From Octopus sinensis (Eukaryota), in contig NC_043006.1 of the NCBI RefSeq assembly GCF_006345805.1, forward strand, positions 98,208,001-98,272,000: 64,000 nucleotides of DNA, in the 5' to 3' direction. The notes under the pieces are model-generated. The model ran no database searches, had not been told where the DNA came from, and saw only the letters and a program-made list of their open reading frames with translations. This document shows, piece by piece, positions 1 through 64,000 of the stretch; the first letter of the stretch is position 1; each line of letters starts with the position of its first letter. The position numbers and the translations under genes are program-made.

Positions 1-1016
1 TGATCTTCATAACTACAAGTTCATGAAACAACATTAAATGGTTTATTGTACGGTGAGAAGTTAATATATTTATTTCTCTATTATGATAGGCACATGTATC
101 TGAATTTCTAAAAGTAAGATATAAAATATAACCGCAAAGCCATAAATTGTGTATAAAGAATCGGATGCAGATTCTGAACAGCTGAAGTTTGGTAACATTG
201 TAATCGATCATGCAATTGACTATATTATATTACTCTAATTGATTTCGCCATATGCAGAGGGGTGAAGATCAATATAACACTTCTGATGTATATGTGCATC
301 GTAGGACAAGTAGTATATTTTATTACTTCCGTTATTTTTCGAAAATTATATAATGCGGACTTCATTGATGATTATCTCAAACATATGAAGTTTGGTGACA
401 GCCATGCTAGATAATTTTTGTAAGAGTTTTGTGTATATCATGCAAATCTAACGTAATACAAGTGGTTGTGAATATTTACAGAACAGTAAACAGTTACTAA
501 AAATCAAAGGGAAATAAAGTTTTCTCCTTTCATATAAGTTATGCAATTTAATGAGCTGAATCGAACATTTGATAAATTACCGGTACATATTTTATCAAGC
601 GCATATTTTAAATCTAAATGAGCAAGAAAAACGTGAGTCTTTTTTTACGCTTGATATCAAACACTTTCCGGATTTGCATTTCCTTTTCAGAGTACAGTAA
701 CAAAATATGGTAAAAGTTACATACTACCATTAATTAAATCCACACTCTACAGCTTCGATACGTTCTATCTGCGCTGAATTGCAGATAGAACAGCAGAAAT
801 ACTGTGTATATTACTTTTACAAACCGGAAAAAGGGCGATTTACTCACCATTTTTTCTGTTCTAACTGCAATTCTACGTTCAAAAAAGAAAAAAACATTAT
901 CTTAACCGTATCGTCTCCAGCCTACGTTCGACGACAGAAAAGGGAGAGAGAAAACAGGTGCAGATTTCAACGGGTCCAACGTCGTAAGATGACTGGCAAA
1001 TATGTATATATATGAG

Positions 1017-2425
1017 TTAAACGCAGGTGTTATTCAAATTCTTTTACTTCCGACATATTTCGAGAATGCTGCCCTGGTAACTGTTCATTTATTTTTCCGT
1101 GTTTACTGTAAACAAGGGAAAAATTCCCACATTCATTTATATATACTTCAAAAAGGTTTCCATATAACCTGCTAATAAAATAGTTACCGCATATGGAGTT
1201 ATTTAATTTAAACGCATCCCTTAAGGATATACCGATTCTCCCAAAGGATTATTCCTTTAAGCAACTCTTTAATAAGAAAAATTCCGTTATTAACCGTATC
1301 AGATGGCTCACTTTTTTCTTCGACATTAAGCACCTTCAACAGCCCACTAATGTTATAACTTCTGAATTTAAGGAATTATGTAAATCTAAAAATAATCCTC
1401 CACCTAACCAAAGGTTGAAACCGTTTGAAGATGATCTTTGGTCTATTGTGAGAAATATTAAATTTCACCGATCACCCCTAAGGAATAAACATCTGAGGTA
1501 TCTTCACAATATCACCAAGGAATCTCATAGCATGGATAGTAAACTAGTACAATTAGATAAAACGGGAAACCTGTATAAACTTAACAGGGATTATTACTTG
1601 GAACTGTTTAAAAAATAAATTCAAAAAATTTATAGGATTACAGGCAAAGGTGCACTCAGGAAAGCCAACCTTGAAGCTAAGAAAATTATGGAGAAGTATA
1701 ATTTACTAATGAAGACAGAACCACTTGATACTAAGCAACCTCGTTTTATTTTAAAAGATCATGAAAAATGTTTTTAATAACCCATCCTTAAGACATCTGT
1801 CCTTCTAGCTCTGACATTGGTTTACTTGGTAAAAATATTCTAGATAAATATATTTCTACCTTAATTAAAATTTTCAAACTTAGTTTATGGTCCAATTCAC
1901 TCCAAGTTGTCGACTGGCTTTTAGTTACATTACTAATAATAGGAGCACTAAGTTTATTATCCAGTTTGACATTTCTAGTTTCTATTCCTCCATCAACCCC
2001 AAAGTACTTAATAAGGCACTCTAGCTAGCTCATAACAAAGGTGGTCTCACCAGGGAAGAGATTATTATCGTGTCAGCCGCCAGAAAATCTACCATATAAA
2101 GCTGTGGGTCCGTAAAGATACACCCAATGGGTTTGATGTCACTATAAGAAGTTCTGCAGACAAGTTCTCAAGCATCAATGGAGGTCTATACCGTGATGAT
2201 CGCTTACTCTACCTTCAAAACAATTTGAATAATACCTGCGTTTCATTCCATTTATTTATTTATATATATTATACAAAATATTTCACATCAAGCCGGAGTT
2301 TCTACCTTTACAAACAGGATGTTAAGTCCGCATAACTAGTGTGATTTTTGCTGCCCTGGTAACGGTTTATCTATTTTTTTCCGTGTAAATTGTAAAGAAG
2401 GGAAAAATACACACATCCATTTACA
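1017..2425 (+). mobile_element. Penelope-like retroelement remnant (Neptune-type N-terminus and RT, frameshifted) with pLTR-like flanking repeats
   Basis: ORF 1193-1618 (SLKDIPILPK...INRIRWLTFFF) resembles the Neptune N-terminus. Downstream frames give LKDHEK, QFDISSFYSSI, WVRKDTPNGFDVT and GGLYRDD. 1067-1140 recurs directly at ~2349-2423, and 1018-1040 recurs inverted at ~2222-2244. Confidence 0.85.
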
Positions 2426-2496
2426 TGTATATGTATATATTTACGCATACATATATACATACATATATATTTATACATACACACACACACACACAC

Positions 2497-2558
<62 letters not shown>

Positions 2559-2623
2559 AACATGCATATATATCTCTCTGTTTATGTCTCAGTATATATA
2601 TACAAACACACATACACACACAT

Positions 2624-2660
<37 letters not shown>

Positions 2661-2951
2661 AGGAGGGAGGGAGAGAGAAGGAGAAAGACAGAGAGAGATA
2701 TCAGCAGGTGAATTAATTCGTAAACTATTATTTCCATTTCAAAGCATTTTAGAGTGGATTGTAAGTACTAAGATACCATCAACGATGAGGATAATCGTTT
2801 TAACTCCTATTTTGCTTCACGTATTAAGGGTGCCGTTGTTTTATGGTTGGCACCGTCTGTTGTTTAAATTCCTAATCTGCGTATTTTTTTTTTTCATTAA
2901 TAGTTAAGATAATATGAATTCACCTCTGTAGAAACACTTAACTTTTGGTAG

Positions 2952-3063
2952 GTATCTACAGAGAGTCACGTTTTAGATGCAAATATTGGCTAATGTCTAT
3001 AGACAATACTCAGCTCTTAAACGAATTACATACCACTGAACAAACAGTTTGGAATTCGACACT
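2952..3063 (+). CDS. Possible internal exon of an unidentified host gene
   Basis: ttttggtag acceptor and CT|gtaagt donor; one open frame (IYRESRFRCKYWLMSIDNTQLLNELHTTEQTVWNST). No recognised homology. Confidence 0.3.
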
Positions 3064-4344
3064 GTAAGTATATGTGCTTCTTTGTAACCGTGATAAAATT
3101 ATGCACATCTTATTTCTATTTAAAATTTAAAACGCCCATTGATATATTTATTGAATAATTTTCATATTCGGGTTATAGTGACATATTTTCAAAGATCTTG
3201 CCTTTTTGTTTACTGACACAAACAAGAAAAAACAAACGAAAGTAACAAAAAGTGAGATTTAACAGGAAATCAATAGCAAAGATAAATCTCCGCTGGTAAT
3301 TCTAGTAAAACATATACATCTTCATCCCCAATGAAGAAGAAAAGTCAGTAAGAAAAAATAACAATTGGCAACGTGTGGAATTTATGAGACACAACCAGAT
3401 TTTTATTTAAACTCCTCTCACGAGGGCTTTACAGTACACCCAGTATATTAAAGAATAAATTACCAATGGAAGAAAACTAAATGATACAAAATCATATAAA
3501 TAGCATGCAACGCTCATAAAAAGAAAAATAAGAATGAAAATACACTATACATTATCTAAGGCCTCCTTTGAGCTAACTGTTGATTTTTTATAATTTGATC
3601 AATATATTACATACGTTTGTGTATACACAAGATTTTAAGAATCACGATCCCTCCTCATTTAACCGTTAAATCTTGTTTCATGGGAATAATAAAGGCTTGG
3701 AAACTATTAGAATTATTTTTTTTTATTTAGCTTATAAAAATGATGCATCTCGCAATTACATCTAAAGAGCAATATTTTGAGATCGACATTATATTTGCTT
3801 GATATCCTGGAGTCAATTTCGATTAAGACGGCTACAAAAATATTGCATGCCGTAATGCATCAGTAAACACACACACACACACATACACACACACATATGT
3901 ATATGTGTGTGTGTGTTTGTGTGTGTAGATAAATATGAACGTATGCGTATGCCTGTATTTGCGTTTTCTTACCTTAAATGTGTTCTTTCACGTTCATATT
4001 GCCTTCTCAACTCCAATAACATATTTTAGTAAGTTCCAAGGAAATAATAATGTTAATTGTCCCCAGTTGGATCCTGACTGCATCGTACTTTCCTTGCTCG
4101 CACTACGCATTCTCCTGCGTAATAAGTAGAAAGAAAGAGAACTTCAGCGTTGCCCTATCGTTTGTACGCCTGTCATCTTTAATTGCAAAATCTTTGAACG
4201 AAAACATGTAAGCAATTTAGTCACGGAATGAAGACAGAAGAAGAGGATACTTCTCATTAAAATGACATAACAAGTTTTAGGTGGGACAGTAAATATATAT
4301 ATATAAACGATTATTTCATATCTCTCTCTGTATATATGTATATA

Positions 4345-4404
<60 letters not shown>

Positions 4405-4559
4405 GAGTGACATATGTGCGTGTGTGTGTTTGTGCACTCCTATTTGATATATATCTTATCCGTATACGTGTTCTACATATAAATATACCCAGTAACTCAG
4501 TTTGACTTAGTCTCCTGCTAGCTAATGTTTCGTAGCCTAGTAGCACGAACTAGTCCGCC

Positions 4560-4564
4560 ATCTA

Positions 4565-4653
<89 letters not shown>

Positions 4654-4672
4654 CCTATCTATCTATCTAATC

Positions 4673-4703
<31 letters not shown>

Positions 4704-4710
4704 CTATCTA
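4560..4710. repeat. (CTAT)n microsatellite
   Basis: Directly visible; similar arrays at ~48115-48260 and ~52350-52460. Confidence 0.95.
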
Positions 4711-4763
4711 ACTAGCTCTTTCTCAAACTCACTCTCTTTCTCCATATATATATATATACACAC

Positions 4764-5332
4764 AAACAAATATGAGAGAGAATACACTATGTGGACGCTC
4801 TAACGCTAGACATAGATCCGCAAAGGGACTCAACCACTAAGAATTCTTCTCAAGAAAAATTTAGCACACTAAGAACGTAAACGAGCAGGACAAATGAAAA
4901 ATAACAAAAAAATATAGATTAACCCCATACAATTGGTTCACTGTTAATAAATCATACAATTTTACTTACATAATTATCCTCAGATCATCGGTGAGGTACG
5001 TCATAAAATATAATTTGTCGAACTGCACGCTATATATTAATACGAGGTCAAAGACACGAGTAGTTCGGCCTGTTATATTCACAGTTATATTCAAATGCCC
5101 TCGTTCTAACGCGCCAAATTTTCCGCAATTAAATACTGCATAAGTAATTCACTGCAGTAGTTTACGCCGGTTTGAGAACATATCAATTTATAATTAAAGT
5201 CAAAAAGAGGGTGAAAAAATTGGATATTAATTTAATAACATCAATTTAAACACCAGTGGTCTAGCGCATAAAATACTGAGATTCACTAAATATTATTAAT
5301 ACACAAATATGAGAGAGAATCCACTATGTGGA
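4764..5332 (-). mobile_element. Short (TA)n-bounded element with ~30-bp terminal direct repeats and a degenerate hammerhead-like motif (pLTR-like)
   Basis: acaaatatgagagagaat(a/c)cactatgtgga at ~4767-4795 and ~5302-5332. Minus strand 4922-4997 reads cctca-CCGATGA-tctg..cagt-GAAC-CAATTG-TA-tgggg. Confidence 0.55.
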
Positions 5333-5447
5333 TATATATATATATATTATATATATATATATTATTACCAAAGCATTTTACATAGTGTCTGGTAATTAGT
5401 TCGTTTCAACAGAAATCGAGAACATGAATTTCTTGTATTGATCCAAA

Positions 5448-5550
5448 GACGGTGAACTGGCAGAAATGTTAAAACGCAGGGCAATATTCTCCGCGGCTTT
5501 GTGTTTAGAGCCCAAATTCCACCGAGGTTGATTTTACTTTTCATCCTTTG
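5448..5550 (+). mobile_element. CORE-type SINE fragment
   Basis: ggtgaactggcagaa head and gaggttgattttacttttcatcct CORE-like segment; related copies at ~25840-26015 (-), ~51590-51760 (-) and ~53700-53850 (+). Confidence 0.6.
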
Positions 5551-5599
5551 TAGATGCCTCTATTCCTATCCTTATTATTTATTATAAATAACTAAATCA

Positions 5600-6470
5600 C
5601 AGTGCCTTTTAGTGATATCGATTTATAGGTTTCAAAGGGACACAAATTTTGACAATTATGCTGTTTAACAATCTGCTTAGATTTCAGAATTGGCAGTCCC
5701 TTTTAGGCGAATAAATGGACCCGGACCAGTAGCAGAGATCACTCCACATACCATTACACTGCCTCTTCCATATTTCGTTATCTTCTTCACACATGCACAA
5801 GATAACCTTTCGCGACTTCTCGTCGGACGTACATTCCGCCATCGGAACCAATCACATTAAAGTTCGATTCATCGCTAAAATGAACCTGCGACCACAGTTC
5901 TTATGTTCAACACCCATGTTAGGGAGCAAAGCGAAGATGGGCTCTTTGATTCTTCTTTGAGAGCAAACGTTTCTTTGCCATCCGAGCAAGCAACCCAGAA
6001 ACTTCTAACCTCCTAGAAACTATTTTGCGCGGTACGTTGACATCGGAAGTGGAGCGGAACTCGCGTGGTATCTCAGCAGAACCATTAAACTTATCACACA
6101 GTGACATTCTAACCATAATACGATCATATATTTGTGAAATTTTACGAGGTTTGCCGGTTTTGGTTTTAGTATTTGTTGATCCTGATGACATAAAACGAGC
6201 TACAATTCGTTGCACAGCACTTCTAGACATTTCTAGAGCAGTTGCTACCACAGAATTTGACTTTTCCCCTTAGTGTAGGTATACAATCCGTTGTTTTTCA
6301 TCACAGTACACTCATCGTCTCTTACAAGCTGCCATGTTGACAGTTGAATGGTCCAATAATGTAAGATCGTAAGAAGTAACTGTTAGCCCATTAACAGTCT
6401 TCTAAACAACAAATATCTCGCTTAGTAGTTCATTTTTTTCTGAGTCTCCCTTAACTTTTGGCCGCTGCAA
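5600..6470 (-). mobile_element. Tc1-like transposase pseudogene
   Basis: ORF 5919-6251 is HTH-like (SRSAVQRIVARF...GKPRKIS); followed by WSQVHFSDESNFNVIGSDG (first catalytic D motif) with stops and frameshifts. Confidence 0.85.
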
Positions 6471-7959
6471 TTTGGAAGATTGTTTCTTTATTCCCTCATA
6501 ATTTACGAAATATTTCCTCCATTCACTTGAAATTTTCATGAAAGATAGATATTAAATATATCTAACTATTTATATAATGTTTAGTCTCAACGTGTTGTTA
6601 ATCTTCTATTATGACTATTTAAATACAATTGTTCTTACTGACACTTATATTATGGTTACTACGGTAATTACAAGTCTCAATATTCAGTTTCTTTGTGGCA
6701 ATGTTTTGCGTACATTGAAATAATTTTGAAGTTAAAATAATTTGAAGTTAAAAATCAAATCATAAAACAATTTTATTGCTATTTCTAGTTTTCTTGTAAT
6801 GTTACTTAGGTTAAGCAAGAAAATATAATCAAATAAGTATATGATTAGTGTTTTGAAAACTACCAGTCACAAAGTTTATTATAAATTAATGTTAAAGTAA
6901 GTTAATTACTGCAAATGATTTTCAACAATTTGAGTGGCACAGAAATTCTAGTGCGATTGTGAACTCAGCGAAATTATCTTCAGTTTTCAGTTGATATCTT
7001 TATTTTCTAATAAGGATAGTTATTCATTTTGAATCTTGTCTGACGTTCTTCTAAGCGAAATCAATCATTCAATGGTTAGTATAATTGGCCATTCTCGTGT
7101 CCATTATTAAATATGTTAGATAATATTCAACACACAGCAAAATTATGAATACAACCACATAATTTGTATAGACGGAGTTAATAATATAAGAGCTCTTAGA
7201 ATTTATTGTGGTGACATTATGATAAAATGTAATCAAGTGTTGTTCAGAATTATAAAATGAATTTAAGAATCGATCTCAGTCTGTGGCGCTTATCACCGCT
7301 TTATGGCTTTCCCAATCTCTCTGAGTCTTTACATTATGCAATCATTATGCATTCATGCAATCATGGTAAATTATAAAAGGAGTTCGGAGTTTATTTAGTT
7401 TCACATGAATGATTTCTGGTCTACACCAAATCTAGAAATCATATGTCATTTGACTGTCTTCAATTCCATTTCATTTGTAAACGGAACTGGATTTTGAAGC
7501 AGGAGGGCAAACCTGAGTGATGGTTTTACCCCTTGGTGCTCTGAACCCCTAAATGTTGCTTCTAAATCTAAGATGTAGTGTCTATTTCTCTGAAACACAA
7601 TGAGAAAAAATTGACGTAACATGTCATAAGCGAGGTTGAGAATGGAAGTAATATATGCTTTGGTGAGTCTATGCAAACTTTCTGTACATCTTGACGTTTT
7701 AATAGTCAAGGGCAAAATGGAAATTAATCATTTTAATGCTAGTTATGATTTAAATATACCTCCAATTGACGTAAGAATTACTTGTTAAATGCTGTGTTTC
7801 TGTTTTTTTAGCGAAACCAATGGCAACATCACATGGAAACAGTAGTCACCCGCAACGGAGTAAGAGGAAGCAGTACAAACTAAAAAAAGCCAGGAATTGC
7901 AAATAAAAATATCAAAACACGCACAGCTTAAGTATATGTTATAGTGAGAAACGTGAAAG

Positions 7960-9140
7960 GCCATAAAAAGTTTTTATGTCGCGCATGCGCATGCCCATTG
8001 CTTGCTTTTCATTTTCAGTGCAGTAGGGTCATCTGGGCACCGTCTGTGAGACATCCAGCACCATGTGGCAATTCCCTCTGCCAGGAATTTGGAAACGACA
8101 TGATGTACCGTTTGGCATTCGCACCGGAAGCCCCAATAGGAGCTTTTCTGAGTGCTTCGGTGTCAACCTGAGGAGAGTGCAGAGCATTCGGAAAGAGTTG
8201 GATGAGTATAATGGTGATTTCGAAGGTACAGCATCTCGAAAAACTCACTGTGATCCTTCTGATAAGAAAAGAACTGAATTTGTTGGTGAGATCCAGGCCA
8301 TGGTTGACAACGATCCTTCCAAGTCAATCAGGCTCATCACCAGCGACATGGGAGTGTGTGAGTTTCGTATCAGGCGGGTACTGCATGAAGACATTCGGTA
8401 TTCCTCATAGAAGACGGGAAAGGGCTAATTTTTATACCAAGTCATCAACGACTAGAGGAAAGACCGTGCTACGAAACCTTTGAACAAATTCAAGCATCCC
8501 CTCCAATCGAACATGCTTTGGTTTGTCTCAGACGGGAAATATTTCTGTGATGATAAGGTGGTGAACACACAAAACAAACTTCCGCTTGCTTTGTCCCCAA
8601 AACATGTACCGAGAGTGATTAAAATCAAACATCCAATCAACATCATGAAATTTGGAGTGATCACTTGTGATGGCGACGTTATGCCTCCAATCATATTCTC
8701 ACACGGTCTCAGACTAAACACGGAGGCCTATAACAAGTGCCTGGAGGAGGAAGTGCTGCCCTGGGTCAAGAAAGTGGCTGCTGGAAGACCCTATGTCTGG
8801 GAACAAGACTCTGCACCATGTCACAGTGGGAAGCGTATACAGTCATGGCAGTCAGACAATTTCCTTGACCACACCACCCCTACCATCTGGTCACCTAACA
8901 CCACAAACACCAATCGCCTTGATTATTATGTATGGGGCGCCGTTGAGCGAGAGACCGAAGATGAAACACGAGAGATTAACTGAGGGCAGGGATTATGGTA
9001 GCGTTCACAAACTTAGGCAAGGAGACCATCCAGAAAATTTGCACGAGATTCCGAATGCAATTGGAGGCCGTAGTTGAAGCCAATGGCACTTTTATTGATT
9101 TAATTTACTCGTTAGTATTTCACGATATTTCTATGTAATT
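7960..9140 (+). mobile_element. Tc1/mariner DD37D (maT-like) transposase pseudogene
   Basis: ORFs 8063-8410 and 8480-8983: WFVSDGKYF, FGVITCDG, WEQDSAPCH...NRLDYYVWG; 37 residues counted between the second and third D. Confidence 0.88.
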
Positions 9141-9142
9141 TT

Positions 9143-9181
<39 letters not shown>

Positions 9182-9185
9182 ATAT

Positions 9186-9369
9186 ATAGTCATCGACTAA
9201 ATATATAAATATAACAATTTAGGATTAGGGTAAATGTTTTTAAATTTTCACCTAATTTCTGAATTACTACTACTTGGCGGTGTGAGTTATGGCTGCTCTT
9301 TCTGGTGGACGAATGACCCGTTAGGGTCACTCCTAAATTGTTATATTTATATATTTAGTCGATGACTAT
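9186..9369. repeat. ~39-bp inverted repeat in a (TA)n-bounded element
   Basis: 9186-9224 is the reverse complement of 9331-9369; internal hairpin tgaccc-gtta-gggtca. Confidence 0.85.
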
Positions 9370-9551
9370 TTTCTCTTTTCCACCAGGCCGCTGGTAGCGA
9401 TAAATTTCTATTGAATTTTTTTGCTACCCTAAATTGACTAATTGATAATTATATGTATATATATATATATGTGTGTGTTTGTGTGTTAAAATGACATGTC
9501 AGTATTATTTTCATTTTTGCGTAATTTGTTCTTTTTTAAAGCATTCGCTCA

Positions 9552-10460
9552 CTACAAGGCCCTCAGATCACTGAAAGCGCAAGAACTACTAGAATAAAAT
9601 GGACGCTTGACAGAATTCAATAGCTGACGATGTACAATGAAACTTAAAAAACTGGAGATCATATTATCATATTGTAGGAGAAAATAAAACTGTGGAAGTG
9701 AATTCCAAAGTTCAGAGGTACAAGTGAAAAAACTAATACTATAAAATGCTTTATGACACTTATGAGGTTGCACAATATACTGATGAGAACTGAATGCAAT
9801 TCTTGTTGATCGCTGATAAGTTCTTAGAGGAGAAACCAGAGAAGAGAGCTCAGCTGAACAATGTCTATGAAAATACTTATAGAAAAGACATAAGGAAGCC
9901 ACACGACGACGATGAAAGAGTGAATCCAATTTAGAAAATAGATCAGGACCAATAGTATTACAAACATGGTGTCAAATGCGGTCCAATAGAGTTAAAGAAT
10001 CTGCCGGAGCCCCTGCCTATATGTGACAAGAGTACTCGACGCAGGGGTGAATAGTGGACTTATAAAGATAATGAATAGTCTCAGGAGTGTGATAACTCCT
10101 CGGACGAAGGAATGAGCCTGTCTTCATTGCAGCCGATTTGGCAATGGAGTCAATGTATGTCCTCCAATAAAATCATTACAGAAAGACACACCTAGGTGAC
10201 GAAGAGAACGACTCTCAGGTAAATCAATACCATACATCGGAGAAGAGGACAAGAAAGGATGTATGAAGCGATTAATTGAAAGAAGTTTAGTTTTCAATGG
10301 ATTAAACGTTACGGGTCATTTCCTACGCCACTCACCAATAGATCGAAGATCATTCCCAAAGTTATCAGTGATTTCAACCTTATCAAACAAATCGTTAGAT
10401 TTGTCTAAATAAGTGTACAAAGGTGTGTCATCAGCATAGAATACTACATGACAGTAATTT
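9552..10460 (-). mobile_element. Non-LTR retrotransposon 3' fragment (Jockey/CR1-like RT)
   Basis: YADDTPLY at ~10415-10440 on the minus strand; C-terminal DSLFHRRRVASLCLFYKYF...ELWNSLP. Confidence 0.85.
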
Positions 10461-10486
10461 AGAGAATTTATTCACCACAACCTGTA

Positions 10487-10554
<68 letters not shown>

Positions 10555-12969
10555 AAGCATACATACATGCATACATATACACGCACACATACATACATAC
10601 GTACAAACATATAAAGTTACATACAGAATAATTTACAAATCGATAACTCAGGAAATGTTAACAAAATATCTGACACTTTAGAAAAGAAAAATTTGGAACA
10701 AATAATTTGCAGTTATTTTACATGTATATTTGATGAATCAGCCAGCCAACCAGCTACTCAACATTCATATCGGCAGATACTAAGTAGAGATTATATGGAA
10801 TGCATCTACTTATTTCTTCTAAGGCTGCAGTGCAATGATTCCTACCCAACTAAATGCAAAGAACGAAGCGAAAAATCGGTTAATCTCACTTTTAGTGAGA
10901 AGACATCATAATGCAGAAAAATGCAATGTTAGGGAAGCAATGTGTATATGTGAAATGTGATTTAATTCTATAATGTGTTTTATCATAGCAACAACCTTTA
11001 AATCATTTGCAATTACGATGGTGAACGGAAAATTTTAGAGCTCTCGCATATGAGATGGAAGCTATTCACTTACCGATTGATAGGTAAAACATTGCTTCTA
11101 AGAAGTAACAGCGGAGATGTGATTTGCTCAGATAAACATTTCCATAAAGCACAGAATTAATCAAATTTGAAACAATAATAGATTTATCTCAATATGCAAT
11201 ATTATAACACAAGAAACAGTGATATACATATGGAAATTGATATAATTAGATTTGTTTGTTTACAATTCATTTCTTTAATTGTCTTAACGATCCTGTCTAA
11301 TATAGATACATTTGTAGTGATATCAAGCATACAACTCTTTTGAATGTAAACGAATAAAATATTGATTATTCTGCACAGCGATACTTTAAGCGATTTTAGC
11401 AGGTTAATTTGCATTCCAGCTACGTAACAGAGACGAGGCGTTCCGTTCATGTTTAGTAAAACTGATAATCCTCTAGAGGATTCTGTCTTTGTGTAAAGAA
11501 TAAACTAACTAGAAGTATATTCGAAGAATTGCTTCTGGTTAAAGAAAACTAACGATATTCATGTCCGCTCTCTCTTTTTTTTTGTCTTCATATCATTATC
11601 CAGAATGTTCAAGTTCTTCCATTTGTTTCTCAGCTTTTTCATTAATTTTCTATTTCTCTCTGCAAATGTTTATCCCACCCCTCTTCTTACTGCTTCCTAT
11701 TTCTTATACCTTCGTCTTTGTTTTTGATTTTTCTTACTACATGTAGATATTTCACATTCATATCATTATTTGCCATTCCAATTTTCATTACATCTTCCTG
11801 TCCTTCAATACACCTATCTTGTTCAGTTGATTGAAACTTATTTTATAGTCATTGTGCTTATTTTAAGATACAGTAATGCATGAATTAGCGTAAAATCAAT
11901 TATTTTCGTTCTCTTTCATGGCTAAATATTCATAGATCTCTATTTGCTGTAACATTATACAAACTTGAATAGATTTAATTCCCAATGTACATTACAATAG
12001 ATGGATTAGAGAAAACAAGCTATAGACAGTTTAGTACCGGCGTTGGAATGAACATCTAACGAGATCTAACTACACACACACACACACACACACATACACG
12101 CATATATGTATATGTATATGTATATCAGTCTCTCTAGCACGCTACGCTATATTTTATTACGTAAGATTCAGTAATCAATAATCAAATTGAATATAGATAA
12201 TTTCATCAGATGTTCACATACACTCACACACATACATATAACTTCGCCGTCAATCACTTGATCTTGTGTCTTGTACCACACATTGTCTAGTCATATTAGG
12301 CGCCTATGTCCTCGCGCGAATACAGTGTGTCTACGTATGCAATTGTAGAGTTTTTGTCAGCGATGATGTACACTTTCCTTGCATTGTACGGGGAAACAGC
12401 TATTTTTCGACTCTGTCGAATAGATATTGCTCTAGCTTTTCTTTCTACTTTCTTTTTGTTTCTTCCAATGGAACTCAACTACAACATTAATTTTAAAAAT
12501 TCATACGCCATTGTTACCAGTCATTCTGCTCTTATGTAATCGTAATCAGGTCACAAGAGTGAGCGCAGTAGATATACCATCGCGAAAATCATTCACATTG
12601 TGAAAACTTGGAATGGCCTGAATTTCCTCCACCTTCTTGTTCGAACATCGATAATTCATATATCGCATTTATTTCTGCAGCAAAGCTTTGCTGTCTTTGC
12701 ACTGGCTGAGAGTTTTTCTTGTGTACTCCGTTCATTAAGAACAGTGTGGTTGTACTTTCAACTTATAAAAATCTACAAACCTATCTTCAATTAATTCTAA
12801 ATTATTGGTGAGCATGCTTGCATTTAGGGGAGTATAATTTGGCAACAACTGTCCTATAGCCTCATGCAACAGTGCACTCCGAACTTTGGCTGGTACAGTG
12901 TTAAATGGAGAAGTATCACGTTGCACTTTCAATTAACTGTTCATGTCTTGCATTTCACTGTTTTTTTAG

Positions 12970-13027
12970 GTTGCTGACATTCAGTCCATTTGTCATATTA
13001 ATTGCTCTGTTGTCTTCCAGATATGAT
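12970..13027 (+). CDS. Possible short exon (hydrophobic peptide LLTFSPFVILIALLSSRYD)
   Basis: Polypyrimidine tttttttag acceptor and gtatgt donor; phase-compatible with the 2952-3063 candidate. Confidence 0.25.
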
Positions 13028-13209
13028 GTATGTATCAATATATGGTAGTGAGCAATCATCGGCTCATGAAGCAAACGTGCAGATTCTATACTAAGTATTC
13101 TCTCTGCGAGGATATTCACATTTTTATAGAAGCTAACGCATTGAATAGGAAGGCAGCAGGTGTAAAAGGTGTAAGTTACATCAGGTTTGATTTTGCCATT
13201 TCACAAATA

Positions 13210-14220
13210 GTCAAGAGAGCATCCTTCGCTTAGAAACAATCCCGTTTCCTACATGACCGCAGGTCGCAACGTTTGGATGTCATGGTGGCTACAGAGTCCA
13301 GGTTAAGCAGCCAGAGGGATTTCTCCCCACTCCTAAATGGTTACATTAAAATTACTTCTCCAAGGTCACCTGTAGGTGGAGGAGGTCTTCCTGTGCTGTT
13401 CAGGAAAAACCTGGGCTTTGAAGTAAAACCAATTTTAATCGACCCGGAGGGCAGGCTTGTCTTTCAGGTTGGCTGGTGTTTACGCCCTTGCGAAAGGTGC
13501 AGGTAAAACCGATTATTTTCGAAGCATTGAGAAATTTCTTGGTTCCTCTCATTCTATAGTTATGTAAGGGAACGTTAACGCAATCCTCGATGCACGCGTG
13601 GATTGTGCTGGCTCTAATGATAGAAGAGGTAATCAGTGTTTCTTAAATCTGCTTAGCCGTTTTCAGCTGGCAGATAGGTATAGACTAGACGCTCCATTGT
13701 GGACATGGATGAATAGTGATGGGTCGACGAGATCTTATCTAGATAAAATTCTATTTAGAAAATTAGATAGAAACCTAGTTTGTCGTCCACAATTCCATTA
13801 TGTCAGCTGCAGGGATTGCAAATTTGTGACCTATAAGCTTGATTTAGTTAAGATGCATAGACAGGGATCCGTTTACTGGAAACTTAACTAGTCTCATTTG
13901 AGTAATGTTGAGTATAGGAGTCGGATTAGGGAGTTAATTTCGAGGGCATTGTGTAGCACAATTGTTAACAACAAATGGTAGTATGCCGTCAAAAGAGCCA
14001 TCAAGTTCGAGTCCATTAGGCTTAGCAAAGAATTAATAGGTAAGTAAAATAGAATAGAAAGCGCCTTAGTTAAGGACTTAGAAGAAACCCCGAGGTCTCG
14101 CCACGCACCCCTAATCTTGGCTGCCGGTTTGATTCTGAATGAACACACCGAGGCCAAATATGAGGGGTGCGCAGTTAGAGCAAAGCAACGTGCAGTTAGA
14201 TAGGAAGGAATCAACTCCAG
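13210..14220 (+). mobile_element. L1/Tx1-clade ORF2 AP-endonuclease fragment
   Basis: DVMVATESRL, GNVNAILDA (GDFN-like), WTWMNSDGSTRSYLDKILF, GSVYWKLN (GPGYWKLN-like); multiple stops. Confidence 0.8.
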
Positions 14221-14514
14221 TTATTGTGTGACACTAAGTTTGATACTTACGTTCATATGTATTTATGTATGTATGTATGTATATATGTATGTATGTCTGT
14301 CATCATTTAGTTTATTTCAAGATTTCTTGCCATTAGAGAAAGAAGTGGTGTGTAACCTAGATCCAAGGTACCTTCATTGGAATTTCAACATCAACAGGGT
14401 ACTCTTATATGTATGTATGTATGTATGTCGTTCTGTTCCTCGATTGTGTTGTTGATGTATGGATATGTATGTATTCTCATTCATACAGTTGCATATCTAG
14501 CATGCACACACATA

Positions 14515-15095
14515 TTTAAATAATAAACTTCTGGAAAGTTTTATAGATTTTTACAGTTCCGTTGATGGACTAGATTTGTAGTCTTCGAATTAGCTTTCTT
14601 CTTTCTGGTTTTGAGAACCCTAATTTTTCACGATTGGTATTTAGGCAATGTGTTACATATCCCAGGGCCCCAATTATTATAGGTGTTATACTGAACATGT
14701 AATGTAGATAGATTTCGCAATATTTCAACAGAGGTGTGAAAAAGAGACATTTTCCCTGATCCAAAGCTTTATGTTAACATCTACTGCTCAGTTTATTTCT
14801 GAAACTGTGCACAGTTTCTCTTCTCTATCCCAAAGCATTATATCAGCTCTGTTGTGCTTACATTTTATTGGGGTCTTCACTGGTACATTCCACCATTATT
14901 CCTTTTTATTATGAGTGGCTATGGGTTCTAAGAGATTATGGTTTTTTTTTATTTCTTTGTCCTACGGATTATCCTTTTGATGGATTTCATTATAGTGTGT
15001 CCTAGCTACAACATCATGTTTCATCGTAGATAAGCCATGATGACATTTTAGGAAAACTGTTATGTTGTGGGTGATATCTTCAGTGTGAACTTCAC
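14515..15095 (-). mobile_element. R2/R4(Dong)-like non-LTR 3' fragment (restriction-like endonuclease region)
   Basis: Minus frames give EDITH, HDVVARTLYNEI, WWNVPVKT..KHNRADIMLWD and ITPIIIGALG. Confidence 0.75.
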
Positions 15096-15262
15096 GTAAG
15101 TATGTATTTATCTATGTATGTATACATATACATACATACATACATATATATATATATTATATATATATATATATATATAAATATATATATAAATATTTAT
15201 ATACATATATACATATATATATATCCATGTATGTACACACACACTCACACACACATACACTT

Positions 15263-15305
<43 letters not shown>

Positions 15306-16025
15306 GAAAAACATTACTCTCGAAATACACACACACACGCTCACATATATATGTATGTGTACGTGTGAAAGCATATGTGGGAACGAGAGGTGTATATGTC
15401 TGAGATTGTGTGAGTCTGCGTGCATGAATGTCTGGGTGATTATTAAAAATAGATATTAAAGCAACTTTATGTAGAACGCTATGGGTGTCCTCTACACACA
15501 TACACACACTGAAGCAGACACATACGCGCGCGCATGCACACACACACGCACATACACATATGCATACACACAACACATCACACCCAAACACACACACTCT
15601 CAAAGATAATGTGTTTAGTGAATATTGACACATAGACGAAGCAGGTGGCCGCACACGAGCAGTTTTGAAAAGTAATAAATGAAGGATGAGCAATTATGCA
15701 AGGTCTAGTGAATTCGCTGGCATCCAGTTGTTCTCCGTTCAATATATGTTTATAAGAGAATAGTATCTTAGTGTAATGGTAAAATTTTGATATTTGTGTA
15801 TTATGCAAAAACAATCTGTGTTGAAGAAAATGTTCTTTGACGTTCACTTGTTGATTTTGAATTCCAGTTCGTCTCTGATCAAAAAATAGTTATAATTGAC
15901 ATATTTTTTCTTATTGGCAATAAATTGGGAACTCCTTATCAAACATATATATATATATAATATTCTTTAATAAATTATGTTCAACATAATACGAAGAAAA
16001 TATTGTTGTTTATTGCTGTAGTTTA

Positions 16026-16886
16026 TGTGACCACACATAAGAATCACGGCTGGTTACTGTCAGGTTCTGCGATAGTTTAGCATTGATAACCCTTGAAAAC
16101 GTTCAGAAGTGATGAGTAAAATAGACTAAAAATATTTTAGAAACCATAGGTGAACATACGTAAGAATGACGGCTGGTTACTGTCAGATTCTGCCATAGTT
16201 TAGCATTGATAACCCTTGAAAACGTTCAGAAGTGATTAGTAAAATAGTCGAAAAATATTTTAGAAACCATAGGTGACCATACGTAAGAATGACGGCTGGT
16301 TACTGTCAGATTCTGCCATAGTTTAGCATTGATAACCCTTGAAAACGTTCAGAAGTGATTAGTAAAATAACCTAAAAATATTTTAGAAACCATAGGTGAC
16401 CATACGTAAGAATGACGGCTGGTTACTGTCAGATTCTGCCATAGTTTAGCATTGATAACCCTTGAAAAGGTTCAGAAGTGATTAGTAAAATAACCTAAAA
16501 ATATTTTAGAAACCATAGGTGACCATACGTAAGAATGACGGCTGGTTACTGTCAGATTCTGCCATAGTTTAGCATTGATAACCCTTGAAAACGTTCAGAA
16601 GTGATTAGTAAAATAACCTAAAAATATTTTAGAAACCATAGGTGACCATACGTAAGAATGACGGCTGGTTACTGTCAGATTCTGCCATAGTTTAGCATTG
16701 ATAACCCTTGAAAAGGTTCAGAAGTGATTAGTAAAATAACCTAAAAATATTTTAGAAACCATAGGTGACCATACGTAAGAATGACGGCTGGTTACTGTCA
16801 GATTCTGCCATAGTTTAGCATTGATAACCCTTGAAAACGTTCAGAAGTGATTAGTAAAATAACCTAAAAATATTTTAGAAACCATA
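16026..16886. repeat. Tandem array, 7 x 123 bp
   Basis: Unit starts at 16026, 16149, 16272, 16395, 16518, 16641 and 16764; near-identical units with no spacers. Confidence 0.97.
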
Positions 16887-17474
16887 TCATATACACAAAG
16901 TGTAAATATAGGAAGATGCTATAGATGAAGAAATGCATATAATGCAACAAAAAACATACATGCATATATTCTGGCACCCTACGATTTCCGCCTGCCTAGT
17001 CTTGCGACGGTCAGTCATATGCGCAAAACTTTAATAACAGAGAAGTGTTTAAAACGAATGCACAATGAATGGATATATGTATGTATGTGTATATGTATTT
17101 ATATGTATATGTATGTGTCTATGTGTGTATGTATGTAAGCATGCATGTATGTATATTTATATATGTGTATATATATATCCTTTAATATATTTATCTATAT
17201 AATTATAAATTTAGTATATATATATAGATATATATTTAAGTTTGTGCGGAAAGAGGTCGTTCTCTCATAGGGATATTTACCCACGTCTATACCTGTTTAG
17301 CTGCTCTATATCAATTTATCCTTCTGTGAATTCCACATTTGCATACGCACTAGTGCTTATCGTTGGTTCTTCTCTGAAAATTAGTCCCTTACTCTCTTGA
17401 AGTCACAGTAAATGTTGTAATCTTTTCGATATAGGAGAAAAATTGTAACAATCAAAAGAGAATAGAGAATGTAT

Positions 17475-18089
17475 TTATAATAATAGTCAATTCATGTTGC
17501 CTACACGTGTTTCGGTTTCAATTACTTAAATCCATATTATGCAATTAAATTGCATTATGTATGAATTTTAAAAATCAAAATCCTTCACCATAGCAAGAGT
17601 TTATCAAAGTAATTTTTTTCCATACCTCCTCAACGGATGGAGAGTTCATTCTAATTGAATTGTAGTCTGTGTATCTTTGGTTCCGTTCAAAATATAGGTA
17701 TAAGTTGATTCTGACCTTTGGACATGGAATAAATATAGTTCTGAAAACTAGTTCATGTTACTATCCACCCTTTTTAGTGGTGCAAAAGGGACAGGTTTTT
17801 CTTTAAAAAGCTGGTCATTTATCATTAACTCCAAAAAATAATCCATATTAACTATATAGGTTTATATACCTCCCATTCCCACGTTGTACTAACTATCTTG
17901 TTCACAATATACCTAAGCCTTCTTATTTATTGGTAATACAAAAATCTATGTATGTCCTTATTTATTATCTGCTACCTATTAAATTTTGTTTATTCTTATT
18001 GTAAGAAGTTCTATTAGTTGTTACTGATAAAAATTATTTATTTAGATAGTTCAGGTTCGTGCCTATACTTGTCAATTTAATACACGTTG

Positions 18090-18142
<53 letters not shown>

Positions 18143-20738
18143 AATCTATTTAATTATGAAGAAAGTATGTTTAACTTTAGGAAGTTAGGGATTGTACTAT
18201 TCATACAATGTTTATTGATATTACATTTAGGTATTCATACAATGTGTTAATTTAGATTAAATTTATTTAGATTCGATAAATATAAATATAACTTTTTAAA
18301 CTTTATGAATAAATAAGAAACCCCTTTCACTCTTATTAAAGGCATAATTTATTTAGATATATTTCATGATAGTTTGGTTTCCTACATTATTTGTCAATTT
18401 AATTAATAGTGTAGAAGTACAATTCTCAGGTTGCAAATACATGGCATTTAATTCTTTAATCTAAACTATTTAAAAATAACGAAAATATATTTAGCTGTAA
18501 TTATTATTTCTATGTAATAATTTCTTGTCAATTATTCTATTATAATATGTATTAATTTCTTGTTTCCAATTATTCTATTGTAATATGTAATAATTTCTTG
18601 TTGCCAATTATTCGATGAAATAATTACTTGTTGCCAATTATTTCTATGTAACAATTGTATTATTCACTCAGTTTCGATTTAATTATACTCATTTCAATTT
18701 ATCAAAACTTATTAAATGTATATTTAACCCTATACACACAAGAAAAAAACTGTTTCTCTCTTATTATTTAATAATTCATTTTTTGATTTGAGAATTTGAC
18801 AAAGTTCTTCATCAGAGAATTGACACATTTTGTTCCCTGTGATATAAGATTTAGCTAGGCTAATTACTTCCCATCTAACTGTATATTCTCTATTTTTATC
18901 TTTAATTGTCCAACATTTGTTTGCTAAGGTTAGTGCTTATTTCTTTTCGCCTATCCCTAAAGGTGTTTTCATGGTTCATAATACTTCTTTTTATGCAGTT
19001 TTCAGTAGAACCTACATAATAGTAATCCTTTCCCTCTGAAATTCCCATTCACTTGTATATATATTTTTCTCTGCAAAAATTCCTTAACGGACACCGTTCC
19101 TGCTTGACATAATTACATGCTATATGTCTAGGAACATTCCTTGTTTCCTTACCAGATATGTTCCGCTGGCATACTTTGTCTTCTGAGTTTCTATCTTCAT
19201 ATTCATTTGCTATGTTACGAGTCTTAACCTATTAACCTATTCCTTTTTGCATCCATTTAATGTTTATACCTTTTTCCTTTATGTGGTCATTGCTCCAATT
19301 ATAAATGCCAACCATTATATTTCTATTATTATTGTTTGTATTTCTATTACCGTTTTTGCTATTAGTATTGTTTTTACTGTTTCTTCCCTTATTATATTTC
19401 ATGCTTATATTTTAGATAGTTGTGGGATTCCTCTAGAGTTACTTTCCTTCCTTCGTTGTTGTTGTTGTCTATCTCAATCCAGCATTAAATTCTTCATTCT
19501 TTTGGTCATTTAATCATTCATTTATATTCTCTTTATCCTTATTATTATAGAAAACATTTCAACTTTTAGTATTTTGTGTAGCTATTACTTGTGTTGTTTC
19601 AAGAAGTACAAACGATAGCTCTTATTGTGCGTGTGTTTATAATTTTATGGTACTTATTTTTCTCACACAAATATTTAGATACTGCTTCGTAGAATAACGT
19701 CCCTATATTAGCTCTAATCCGCTTTGCAAATGGTATTATGAACCATATGATATTGTTCTTAGAATGATTTTTATGTGGGCTGATTTCATTTATACATAGA
19801 GTGTGATTTTTACAGAATTGCTGTTGGCATTATCGTTTTACCTTCGCAAATCCCACCTTTTTGTTGTTTATCTTTCCGTTTTAGTTTGTATTCATATACC
19901 TAAAATTTCTCTCGCTATTGCGTTTTGTTATAGGCTTATTTACTATCTTACTCTCTTTGATTTATACTATCTCATTACTGCTTTTCTCCTTGTCGTATGT
20001 GCTCGGTTTATTTACGTTTTGTAACTGTATCCTGGTGCTTTTTCCTTATATTTTTGTATAAGATTTATGCCATATCAGTAACTATCCCTATATTTGTTTT
20101 TATTTAATTCCATATTAATATCGTTATTGCATTTCTTTCTTTGCGTATTGTTACTATTAATAGAATTAAAGTTTGGCCCATCGCATTAAAACTTTTGCTT
20201 ATATCGGGTTTCACCTAGTGTGATATTTTAATAATAACATTTTCCTTATAGATTTCCTCATACGCCGAGATATTAGAAATTCTTGTTGAAATATTTTCAA
20301 CCAATTTATGCGTAATATTTCTTGGATGGTCACTTTTTACGTTAATGTGTTCAGTTTATGGTAGGGTTTATCCTTACCTGTTTCTAAATCTAGGTTATCG
20401 CCCAAGAGGTTGATGGAGTTATGTTCATTTTCGATAGATTAGAAATATATAAATTTCTTTTTATATATTTCTAAAAAGGGTAAAAAGTACATCATCCCTG
20501 TATTAACCCTCCAAATTCAGAAACTTCTCTCCTTAATTTAAATAGTATGCATATATCCACTAAATCTGTGATTTGTGCTGAGTCAGCAGATCCCATTGTT
20601 ACGTCAGAACCATCGGTATTGTCCTTTCCTACCCAGTATTTGCTTTTCAAAGTACGTAATACAATTCAATAGCATAGTGTGGATTTAAATAATTAAAACC
20701 GAAAACGCATAGGCAACATGAATTGACTATTATTATAA
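17475..20738 (-). mobile_element. 5'-truncated Penelope-like element (RT, low-complexity linker, GIY-YIG endonuclease) flanked by inverted pLTR segments
   Basis: Minus strand: YWVGKDNTDGSDVTMGSADSAQITDLV and YRDD (~20490-20640); YYYVGSTENCIKRSIMNHENT and WTIKDKNREYTVRWEVISLAKSY (~18840-19030). ~17475-17575 is an inverted match to ~20645-20738. Confidence 0.88.
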
Positions 20739-20754
20739 TGAATATACTAATTAT

Positions 20755-20895
20755 TCTGTGTACCAACCATATGGTTCCGAATTCTCATCCCACTGCATGG
20801 AATCTTGGCCAAGTGTATTTTACTGTATCCGCGGGCCGACCAAACCCTTGTAAGGGCATTTTGTAGACGGAAACTCAAAGAAGCTTTTTCGTATA
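20755..20895 (+). mobile_element. tRNA-derived SINE 5' fragment
   Basis: Matches the 5' part of the SINE at 47217-47635 (ccaaccatatggttcc...cgggccgaccaa...gtagacggaaact). Confidence 0.75.
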
Positions 20896-20900
20896 TATAA

Positions 20901-20933
<33 letters not shown>

Positions 20934-21050
20934 AGTGTGTGTGTGTGTGTGTGTGTGCGTGTGTGCGTGAATGTATACATAATATATGCATGTATTTACG
21001 TCTGTATCTCTCTCTCTCTCTCCCTTTATCTATATATATATTTATATAAA

Positions 21051-21152
<102 letters not shown>

Positions 21153-22039
21153 CATATTACATATGAATACAAGGTCGTCCTTGGGTGCGACTAGTAACAT
21201 GTAACTCAGTACAATTTGTTGAATGGTCGGGTCGTCGGCAGCTAAACCTGAATCACCAGTAAGGCCTGTTTGGTGAATAGGGTGATTTGTATTTTGGCAA
21301 CTGCACAATGAGAAGGAGGAAACGTCAAAAGGTTAGTTAAAGTCAGATAAGACAAATACCTTTAGTGTAAAACCATGGACAGTCTGGAGGCCTTCATATC
21401 TTATAACATCATTCTCCTAGGAGAGGTTCACTCTCCTGTAAAATCCTTTGGTTGTATGTGGTTACTTGTCATCTGACATCGACCTATCACTAAGTATTAA
21501 TCAAGAAAACTCAGAGAGGGTTGCTCGTATTGTAGAAGTGTTTATCACCATAATCCAATGATGATAGTGACCTCATCTATCATTTGTCTTCCATTTACCT
21601 TAAGTCGTATTGCATGAAAATGGGCCAACATATATAGACCTAACAAGTTGGAAGCGCACAGTTCAAATCTATATATAGGGGTTATAGGGGTCAAACTTCT
21701 ATCCTAAAATCTTTGTTGTGTCTTCCCGTGACATGAACCGATTCGGATAGAGATACCTATGACTGTGCTATATTTAGAAAGGACACAGATCACCTAAATT
21801 TCTGAAAAGATACTCTAAATATTGCTTATCACATCGGAATTGGTATGCTTCTTGTGGTTAACAGTGGTTTATTGAAGTAAGTAGACGAAAGATGAAAAAT
21901 GTTATAACATATTCGCAAAATATTTCGCTAATATCAATATTTGATGCTGGACCGTTAGAACCTTACTGGATCAAACTTCCTAAACGAAATTGAAATATCC
22001 TTCATCATGAAAATTTCGAGCCGCGTAGAAAAAGCATCA

Positions 22040-22900
22040 AGTAATACTAAACAGATTTACCATTTATAGGGCGAGCAAAACTAATGAGGCCCCTGGACTA
22101 TGCTTTCTCTGGTACTGGCCATGGTTGACGATTATACATTCTAGGCACCTTTCAATATCCCAACGAACGTTTGAAAACAGGCGAATTTTTTCCTTCCGCA
22201 TATGATGCAACTTGGATTCGTCAGATGATGCAACTTGGAATGAACTGTTGATAGGACCGTCCTGAATGAAGAACCACACACGTGATTAAATAACGTCAGA
22301 GTCTGTACATAGAATTTGCAGCTTTGTCTTGAAAACAATCTCTCTGAAGGACATCGGCTTACTGAAGTAGCATCAGACTTCACACTGTACTGGGGTTGCC
22401 AAACAAAATGTGAATGGCAAATGACTGGATGGTTATGTCATTTATGCGATCAGAACAACTTTCGCCAGGATGTTTGAAGTGTCCTTTTAGGAATCGCTGA
22501 TGGCATAATAAAGCTTTGCTTTCTACTTTCATGTGGATGATATGTTACAATTCTATCAGTTTAAGTTTTTGCTCTCCGAGCCAATGGAGAAACTATCATG
22601 TCTCTGTGGAAATATTTGTACTGCTTTGACATCAACAACAGTTGAAAAAATAGATCGTTCTTGGTGACTTAAATGTGGGAGTTGATAGAGACTATGACAC
22701 ATGGGATGTGCTACTCTGCCATGGCACCGGTAAATTTAGACGCGTATGGTTTGAAGCTACTTAAACTTAGTCATTCGCAGCACATTCTTCCACCAAAAGC
22801 TCAATAATGACGTTACATGGACCTGGGATCTAAAAATGGTCATGCGATTGAATTTATATTCACCCCCTAATATGACCTCAGTGGCGTATGTGTGATGCAG
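22040..22900 (-). mobile_element. Heavily decayed Tc1/mariner-like transposase remnant
   Basis: WFFIQDG motif and a C-terminal RCLECIIVNHGQ-type ending in ORF 22064-22279. Confidence 0.45.
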
Positions 22901-23020
22901 ACCACAGAGTGTGACACAGATCACCGAATGTTGCGAGGAAAATATAAAACGCAAATTCGTAAAATGCTTCATGTGAGTGGGGTGAAAATCCAATGAGTAT
23001 CACTGTTACAAAATTAAAAC

Positions 23021-23269
23021 TATTGGGTTGGTGCATAATTATTGCGGCTTGTTTTCAACACATTTTATTCAACAAAAATAATAACATGTAACAAAAATAT
23101 CTGTAAATGATTATTCCGGGTTATATTCACCATCTACTTCAATTACTGCTTCCCATTTGCTTGGCAGACGGTCAGACCGTCATTTAAAGATGTGTTTGTT
23201 AAATATTAATGTTTTTGTTGAATAAAATTTGTTGAAAAAAACCCGCAATAATTATGCACCAAGCCAATA
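23021..23269. mobile_element. Mariner-derived MITE (internal deletion derivative)
   Basis: ~55-bp imperfect TIRs starting TA-TTGGGTTGGTGCATAATTATTGCGG and ending CCGCAATAATTATGCACCAAGCCAA-TA; internal transposase C-terminus remnant DRLPSKWEAVIEVDGEY on the minus strand. Confidence 0.9.
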
Positions 23270-23349
23270 AATAAGTATATGAAACCTTAAACAAACAACA
23301 TGGTTGTATTGATTTTGATGGCACATAGGGGAACTTTAAAAGTCTTGGG

Positions 23350-24750
23350 TACTCAATGGGAGCGAGTGTATTTGGTGCTTGTATGAAAAAATAAACAAAC
23401 TGATTTCACGATAACGATACTACTATCAGCAATGTACTAGAAATGAGACCAGGTCTTCATGGAAATAATTTGAGCCAATGACCTTTGGCATAGCTTATTA
23501 CGGAAGGGATATATAGAGAATTCAAAGCAACGTAATAACAGGAAGTAAGAATACGTAAAAAGGAATGGTGGTTGAAGGTCCCTTCTGAAATTCGAAAAGC
23601 ATACTATGTAAAGAATTGGAAGCTATTTTATGGCTTTCTACCTGAAGGGAAAGGCTAAGTCCACCAACTTATATTCGAGTCCCTCTGATGTCGAAGCAGA
23701 GAGAACCGGAGAAAATCCTGCAGCCCTGACAAGAACCCTTTACAGATTTATTAGACTTCTCATCAATGATAGTGCTATTGATTCTTTATCAATGTCCACA
23801 AAGAATTTATTATCAGTTTATGACGGAAGGTAAAGTATTCTCAAACAGATATATACTGGTAAGGAATCAATGTTGTTCTCTTTGAACTGCTGAAAGCTAG
23901 AAGCAAGAAGGTACCAGTAATATTTAATCCTCTTTCAAGATTAAAGGAGAAAATAGAAATTGTGATCACTATTATGGAATCACACCCATGGAAGCTGCTG
24001 GCACAGTATTTGCTAGACTTTTTGTTGAGCAAGCTAATGGATAAAATGTATCCTACAATCAAGCTTGAATATAAAAGTGACTTTAGATCAGGTAGAGTAA
24101 AAATTCGTCTTGTTTCTCTCCTTTTGATACAAGAATCATGCACTGAACAACAGTTGGCTTTATATAAACGTTTTGCTGATTTAACCAAAGAATTTGATAC
24201 AGTAAACAAAGATGCTCTTTGAAAAATTCTTGGAAATGCTAGCTGCTCACATTTCTTGACAGTGTGTTTAAGTGGTTGTAGAAATACATGAAGGCTCGGC
24301 ACTTTTTTATTGGAAAATTGACTGACCAACTTCCTATTAACAATCGAGTGATGCCTCTACATTATTCAAGATATTTTTCGAAGTTCTGCATATGTATGCT
24401 TTCTCTGGTTCTGAAAAAGGCGTTTACTTTCAGTTCAGAAGTACTGGAAGAGTCTTCAAAGAAAGAAAAGCTCAACTTTATGATGTAAATGATGGGGACT
24501 TTGATCGTGATTTGTGGTAGGAAAGTACTTGCGATTTCATTTCGGGACTAAAGAGATATATGACAGTTCACAGAGACCATACCTCACGGAGTGACCCGAT
24601 GAAAGGGAGCAGAACTCATACGTTTCGTCCGCAACATGTGCTTCAAGCCATGCACATCATTAGCTGGACTGAGTAGCCATTAGACAGGTCTTGGATTGAA
24701 AACTAGAACAAAATTCTGACAACGAGGAAACTCAGAGAGACGGTAGTCGT
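23350..24750 (+). mobile_element. RTE-like LINE remnant
   Basis: IQESCTEQQLALYKRFADLTKEFDTVNKDAL RT motif; C-terminal C..C..LAGLSSH zinc-finger-like remnant near 24630-24680. Confidence 0.75.
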
Positions 24751-26399
24751 TTTTAGACATGTAGCACTCCCGATATATGAATATGTAACCATACACACAG
24801 GTTACGTACGCGCACACACAGAGCACGTAACACATATTTATGGGAAATAATCATTAATTATAGTGTAGCCATTCACAAATTAGAATTAATACTCGTAGTA
24901 ATACATTTCATTAAAAGATTCATGAATGTTAATAAATTCACGAACGTTTTAAAACAACTGCATTTCCTTTTTATCAATTTGATGTTTTTGATACTTGTAT
25001 AATTCTATATAACCTTAATACTTTAATTTAGCAAATATCGATAACTGAAAGTTGTATAATGAATTGCGCGAAAGAAGTAATAAATTCACACAAAAGGTTC
25101 TCTGGGGCGAAACGTATCGATCCGAACGTTAAATAAAAATCTGGTAGAAAATTATTGAAGGATTTTTAGGAATGTACACTCATTCAGCGCATCAATAAAA
25201 ACGTATTAAATTGTTATATATTTAGAACAGAATCAAATGGAGGTTTTATACCTCAGCTACTCAATGACGAATCATGCACGTTGTGTCTCTCAGCGGATGG
25301 AACGCCATTTTACATTGCATCTTTTGCCGGATAATGCTTTGTCAATAACTATTAAAAGTGTGTTATCGCTGATGTTGCAATTTCTCCATAAACGATTAAT
25401 ATAATGTTTTATTTAACATGGAAACGGTGTCAGCGTTATCGGCAATTTAATTAATATTGCTTCATTAATGAATTTATGCATTTGTATTTAACATAACTTT
25501 ACACATATGTCCTGCAGTGCTGTATCATTTAGAATGCTGTGCTATTGACCCAGCAACAACACAACTTTCAATAACGTTGGATTCTTTAAACCACGCTCAT
25601 CTATGTGCCTAAAACGCTATTTTCATATATGTAATAGATCTAATGTATGAACACATGGTCAGCAATTTTCGTAACTTTGTTTTATCTTTTCCGTAGGCTG
25701 GAAAGTCATTGGAGCACTGCTGGACGTGAATGAATTCACAACCTAGATCAAGAAAAATACCGTCATACACATAATTCCATACACGATTTTGCCAAGCTGC
25801 CTCCAGTTTTGAAATAGAATAATAAAGGTTTTTGATTTAGGCACAAATCCATCGATTTTGACTGCAGTGTTTGATGAGAACCGTATTTCACCGACACTGG
25901 TGTGATGAAAGGAAAGGTGTCCTCGATGGTATTTGAACTCAGAATGTAAAGATTCGGAAGGATAACACGCAGATATATTTTCAGACGCCCTGACGATTAT
26001 ATTAAACCAGTATCCCGTTAACAGCAACGACGACGACGACAAAAACAACAACGACAACAGCAATAATAATGATAAATTTTATTTCTTTTTGGTTTGTTGT
26101 TGTTTATAGTCGACTCATCGACGATTGAACTGGCAATCCCAAAAACAAGCTTCGTGAGAAGGGTGTATTTTCCTGCAAATCTGCCCTTGCAAGACGAAAT
26201 GAATTCAGAAGCATCAACAGCCACTCATATAATATTTCTTTATTAGTAGTGCCACGGCGAGTCAATTATCAGCTTAGGGTAGCGGTAATGATAAAAAGAA
26301 TTCTTCTGAGTACAAATGCATTCGAGTTCGTTTTCATATGGATAAATTTCCCACAAAGAAAGTGTTTCTTTTTTTTTGACTAGAAACCCTTTAGAGATA

Positions 26400-27590
26400 A
26401 TGCCTAGAAAAACAGATTAGAGGAAATGAATGCATAAAATATGGACAGACAAAAACGTTTCCGTCAATACGGAGCGAAGTCTTATAGAAAGAATTTCAAA
26501 TGCTCAAGTGAAATCGGGATATCTCAGACGGATAGAAGCAATTGTAGAAAAGAAAGAAAGAAGGGAGATAGGGAAAAAGGGGCGAACTGCAAACAAAGTA
26601 CAGCATTGGACACAAAGGAATGAGGGTAGTTAAATACCTGTACAAGAAACATCGGGAATATGGGGTGTCAGATTCTGAAACACCAAAACAATTCTGGACC
26701 GATATATGGAGTAAACATGTCCAAATTAATATAAAGGCCGACTAATCGCCGGAATTTAATCCGAGATGGAAAGAAAGAAGAAAATATAAAAATTAAGAAT
26801 GAAAAACTGAAAGTAAGGATCAGGAATATATCAAACAGGAAAGTCCCTGGAACAAATGACACTCCGGGATTCTGGCTTTAAAATCTTCCAAGTAAGTACA
26901 ACCATATACAGCCGTTTATTTCTGGTAGCATAGAGAATGGAACGCTAACGTGAATCACAAAAAGAAGAACAGTGCTGATACAAACAGCCATAGAGAAGTG
27001 AGGCGGGGCCTTTGTAATTGTAGATCTATTATAGGTTTACCTTTACTCTAGAAGTCATTAACTGGCCTCTTAACAAAGGAAATGTCTAATTTTCTGGAGA
27101 AGAATTTATTGCCAGAATAGCCTAACGGCTGTAGAAATATCTCGAATGGAGCTGCTGATCTGCTGTACATAGATAGTGGGATACTAAATGAGATAGGAGT
27201 AAGACGGAAGGCTTTAGCTGTTGACTGGAAAGATTACAGGAAGGCTTATGGCAATATTCCATACTACTGGATCTTGGAGTGCTGGAAGAGACTTGGAATC
27301 TATAAGATAAGTCGACGAGTGTGGAAAGTAGAAGTGACATGTGAAAATGTATCACTAAAAAAAGTGACAATACAGTAGGCTATTTTCCAGAGAGATTCGC
27401 TGTCTCCGTAACTCTTCATCGTTGCATCAATCCCACTGACAAATATATTGAAAACACTGCAGGCCTGCCTATGAATTTACATACAAAACAAGGTAAAAAT
27501 AAATCGCCTGCATTGTGTGGACGATCACAAACTACATATAATAACATGAGAAAGACCTGGATTACTGATCCGAACAGATATGTGGATGAC
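26400..27590 (+). mobile_element. R4/Dong-like non-LTR RT remnant
   Basis: KVPGTNDTPGFWL, RTVLIQ, DYRKAYGNIPYYWILEC, FQRDSLSP and KINRLHCVDDHKL (INHLLFMDDLKL-like). Confidence 0.75.
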
Positions 27591-27677
27591 TAAGAAAATA
27601 ATTCTTTCTGTCGTAATCGGTGTACTTTCTAATATAATTTTATCTCGATGAGATTACATAATTTACTGTGTGATTTT

Positions 27678-27753
27678 TGAATGTGGCTAGCCACCGGGGG
27701 TAGGTGTTACTGAAGCTTCAGTAACACCCACCCCCAGTGGCTAGCCACATTCA
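27678..27753. repeat. ~76-bp near-perfect palindrome centred on AAGCTT
   Basis: tgaatgtggctagccaccgggggtaggtgttactgaag followed by cttcagtaacacccacccccagtggctagccacattca. Confidence 0.92.
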
Positions 27754-27831
27754 GATGGCTAGTACACTTTACGTTGTCGAGCGGTTACTGTTTACATCTC
27801 GTTCGGAGATTTATTAATGCTGTGTGATTTT

Positions 27832-30496
<2,665 letters not shown>

Positions 30497-30774
30497 GATC
30501 TGTTCACTCTAATCTGACGTTATATGAGTGAACACTTAAATACCCACAGTTCAAATATCAATGCCTTAATGCAAATCTCTTTCTCAGACGCTATACAAAT
30601 AACTCATTCTAACCATATAGCAACGTAAATAACTCATTTCCAACATTTAATAAATCGTGAAATTTAATTCTGCAATATGAAACATATTGTTTGTCTGAGC
30701 ATATCCTACGATGATTTTTCATTTCATATGTACAATTTAATACTTACCTGAATATGACGAATTATCTATAAAAC

Positions 30775-30978
30775 GAGTTCCTGGGTTGAAGGGTATCGGG
30801 AAAGGCCTGGTTGGGGTCCCAGTCTTCCAAGTTCTGTTTATGTGGCTTAGAAAACTGAAGGATCGCTGCAATAATTGTGTAAATCTGACAAGGGAATATG
30901 TAGAATAAAATTATAATTTAATGATCCGCCTGTATCGTCTTTTACCCAAAGCTAGAAATTTTTCAGCATACCCTCGTA
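30775..30978. mobile_element. Mariner-type non-autonomous remnant
   Basis: Terminal aatttttcagcataccctcgta matches the reverse complement of the TIR-like tacgaggggtgctgaaaagttcc at 35640-35675. Confidence 0.55.
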
Positions 30979-31110
30979 TATGTATTATTTTTCTCAACAG
31001 ACAGAACAAGATACAAATGCTTAAAACATAGTTCACCACTCAGCGGTTGAGTTTGTTTCAAAATCATTTCAAATACATTCTTTTGGATTATTGTGATTAT
31101 GTGCGTATAT

Positions 31111-31195
<85 letters not shown>

Positions 31196-33810
31196 ATATA
31201 ATCATTTATGATATTTTCCTCGACATTTCTATCTACTAATTAAGTATTATAGTTTGGATGTTTTACCTCATGATATTCTCTTTAAAATGAAAATTAAAAG
31301 TGTTTTCAATGACATCTCAGAATTCGTGAATTATATGCTGCTCACTAAAGCATAATATGTCTCTTCTGATATCACTAATTATAAGTGGATATAAAATCAA
31401 TTTAAAGTATTTGTATTCATGTTCTTGCCTCGAGTTTTTGCATCATTTCCTCTGAATTGAAATTCTATTTTCGATATAAAATAATATTAGTTTGGACATT
31501 ATAAATTCTATAATTGGAAGACTTCCTCTGTAACTAAACAAGTAGCAATTATCCATTTACTAAGTTAAATATACGTTAAATTTAATCCTATAGAATTTAT
31601 ATCTTTCTGAAATGAAATGCTTTTAAATGGAAAGCTCACAAATTAGATTTAATTTTATTTATTCTTGTTCATTTGCACGTATACTTACACATTATAGATT
31701 CCTGTCTTTCTTTCCTTTTTTTAAATAAATACTTTAATACATTAAAACATGATACGTAAGTACCTGATATTGTATTATATCATGTATAAAAAAAGTCCCT
31801 GTATTATTGCACAGAATGGATTTAACTATTTAGCATAAAGAAATCAGAATATACATTTCCAAGTTAGGTCATCAAACTCGTTTACTCATGTTCACCTTAT
31901 TCTCTCTCTATTTTGAAAACTCGGAACTAATTTTTTCATACATAGCAGGTAATCTCATTATAAACTTTCCACTGTGAATTATTGGGATTTGCGTTCTTTT
32001 AGTAAAATCTTCAACAAGAATTTTGTCTAAATCACATATGCTTCCTGTCACATTATGAACTTCTAGGGATATTGATTATTAACTACAAGCTGTTTTCCCG
32101 TTACTTGGCATTCGACCTTTAAAAATATTTTATTGAATATTTCTCTATTTTTTCTACAGGAATATTTTTTAGGAGTCTTAGGAAGCGAATATGTATAATT
32201 AGTGTGTATTTGATTCTGAAAATTCCAACTTATCAATTCATTGTTACAATCGTAAAACTAAAGGTTAAACCATCTCTATTGTTTAAAAATAAGTGTGGAG
32301 GTGATGCAAAAACTATTTCATCCCCTGGTGATTTTTACTTTGCTTTAATTTATAAGTGTTCTACCGTAAGTGAGGGTTTTTGCGAAACATATTTCTCTAG
32401 TGTTTATTTAAAGGCAAATTGTTTAACATTATATTCCAAATGTAACTCGGTGTCTACATGTTGATAAAAATCATAACTTAAATGTAGTTCCTGTCAATTT
32501 TATATATGACGAAGATGTCAAATTTTACGTAGCCGTTGAAATGTACACTGATTGGTTGCCCCTAAAATATTCTAAGATGGCGCAGTTGGTTTTGGTTTTT
32601 ACAATTGCAATTGTATATATTATTGATTGCTGAGTGTGCTTTTAATTTCAAAGAATTATTCTACGGTAGACTTTCTGAGAATAGTTTTAACTGAGAGGAT
32701 TATGGCACTTGTGGGAGGGGAAAAAGTCAGGTTTCGATGGAAACTGGTGCACTTAAACAATTTCAATACTTTTCTTTTGCACAGTGTATCCTAATATAAC
32801 ACGGGTGTCTTTTGGATAAAAATGGACCCTAATTTGTTTTATTATTTATTACACTGATATTACATTATTTTTTGTAATCACATTATTTTTTGTAATATTC
32901 ATGTTATTATTTCTTAAACTTAATTTACAATTTTATTTTGATTTAAAAACGGGAAATGGAGGTATTCAATAAGAATAGAACAAGGTTAGTGATATTGAAT
33001 AATTCTACTTTGAAATAAATCACTAGAAATAACGAAAATAATAAACAACACTGTGAGGACAGAGGAAATTAGTGATGGTTTGGGGCGACAATTACTGAGT
33101 ATAAACATTTCAGAATTGGAATAAATTAGTTTGCTCTGAGGAAAAGAAACAGATTAGTATTTTCACCTTCCTCGAGGCGAAGCAATTTATTCCACTTCTG
33201 AACAATTTATACATTTACAAATACGTAATTTCTTTGTCATGGATATTTAGTATTTTCATGAAATAGTTTCGTCGTTGAACTCATGAGATACAAACTGAGG
33301 AGAACGAAATAGTGGGAGTCACGGAAGATGTGGAGAGAATGGAAGAGAGGATTAAGAAGAAGAATGGAAGGCTTGTTTGAATTACAGAGAATTGTGGTAC
33401 CATATCCTTTTCAATTGTTTTCATCCGTTAGCCAACGTTTTGTATGTCTTCGTAAAATCAAATAATAAAATTCATAGTCACACAAGCATAAATAGTGGCG
33501 GATACGTGTTTGTGTATATCATTTATTTTACACCTTTTATTTGTTTAATTTATTGCACTATGGTATTCAGCACAATTTTAGGTTTAATCGAAAGAATCTA
33601 ACCCAGAACTAATGCAACTTTAAGCCTAGTAAATGTTATATCGCTTTTCCCAATCACTACGTTAGAGAGACGCAATATTCCAAAAGCACTTGTCATGTGA
33701 TGGCGGAGAAAACAAAACACACACAAATTTGCACATGTATGTATGTAGGTACATATGTACCTATCTCTCTAATTATCTCTCTATCTATACATACATGCAT
33801 TTATTCATAT

Positions 33811-33871
<61 letters not shown>

Positions 33872-34932
33872 GTGTGTGTGTGTGTGTGTGTGTGGTGTGT
33901 GTGTGTGTGTGTGTGTATGTGTGTGTGTGTATAGTCACCTATTGCCCTCCCTCACACACACATGTAATGTACTGCTCCGTGCTGGTAAGATCATCAAAAA
34001 AGAACTCTGTCTGGTGAAAATAGATATTCAGGCATTGCCCGGAGATTTCCCTAAGACACCAGACGTGTTAAGAAACGTTATTTGTTATGCCCTTATTTCA
34101 TGAAACTATCAGCAGCTCATACTTTTATTAAATAAAAACATACACACACAGACACACACTCACATAGAGACAGATAGATAGATAGTTATATCTGTCGCAT
34201 TGTTTGTCTATCTCTCCTTTCTTCCCGTCTTTTTTCTTTCTCTTCCTCCTTCTCTCTGTGCATTTATATATAAATCACATAAATCATATGTGAGAGGTGA
34301 ATACATTATCATTTGTTACAGAGTGCAATCAGACTGAACCAAAGACCACATGCTTGAAAAGGAAGCTTCTTATTTCACATGTTTCAAATTTTGTGTACCT
34401 GAATATGTGTTCTAAGATTTTGCACAAATCTATTAATTATTACGATAAAACGTTTCATGTCATTTTGAGTCTAAGCCCTTGTTTCTAACAAAAACTCAAA
34501 GTAATCTCACCATTGAAAACCACAAAGCGGATGGCCTGTCTTCCACTTGTCCGTATCTGCTGTATTTTATTAGTGTTCAGTCATATGACTCCGGCCATGC
34601 TATTGAACCGCCTCGAAGGCTACAGCAGAAGACAGCTGCCCAAGACAGTAGGCAGCAACATTGAAAGTGTAATCAGCCGGTTAGAAAGGAAACTTCTTGA
34701 CAAAAGAACGCAACAATGCCTGCACGAGAAAAACAAAAGACGAAAATAATAAAGCAGCAGTACACATCCATACACATACGTCATTACAGAAAATGGAAGG
34801 GACTCTCATAGAAAAAGGGTATATATGCAGATGAAGGCATACGTACATGAGAAGCTACCTGTACGCACATTCATACCCAAATGATAACTGGACTTTGATA
34901 TAAATATACGCACACACGTACACATACTTAGG

Positions 34933-35312
34933 AAGCACTCCGTCCGTAACGACGACGAGGGTTCCGGTTGATCCGAATCAACGGAACAGCCTGCTCGTGA
35001 AATTAACGTGTAAGTGGCTGAGCACTCCACAGACACGTGTACCCTTAACGTAGTTCTCGGGGATATTCAGCGTGACACAGAGAGTGACAAGGCCGGCCCT
35101 TTGAAATACAGGTACAACAGAAACAGGAAGTAAGAGTGAGAGAAAGTTGTGGTGAAAGAGTACAGCAGGGATCACCACCAGCCCCTGCCGGAACCTCGTG
35201 GAGCTTTAGGTGTTTTCGCTCAATAAACACTCACAACGCCCGGTCTGGGAATCGAAACCGCGATCCTATGACTGCGAGTCCGCTGCCCTAACCACTGGGC
35301 CATTGCGCCTCC
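34933..35312 (-). mobile_element. tRNA-derived SINE (octopus OR/OK-like)
   Basis: Minus-strand head GGAGGCGCAATGGCCCAGTGG (A box)...GGTTTCGATTCC (B box) at ~35240-35312, followed by a non-tRNA body. Confidence 0.8.
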
Positions 35313-36369
35313 ACACACATACTTATAATAGTGAACAAGGTACACACAAATCTACAGAAAAGAAGATATAGATTGAGTGTGTGCGCTGCTTTTAATTCGT
35401 TATTGAATTTTATTTTACGTATGCTTAGCCGTGACATATCAGGAAATAGTTTTTACAATATTCATATATAATCAGAGACTGGCGATTCGATTCATTCCCG
35501 TTTCGATTGAGGTACGCACTGTTGATAAGCCACAAAAATTGTGAAATCACTCTTGAATTCAATCTACAGCGAGTTGTCTCACCTGTCTAATATTTACAAA
35601 ACTAGCGTGCGAGATGTGAATCGACAACATTATAAATGATACGAGGGGTGCTGAAAAGTTCCTGACTTTGAGTAAAGCTTACAATAAAGTATGTTTACCC
35701 GTCTGTGTTAATATGTGTGCTACGGATTTTACAATCGAAATAAACACAACTAGCTCATCAGATCAAATGAACGTCAGATTTACTCCAACGATTCAACAAT
35801 ATATATACACATTTTAAATTTTACATATACAATATATGGATGACCGAGACTAGATAAGATTAGCTTGATATGGTCAATATAAATAAAGATATGTTCTTTC
35901 ATGACAATTAAGGTCAAACGTAAGGTCAGGGAATTGACCTTCCTTAACATTAACAAAAGTCGGTAAGGTATAAAAAGAGGAAGTAAAGACGACATAGTAA
36001 ATATATTGAAAAAACTAAAACATATATTTAAAAACTAGAGAAAGTTACATATAAAAACATAGTGTAAATGTATTCAATAGAAAACAGATAGCTGGAGAGA
36101 TAAAGATTAAACTAACAAATAGCGTCGGGCAACAATAATTTTCAAATAAATTTCAAAGTTTAAAAGACCAACCGGAAAGATCTATGGGTCTTAATTGCTA
36201 TCATATTTTCTAACCTCTGTTCAAAATGCATTTATACCTACTGAACTGAAATGCAACCAAAACTAACAGGCGCTTGTTATATATTTATATATGTATGTAT
36301 GTATATATAAATGAACGCAAACACAAGCACACACACATAATTATATATGTATATACATACATACACATA

Positions 36370-36682
36370 TTATATTAAATTAGAGATAAAACCACTATTA
36401 GGCAAATCATACAATGAAAAACTTAAGCCAATACATAAGATTATTTAATTTATATTATTTAAATATATGACAAAATTATTAAAAATATATAATTAATATA
36501 ACACTACGATCGTTTCATGGCTGTTAATTTCTTTAAATTTTCGAGTTACAGTCATTCATCAGGTGGTTTAGATATTTAACTTGGCGATGTTTAATCAATT
36601 CAAATTAAATAATCTTATGTATTGGCTTAAGTTTTTCATTGTATGATTTGCCTAATAGTGGTTTTATCTCTAATTTAATATA
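36370..36682. mobile_element. pLTR-like element: ~80-bp inverted arms enclosing a hammerhead motif
   Basis: ~36371-36451 is the reverse complement of ~36602-36682; bounded by TA/CA microsatellites. Confidence 0.8.
36500..36568 (-). ncRNA. Minimal type-I hammerhead ribozyme (candidate)
   Basis: accac-CTGATGA-atgactgt..acagccat-GAAA-CGATCG-TA-gtg: intact core, paired stem II, palindromic stem-III region. Confidence 0.75.
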
Positions 36683-36777
36683 ATATAACATTTTACTATA
36701 AAATTGGATTTATTCCCTAATATTTATTATCATACATACACATATATATATACACATACATACATATATATATATAT

Positions 36778-36809
<32 letters not shown>

Positions 36810-37534
36810 TCACTTCTATATATTCTACTTTCATTCGCATTTTCCACTCAATTAGAATAGACCATTTTTGCATCGTTATGCTATATTTCGAGTGTTCTAA
36901 TCTATTCACTATGCTTTTATCTCTCCTTTGTATTCCTTAGATTCCCTCTTTATATTTCATGCTAATATATTTTCTTCATTTCCCCTACTGCCTTCTCTCA
37001 AGTGTTCTTTTTAAACATACTTTTCTACACTTTCGCTAATCTTTTTTCTGTAACTTTTTCTACGTTAATGTGTTTCAAATATATCTTTGTTTTTCTAAAC
37101 CAGTTTTTAATTCGTTATCTGTCTTACTTTTGTCTAATTGTTTTTATATAACACTCGTTATATATTTACGAACTACGATTCCTCTTTTTTTCTATTGCAA
37201 TTATAAATGACATTTACAAAATGTTATTCTCAAAACATTAACATGTCGCAATATATCTTACTTAAGGAAAAATATATGTAGCATCTTCTTACCATAATCA
37301 ATAAATACGTTTCAGGAACACACAAAAGTTTACTGAAATAAAGATTAACAAAGCTATTTTTTTTTAGTTAACTAACTACCTTAACCCTAGAGATGTTTAT
37401 AAAATAAAATCTAATTTAAGATTGTAGAAGCACATATAAAAAAACTGGGTACGCATGCGTATGTTTTTGCATGCGCGTGTATACACACACGCACACACAC
37501 ACAGATATATATATATATATAGATATACAAACAT

Positions 37535-37593
<59 letters not shown>

Positions 37594-38156
37594 TGTAGAT
37601 ATATATATACATATATATGCATACACAGACATACCAAGAGGGGAGTGGACTAGCGTCAACAGTAGCGCATTGTTTCTTACCGTTTCCTTGAAGCTGGACG
37701 GTTATAATTTGTCTAATTGAAGATAAAAAATAGTCATAAGACAGGATATACATCTTGTTGTCTGGAAAGGAAGGTTGTCAGGTTTATAAAAGAAGGCTTA
37801 GGGATCCTCGACATTGTTTTTCTTTCTATTTTTTCCTTGTTAATTTAAATTTTTATTCTTCATTATCCTTATAATAGAAATTAATAACAAAAAAACTCAT
37901 TTAGTATATCTCATTTGTACAAATATTTACATCTGTATCTTTGATTTCATGTATATATGATTTAACTATATTTATTCTTTATCTATCTAAGTATATTTTA
38001 TGAGTGCGCTTTGCTTTTGACTGTAAGTGTATCTTGTCTTTCAAAGATTCTATGTTTATTTACGTCTGAGAGCTGCTAGAATGCTACATCTCTCTAACTA
38101 TATATTACAAAACAAAGTGAAATGGCAGAAGATATAGCGAGGAACTTGTTTAAAAT

Positions 38157-38262
38157 GTCGCCTGAGGAGACGCATTCTACCCCTATGATCCAAGTCAATT
38201 CAATGCATAGCATCTCACCTATGGACTACAATTGCTTGAATGAGACGAAATAACTGTAGTGG
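38157..38262 (+). ncRNA. Degenerate hammerhead-like motif
   Basis: tcgc-CTGAGGA-gacgcattc..gaatgagac-GAAA-taactg-TA-gtgg; stems mismatched. Confidence 0.45.
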
Positions 38263-38509
38263 ATTTGAATAAAGAATCTCGGGAATTACATTTTCTGTCT
38301 CAGATCTGTTTATATTAACTTTACAGACAATATAGAATTCCTGATGTAGATCGATAGCAAATGCAACTGTACTGCATAATGGCACCATGTACCAAATAAG
38401 TGTGGAAAGAATTGCACATTATTCGACAAGGATCTTTCCAGAATCTCACATCTCTCTCCATCTCTCTCTATTTAATACTCTCTCTCTTTCTAATTCTCTC
38501 CTTCCCTCC

Positions 38510-39600
38510 CTCTCGTCCTGGGTCGACCTTGAGTGACTTCAACACAACCAAAGCATTCTATAGGGGATTAGTGGAGGGGAGGTACGACGACGAGCTCGGA
38601 GCGAACCTGGACGTCGACGAGGAGTACCTGACCCGCCTGTTCAGGACGACTTTCGGGCCTGGCAGTGTTACCGAGAAGCGCTACCCGTTCGGGATAAGCT
38701 CTACAGATACAGTTCGAGAAACACGGGGCCGACCTGCCCGAGATGCGGTCAGAGCGACGAAACCGTTCTGCACGCACTCGTGCAGTGTCCAACAATTTCC
38801 GACCTGTGGGCTTGTGTCGAACAACTGCTATCACGTGTGGGACGAGTCGGTTTATCAGCTGAGTCTATCGTCAATATTGTCACGCCTCCTTCCTTCAAAC
38901 GGGAAGGAAGAGCTATTTTCATCATCCTTGTGGCTATGGCGAAAGAATGTATCTGGTGGACGCGTCTGAAAGGATTGGAGACAAACACTTTCCTCTCTGG
39001 TCAATCTCTCATCAACTTCTTCAAGTACCACTTGAAAAGGAAAGTGAGAGTAGAGAGGCAAGTTTTGTCTAGCGAATGTTTTAAAAAAAGATGGGTGAAT
39101 GTAGCAAGGATGGCACGTATTAATGACGAAGCCACCTTGAGCATAATCCTATGAACCCAGAAATTGAAAACAGAGGGTTACCCACTTGCAAACAAATGTG
39201 GTAACATATAACAATCTTGACCAAGGTTACCGTGGTCTTTTTCGTAGGCTTTTCTTCCCACGGATAAACCTTACTTGCTTCCCCCTTTACACCATATATC
39301 ATAACACTGTGATACACGATCCCTATTGATCGTTCCTTTTTTTTCCTCTTCCCCTTTTTTCCCCTTTTTCTTCTTTTTTTATTTCTCTTTTCTTTTGTTC
39401 CTTTCCCTTTCTTTTTTTTTCTTTTATTCTTTTTATTTTTTATTCTATTTTTTTCTTTCTTTTTTTTGTTCTTTTCTTCCCTTTTACGATCCCTCTTGAT
39501 CGAAAACCTACGCCACCCCCTTTTTTTCATCCCCCAAAAGAAAAGCTCTACCTTGTAACTTGTCCCATCTGTGTGCAGCCCTGTGTGGCCAATAAAGAAA
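38510..39600 (+). mobile_element. L1/Tx1-clade LINE 3' end (zf-RVT region and 3' UTR)
   Basis: CPRCGQSDETVLHALVQCPTISDLW zinc knuckle; ORF 38780-39154; pyrimidine-rich UTR, AATAAA at ~39591, then (CTAT)n. Confidence 0.85.
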
Positions 39601-39601
39601 C

Positions 39602-39645
<44 letters not shown>

Positions 39646-40091
39646 ATCTATATCTATATATATATATATTGTAGGGGTGGGTTTATGGGGAGAGGGGAAG
39701 GTGGTTTATGTGAGGAGAGAGAGGAGGAGAGAAGAGAGAAAGAGAGGATGAAAGAGTAGGAGAGACGAAAGAGAATAAGAACGGAGAGAGAAAGAGAGTA
39801 AGAAAGAAATGGTAGATGAGCTCAGCAAAAATTTAGATTTAAATGAATATTGTACTTAAGTTGAGGCACCAGGATTTAGTACGGTATTAACCATACAATT
39901 TCAAAATAAGGTGATTAAAATCAGAATAATTACTATGAAGCGTTTTGTAGAGTATAATGTATAAATGTTCATGGGTAAGGCCAAAACAATGCGAAGTAAA
40001 TGCAAAGCAAATCACAAGAAAACAAATATGTGAATTAATGTATACTTACTTGGCGAATGTTGTCGATGTGCGCCCATCGGCATATTCAAGA

Positions 40092-40595
40092 AACACAAAA
40101 ACCGTTAGATTGACTTCAACATTTAAATTTAATTTGTCAAAATATTTTCGTCGCATTGAGACCGCGACCTGTTCACTGGTAAAAACAGGTCGTGGTCTCA
40201 AAGCGACGAAAATATTTTGACAAATTAAATTTATAATGTTGAAGTGAATCTAATGGTTTGTGTGTGTTTCTTAAATGGCTTATAAACACCTTCCACGCTG
40301 CAATTGTCTTCGTTCCAGCACACGATCTCAGATCAAGTCACTCGCTATGCAAGTACATCTCCGTAATATATATATTCGTGCAACACGAAGCTTTGTCAGT
40401 GAAAAGGTCACGGTCTCAAAGCGACGAAAATATTTTGACAAATCAAATTCAAATGTTGAAGTGAATCGAACGGCTTTTGTGTGTTTCTTAAATGGCTTAT
40501 AAACACCTTCCACGCTGCAATTGTTTTTGTTCCAGCACACGAATTCAGATCAGGTCACTCGCCATGCAGGTACATCTCCGTAATATATATATATT
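40092..40595. mobile_element. One inverted plus two tandem (~225 bp) copies of a hammerhead-like unit
   Basis: ~40103-40172 is inverted relative to ~40183-40255; the unit ~40185-40375 repeats at ~40405-40595. Confidence 0.85.
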
Positions 40596-40627
40596 TACTG
40601 TGGTTAACCCCGACTCAACCCGGGACC

Positions 40628-40664
<37 letters not shown>

Positions 40665-41805
40665 ACTGAAGAGGCTGAGTTAGGCTGAAAAAATGACTTG
40701 TAATTATATAACTGACTCACTATAAAACATTACAAAGCTTATTACAAAACGTCACAAAAGTTTAATGCTACAGGTATTATTGTCGCTTTTGCCCAATGTC
40801 TGTACACACGTATATCGTAAATAAAATAATGTAATTCCAAAAATATGCATCCCACAACGACATTTATTATCCTAACATCATATATGCCAACAGTATTAAC
40901 ATTAGAAATTAATGAAAACTGCTGCAGTTAGTCGAATTAGTAGAAAAAGAAAAATGAGGGCATTGTAATGGTTACTAGAAAATACTTAGTGAGATCTGAA
41001 TCCTCAATATTAGAAATGATTCGAGGCGTTGCTGAAGGTTCCTGCCTTTGGTAAAAGAAAATACAGACGGATCAATTAATTATGATTTTATTGAACATAT
41101 TCCATTCTGAGATTCACACACATATGGCAGCGGTCCTTCAGTTTTTCCAAGCACTGTAAAAGAATTCGTAAGTTTGGCACCCAAATTAGGGCTTTCGTGA
41201 TAACTTGAAAGCCAGGAAATTTTCAGTACCCTCTCGAAAGTTTTTGATAAATAATAGAATACCAGGATGTTATATAATTTAGTGTCAAACATAATCCTAG
41301 ATCAATTACATATTTCAGGGTCTCAGGTTTAATAACTTATAGATCTTGATATGATTTGCAAATTGAACTGCCTCATACAAATTTAAGCAATACAGATATA
41401 TTAAGTATAGGGACTTTTATACTTGTACAACTCATTTAGTACACCAGATAATATGTACATTATATCTATGCTCTAAAACACTCGAATTGTAAAATGTGTA
41501 TAACATATTCTAAATCACTCTTACATAGCGTTTATTTAATATATCTTAAACTTCATCTGCGCACTGCGCTTTCTTTTTTTAATATATTTTTGTACAGGCA
41601 TTATACTCATACGTTAATTTAAATGATGAGCTTCACAATACCAATTATATTGGGTGTAAAGTAGCTAGTGATACCATAAGTTTTGCATCTGTTTTCATGA
41701 AGCAGTAATTGACATGCTAAAAATTCTGCACAAACAAAATAACAATACATATATACATACATATATACATACATACATACACACACCACACCAACAGAGA
41801 CACAC

Positions 41806-41887
<82 letters not shown>

Positions 41888-42272
41888 TATGTGTGTGTGT
41901 GTGTTTGTGTATTTACAAAAATGAGATACATCTTTCTAAAGAAAGCTGCAAAATGTTTGAGATAAACGGTCATTAAAAAGGAAAACAACCTAAGGAAATA
42001 TAAAATATTTATTTCGATGTATTTTCTTTTGTATTGATAATATTCTGTTATAAAGTAGGGTAATGCTTCTTTATTAATAGTGGAAAATTATAGAAAATTA
42101 TATAGCTACAAACCAAAACATTTATTATAATGTATACATAAATATATTTGCATTCAGAAAAAAGATGTATAGCACACGTATTTGTATTTTAATATGGCAT
42201 CAGTAAAACTATATGCCATACATAAACGATAGACTATTTCCAAAGATATACTCAAGTTACGTTACCCACCCA

Positions 42273-42316
<44 letters not shown>

Positions 42317-42325
42317 GATTTTATA

Positions 42326-42505
42326 ATAGAGGGCATAATTATACATACATGCCAGGAGGCATTATATATACCTGCCAAACGCTAAGAGGGACAATCAGTC
42401 ATTTCTACCAAAAATATTTTTGGTAGAAATGACTGATTGTCCCTCTTAGCGTTTGGCAGGTATATATAATGCCTCCTGGCATGTATGTATAATTATGCCC
42501 TCTAT
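42326..42505. repeat. 180-bp perfect palindrome with no spacer
   Basis: Symmetric about 42415/42416 (ccaaaaat|atttttgg); bounded by (TA)n. Confidence 0.95.
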
Positions 42506-42650
42506 ATATAAATTAATATGTTCAATAAGAAATAATTATTTTCGAAATGTTTTCTCTTATGAGGTTTTTACGCTATCTACCTGACAATTTCTTGTTAAGT
42601 TTTCCTTATTAAGTAGTTGTCCTTAATTGCAATATATATATATATTATAT

Positions 42651-42680
<30 letters not shown>

Positions 42681-42681
<1 letters not shown>

Positions 42682-42742
42682 GTATGTTTGGGAAGCGTGC
42701 ATGCTGGCATAGAATAGAATATATATATAGAGTATATATACA

Positions 42743-42782
<40 letters not shown>

Positions 42783-42833
42783 TCTATATATATATTCTAT
42801 TCTATGCCAGCATGCAAGCTTCCCAAACATACA
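42681..42833. repeat. Foldback mini-element with (TA)n core; second copy at 46435-46594
   Basis: Arms gtatgtttgggaagc(g/t)tgcatgctggcatagaatagaat...gag and its reverse complement; a single arm also at ~47729-47765. Confidence 0.9.
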
Positions 42834-42861
42834 TATATATATATATATATTATATAAATAT

Positions 42862-42893
<32 letters not shown>

Positions 42894-43088
42894 CATATAT
42901 TATATAAAAGGGCTTAGTAAAATAAATTACTTTGCCGCATACTGAACTCATTAGAAATAGCAGCTAAAAAACTTTTTAAAGCTATTTCTAATACTTAAAG
43001 AAAATCTCTCTCATATATAGTGTTTGCTTAATTCAACTCACAAAAGTTTGGGGGTAAGGACATCGAAAAATCAAATGCTAAGGTTATT

Positions 43089-43139
43089 TGAGAACGTACG
43101 TTTCAGATTAGTCAAAACAACACTTCTATCATCAGCTCA
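43089..43139 (-). ncRNA. Minimal type-I hammerhead ribozyme (candidate)
   Basis: tgag-CTGATGA-t-aga..tct-GAAA-CGTACG-TT-ctca. Confidence 0.72.
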
Positions 43140-43344
43140 GAAATTCCTTGGTTGGATTTGGAAACACTGAAAATAAGAACATACCCTTTCGAAGATCTGC
43201 TCGTAACTACAGTGCCAACAAATTCAAATAAGCAAGCGAAGAATCTCTGTTCTCCCCTTTCCACCAGCGTGGGTTAAAATCATCAAACACTATGCTTATT
43301 TCGGTAAAATCCGAAGCATTAATCAGAGGGAGATTAATTAATAT

Positions 43345-44186
43345 ACATATATATATATATCTATCGTATTTATCTATCTAAACGTCTTTTGTGTATAACT
43401 ACCTATTTGTCTGCTTATCTGTCGCGTTATGTATATATGTATATATGTATATGTATGTAGCATCTCTAGCCAAGCAGTTAATATGTGGTGAGTAAGGGAA
43501 ATGACCCAGAAACCCCAGTCCACAGATATTGCTTTGTGCTGAATGAGGATGCTAGACTTCTCTGACCGAAAATAGGATAGTTTGTCGTACAGCGAACTGA
43601 AGACGATGTTTCCTGGGGCTAAATAACAGTAACATTCGACCGAATCGAGGCTGCCATATTACGTTGGCAAATAACCTTTACTTTAGAAAACTGTTACTGA
43701 AAGTCTATCGTTGAGAGATGTAGAAATAAGAATATTTATATATGTAACGTATTTATTTCGTTCATTGTAAGTTTCCTCTCTATATCTGTCTAGCTGCTTG
43801 CCTCTCTCGTATATTACTCAATGCTTTGAGAGTGTATTCTCCACAAGGTCAACGGGGCAACCTACCGGCAAATACACTTACCTCTTGTGTTAACTATGTG
43901 ACAGATAGTACATAATTGCACACACGGACATATACGCACGCACACATACACACAACCACGCACGCACACACAGGCACACACAAAGGGCTGAGTGATATAG
44001 AAGAAAAACAAATAGACAGGCCGCAATTGTAATACGGCCTCGAATAGACTTGAATCACTAAATCGAAACATGTATGAAAATACTCTTCAAATGGCTGGGA
44101 GCACTGCACATGCATACTTAGTTACACACGCATACGTATATATATGTGTAGATATGTATATATATATATATGTATATATATATAAT

Positions 44187-44261
<75 letters not shown>

Positions 44262-45300
44262 GTATTTGCATGTTAGATATATATCCGGTCATAGAGTGAC
44301 CAATGCTTTTGCATCCATAAAGCACTTAGCTTTATGGACGATGCGTTAGACTCTAATGGTGGAGAGCATGTAAACCCTCTTCAAAGGGAGGTAGAAACCG
44401 TTACAGTCAAGAATAAAATACCGTTTGCGATTCAGCCAGGACGAGTTATCTGTCTTAGATCAGTTCAGTTGGCAAATCTTATGGTCTTAAGGAGGCGTAC
44501 ATGGGGTCTCTACCCTTAGGCTGTTTCCAGTTTACGGGGTATTTTCCAGCTCTAATCGAAGACTGGGGAATCTCATGCCTATAGTAGGCAGCGTTTAAAA
44601 TGGGGTCATGATCTATAGATAAATTAAGAGAGATTCTGAGACCAGAGTGTCTTTAAGGATACCTGTTAGCTCTGCTATGCAAAGCTTGCATCGATCGTTC
44701 ATGTTTATGTAGGACCCCGTCTTCTCTATGATACTCCATTTAATTTCGTTTGGGGTTCCTTCATCCTTACGTCGCCATATACGCCTGGCCAGGGATGTGA
44801 CGTACCGTCTTTCCGAAACCCTGAAAGATGACCTGTGATTGTATAGGTGCCTCTTAAAGGCAGTTCCGGCTGATCTTGCTGCAGTTGTTACTGGAGCTGT
44901 CGTTGGTGAAGTTATTACGGAGTTTGGGTCTATCACTGTAGTTATTGTCGTTCTAGTAGTCATCCCTGGCCGTAGCGCGGGTGTTGCTGTTGCTTCTGTT
45001 GCCAATTGTGTTGCGGCTGTCGTCGCTGCTAATATTGGGCGTAGGATTGGTAGTTTAGCTAGCGTTGCTGGTCTTGGTGTCGCCCTCATCAGGCCGTAGG
45101 GTTGGTGTTGGTGCTGCGGTTGTTGCCGTCGGTGCTGGGGTTTGTGCTGTTGTTACGGCCGCCGTTACATCGATATTGTTAGATGAGCCATTGATGCTCA
45201 TCATAGAGTCTAACGCATCGTCCATAAAGCTAAGTGCTTTATGGATGCAAAAACATTGGTCACTCTATGACCGATATATATCTAACATGCAATACATATG

Positions 45301-45348
<48 letters not shown>

Positions 45349-45356
45349 ATATATAT

Positions 45357-45444
<88 letters not shown>

Positions 45445-45494
45445 ATATAATATATATATATCTACATATACATATATATAATATATATTATATA

Positions 45495-45536
<42 letters not shown>

Positions 45537-46350
45537 TATTATATATATATATATACATATCTACACATATATATACGTATGCGTGTGTAACTAGTATGCA
45601 TGTGCTCCCAGCCATTTGAAGAGTATTTTCATACATGTTTCGATTTAGTGATTCAAGTCTATTCGAGGCCGTATTACAATTGCGGCCTGTCTATTTGTTT
45701 TTCTTCTATATCACTCAGCCCTTTGTGTGCCTGTTATGCGTGCGTGTTGTGTGTATGTGTGCGTGCGTATATGTCCGTGTGTGCAATTATGTACTATCTG
45801 TCACATAGTTAACACAAGAGGTAAGTGTATTTGCCGGTAGGTTGCCCCGTTGACCTTGTGGAGAATACACTCTCAAAGCATTGAGTAATATACGAGAGAG
45901 GCAAGCAGCTAGACAGATATAGAGAGGAAACTTACAATGAACGAAATAAATACGTTACATATATAAATATTCTTATTTCTACATCTCTCAACGATAGACT
46001 TTCAGTAACAGTTTTCTAAAGTAAAGGTTATTTGCCAACGTAATATGGCAGCCTCGATTCGGTCGAATGTTACTGTTATTTAGCCCCAGGAAACATCGTC
46101 TTCAGTTCGCTGTACGACAAACTATCTGTGTCCTATTTTCGGTCAGAGAAGTCTAGCATCCTCATTCAGCACAAAGCAATATCTGTGGACTGGGGTTTCT
46201 GGGTCATTCCCCTTACTCACCACATATTAACTGCTTGGCTAGAGATGCTACATACATATACATATATACATATATACATAACGCGACAGATAAGCAGACA
46301 AATAGGTAGTTATACACAAAAGACGTTTAGATAGATAATACGATAGATAT
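43345..46350. repeat. ~1-kb inverted duplication (arms ~43345-44355 and ~45204-46350)
   Basis: Arms are near-identical reverse complements differing mainly by small indels; the ORF track shows mirrored peptides (e.g. 43894-44115 minus and 45600-45812 plus). Confidence 0.95.
44360..45203 (-). mobile_element. Penelope-like element 3' fragment: Thr/Ala/Pro-rich linker and GIY-YIG endonuclease C-terminus
   Basis: ORF 44613-45089: FKRHLYNHRSSFR..TSLARRIWRRKDEG..IKWSIIEK..RCKLCIAELTGILK. Confidence 0.85.
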
Positions 46351-46366
46351 ATATATATATATGTAG

Positions 46367-46435
<69 letters not shown>

Positions 46436-46488
46436 TGTATGTTTGGGAAGCTTGCATGCTGGCATAGAATAGAATATATATATAGAGT

Positions 46489-46540
<52 letters not shown>

Positions 46541-46599
46541 CTCTATATATATATTCTATTCTATGCCAGCATGCAAGCTTCCCAAACATACATATATAT

Positions 46600-46667
<68 letters not shown>

Positions 46668-46710
46668 TATATATTATATAATATACTTTATTTAAATGCA
46701 GCAGAAATTC

Positions 46711-46764
46711 AACAAAACCTGTTACTCGGAGTTTCACGTTCCCGTTCATCGGACAGTTTTTGTT
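46711..46764 (-). ncRNA. Compact hammerhead ribozyme candidate with U4C core variant
   Basis: aacaaaaactgt-CCGATGA-acg-GGAA-cgt-GAAA-CTCCGAG-TA-acaggttttgtt; 12-bp stem I with one mismatch and a GNRA-capped stem II. Confidence 0.72.
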
Positions 46765-47216
46765 AAAATAGAACCGATATGCCAATTCTATCAAGACTAG
46801 TATAAACGCTACCCCTTTAAAAATGGACTTGTTTGATTGGTCCTTTCAAATAACGGTCATATTCTCGTGTGCAAGCAAAAATGAGCTCAATATAAAATAT
46901 AAAAAATATATAAAATTGAGGAAAAAAATGTGTTTACACCGGTATATATATATAATATATATACATACACACATACATATGACATAGTCCTCTCCCCCGC
47001 ACCTTTTTATTTACTGGTTTATTTTATTTCTTTATTTACATCTACCCCTGTAACTGTCTTAAGTTGTCCTCGGGTTAAAAATACCTGTTATATTTTGTTT
47101 TGTATGAAAAAATATTTAACTAATGTTGGTCAAGTTGTTTATTGATCAACAATTTCCTCCATATTCTATTTATTTGAAATACATATATTTTAAATAAGCA
47201 GGATTACCACCACACA

Positions 47217-47381
47217 GGCGCAGGAGTGGCTGTGTGGTAAGTAGCTTGCTTACCAACCATATGGTTCCGGGTTCAGTCCCACTGCGTGGCATCTTGGGCA
47301 AGTGTCTTCTGCTATAGCCTCGGGCCGACCAATGCCTTGTGAGTGGATTTGGTAGACGGAAACTGAAAGAAGCCTGTCGTA

Positions 47382-47420
<39 letters not shown>

Positions 47421-47635
47421 GCATGTGTGTGTATATGTTTGTGTGTTTGTGTTTGTCCCCCTAGCATTGTTTGACAACCGATGCTGGTGTGTTTACGTCC
47501 ACGTCACTTAGCGGTTCGGCAATAGGGACCGATAGATTAAGTCCCGGGGTCGATTGCTCGTCTAAAGGCGGTGCTCCAGCATGGCCGCAGTCAAGTGACT
47601 GAAACAAGTAAAATAGTAAAAGAGAGTAAAGAGTA
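47217..47635 (+). mobile_element. Near full-length tRNA-derived SINE with internal microsatellite
   Basis: A-box-like tggctgtgtggt, B-box-like gggttcagtccc, conserved body and purine-rich tail; fragments also at ~34500-34620 (-), ~58380-58440 (-) and ~61180-61320 (+). Confidence 0.82.
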
Positions 47636-48112
47636 TATATACACACACAAACTAGGACATATAGTTTTGGGTGGGTGTATACATTATTTCTAAACTTGCG
47701 TGTACTTTCACATTTATGCACTGATATACACTCTATTCTATGCCAGCATGCAAGGTTCCCAAGCATCATCACATACAGAGTCTCCCGTCCCCGCATGACT
47801 GATATATCTGCATATGTTCTCAATTTCGTCTCAAGTAGAAGGAGTATATTACAAATGAGAAACGACAGGGTCATGTGTGTTCTTAACTTTACAAACATTT
47901 AAGCAGTATTGACAATGATGCCCTTCTGTTGGACTGAACCTGACACCTGGTATTAAACAAGCGAACCTCTTAAGAACTTTTCAAGCTCTAACTATACATC
48001 ATGCATACATGCCTTCCCGTACAACCACACATACGCACACACACACACTCAGACACACACTCGCACATATATACATGTATACTATATTAAATGTGACAGT
48101 ATATGCTTCTGC

Positions 48113-48204
<92 letters not shown>

Positions 48205-48224
48205 ATATCTATCTACCTCTCTAT

Positions 48225-48256
<32 letters not shown>

Positions 48257-49591
48257 CTATCGAACTACCGCTCTATTTATCTGTGTGTGCCAGTACACAT
48301 ATACGCACACAGATACACACACATATATATATAAACATACACACACATAAATGCATATGTATATATAATGTGTTTACGCTCACACGTATAATACATGCAT
48401 AGACACACACACACACACGTGTGTATATATATATATATATATAATATATATATATATATAATATATCTATATATATAATATTTACACAAATATATATATA
48501 TATGTATATATATATATTTACACAAATATAAATGTATGTATATTTATTCAGATATACTTATATATATATACATCTACAGACATTCACACACGCACAAACA
48601 CATATGCACACACACTCACATTCGCACGCACGCACCTTAATATATATATACAACATATAACGGTGTTCATTGAAGTTCATGATGAAATGATATAAGCTAT
48701 TTTATACTCAAGAGATTAGTATAAATGGCCGCTATATTTTCAACAAAATATCAGTTGCCATTCTAATTCATATCAAACTGACTTGTTTCCAACATTTTGA
48801 TTCTCATTTACATTTGTTTTAAAAACAAATAACAGATTTTTTTTCTTTTAGTAGAAGAGGAGCTGTCGCGTATAGGAAGATATATAATTCAACAATCCTT
48901 TTATTAGAATCTTTCTGTAATAATCCCAATGTTTTCACAATATTACAATAGATTGTTACAAACGGTGCCGTTAAGACAGTTTTATAGCATAGTTTTATGG
49001 CTTCGAAGCATTCTTCGATAGTTTAATCTAAACTGTAGACTGGTAATTACCAAAGTCATAACGTTAACCATTAAGAAATATCTAGATTACTATAGCATTA
49101 CTTATGTTTATCTAATCTCTGTCCAACATGAGTCAACACACATCATATTTCTTACTAGCTCTCTTCAAACTTTTCCACTTGTATATACGTACAAAGATAT
49201 ATCTATATACGCATGTATACGTGCTACGTCTGTATATTTATTTATATAAATCTAAGTAAGCATATCTATTTATCTACTTCCTTCCATCCATATATATGTG
49301 TGTGTGTATGGATACATGCGCACACGCACACACACACACGTACATGTTTCCACGCACACGCACGCACGCACGCACGCACTCACACACATATATGTATATA
49401 TGGAAGTCTATATTACTAAACAAATATCTAACATGCAATACATTCACTCTCATGCTTGCATGCATTTTACACAGTTACGTAGGATGGAATCTACATACAA
49501 CCATTCTTGCCTATGTATCTATATACCTTTATATTCGCACCTCCTTGTTGCCACAGCTCTCTCGAGTATATATTTATATATATACATACAC

Positions 49592-50430
49592 ACAGAGGGG
49601 TTGGACAATATAATGCAAACACCTTAAAATTTGAAAGAAATTTATTTTAATATGTAATAAGACAGTCTTTGGCAGTAATTATAGCTTGAAATCTTCAAGG
49701 TATAGACTCGTACAAAGTCTCAAGTTCTTGTAGTGATGATGATGGAGGATATCGACTTGTTTTTCTAAAATGTACTATACGTGTTCAATGATATTGAGAT
49801 CTGGGGACTGTGGTGGCCATATAAAATGTTCAACTTCACTAGAATGTTCCTCGTGCCATTCAGTAACAGTTTTAGGTGTGTGAATTGGTGCATTATCATC
49901 TTCAAAGATTGCGTTTACTTCCAAAAACAGTTCCGCAACCATACGATGAATTTGATCAGATAGAATGCTTAAATAATGTTGACTATTATTTCTGCCATGA
50001 AAGGAAACCATTGGACCGGCGGATTTCCAAGATTCCCCAGATCATCACAGATCCTCCTCCATGTTTAACAGTTGGAAGAAGACAGTCTGGGTCAAATGCT
50101 TCTTTCGGCTGTCTCCACACGTATACTTGGCCGGTGGTCGGAAATAAGGTAAAGGATGATTCGTCCGAAAAAATAACATTATTCCACTGCTCTAGGGATC
50201 AACTGTGTAGGGTTTTACTTCACTCTAAATTCTTTGCAACGGTTGTTTTTGAAAGTAATGGTTTTCTGATTGCAGCCCGTGTGTGAAAACCGGCTTCGTG
50301 CTGCTCCTGACGAACAGTTTTTTGTGGAAACCTGGTTCTCCAGGTGGTCATTAAGGTTTGCACTAAGTTTGGGAGCTGCACTTTTGTGATCCTTTCTAAC
50401 AATTCGTGTAAGAGTCCGACAGTCCCTATA
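49592..50430 (-). mobile_element. Tc1-like transposase pseudogene, DD36E spacing
   Basis: VIFSDESSF and FEDDNAPIH...WPPQSPDLNIIE (36 residues D to E); TIR-like cagaggggttggacaatataatgcaaacacctt at 49592. Confidence 0.85.
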
Positions 50431-50439
50431 TGAAAGTTT

Positions 50440-50940
50440 TAGTTTTCTTCAGGAAACATATCGAAAGCTGAATTGCATTTTAAAAAAAAACATGCTGTCA
50501 ATTTGGTGGGATTACAAAGGTGTCGTGTATTTTGAGCTGCTTCCAAGGAACCAAGCGAACAATTCTGATGTTTACTGTCCACAGCTAATAAAACTAAAGA
50601 AAGTAAGCGAAGAATTGGCAAATCATACAGGAATCATGTTCCTATATGACAACGTTAGATCACACACATCTTTGCTAACTCGTGAAGAATTACAGGAGCT
50701 TGGTTGGGAAGTGATGTTACATTCACCATATAGCCCTGACCTTGCACCATTAGATTACCATTTCTTTCGAATTTTGCAAAGTTCCTTGAAGGGTAAAAAT
50801 TTCAATAATAGTAATGACCTGAAATCACCGTTGCTCCAATTATTGACTGATAATGACCAGAATTTCTATGAGCGCAGAATCATGAAGTTGTCAGTAAAAT
50901 GTCAAAATGTCATCGAACAAAATGGAAAATATATAATGAT
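50440..50940 (+). mobile_element. Mariner (DD34D) transposase C-terminal fragment
   Basis: MLSIWWDYKGVVYFELL, YDNVRSH and HSPYSPDLAPLDYHFF in ORF 50492-51073. Confidence 0.92.
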
Positions 50941-50984
50941 ATTTTCACGCAAAAATATAATGATTTTCTCACAGAAATATAGCA

Positions 50985-51480
50985 AAAATGGTCTGTTTGA
51001 CCGCCACCTTTCTGAATTACTTGAAAAACATGCGATTTCATGTACCCAATCAACTTCTGCTCAGATCAAGTAGAAGCTCTTCCCAGACATTCTTTATAAC
51101 AGATTCAAGTTCACCAACAAATGAATATAACGTGCTTTCGCTGTACACAACGTTCTTCAGATATCCGTGTCATACTCTATAAAGATAAGGTCGGGAATTC
51201 TTGCTGGCCATTCCATGACTTCAACCCTAATTGCAGGGAGGAAATCTATAGTTGCAATTGGACTATGAATAGGAGCGTTGTCCCTTTGATTTATGAAGTT
51301 CTCGCCACAGAACCATATCCCTTCTACGTCAATGTGAGCCCCTTTCAAAATATGGATGTTGAAATGGTTATCCATGATAACAAGAGGCAAGTTCCCATTG
51401 GCAGAGATCACTCCTCACACCATACGAACTTACGCTGTTCTACCGTTTGGAATGAATAGAATGTTGTAAACTTTTATCTG
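50985..51480 (-). mobile_element. Tc1/Tc3-like (DD34E) transposase fragment
   Basis: QRDNAPIH...VMEWPARIPDLIFIE (34 residues D to E). Confidence 0.8.
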
Positions 51481-52379
51481 TCCAGTAATTCTTATAACCG
51501 TCCAGGTCAACCAAATCCTACTTTTTCCCATGTCTCTTTCGGTATGATAGACGTTGACTTCAAATGTTTGCAGAAGGTCAGCAAGCTTAGGAGAGAGGAT
51601 AAGTCGATTATCCAGTACTCAACTAGTGCATATTTAATAGACCCAGAAATGATGAAATGCAAAATCGACCTCGGCGAAATTTGAACTCAGCATAAAGACA
51701 AGCTAAATGCTGCTAAGCATTTTGTCCGACGCATTAACGATTCTGCCAGCTCGCCACCTTTCTGGTATGATAGATATTTCAGTCAATTATGTAAGTGGAG
51801 AATAATGGCTAAATTATTAGTGCAAAGCAAACTATAATCTGTATTTTATGTAGACTTTTCTGGAATTATGCATACCGAAATTCGGGAATTAGTTACATTA
51901 TTTCGCTTGAAGAGGAATATTGAAGCATAAATCTCCTACTTTTTTGGTTGCCAACAAAATTCAATAGAGTATTGATTTCACTATATTAGTGATGATAAGA
52001 TGGAAAACATCAAAAGGATTTAGTTAAAGTACGTAGAATAACCGCATACCATAGATCACCAAGCATTTATTTTTTACTTTTTACTGACAGTATATTGCTG
52101 GCGTCTAAAACTATATATTTAATGATGTACACATCCCATATGCATTACTTTATCTATTAATAATCGAAATATTATGTCGGGATAAAGCAAATCCCTATGA
52201 ACAGTATTTTGAATTAGTATATGTAGTATTCAAGGATTACATAAACAAATACAATTATTGTCAGTTTTCATGATATGGCCGACTTAATGAAGACACGTTT
52301 ATTTCACTAACGTAGGAGCATGGGTTTCATGTTAGAAATCTAATTCGTATCTATCTATCTTTCTTTCTATCTATCTATC

Positions 52380-52427
<48 letters not shown>

Positions 52428-52549
52428 GCTAGCTAGCTAGCTAGCTAGCTATCTATCTACCTTTCTATCTCTCTCTCTCTCTCTGTATATATATATATAC
52501 ACACAATCAAGAATATGAATATCCGCTTTCGGTCGTATATATAGGAATA

Positions 52550-52830
52550 TATGCATTTATATATCTCGAGTTGGCAAAGGCCTTTGATAACTTCGTCCAT
52601 GGTATGATATGTCACCATCTGCATGATCCCTTCATATTCAGAAAACTTGCAGAGTGGCCAATCGACTTTTTAAACCGTACAAATGAGGTAGTGGTGGACA
52701 GTGGAGTCACCTCTAAAGAAACAAAAATAGTGAGTGATGTTCCACAGGGCATTGTCATAAGTAATAATGCATCTTCCTAGGTGCAATATTACTAAGGTGG
52801 CAATAATATGCAGATATGTCTAATTACTAT
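52550..52830 (+). mobile_element. Short LINE RT fragment
   Basis: YLELAKAFDNFVHG...IVSDVPQG. Confidence 0.7.
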
Positions 52831-54633
52831 TTAAGCACCAGTTTCCAGTGAACCAACCATTTGCATATAGAACGCTGGCCGGATTTCTAATGTTATCCGT
52901 AGAAACTGATAGCAAATGTCATGGCAAGATGATATGAAAGATACTGTTTCTAAGTCATCCCGTCGGATGAAGCAACGAGAAAGCGGGCAAACGAACGAGG
53001 ATTTCTCTTTAGTATACAGTTACAACATTAGATGTAACCGCAAATTCACATTTTTCTTCACTTGTTAAAAAAAAATCTATTGTCTTTAAATTTCATTGAA
53101 AATGACTTTAGACGAGCTAATTTTACTATCTCGAGTTATGACGTGCTGAGGAGCCTCAAATAAGGGCGAAATGATATTATCAACGACTAGTGGAAGTTTA
53201 ATAATCGGGGAATTACATGGAAATAATGTTTTCAATTTTCTCTTTTTGATATGATTTCTCAACAAACGAAAAAAAAAGAAACTTAGAGGCGTTTCTCTCA
53301 TTCACTCTTTTTCTCTTTCTTGCTTTATCCCTATAAGTAGTACCACCCAGTGAGCAAACTACATCTGTATCGAGGCTGGTAGGATTACAGATGCTATCCC
53401 CAGAAACTGAGGAGGAAGCGCTGTGGCGAGATTGTCGTCGTTTATAATTTTCTCATGAAAATATATCAAATCTATTAAATCCTTTTCTGTTTCGGTCTTG
53501 GTGCACATCACGGATGTTATGAGGCTTACATAAATTTTGGAACGTTAAAGATTTCTTATTGTAGTTTCTACTATATATACTAACAACCACATTTTTTTCG
53601 TTGTCTCGTGCTCAAAACCACGTGACTTTAATTAGAAAGTTTACTCATATGTTACTTTCGGTGCCGTGGTAGCGGTGGTGGTGATGATGGAGGGCTTTAC
53701 TGTAATTTTCAGTAGACAGTTGTTAGCCCACCTTACAAAATGCTTAGCGGAATTTCGCCATATTTACATTTTGTGGATCAATAAAATTGGATTAATAAAA
53801 GAAGTACCAGATAAGCATTAGGGTCGATGTAATTGAATTAACCCTCTCTTACAAGTATGCAGAACTTCTGCTGAGGTCTCTAGCAAGTGTTTGCCTTTAG
53901 GCGATAAATACATTGAATGCACCACTACCGTTTTACGTTAGCAATTTATTGCAAATATGTTCATCCATGATGAAAGTTTACTGAATAAAACTAATCAATT
54001 GTTCGATTGAAATTGTGAAACGGCGTCACAGAATAAGGGCAAATATGTAAGAATTCCGACCATGCTCAGTGTGTAACATGATAAAAGACTTCTCTAATTT
54101 GACCAACTTATGTGAATCATCTACAATATAATCCAACCACACTGCAATTCGATACTGTAATTGGTGGGCAGTTTTACGCAAAGCAAAGCAGTCCAATTTG
54201 TCACAAATGATTTTCCGTTCACATTATCGTCTTTCTCCAGCTATGTTTAACTTAGGAATATTTTCAAAGAGAGGAGGCGAATTTAAAATTATTCCTTGCA
54301 ACGTTATTATATCGGATTTGACTGCAGTGAAGTCAAGTCTTTTATCCTAGCCACAATTGTGCGAAACAAACTGTAAAGAAACAAAGTTAGCAATGATAAA
54401 ACTTAAATCTTAAAATAGCAAAAAAAGAAGTAATCTATACCACAACACACGAACATATTTAAATGATTTCATACCTGCAGTGATTAATCGATATTCCTAC
54501 GAATACATACAAATAACCTAGCAAATACGAAATGCTGATTCCACAAAATTAGTATATATTATATATGATATACGAGTAGAATAATTCATACATTCATACA
54601 TTCATAAATTAATATACATATTTACATACACAC

Positions 54634-54748
<115 letters not shown>

Positions 54749-55079
54749 TGCACATAAACATGTGAATCTATTCATGTATTTGCATTTTAAGTGGGCGACA
54801 CATATCATGTGGAGTGATAGAGAAAAAGATTGGGAATGAAATGCTACATATATATAATTATTATCTTCACAATTACGGGAAATAATTTTGCTAATTATGC
54901 TGACAGCCGCACTGATATATACATACGTACATACATAAACACACACACACATATATATATTTGATATCGATATCCTTTACACACATCTCCGCATTAGACA
55001 TACGTGTTTGTACATGTCTGTTTGTTTGTCTCTCTGTTCTGTCTGTCTGTCTCTCTCTCTCTCTCTGTCTCTGTCTCTC

Positions 55080-55118
<39 letters not shown>

Positions 55119-55784
55119 TTCTCTCTCTCTCTATATATATATATGTGTATATATATATTTATATACAGCTCAAAATACAAATGTGTCGGTGTCCATACAT
55201 ACGCACATTCAGATATACACATATGTACATATTTATATTATATGCTATGTAGTATTAATATCATAGAATGAATCAGTGAGTTTTTTTTCCAGTATGCCTA
55301 AGAAACTGGTGATGACTGGAGAAGTTATTATATTTGAAGATGATTCGTTGCCATATAGCATTGAATAATGCCGATAATAGACTTCTAATTAGGACTACTG
55401 CTAGAAAAGAGAAATATATCGTCTAATTATCTATATTCTGTATGCCAGACTAACGAATGTGGAGCTGTATATGGTTTTTGGAAGGTAGTGACGTGATTGT
55501 ATTCGATTGCGAAAACGAATATTAAACTGAATTATATGTTTTCAATTTGATAGCAGCGCTTCCAAATAATCACAAAATATTACTATGGCTTATATGCTGT
55601 ACTATGCAGATAATTTACTTCTATACAATTGTATGACAGGAAGAATTGGGGAAAATTTTAAATACAATAATAACATTAGAGGAGTATATCTCTGCATGTT
55701 TTGTGTATTGATGCGTTTATTTGCGAGTAAAAAATAATATCACATTGGAATATTTATTTGAAATATAACTGTACATATACATAA

Positions 55785-56525
55785 ATAGGAGATGGTTTCA
55801 AAACGTTTTCGGACTAGTTTGTTTCATAAAAAATAGCCTATTTATCTAGGTTTAACATCATCACTTTCGAAATGGTCACCATGTCCAGCGATGCACGAGT
55901 CCCAGCCTTTCTACTAATTCTGGAATCCAGCCTCGAAGTCATTTTTCGTAGGCGAGTCGAGGACCATCAACGATTCACTCTTGATCTCGACAATAGGGTT
56001 TAAACTGTGACCTTTTAGCTGCATTTTCATGTGGGGGAAGAGATGCAAGTCTGCGGGTGCTTAATTTGGCGAATATGATGGCGAAAAAGGAAGCAATAAC
56101 ATGTTGAATTTGGCAAGTAACGCTCGAGTGAGTAGATCTTGGTGGCAGTGTGCTTTGTCGTGGTGAAGAATCAATTTCTACGTGCTCCACAGATCCGGTT
56201 GCTTTCGCCGAATGTCATCTCTCAAACGCTTCAAAATGCCGCAATGGAACTCTCCATCGACGAATTGGTCCACTTTTTCAAGCGTCTTGATGGTTTCCAG
56301 TGAGAGAAGGATCTCAAAAATCAAGCCGACGCTGAAGGAGTGTTCAAAGAATTCATCAACTGCAGAATTATTCTTATGTTACCGGAATAAACAAGTTTGT
56401 AACTCTTTGGCAAAGATGTGTTGATTGTAATGGTATTTACTTTGCTGAAAAAATTTCTGCATTGTTGAAATATATTGTGTTGACTTTCATGTTTTTAAAC
56501 GCCTGCTATTTTTTACTCAGCCTGA
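55785..56525. mobile_element. Decayed mariner-like remnant
   Basis: TIR-like start and scrambled transposase-like segments (e.g. LFLCYRNKQVCNSLAKMC near the end); orientation unclear. Confidence 0.4.
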
Positions 56526-56672
56526 TATAAAAAAGAACTCTACCTTAAAAAGTAACCGACAAAACCAATGGGAGATAGCTCATAATTTTAGCTATCATTG
56601 ATGATACGCACCATCTTGAAGCTTTGCATGACTTTGCTTAGTGTGAAATTAAAAGGAAACATGTAATAACAT

Positions 56673-57651
56673 ATATTGTTATATTTCGGAATGGTCATTT
56701 TGCCAGTTTAGCCAATAAAAACACACGCACTATATATTTGGTGTTACTTTGCTTCAGTGTTATTTATTTTTTACATTAATCTTAATCTTATTTCGGCCAG
56801 AGTTCTTTCGTCACACTCCTGTGACCGCATCAGTGGTCCTTTGTTTGCTTCTTTCTTATTTGTGTCTCTCCTTACTAACCGTCAGCCATTTTGTATTTCT
56901 ATTGTATGTCTTCATTTGCGCATGCTTATATCTCTATGTGCGTTTATGTTTATTTAGTGTGTGTATGTGGGGGATGCCCGTAATATTTGTATCTTCTGTT
57001 TATATATGTTCATGTAATTTGTAATTTTATATGTTCATGTAATTTGCATTTTGTTTTTGTTGTTTTTGTTTATTCTGATTTTATTCATGTGTTTACATCC
57101 ACCTATTATTATCATTACATATGCTTGTATGTATGTATGTATGTATGTATAACAACAATACTAGTAACAATAATAATAATCTTTTTTTTCGATTTTTCTT
57201 TTCGATTCAATTTATAATAGGTGGATGTAAACACATGAACAAACACAGAATAAACAAAAACAATAAAAACAAAATACAAATTACATGAATATATAAAATT
57301 ACAAATTACATGAACATATATAAACAGAAGATACAAATATTACGGGCATCCCCCACATACACACACTAAATAAACATAAACGCACATAGAGATATAAGCA
57401 TGCACAAATGAAGACATACAATAGAAATACAAAATGGCTGACGGTTAGTAAGGAGAGACACAAATAAGAAAGAAGAAAACAAAGGACCACTGATGCGGTC
57501 ACAGGAGTGTGACGAAAGAACTCTGGCCGAAATAAGATTAAGATTAATGTAAAAAAATAAATAACACTGAAGCAAAGTAACACCAAATATATAGTGCGTG
57601 TGTTTTTATTGGCTAAACTGGCAAAATGACCATTCCGAAATATAACAATAT
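56673..57651. mobile_element. Foldback element: ~437-bp inverted arms, each carrying a hammerhead-like motif
   Basis: 56673-57109 is the reverse complement of 57214-57651 with ~104-bp spacer; motif gacca-CTGATGC-G-gtcac-aggagt-gtgac-GAAA-GAAC-TC-tggcc at 57484-57528 (+) and 56795-56839 (-). Confidence 0.88.
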
Positions 57652-58151
57652 CTGTTTCAACACACGATTTCACATAAAAAATCTTGCACAACAAATATTT
57701 AAACGTATTTAATAACATATTTATCATTCTCCTGCTAAATTGAATAACATGTTCTCTAGTGTCTAGAATTTTTTCTACAAAGCATCTCTAGATTAAAACC
57801 GAAATGGTTGGAAATCTAGATTTTGCTTCATGTTGAGCTGAAAAAAAGATTTGGTTTATTAAGGAGATTAATCATCATTGAAGTAATACATATCAGTGCT
57901 GAATAAATTCTGCAAGACGGAAGATATGTTCAGATTCGGTGGCATTCGGATCATTCTAGAATATTTTGTCTTTGCTTTCGGCTTTCAGCAGTTTTTAGCA
58001 AATTTTGTAATCATATTTTGCTCGTGGTTTTAAAGGTAGGTACGATAAAAAGTGAGTATTAAATTTCCTTTTCCGCATGCAAATATACACATTCATAGAT
58101 ACACGCCTACACGCATATATATAAATATATAAATATGTATATATGTATATG

Positions 58152-58182
<31 letters not shown>

Positions 58183-58206
58183 CATACATACATACATATA
58201 TATATA

Positions 58207-58281
<75 letters not shown>

Positions 58282-59659
58282 TGCAGGTGCGCGTTTTAAT
58301 GTGTGGTTGTATGTATGAATATATATACGAATGTACTCGTAGATAAATATATATATGCAATAACACACCACACCGTCACGTCCAGGAAATTGACATTATG
58401 GTTACGAGTTGAACAACCTAACCACCAAACCACGCACCCTTACCCACTTTATATACAATAATATATATTGTGTAATCCTAAATTGGAATGTTTATAAATA
58501 TTGTTCTTTAGGAGCTGTTGAATATTGAATTTCTTTATATAAATATTGCCAAACGTATTGGAGAATACGTCGTTAGAAAGCCCTCCATTCGAAACTGAAT
58601 GTGAAGTGGCAATTATCCTTAGCGTACTCAGTTACATAATGCGATTTTTTTAATAGTTGCAGTTCAGTTTCTGCAATAGAAATTTTACATATTATAGATT
58701 GGCATCCTTTCCCGATGAAACTTTATACAACATAATATCAATGCTAGCGTGACATGTGGTAAGATCTGCCGCTATGGAATATTTGTTTCGCCATGGTACT
58801 ATTTAATTCGCTAGAAGCGTTTGGTTTCTTGATCATGTCGATGTATAGTAATATGGAAAATACATGCAATGCTTATCGAAACAGATATCGTGATACGCTC
58901 CATAACGGAACGTTATTGTAGTGAAATGTAATGGAGGATTGTATATGCAAAGAAAAGAAATCAAATATAAAATGTATTTCACAGATGATACAAATTTTAT
59001 AGCCACAAAAATGTGTTTGAAATCATAGCAACAGGGATGTATTCGGAATTAAAAAGAAAAATGCATATCATTATATTACATATTTCAATAGAAGTGTATG
59101 TAAAAGGAATTGAAAATACAGTGAAATACACGTTGACATACTACACCGAGGTAATCTGCCGTATATATTGTAAGTATACGAATCTTGCAAAACCTACGTG
59201 GGGATTCTATGTCGTATATTACATAAGCAATCGATGCCTTTGGTTGATAATAACGACAGACATATAACAAGTGAAATAGGAATGCTTAACATATATATTG
59301 CAGGAGAAACAGCGAAAGACTCGAAGACAAAAAGTAGAAATAATGAATATTAAAGGTATAGATAAAATAATTCAGAACATTACAAAGATTGTGTATACAG
59401 ATACATTTATACATATATGTAAAAATACGACAAACTACATGTAGGTATACACATATTGCTATTGACGCACAGCTATCATATATTCGAAGAATACTTGTAC
59501 TCATCATGTAAATTGTATGTATATGTCTGAGTCTATACGTAATTTATAGTTGGCGCCTAAATTCCCTGAACTCTATGACAATAAAATGACACGATACAGA
59601 GAGAATATTACTACAATAGTTCACAAGAGTACGTTCGTATTATCCACTGTTAGCATACC

Positions 59660-59706
<47 letters not shown>

Positions 59707-59728
59707 TATATACATATATATATGTATG

Positions 59729-59771
<43 letters not shown>

Positions 59772-60029
59772 TATCAACACCATACAATCAGTTGCATTAC
59801 CAAACGCTAGACAGCTTATTAAATATTACGTTATAAATATTTTATTTAATTTCATTTCACTTTACTTCGATAGAAAAACTGATGACTTCCTGCACCCGTA
59901 CATAAATAAGCAAACATAAATACTTCCATTTCATCAGACAAACTGTATTATTTATACTAATATGATACCCTGTACGCTACTGAAAGCGTTTATTTCTTTA
60001 CACTATACCCTCATAGATTTATGCACATC

Positions 60030-60470
60030 TTCTATTATTATTATTGAGTGAGAGATCAGTGCATGCCATCAAAGTGACACTGGGGTAAAATATACGAAAT
60101 CCAGTACACCCATCATGACTACGTCTGATAAGGGTACACTAGGCACATGCATCACAACCATATATGCGCGACATGGTGATCTCATATCAAGATAAACAGC
60201 GCTTGACCTTGCAGGTGGGGCTCAGCTAGAATTTTCTTCTGGTCGAGTAACATATCCCGCTCAAAAGGTCCCTGAATAAGGGTTGTTTAAGGATGTTGAA
60301 AGAAACACCCATGTTTCCAGAGGTGAATTATTCAAACCCCAAAGAATCCTTCTCAACACATGGCTATGATGCTCCGCCACTACTTCTGCTCGTAATCAGA
60401 GATGCACATATCGTGAGCCAATAAGGGTCATGCTCAACTAGTTAAGTTCAAACAACTGACAAGTAAATCT
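60030..60470. mobile_element. GC-richer interspersed repeat abutting a (TTA)n run, class uncertain
   Basis: Sharp compositional change after tattattattattg; looks like a non-coding end of a non-LTR element. Confidence 0.45.
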
Positions 60471-60799
60471 CGTAGCAAAAGTTTAGTTCTATATTATTGA
60501 TTTTTTTTCTATAGCCTATTCATCCCAAACTTATCCTTTTAAATAAACGAAGTTCCCTTGTTTATTAGTATTTGATCTGTGGAAATTTATGTGGTTTGAT
60601 AAAGAGGGAAGAGAAAAAATATGTGAGGATTGGGTCCTTTGCCTCCGTTCAAATCTTCACTGAATAAGATTTGTCTAGTCCTGGTATTGGTTGTTATTGA
60701 ATCGGCAATCTCATTCTTAAGGTGGATTTGGTTTCGTGGATGTAATCTCTGCTGCATCCATTTCATTTAAAGGTATATATTAAATTTTATAAAGAAAAG

Positions 60800-62110
60800 T
60801 AATGTTTTTTCACAGTTGAAATATTGTCCCAATTTATATATATATATATGTCTGTCCTTAATAAGTTTGTCACGTGCTCTGTAAGTGAACACAACAAATC
60901 ATTTTCATTTGAGGATTTCAGTTGTAATTTGAGTTTCATTACTCAATATTTTTACTCAGTATATTTCAATGCCAGTTTCATTGGTTTTTGCTCAAAATGG
61001 ATATGCTGTGAGGTATCGGGCCGAATGTTTCAATGTTTATTGAGCTGTTTGTGTGTTGGAGTGAAAGATAATATTTTGCCTATATATGTGCGTATATGTG
61101 TGTGTATGCTTCTATGTGCGTACTTGTATGTTTGTGAGCACGCGTACTTGTGTACATGTATGAACAGAATGTTTGTATGGTTAAGCAGAACGCTCAACAA
61201 TCATCTTGTCTCAACTTTGATTCCAGTGCATCACATCGGGCTAAGAGTATTTTCTGTAGTTGTGGATTGACCAATACCTTCTAAATGAAACTGGGTTGAT
61301 GAACATTTAGAGAAACTTGTTTGATATGTGAAAATCTAAATCATGTTTGAATATTATTAAGCACAATCTCACGTTGACTCTACCTCAGAATACATCCGAG
61401 CGTCTGGAATATGGAACAGTGTCTGGTACTAATAGCTAAAGCGAAAGCATGAGGTTTATGGAGTACCTATGCCGGCAATTTGCCTGTGTTTCGGAAAATT
61501 CAATGCATAAATATATTACTCAGTAGATATAGGGAATGTTATGATAGAGTCCTCGTGAGGTCCATTGAGTGTTTTCTCCCTCCGATTTTCACAGTGATAG
61601 ACAATCCAAACATCTCTAGTAGTTTAAGGTGCTCTTTGCCTATGGATGTTTCTCTTTGTGTTGCTGAGTGGTTTTTAAGTTCGTCTGCAGCTGAGAGATT
61701 TGAGATGTGTATGTGCCGATTAGAGAGGGCTTTGTCACTCTCAATTCAGGAAACGTAGTAGATTTTTTACGTAAGGTCTAGATTACGTGTGGGTAACTCG
61801 TAGATAGAAGAACGTAAGTGAAACTTTTGTCGAGATGAAACTTACAAGCTGTTTCTCTATGGAATAAATCTTTTGGTATAGTCTTAATCCATGCGATATA
61901 TGCGTTGCGCTACTTAATCATATCACTGTGTAGTAATAGGGAAAATACATGCAATGTAAAAGGTGGTCCATAGAACAAACAAATCTATCACCACGGAAAC
62001 GATAATCTGAGAGCACCGCAAAAAGGACAGGGTTTGAAATTAAAAAAGAAAATAAGTTGGTAACCCTCGGAGATATATATGGTACACATTCTAAGAAGAT
62101 TAAACTTCTC
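60800..62110 (-). mobile_element. Highly decayed Penelope-like fragment (RT thumb to endonuclease) interrupted by a SINE
   Basis: Minus-strand remnants resembling the thumb (ISHGLRLYQKIYSIEK, similar to PYSQALRLRRICS) and the endonuclease C-terminus; many stops. Confidence 0.45.
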
Positions 62111-62242
62111 TGTCTCTTACATACAAACACTCACATATAGACACACACTCGCACACAGACACACACAGATACGCACACACAGTCACACGCCTACACACAC
62201 ACGCGCATGACATATGCATTTATATCTAGATCAAATTATATC

Positions 62243-62281
<39 letters not shown>

Positions 62282-62460
62282 AGATAAGTGGTACAACAAG
62301 GCACCAGTACTTACTGAGAAATAGCAATCGATACAAATACGACGCTATTGTATAGCTTCACTGCATATTTACTAGCAAAGACGTGTGTGTGCAACAAACA
62401 TGAAAAATGTGTCTTACCGCTAGGAAGAACATTCGATAAATGGAGAACCTAGAATCGGAT

Positions 62461-62533
62461 AATGCAGGACCGGTTTCTGACTCTTCAAAAATGTTTGACT
62501 ACAAAAATTTGATTAGTCTTCATCAGCTGCATT
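62461..62533 (-). ncRNA. Minimal type-I hammerhead ribozyme (candidate, GUC site)
   Basis: aatgcag-CTGATGA-agact..agtca-GAAA-CCGG-TC-ctgcatt; perfect 7-bp stem I and palindromic CCGG loop. Confidence 0.8.
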
Positions 62534-63039
62534 TACCTAGACAAAATTTAAAATGTTGTCACATCAATGCCAGTATACTCGCCTGAACGCCTATATATGA
62601 GTGATGAAGTTATACTAAACTACTAAAATCTACGTGGGATTCTACATCGCATATTTTACATGAGGAATGCCGTTAGTTGCTAATAACGTCAGCTAGGTAT
62701 AATAACCGAAACACGAATGCTCTGTATATACATTGCAGGAGAATCTGTGAAGACGAAAAGATAAAATTAGAAAGAATGGATATGAAAGTTATAGGTAAGC
62801 AAATATTTCAGAACATTGTTGGAAACGCTGGGAATAGAAATGCACATACATGAACACTGGAAAATACATGAAAATATACATAGATATTCGCACAAAAATA
62901 TATATCCCTTCATCAGAGACGGTGCGAGAACATGTTTGAGTATTAATTATTGCAGAGAAAATATGAAACATAGAGGGAAGTAAGAGAATGAATATAAATG
63001 TGCAAATCCATTAATCAAGTGGAATTGTATTTATAAGGG

Positions 63040-63500
63040 GTGAAAAACATTTTGGTGAAGACATTTTCTTGTACCTAGTGTGTGAAAAAACTAATGGTGT
63101 CTGAAATCTGGTAAGTCAATTACAGCGGATGCATATGTCAGCCAATTGGTCGAAATGATGAGTAAACTTGCAATGAAACAACCGATATCGGTCAATAGGG
63201 AGAGGCCGATTATCTTACAAGATGGTGATCTACCACGTTGCAGAAAGAACGCTACTCATGTTGCAGGAACTGCAACTGTCATCCACCATGTTCACTAGAC
63301 CTTGCACCAACTGACTATCACGTTTTCTAGGCAATAGATGATTTTTTGCAAGGAACAAACTTCAAATCTCAAGATGCAAAAACAGCATTTCGTGATTCCA
63401 TCACCTCATGGTCTCGAGAATTCTTCGCTGCCGTCATAAGTAAGCTGCCGATATAGTAGCAAAATTGTGTTGGTAATTTAGGTGCACACTTTGATTAACT
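63040..63500 (+). mobile_element. Mariner transposase remnant
   Basis: PIILQDG, SLDLAPTDYHVF, and QNCVGNLGAHFD-stop terminus. Confidence 0.8.
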
Positions 63501-63567
63501 GCATTGGTTTTTGTTGAGATTGTTCTTAATGAGCTGTTATATTCACACACACATACACACACACACA

Positions 63568-63614
<47 letters not shown>

Positions 63615-64000
63615 CACGTACCGTATATATACGAGTGAGATGCACAATATCCGCCTGATATATTCTCATCCAATTTCTTCTGCAAGAATATGGAAATCGA
63701 TTCTAATGCTTCTTTCTTTATGTTCAATTCCCTCGGCTATATTGAATAGTTGTTGGAAACTTGGTTTCTTTATCTATATCGGATCAGTGAATATACTACC
63801 AATAGTTGTGAGCTGTTGTTGACTAAAACGTTTACTCTGAATGCTGAACCATACAATATAACAATAATCATAATTCAGGGGGTTATTTTCAATATAAAGC
63901 ACATGTTTTTAATGTCTTTCCTTTTACAGGATTGTGGTGTATATTTGCAGCATATTGAGAGGCAAAATTTTAGCTGCTTGGTCGACCTCTCATATACTTT

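What the first reader, a model, noticed from the sequence alone, without database searches (positions are those of the whole stretch)
40092..40595. Hammerhead-like unit with a swapped G3-C8 core, in tandem plus inverted arrangement
Seen: the minus copy reads ca-GTGAACA-G-gtcgc-ggtctcaat-gcgac-GAAA-ATAT-TT-tgacaaa. The plus copy at 40392-40442 has a perfect 7-bp stem I (tttgtca/tgacaaa) with core GTGAAAA-G. Known: C3 and G8 form a Watson-Crick tertiary pair in hammerheads, and the G3-C8 double swap can restore activity. Inference: GUGAACA is a natural compensatory variant of CUGANGA that standard motif searches would miss. The ~225-bp tandem unit resembles a non-LTR retrozyme monomer.
Basis: partly seen in the sequence, partly recalled or inferred. 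Interest (0 to 1): 0.8.

Follow-up and report, generated by a model that had tools for sequence, protein, structure and literature searches.

The report
Swapped-core hammerhead in Penelope-like retroelement family
These are decayed end-pieces of a jumping gene with thousands of copies, whose small hammerhead-ribozyme motif carries a swapped core base pair (G3-C8 instead of C3-G8) while sister families carry C3-G8 or U3-A8, so it is likely a natural compensatory variant of a known self-cutting RNA, though cutting is untested.

Summary
The motif is real, but the repeat is not a retrozyme. The locus holds three 5'-truncated pseudo-LTR fragments (one inverted, two direct, period 217) of a Neptune-type Penelope-like retrotransposon. 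Full-length pLTR-ORF-pLTR parents exist in the genome; a 20-mer of the unit has 9,453 exact matches. G3-C8 is the family state: 2,227 of 2,495 pattern matches, and none has C3-G8. Sister families in the same clade carry U3-A8 (92 of first 100) or C3-G8 (92 of first 100) at the same site, with covarying stems I-III. This is the best evidence that the swap is compensatory. No copy at this locus is intact. Copy ends point to reverse transcription from two internal start sites up to a likely capped 5' end, through an uncut ribozyme; only 2 of 114 copies begin at the cut site. Direct tandems were seen at 0 of 74 unselected loci. Cleavage is untested, and a young sister family has lost core A9. I found no natural G3-C8 hammerhead in five literature searches, but one key paper was unavailable. 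The scan noted similar swaps before in phage and protist DNA.

The parts
40084..40178 (-). Inverted, 5'-truncated pLTR fragment (family positions about +20 to +115; +1 = A of ATGCAGC)
   Evidence: shares the subfamily letters of plus copy 1 (sequence; polymorphic sites)
40133..40178 (-). Hammerhead motif of the inverted copy: G3 at 40176, C8 at 40171, extra G 40169, stem II 40168-40150, GAAA 40149-40146, predicted cut between 40140 and 40139; 5' strand of stem I cut to 2 bp
40184..40367 (+). Direct copy 1: pLTR fragment truncated at A6 (+25), ending at the long family end CATCTCCGTAAT; no intact core; forms a ~90-bp foldback with the inverted copy
40275..40367 (+). First 31 codons of the element ORF (MAYKHLPR...) in copy 1, including the 'tail'
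   Evidence: sequence against natural full-length copies L084 and L096
40368..40377 (.). (TA)n target tract between the two direct copies
   Evidence: same flank in most family copies
40379..40584 (+). Direct copy 2: near-complete short unit (+2 to about +206), likely an independent insertion
   Evidence: differs from copy 1 at three family-polymorphic sites
40392..40442 (+). Minimal type I hammerhead motif: stem I 40392-40398 / 40436-40442, core 40399-40405 (G3, A8 point mutation at 40404), extra G 40406, stem II 40407-40425 (one mismatch), GAAA 40426-40429, palindromic stem III AATATT 40429-40434, U17 40435
   Evidence: (listed among the G3/non-C8 copies)
40492..40584 (+). First 31 codons of the ORF in copy 2; the short family end (GCTGCAATT) lies at 40514-40522 and the long end at 40584

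Best explanation
The three repeats are decayed 5'-truncated pseudo-LTR fragments of a Penelope-like retrotransposon with a Neptune-type linker, and its minimal hammerhead motif carries G3-C8 as the family state, likely a selected compensatory swap that is predicted to cut weakly as a dimer or with help from the element's protein. Shown: parent element, copy number, fixed ends, family core state, and three different Watson-Crick 3-8 pairs in sister families. Inferred mechanism: transcription starts at the A of TCAGAT just upstream of the ribozyme, putting the ribozyme in the ~115-nt 5' UTR. The RT-endonuclease nicks (TA)n and starts reverse transcription at two internal sites about 30 and 90 nt into the ORF (+145 and +205). 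It usually runs to the capped 5' end of uncut RNA, giving 150/210-nt solo or inverted inserts. Ribozyme cleavage at +58/59 would remove the cap and separate the ORF-bearing RNA from the downstream RT start sites, so it likely trims or limits the transcript rather than making the template. The copies at this locus are post-insertion ruins and are not expected to cut.
For: Parents: L084 and L096 are pLTR-ORF-pLTR, and the unit continues in frame into RT (DKS, YVDD) plus C-x3-C-x2-C linker and GIY-YIG/CCHH; 277 homologues. Core state: 2,227 of 2,495 G3-C8, 0 C3-G8. C8 is about 97% of summed contig depth in runs labelled as two other organisms (place 6088). Covariation: family C U3-A8 in 92 of first 100 of 2,493; family D C3-G8 in 92 of first 100 of 194; family B C3-G8. 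One clade, (A,(C,(D,B))), SH-aLRT 100/99/100 in a quick tree. On 8 rows, the 3-8 pair is CG 3, GC 2, UA 2, other 1; 7 of 12 pairs change on both sides; covariation 0.497 against at most 0.18 for slid controls. Helices I and II form with probability 0.71-1.0 in an intact natural copy. Extra nucleotide 9/10.1 and palindromic stem III match PLE min-HHRs (PMC4209133). Ends: two 3' clusters, and 34 of 41 inverted pairs have one long and one short end, as for the two RT starts in PMC11167929. 16 of 114 5' ends lie at -1 and 49 of 114 within -4..+7; 20 of 26 junctions there have G where the template has C/T. Engineered C3G/G8C partly rescues a PLE hammerhead (PMC11167929).
Against: No cleavage data. 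Within the family there is no selection signal: core 97.4% against non-ribozyme median 97.3%, and none of 98 non-G3 copies restores a Watson-Crick pair. G8 is 38 of the first 100 G3/non-C8 copies against 16 for A8, so a source with a broken pair may still have been mobilised. The young sister family B has C at normally invariant A9 in 24 of 26 motifs listed, so the clade does not always keep a full catalytic core. Only 2 of 114 copies begin at the cut site, both with 7-nt microhomology. A G3-U17 wobble extends stem I in the predicted ground state (probability 0.68), and the active dimer (-27.0) is less stable than the best cofold (-32.0 kcal/mol). Only four family-level states are available, so the covariation rests on few events. 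The Neptune label is by motif, not by a tree with reference elements.
Confidence: 0.72

Rival explanations
1. Same element, but the ribozyme is a vestige: G3-C8 was fixed by drift or for some structural role in a lineage that no longer needs cleavage.
For: Insertions come from uncut RNA. HHR mutants did not affect insertion in vitro (PMC11167929). Family B fixed C9. Possible G3-G8 sub-lineage. Naiads lack HHRs yet thrive (PMC8557442).
Against: All four families have a Watson-Crick 3-8 pair, by three different combinations. U4, G5, A6, G10.1-C11.1, G12-A15.1 and U16.1 are invariant across families whose ORFs are only about 50-56% identical. C-G to G-C needs two transversions.
Confidence: 0.22
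2. The ~217-bp unit is a non-LTR retrozyme monomer that self-cleaves from tandem transcripts into a circular RNA and spreads by rolling-circle reverse transcription.
For: Two direct copies 217 bp apart at this locus and similar pairs at L021 and L268. Size and GC fit retrozymes (PMC7229834). Retrozymes are proposed to derive from pLTRs (bioRxiv 10.64898/2026.07.22.740005).
Against: 0 of 74 unselected loci are direct tandems. Fixed 3' ends inside the ORF and a 5' peak upstream of the ribozyme do not fit circular permutation. The units are separated by (TA)n and differ at subfamily sites. The first unit has no core. The ribozyme is minimal, not the canonical type found in retrozymes.
Confidence: 0.04
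3. The 5' peak marks a 3' splice site of a pLTR intron rather than the transcription start, as in Drosophila Penelope; the ribozyme variant is unchanged by this.
For: Upstream reads CTAAC...TTTCTCAG|ATG, a branch-point/acceptor-like string. PLE introns end next to the HHR (PMC4209133).
Against: The letters before the extra G vary from copy to copy, so no shared upstream exon is seen. No splice-like joint was among the joints shown, but the reference held only about 40 nt of upstream sequence and the runs are contigs.
Confidence: 0.2

Closest known systems
Minimal type I hammerheads (min-HHR) in PLE pseudo-LTRs (Cervera & de la Pena 2014, PMC4209133)
   Same: Position in the pLTR, type I topology, extra nucleotide between 9 and 10.1, G10.1-C11.1, palindromic mini stem III needing a dimer, U17, mostly solo or opposite-strand copies.
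   Different: G3-C8 core. None of the 56 representatives in their Fig. S3 has G3 (53 C3-G8, 2 U3-A8, 1 U3-G8). Stem I is longer (7 bp).
Anolis Poseidon PAc element (Frangieh et al. 2024, PMC11167929)
   Same: HHR near the ORF start, two RT start sites inside the ORF giving a tail, AT-rich target, uncut RNA as template; engineered C3G/G8C partly active.
   Different: Here the swap is natural, the tail is about 60 nt, the HHR lies wholly in the 5' UTR, and the ORF has the CX2-5CxxC linker that Penelope/Poseidon lacks.
Natural U3-A8 hammerheads (Perreault et al. 2011, PMC3088659; Schistosoma Cercyon, PMC4209133)
   Same: Natural covariation of the 3-8 tertiary pair; sister family C here is U3-A8.
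   Different: A purine-pyrimidine inversion (G3-C8) rather than a double transition.
Non-LTR retrozymes (PMC7229834)
   Same: Unit size about 220 bp, low GC, type I HHR, likely PLE-dependent.
   Different: No tandem arrays, a minimal rather than canonical HHR, the unit includes the ORF start and has fixed RT-defined ends; no circle evidence.

Membership tests
EN+ Penelope-like element | Single ORF with DKG-type motif, RT core and C-terminal GIY-YIG with CCHH | tested here: met
   Motifs read in natural open frames of L094, L096, L231. Pfam gave no RT or EN hit on 3 of 3 proteins; some homologues carry PF00078 or PF01541.
EN+ Penelope-like element | Pseudo-LTRs flanking the ORF, 5' truncation, inverted 5' copy, optional tail | tested here: met
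   L084 and L096 have units on both sides; 40 of 74 loci are inverted; two 3' ends
Neptune/Nematis-type PLE | CX2-5CxxC linker upstream of a C-terminal GIY-YIG; (TA)n targeting | tested here: met
   CQSNCAVC in L231; (TA)n flanks; definition from PMC8557442
Neptune clade (strict) | RT phylogeny with reference Neptune elements | not tested
   No named reference PLE proteins were available; the tree has only unnamed homologues
Minimal type I hammerhead | Three-helix layout with U4 G5 A6, A9, G12 A13 A14, A15.1-U16.1, G10.1-C11.1, H17 | tested here: met
   Majority letters in unselected copies; 38 of 82 copies pass a strict intactness test; none of the three copies at this locus does
Minimal type I hammerhead | Watson-Crick pair between 3 and 8 | tested here: met
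   G3-C8 in 2,227 of 2,495; covaries across sister families
Minimal type I hammerhead | Canonical C3-G8 identity (CUGANGA) | tested here: not met
   0 of 2,495; no Rfam hit. This is the variant itself.
Minimal type I hammerhead | Site-specific self-cleavage after H17 | not testable with these tools
   Indirect genomic test inconclusive to negative: 2 of 114 5' ends at the cut site
Non-LTR retrozyme | Head-to-tail arrays with a complete HHR in each unit | tested here: not met
   0 of 74 unselected loci; unit 1 here lacks the core
Non-LTR retrozyme | Unit-length circular RNA | not testable with these tools
   Only contigs were available

The most novel reading that the evidence does not exclude
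A natural, working G3-C8 hammerhead fixed in an animal retroelement family of thousands of copies, within one clade that has used three Watson-Crick versions of the 3-8 tertiary pair (C-G, U-A, G-C) and in which the ribozyme sits 58 nt behind the cap as a tunable brake on the element's RNA. CUGANGA-based censuses would then undercount animal ribozymes by whole families.
Probability: 0.45. Interest if true: 0.62.

Novelty: new variant of a known kind. Interest (0 to 1): 0.47.

Why it matters
The C3-G8 pair is a textbook tertiary contact of the hammerhead active site. Its inversion is known to me in print only as an engineered partial rescue. A clade of related elements in one genome with C-G, U-A and G-C versions (and one with a changed A9) is a ready-made natural mutant series. 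It makes the open question of whether PLE hammerheads matter for transposition directly testable. It also shows that motif searches fixed on CUGANGA miss families with thousands of copies. The copy-end statistics independently fit the two-start-site model of PLE reverse transcription and suggest insertion from uncut, capped RNA.

Tried and rejected
Rfam scan: only microRNA-hairpin matches caused by the inverted repeat, all under gathering score; rejected as artefacts. Retrozyme reading: rejected. A canonical HHR near 6059 in L239 first looked like family C's ribozyme but is a separate inverted insertion beyond the element's end. Idea that U17 was selected to avoid a G3-C17 pair (by analogy with PMC3884650): weak, because U17 is common in C3-G8 min-HHRs. 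Within-family covariation: none. Genomic footprint of cleavage: no peak at +59; one more such copy in the non-random set (L021). Expression: no RNA holder is on record. Runs guessed to be RNA hold contigs of the unit and of the pLTR-ORF junction, but they are contigs of uncertain kind, so no conclusion. could not score positions 3 and 8 (too near the end of the stretch). In one search no alternative letter is listed at position 3, but 93 rows were not shown. The endonuclease search returned only family A, so it found no further sister families. Pfam found no RT or EN domain. The careful tree did not finish; only the quick tree is reported, with 22 of 25 loci kept (L236, L240, L249 dropped for short coverage). 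The direction of the 3-8 changes was not determined, because outgroup proteins have no DNA context. Three papers could not be opened: Lunse 2017 (PMC5785218), Przybilski & Hammann 2007 (PMC1986816), Martick & Scott 2006 (PMC4447102). The first could already describe G3-C8 PLE variants. Supplementary file 1 of PMC4209133 was not searchable.

Full report
OBSERVATION. The sequence is as described. There is an inverted fragment at 40084-40178 and two direct copies at 40184-40367 and 40379-40584, separated by (TA)n. The period is 217 with 91% matches, not 225. No copy at the locus is a complete ribozyme. The minus copy has the full G3-C8 core and stem II but only 2 bp of stem I. Direct copy 1 starts at A6. 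Direct copy 2 has the 7-bp stem I but G3 with A8 and a stem II mismatch. In whole-locus folds the inverted copy and copy 1 form a ~90-bp hairpin that would bury both. Rfam finds no hammerhead up to E = 5.

FAMILY. The genome (2.72 Gb) is likely an octopus: a protein labelled Octopus vulgaris matches it at 100%. A 20-mer of the unit has 9,453 exact matches, against 0 for the reversed control. With one ribozyme pattern split three ways, 2,227 matches are G3-C8, 170 are G3 with another letter at 8 and 98 are not G3: 2,227 of 2,495, or 89%. Of the 98, 14 have C3, 93 keep C8, and none restores a Watson-Crick pair (counted by eye from the full listing). In loci chosen by a downstream 20-mer, 82 of 86 copies covering both sites are G3-C8, and 38 of 82 pass a strict intactness test. 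Core positions are no better conserved than non-ribozyme positions (97.4% against a median of 97.3%), as expected for neutral decay after insertion. Contigs from runs labelled as three other organisms hold the family. In two of them C8 makes up about 97% of summed depth against a reference copy with G8 (place 6088).

PARENT ELEMENT. Following shared flanks led to full-length copies. In L084 and L096 the unit runs in frame into an ORF beginning MAYKHLPRC and reappears downstream of it. [quoted passage not shown] By the definitions in PMC8557442 (passages) this is an EN+ Penelope-like element of Neptune/Nematis type. Pfam did not detect the domains, and clade membership was not tested against reference elements. 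The window unit is therefore the end of the pLTR plus the first ~90 nt of the ORF.

HOW THE COPIES WERE MADE. Among 114 copies in 74 unselected loci, 3' ends fall in two clusters, near +145 and +205. 40 of 74 loci are head-to-head inverted pairs, 34 are solo and 0 are direct tandems; 34 of 41 inverted pairs have one long and one short end. This matches the two internal RT start sites and the tail shown for the Anolis element (PMC11167929, parts 1-2 of 4 read). 5' ends peak at the A of TCAGAT (16 of 114; 49 of 114 within -4 to +7). At 20 of 26 such junctions (these 74 loci plus 29 top-hit loci) the preceding letter is G where the template has C or T; some of these Gs could come from the adjacent inverted copy. 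I read this as a reverse-transcribed cap (that RT copies a cap as G is recalled, not from a call). An intron acceptor is the rival reading. Only 2 of 114 copies start at the predicted cut site (+59), both with 7-nt microhomology from the stem I arms, so insertions come mainly from uncut RNA. At this locus the inverted copy and copy 1 share subfamily letters, while copy 2 differs at three family-polymorphic sites. The apparent tandem is thus likely a second insertion into the (TA)n tail. The retrozyme reading (PMC7229834, passages; bioRxiv 10.64898/2026.07.22.740005, part 1 of 5) fails its array criterion.

IS THE SWAP COMPENSATORY? A search with the closest named homologue found sister families in the same genome. 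At the same place in the 3' pLTR, family B has C3-G8, family D C3-G8 and family C U3-A8. Family C has 2,493 pattern matches, with U3-A8 in 92 of the first 100. Family D has 194, with C3-G8 in 92 of the first 100. A quick IQ-TREE run on 22 of 25 loci plus 9 outgroup proteins gives (A,(C,(D,B))) with SH-aLRT 100, 99 and 100; the ORFs are about 50-56% identical to family A. On an 8-row alignment the 3-8 pair is CG 3, GC 2, UA 2 and unpaired 1 (the window copy). 7 of 12 named pairs change on both sides, and the covariation score is 0.497 against 0.252 shuffled and at most 0.18 slid (few rows, related sequences, not a probability). U4, G5, A6, G10.1-C11.1, G12-A15.1 and U16.1 are invariant. An intact natural copy forms helices I and II with probability 0.71-1.0, and the AAUAUU palindrome allows a 6-bp intermolecular stem III.

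AGAINST. Family B, young and with intact ORFs, has C at position 9 in 24 of the 26 motifs listed, so this clade does not always keep the full core. G8 is over-represented among family A mutants (38 against 16 for A8 in the first 100 of 170), and the six G8 copies held tend to share three other minority letters, so a broken-pair source may have been mobile. A G3-U17 wobble is predicted at probability 0.68, and the active dimer is 5 kcal/mol above the best cofold. PLE min-HHRs cut poorly in vitro (PMC4209133), and HHR mutants did not impair insertion in vitro (PMC11167929).

MECHANISM. Shown: anatomy, parent, ends, core state, cross-family covariation. Inferred: a pLTR promoter starting 22 nt before G3; a ribozyme in the 5' UTR; target-primed reverse transcription at (TA)n from two sites in the ORF, mostly on capped uncut RNA; and slow dimer- or protein-assisted cleavage at +58/59 that would decap the RNA and cut read-through transcripts upstream of the RT start sites, acting as processing or a brake. 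I put the element identity near 0.95, selection on the 3-8 pair near 0.8 and measurable cleavage near 0.6.

COMPARISON AND NOVELTY. The motif is a PLE min-HHR in every layout feature (PMC4209133: main text parts 1-2 of 4, supplement file 2 parts 1-2 of 3). None of its 56 representatives has G3. Natural U3-A8 is reported there and in PMC3088659 (passages). G3-C8 appears only as an engineered change, in PMC11167929 and PMC3884650 (passages). Searches found no natural G3-C8 hammerhead; PMC6765202 and PMC10085705 (passages) mention none in the passages seen. Lunse 2017, on PLE hammerhead variants, was not held, so priority is uncertain. The scan's own notes list G3-C8 candidates in phages and protist PLEs (unchecked) and none for this sequence or genome. 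Verdict: new variant of a known kind, interest 0.47.

Noticed in passing
window 56671-57179 (-) and 57214-57651 (+): Inverted pair of sister family B pLTR fragments, each with a C3-G8 hammerhead motif (C3 at 56833 and 57490) that has C instead of A at position 9. The C9 state is typical of this young family with intact ORFs.
   Followed up: partly
window 40667-40693 (+): Another hammerhead-like string with a canonical CTGAAGA core and a damaged stem II, just past the (TA)n tract; no relative among the loci held; not searched genome-wide.
   Followed up: partly
window 40597-40632: A 36-nt stretch after copy 2 also lies beside a family copy at L169 (97% identical); probably the end of another (TA)n-targeting element.
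   Followed up: no
window 53146 (+): Isolated CTGAGGA...GAAA string with a 4-bp stem II; not examined.
   Followed up: no
window 16027-16886: Seven copies of a 123-bp tandem repeat, 97% matches.
   Followed up: no
window 42331-42500: Perfect palindrome with 89-nt arms at the edge of the region scanned; may be a MITE, a foldback or an assembly artefact.
   Followed up: no
L242 (G000:C7:52901300-52908300), oriented 323-2340: Five tandem ~503-bp units, each with a C3-G8 hammerhead motif; a better retrozyme candidate than the present locus.
   Followed up: no
L061-L080: Twenty 96-100% identical copies of an internally deleted family A element (pLTR joined to the DKS region), several on one chromosome and on small contigs; probably part of a larger duplicated segment or a non-autonomous derivative.
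   Followed up: partly
L090 (G000:C6:54246300-54253800): An LTR-retrotransposon-like insert (gag, protease, RT, integrase frames) interrupts a family A ORF.
   Followed up: no
L114, L131, L155, L181: Four loci share one identical inversion junction (+5/+25), suggesting that an inverted composite was itself copied as a unit.
   Followed up: no
L239 about 5770-6200 (oriented); L038: Further unrelated canonical minimal hammerheads, one as an inverted pair in (TA)n, showing more PLE families in this genome.
   Followed up: no
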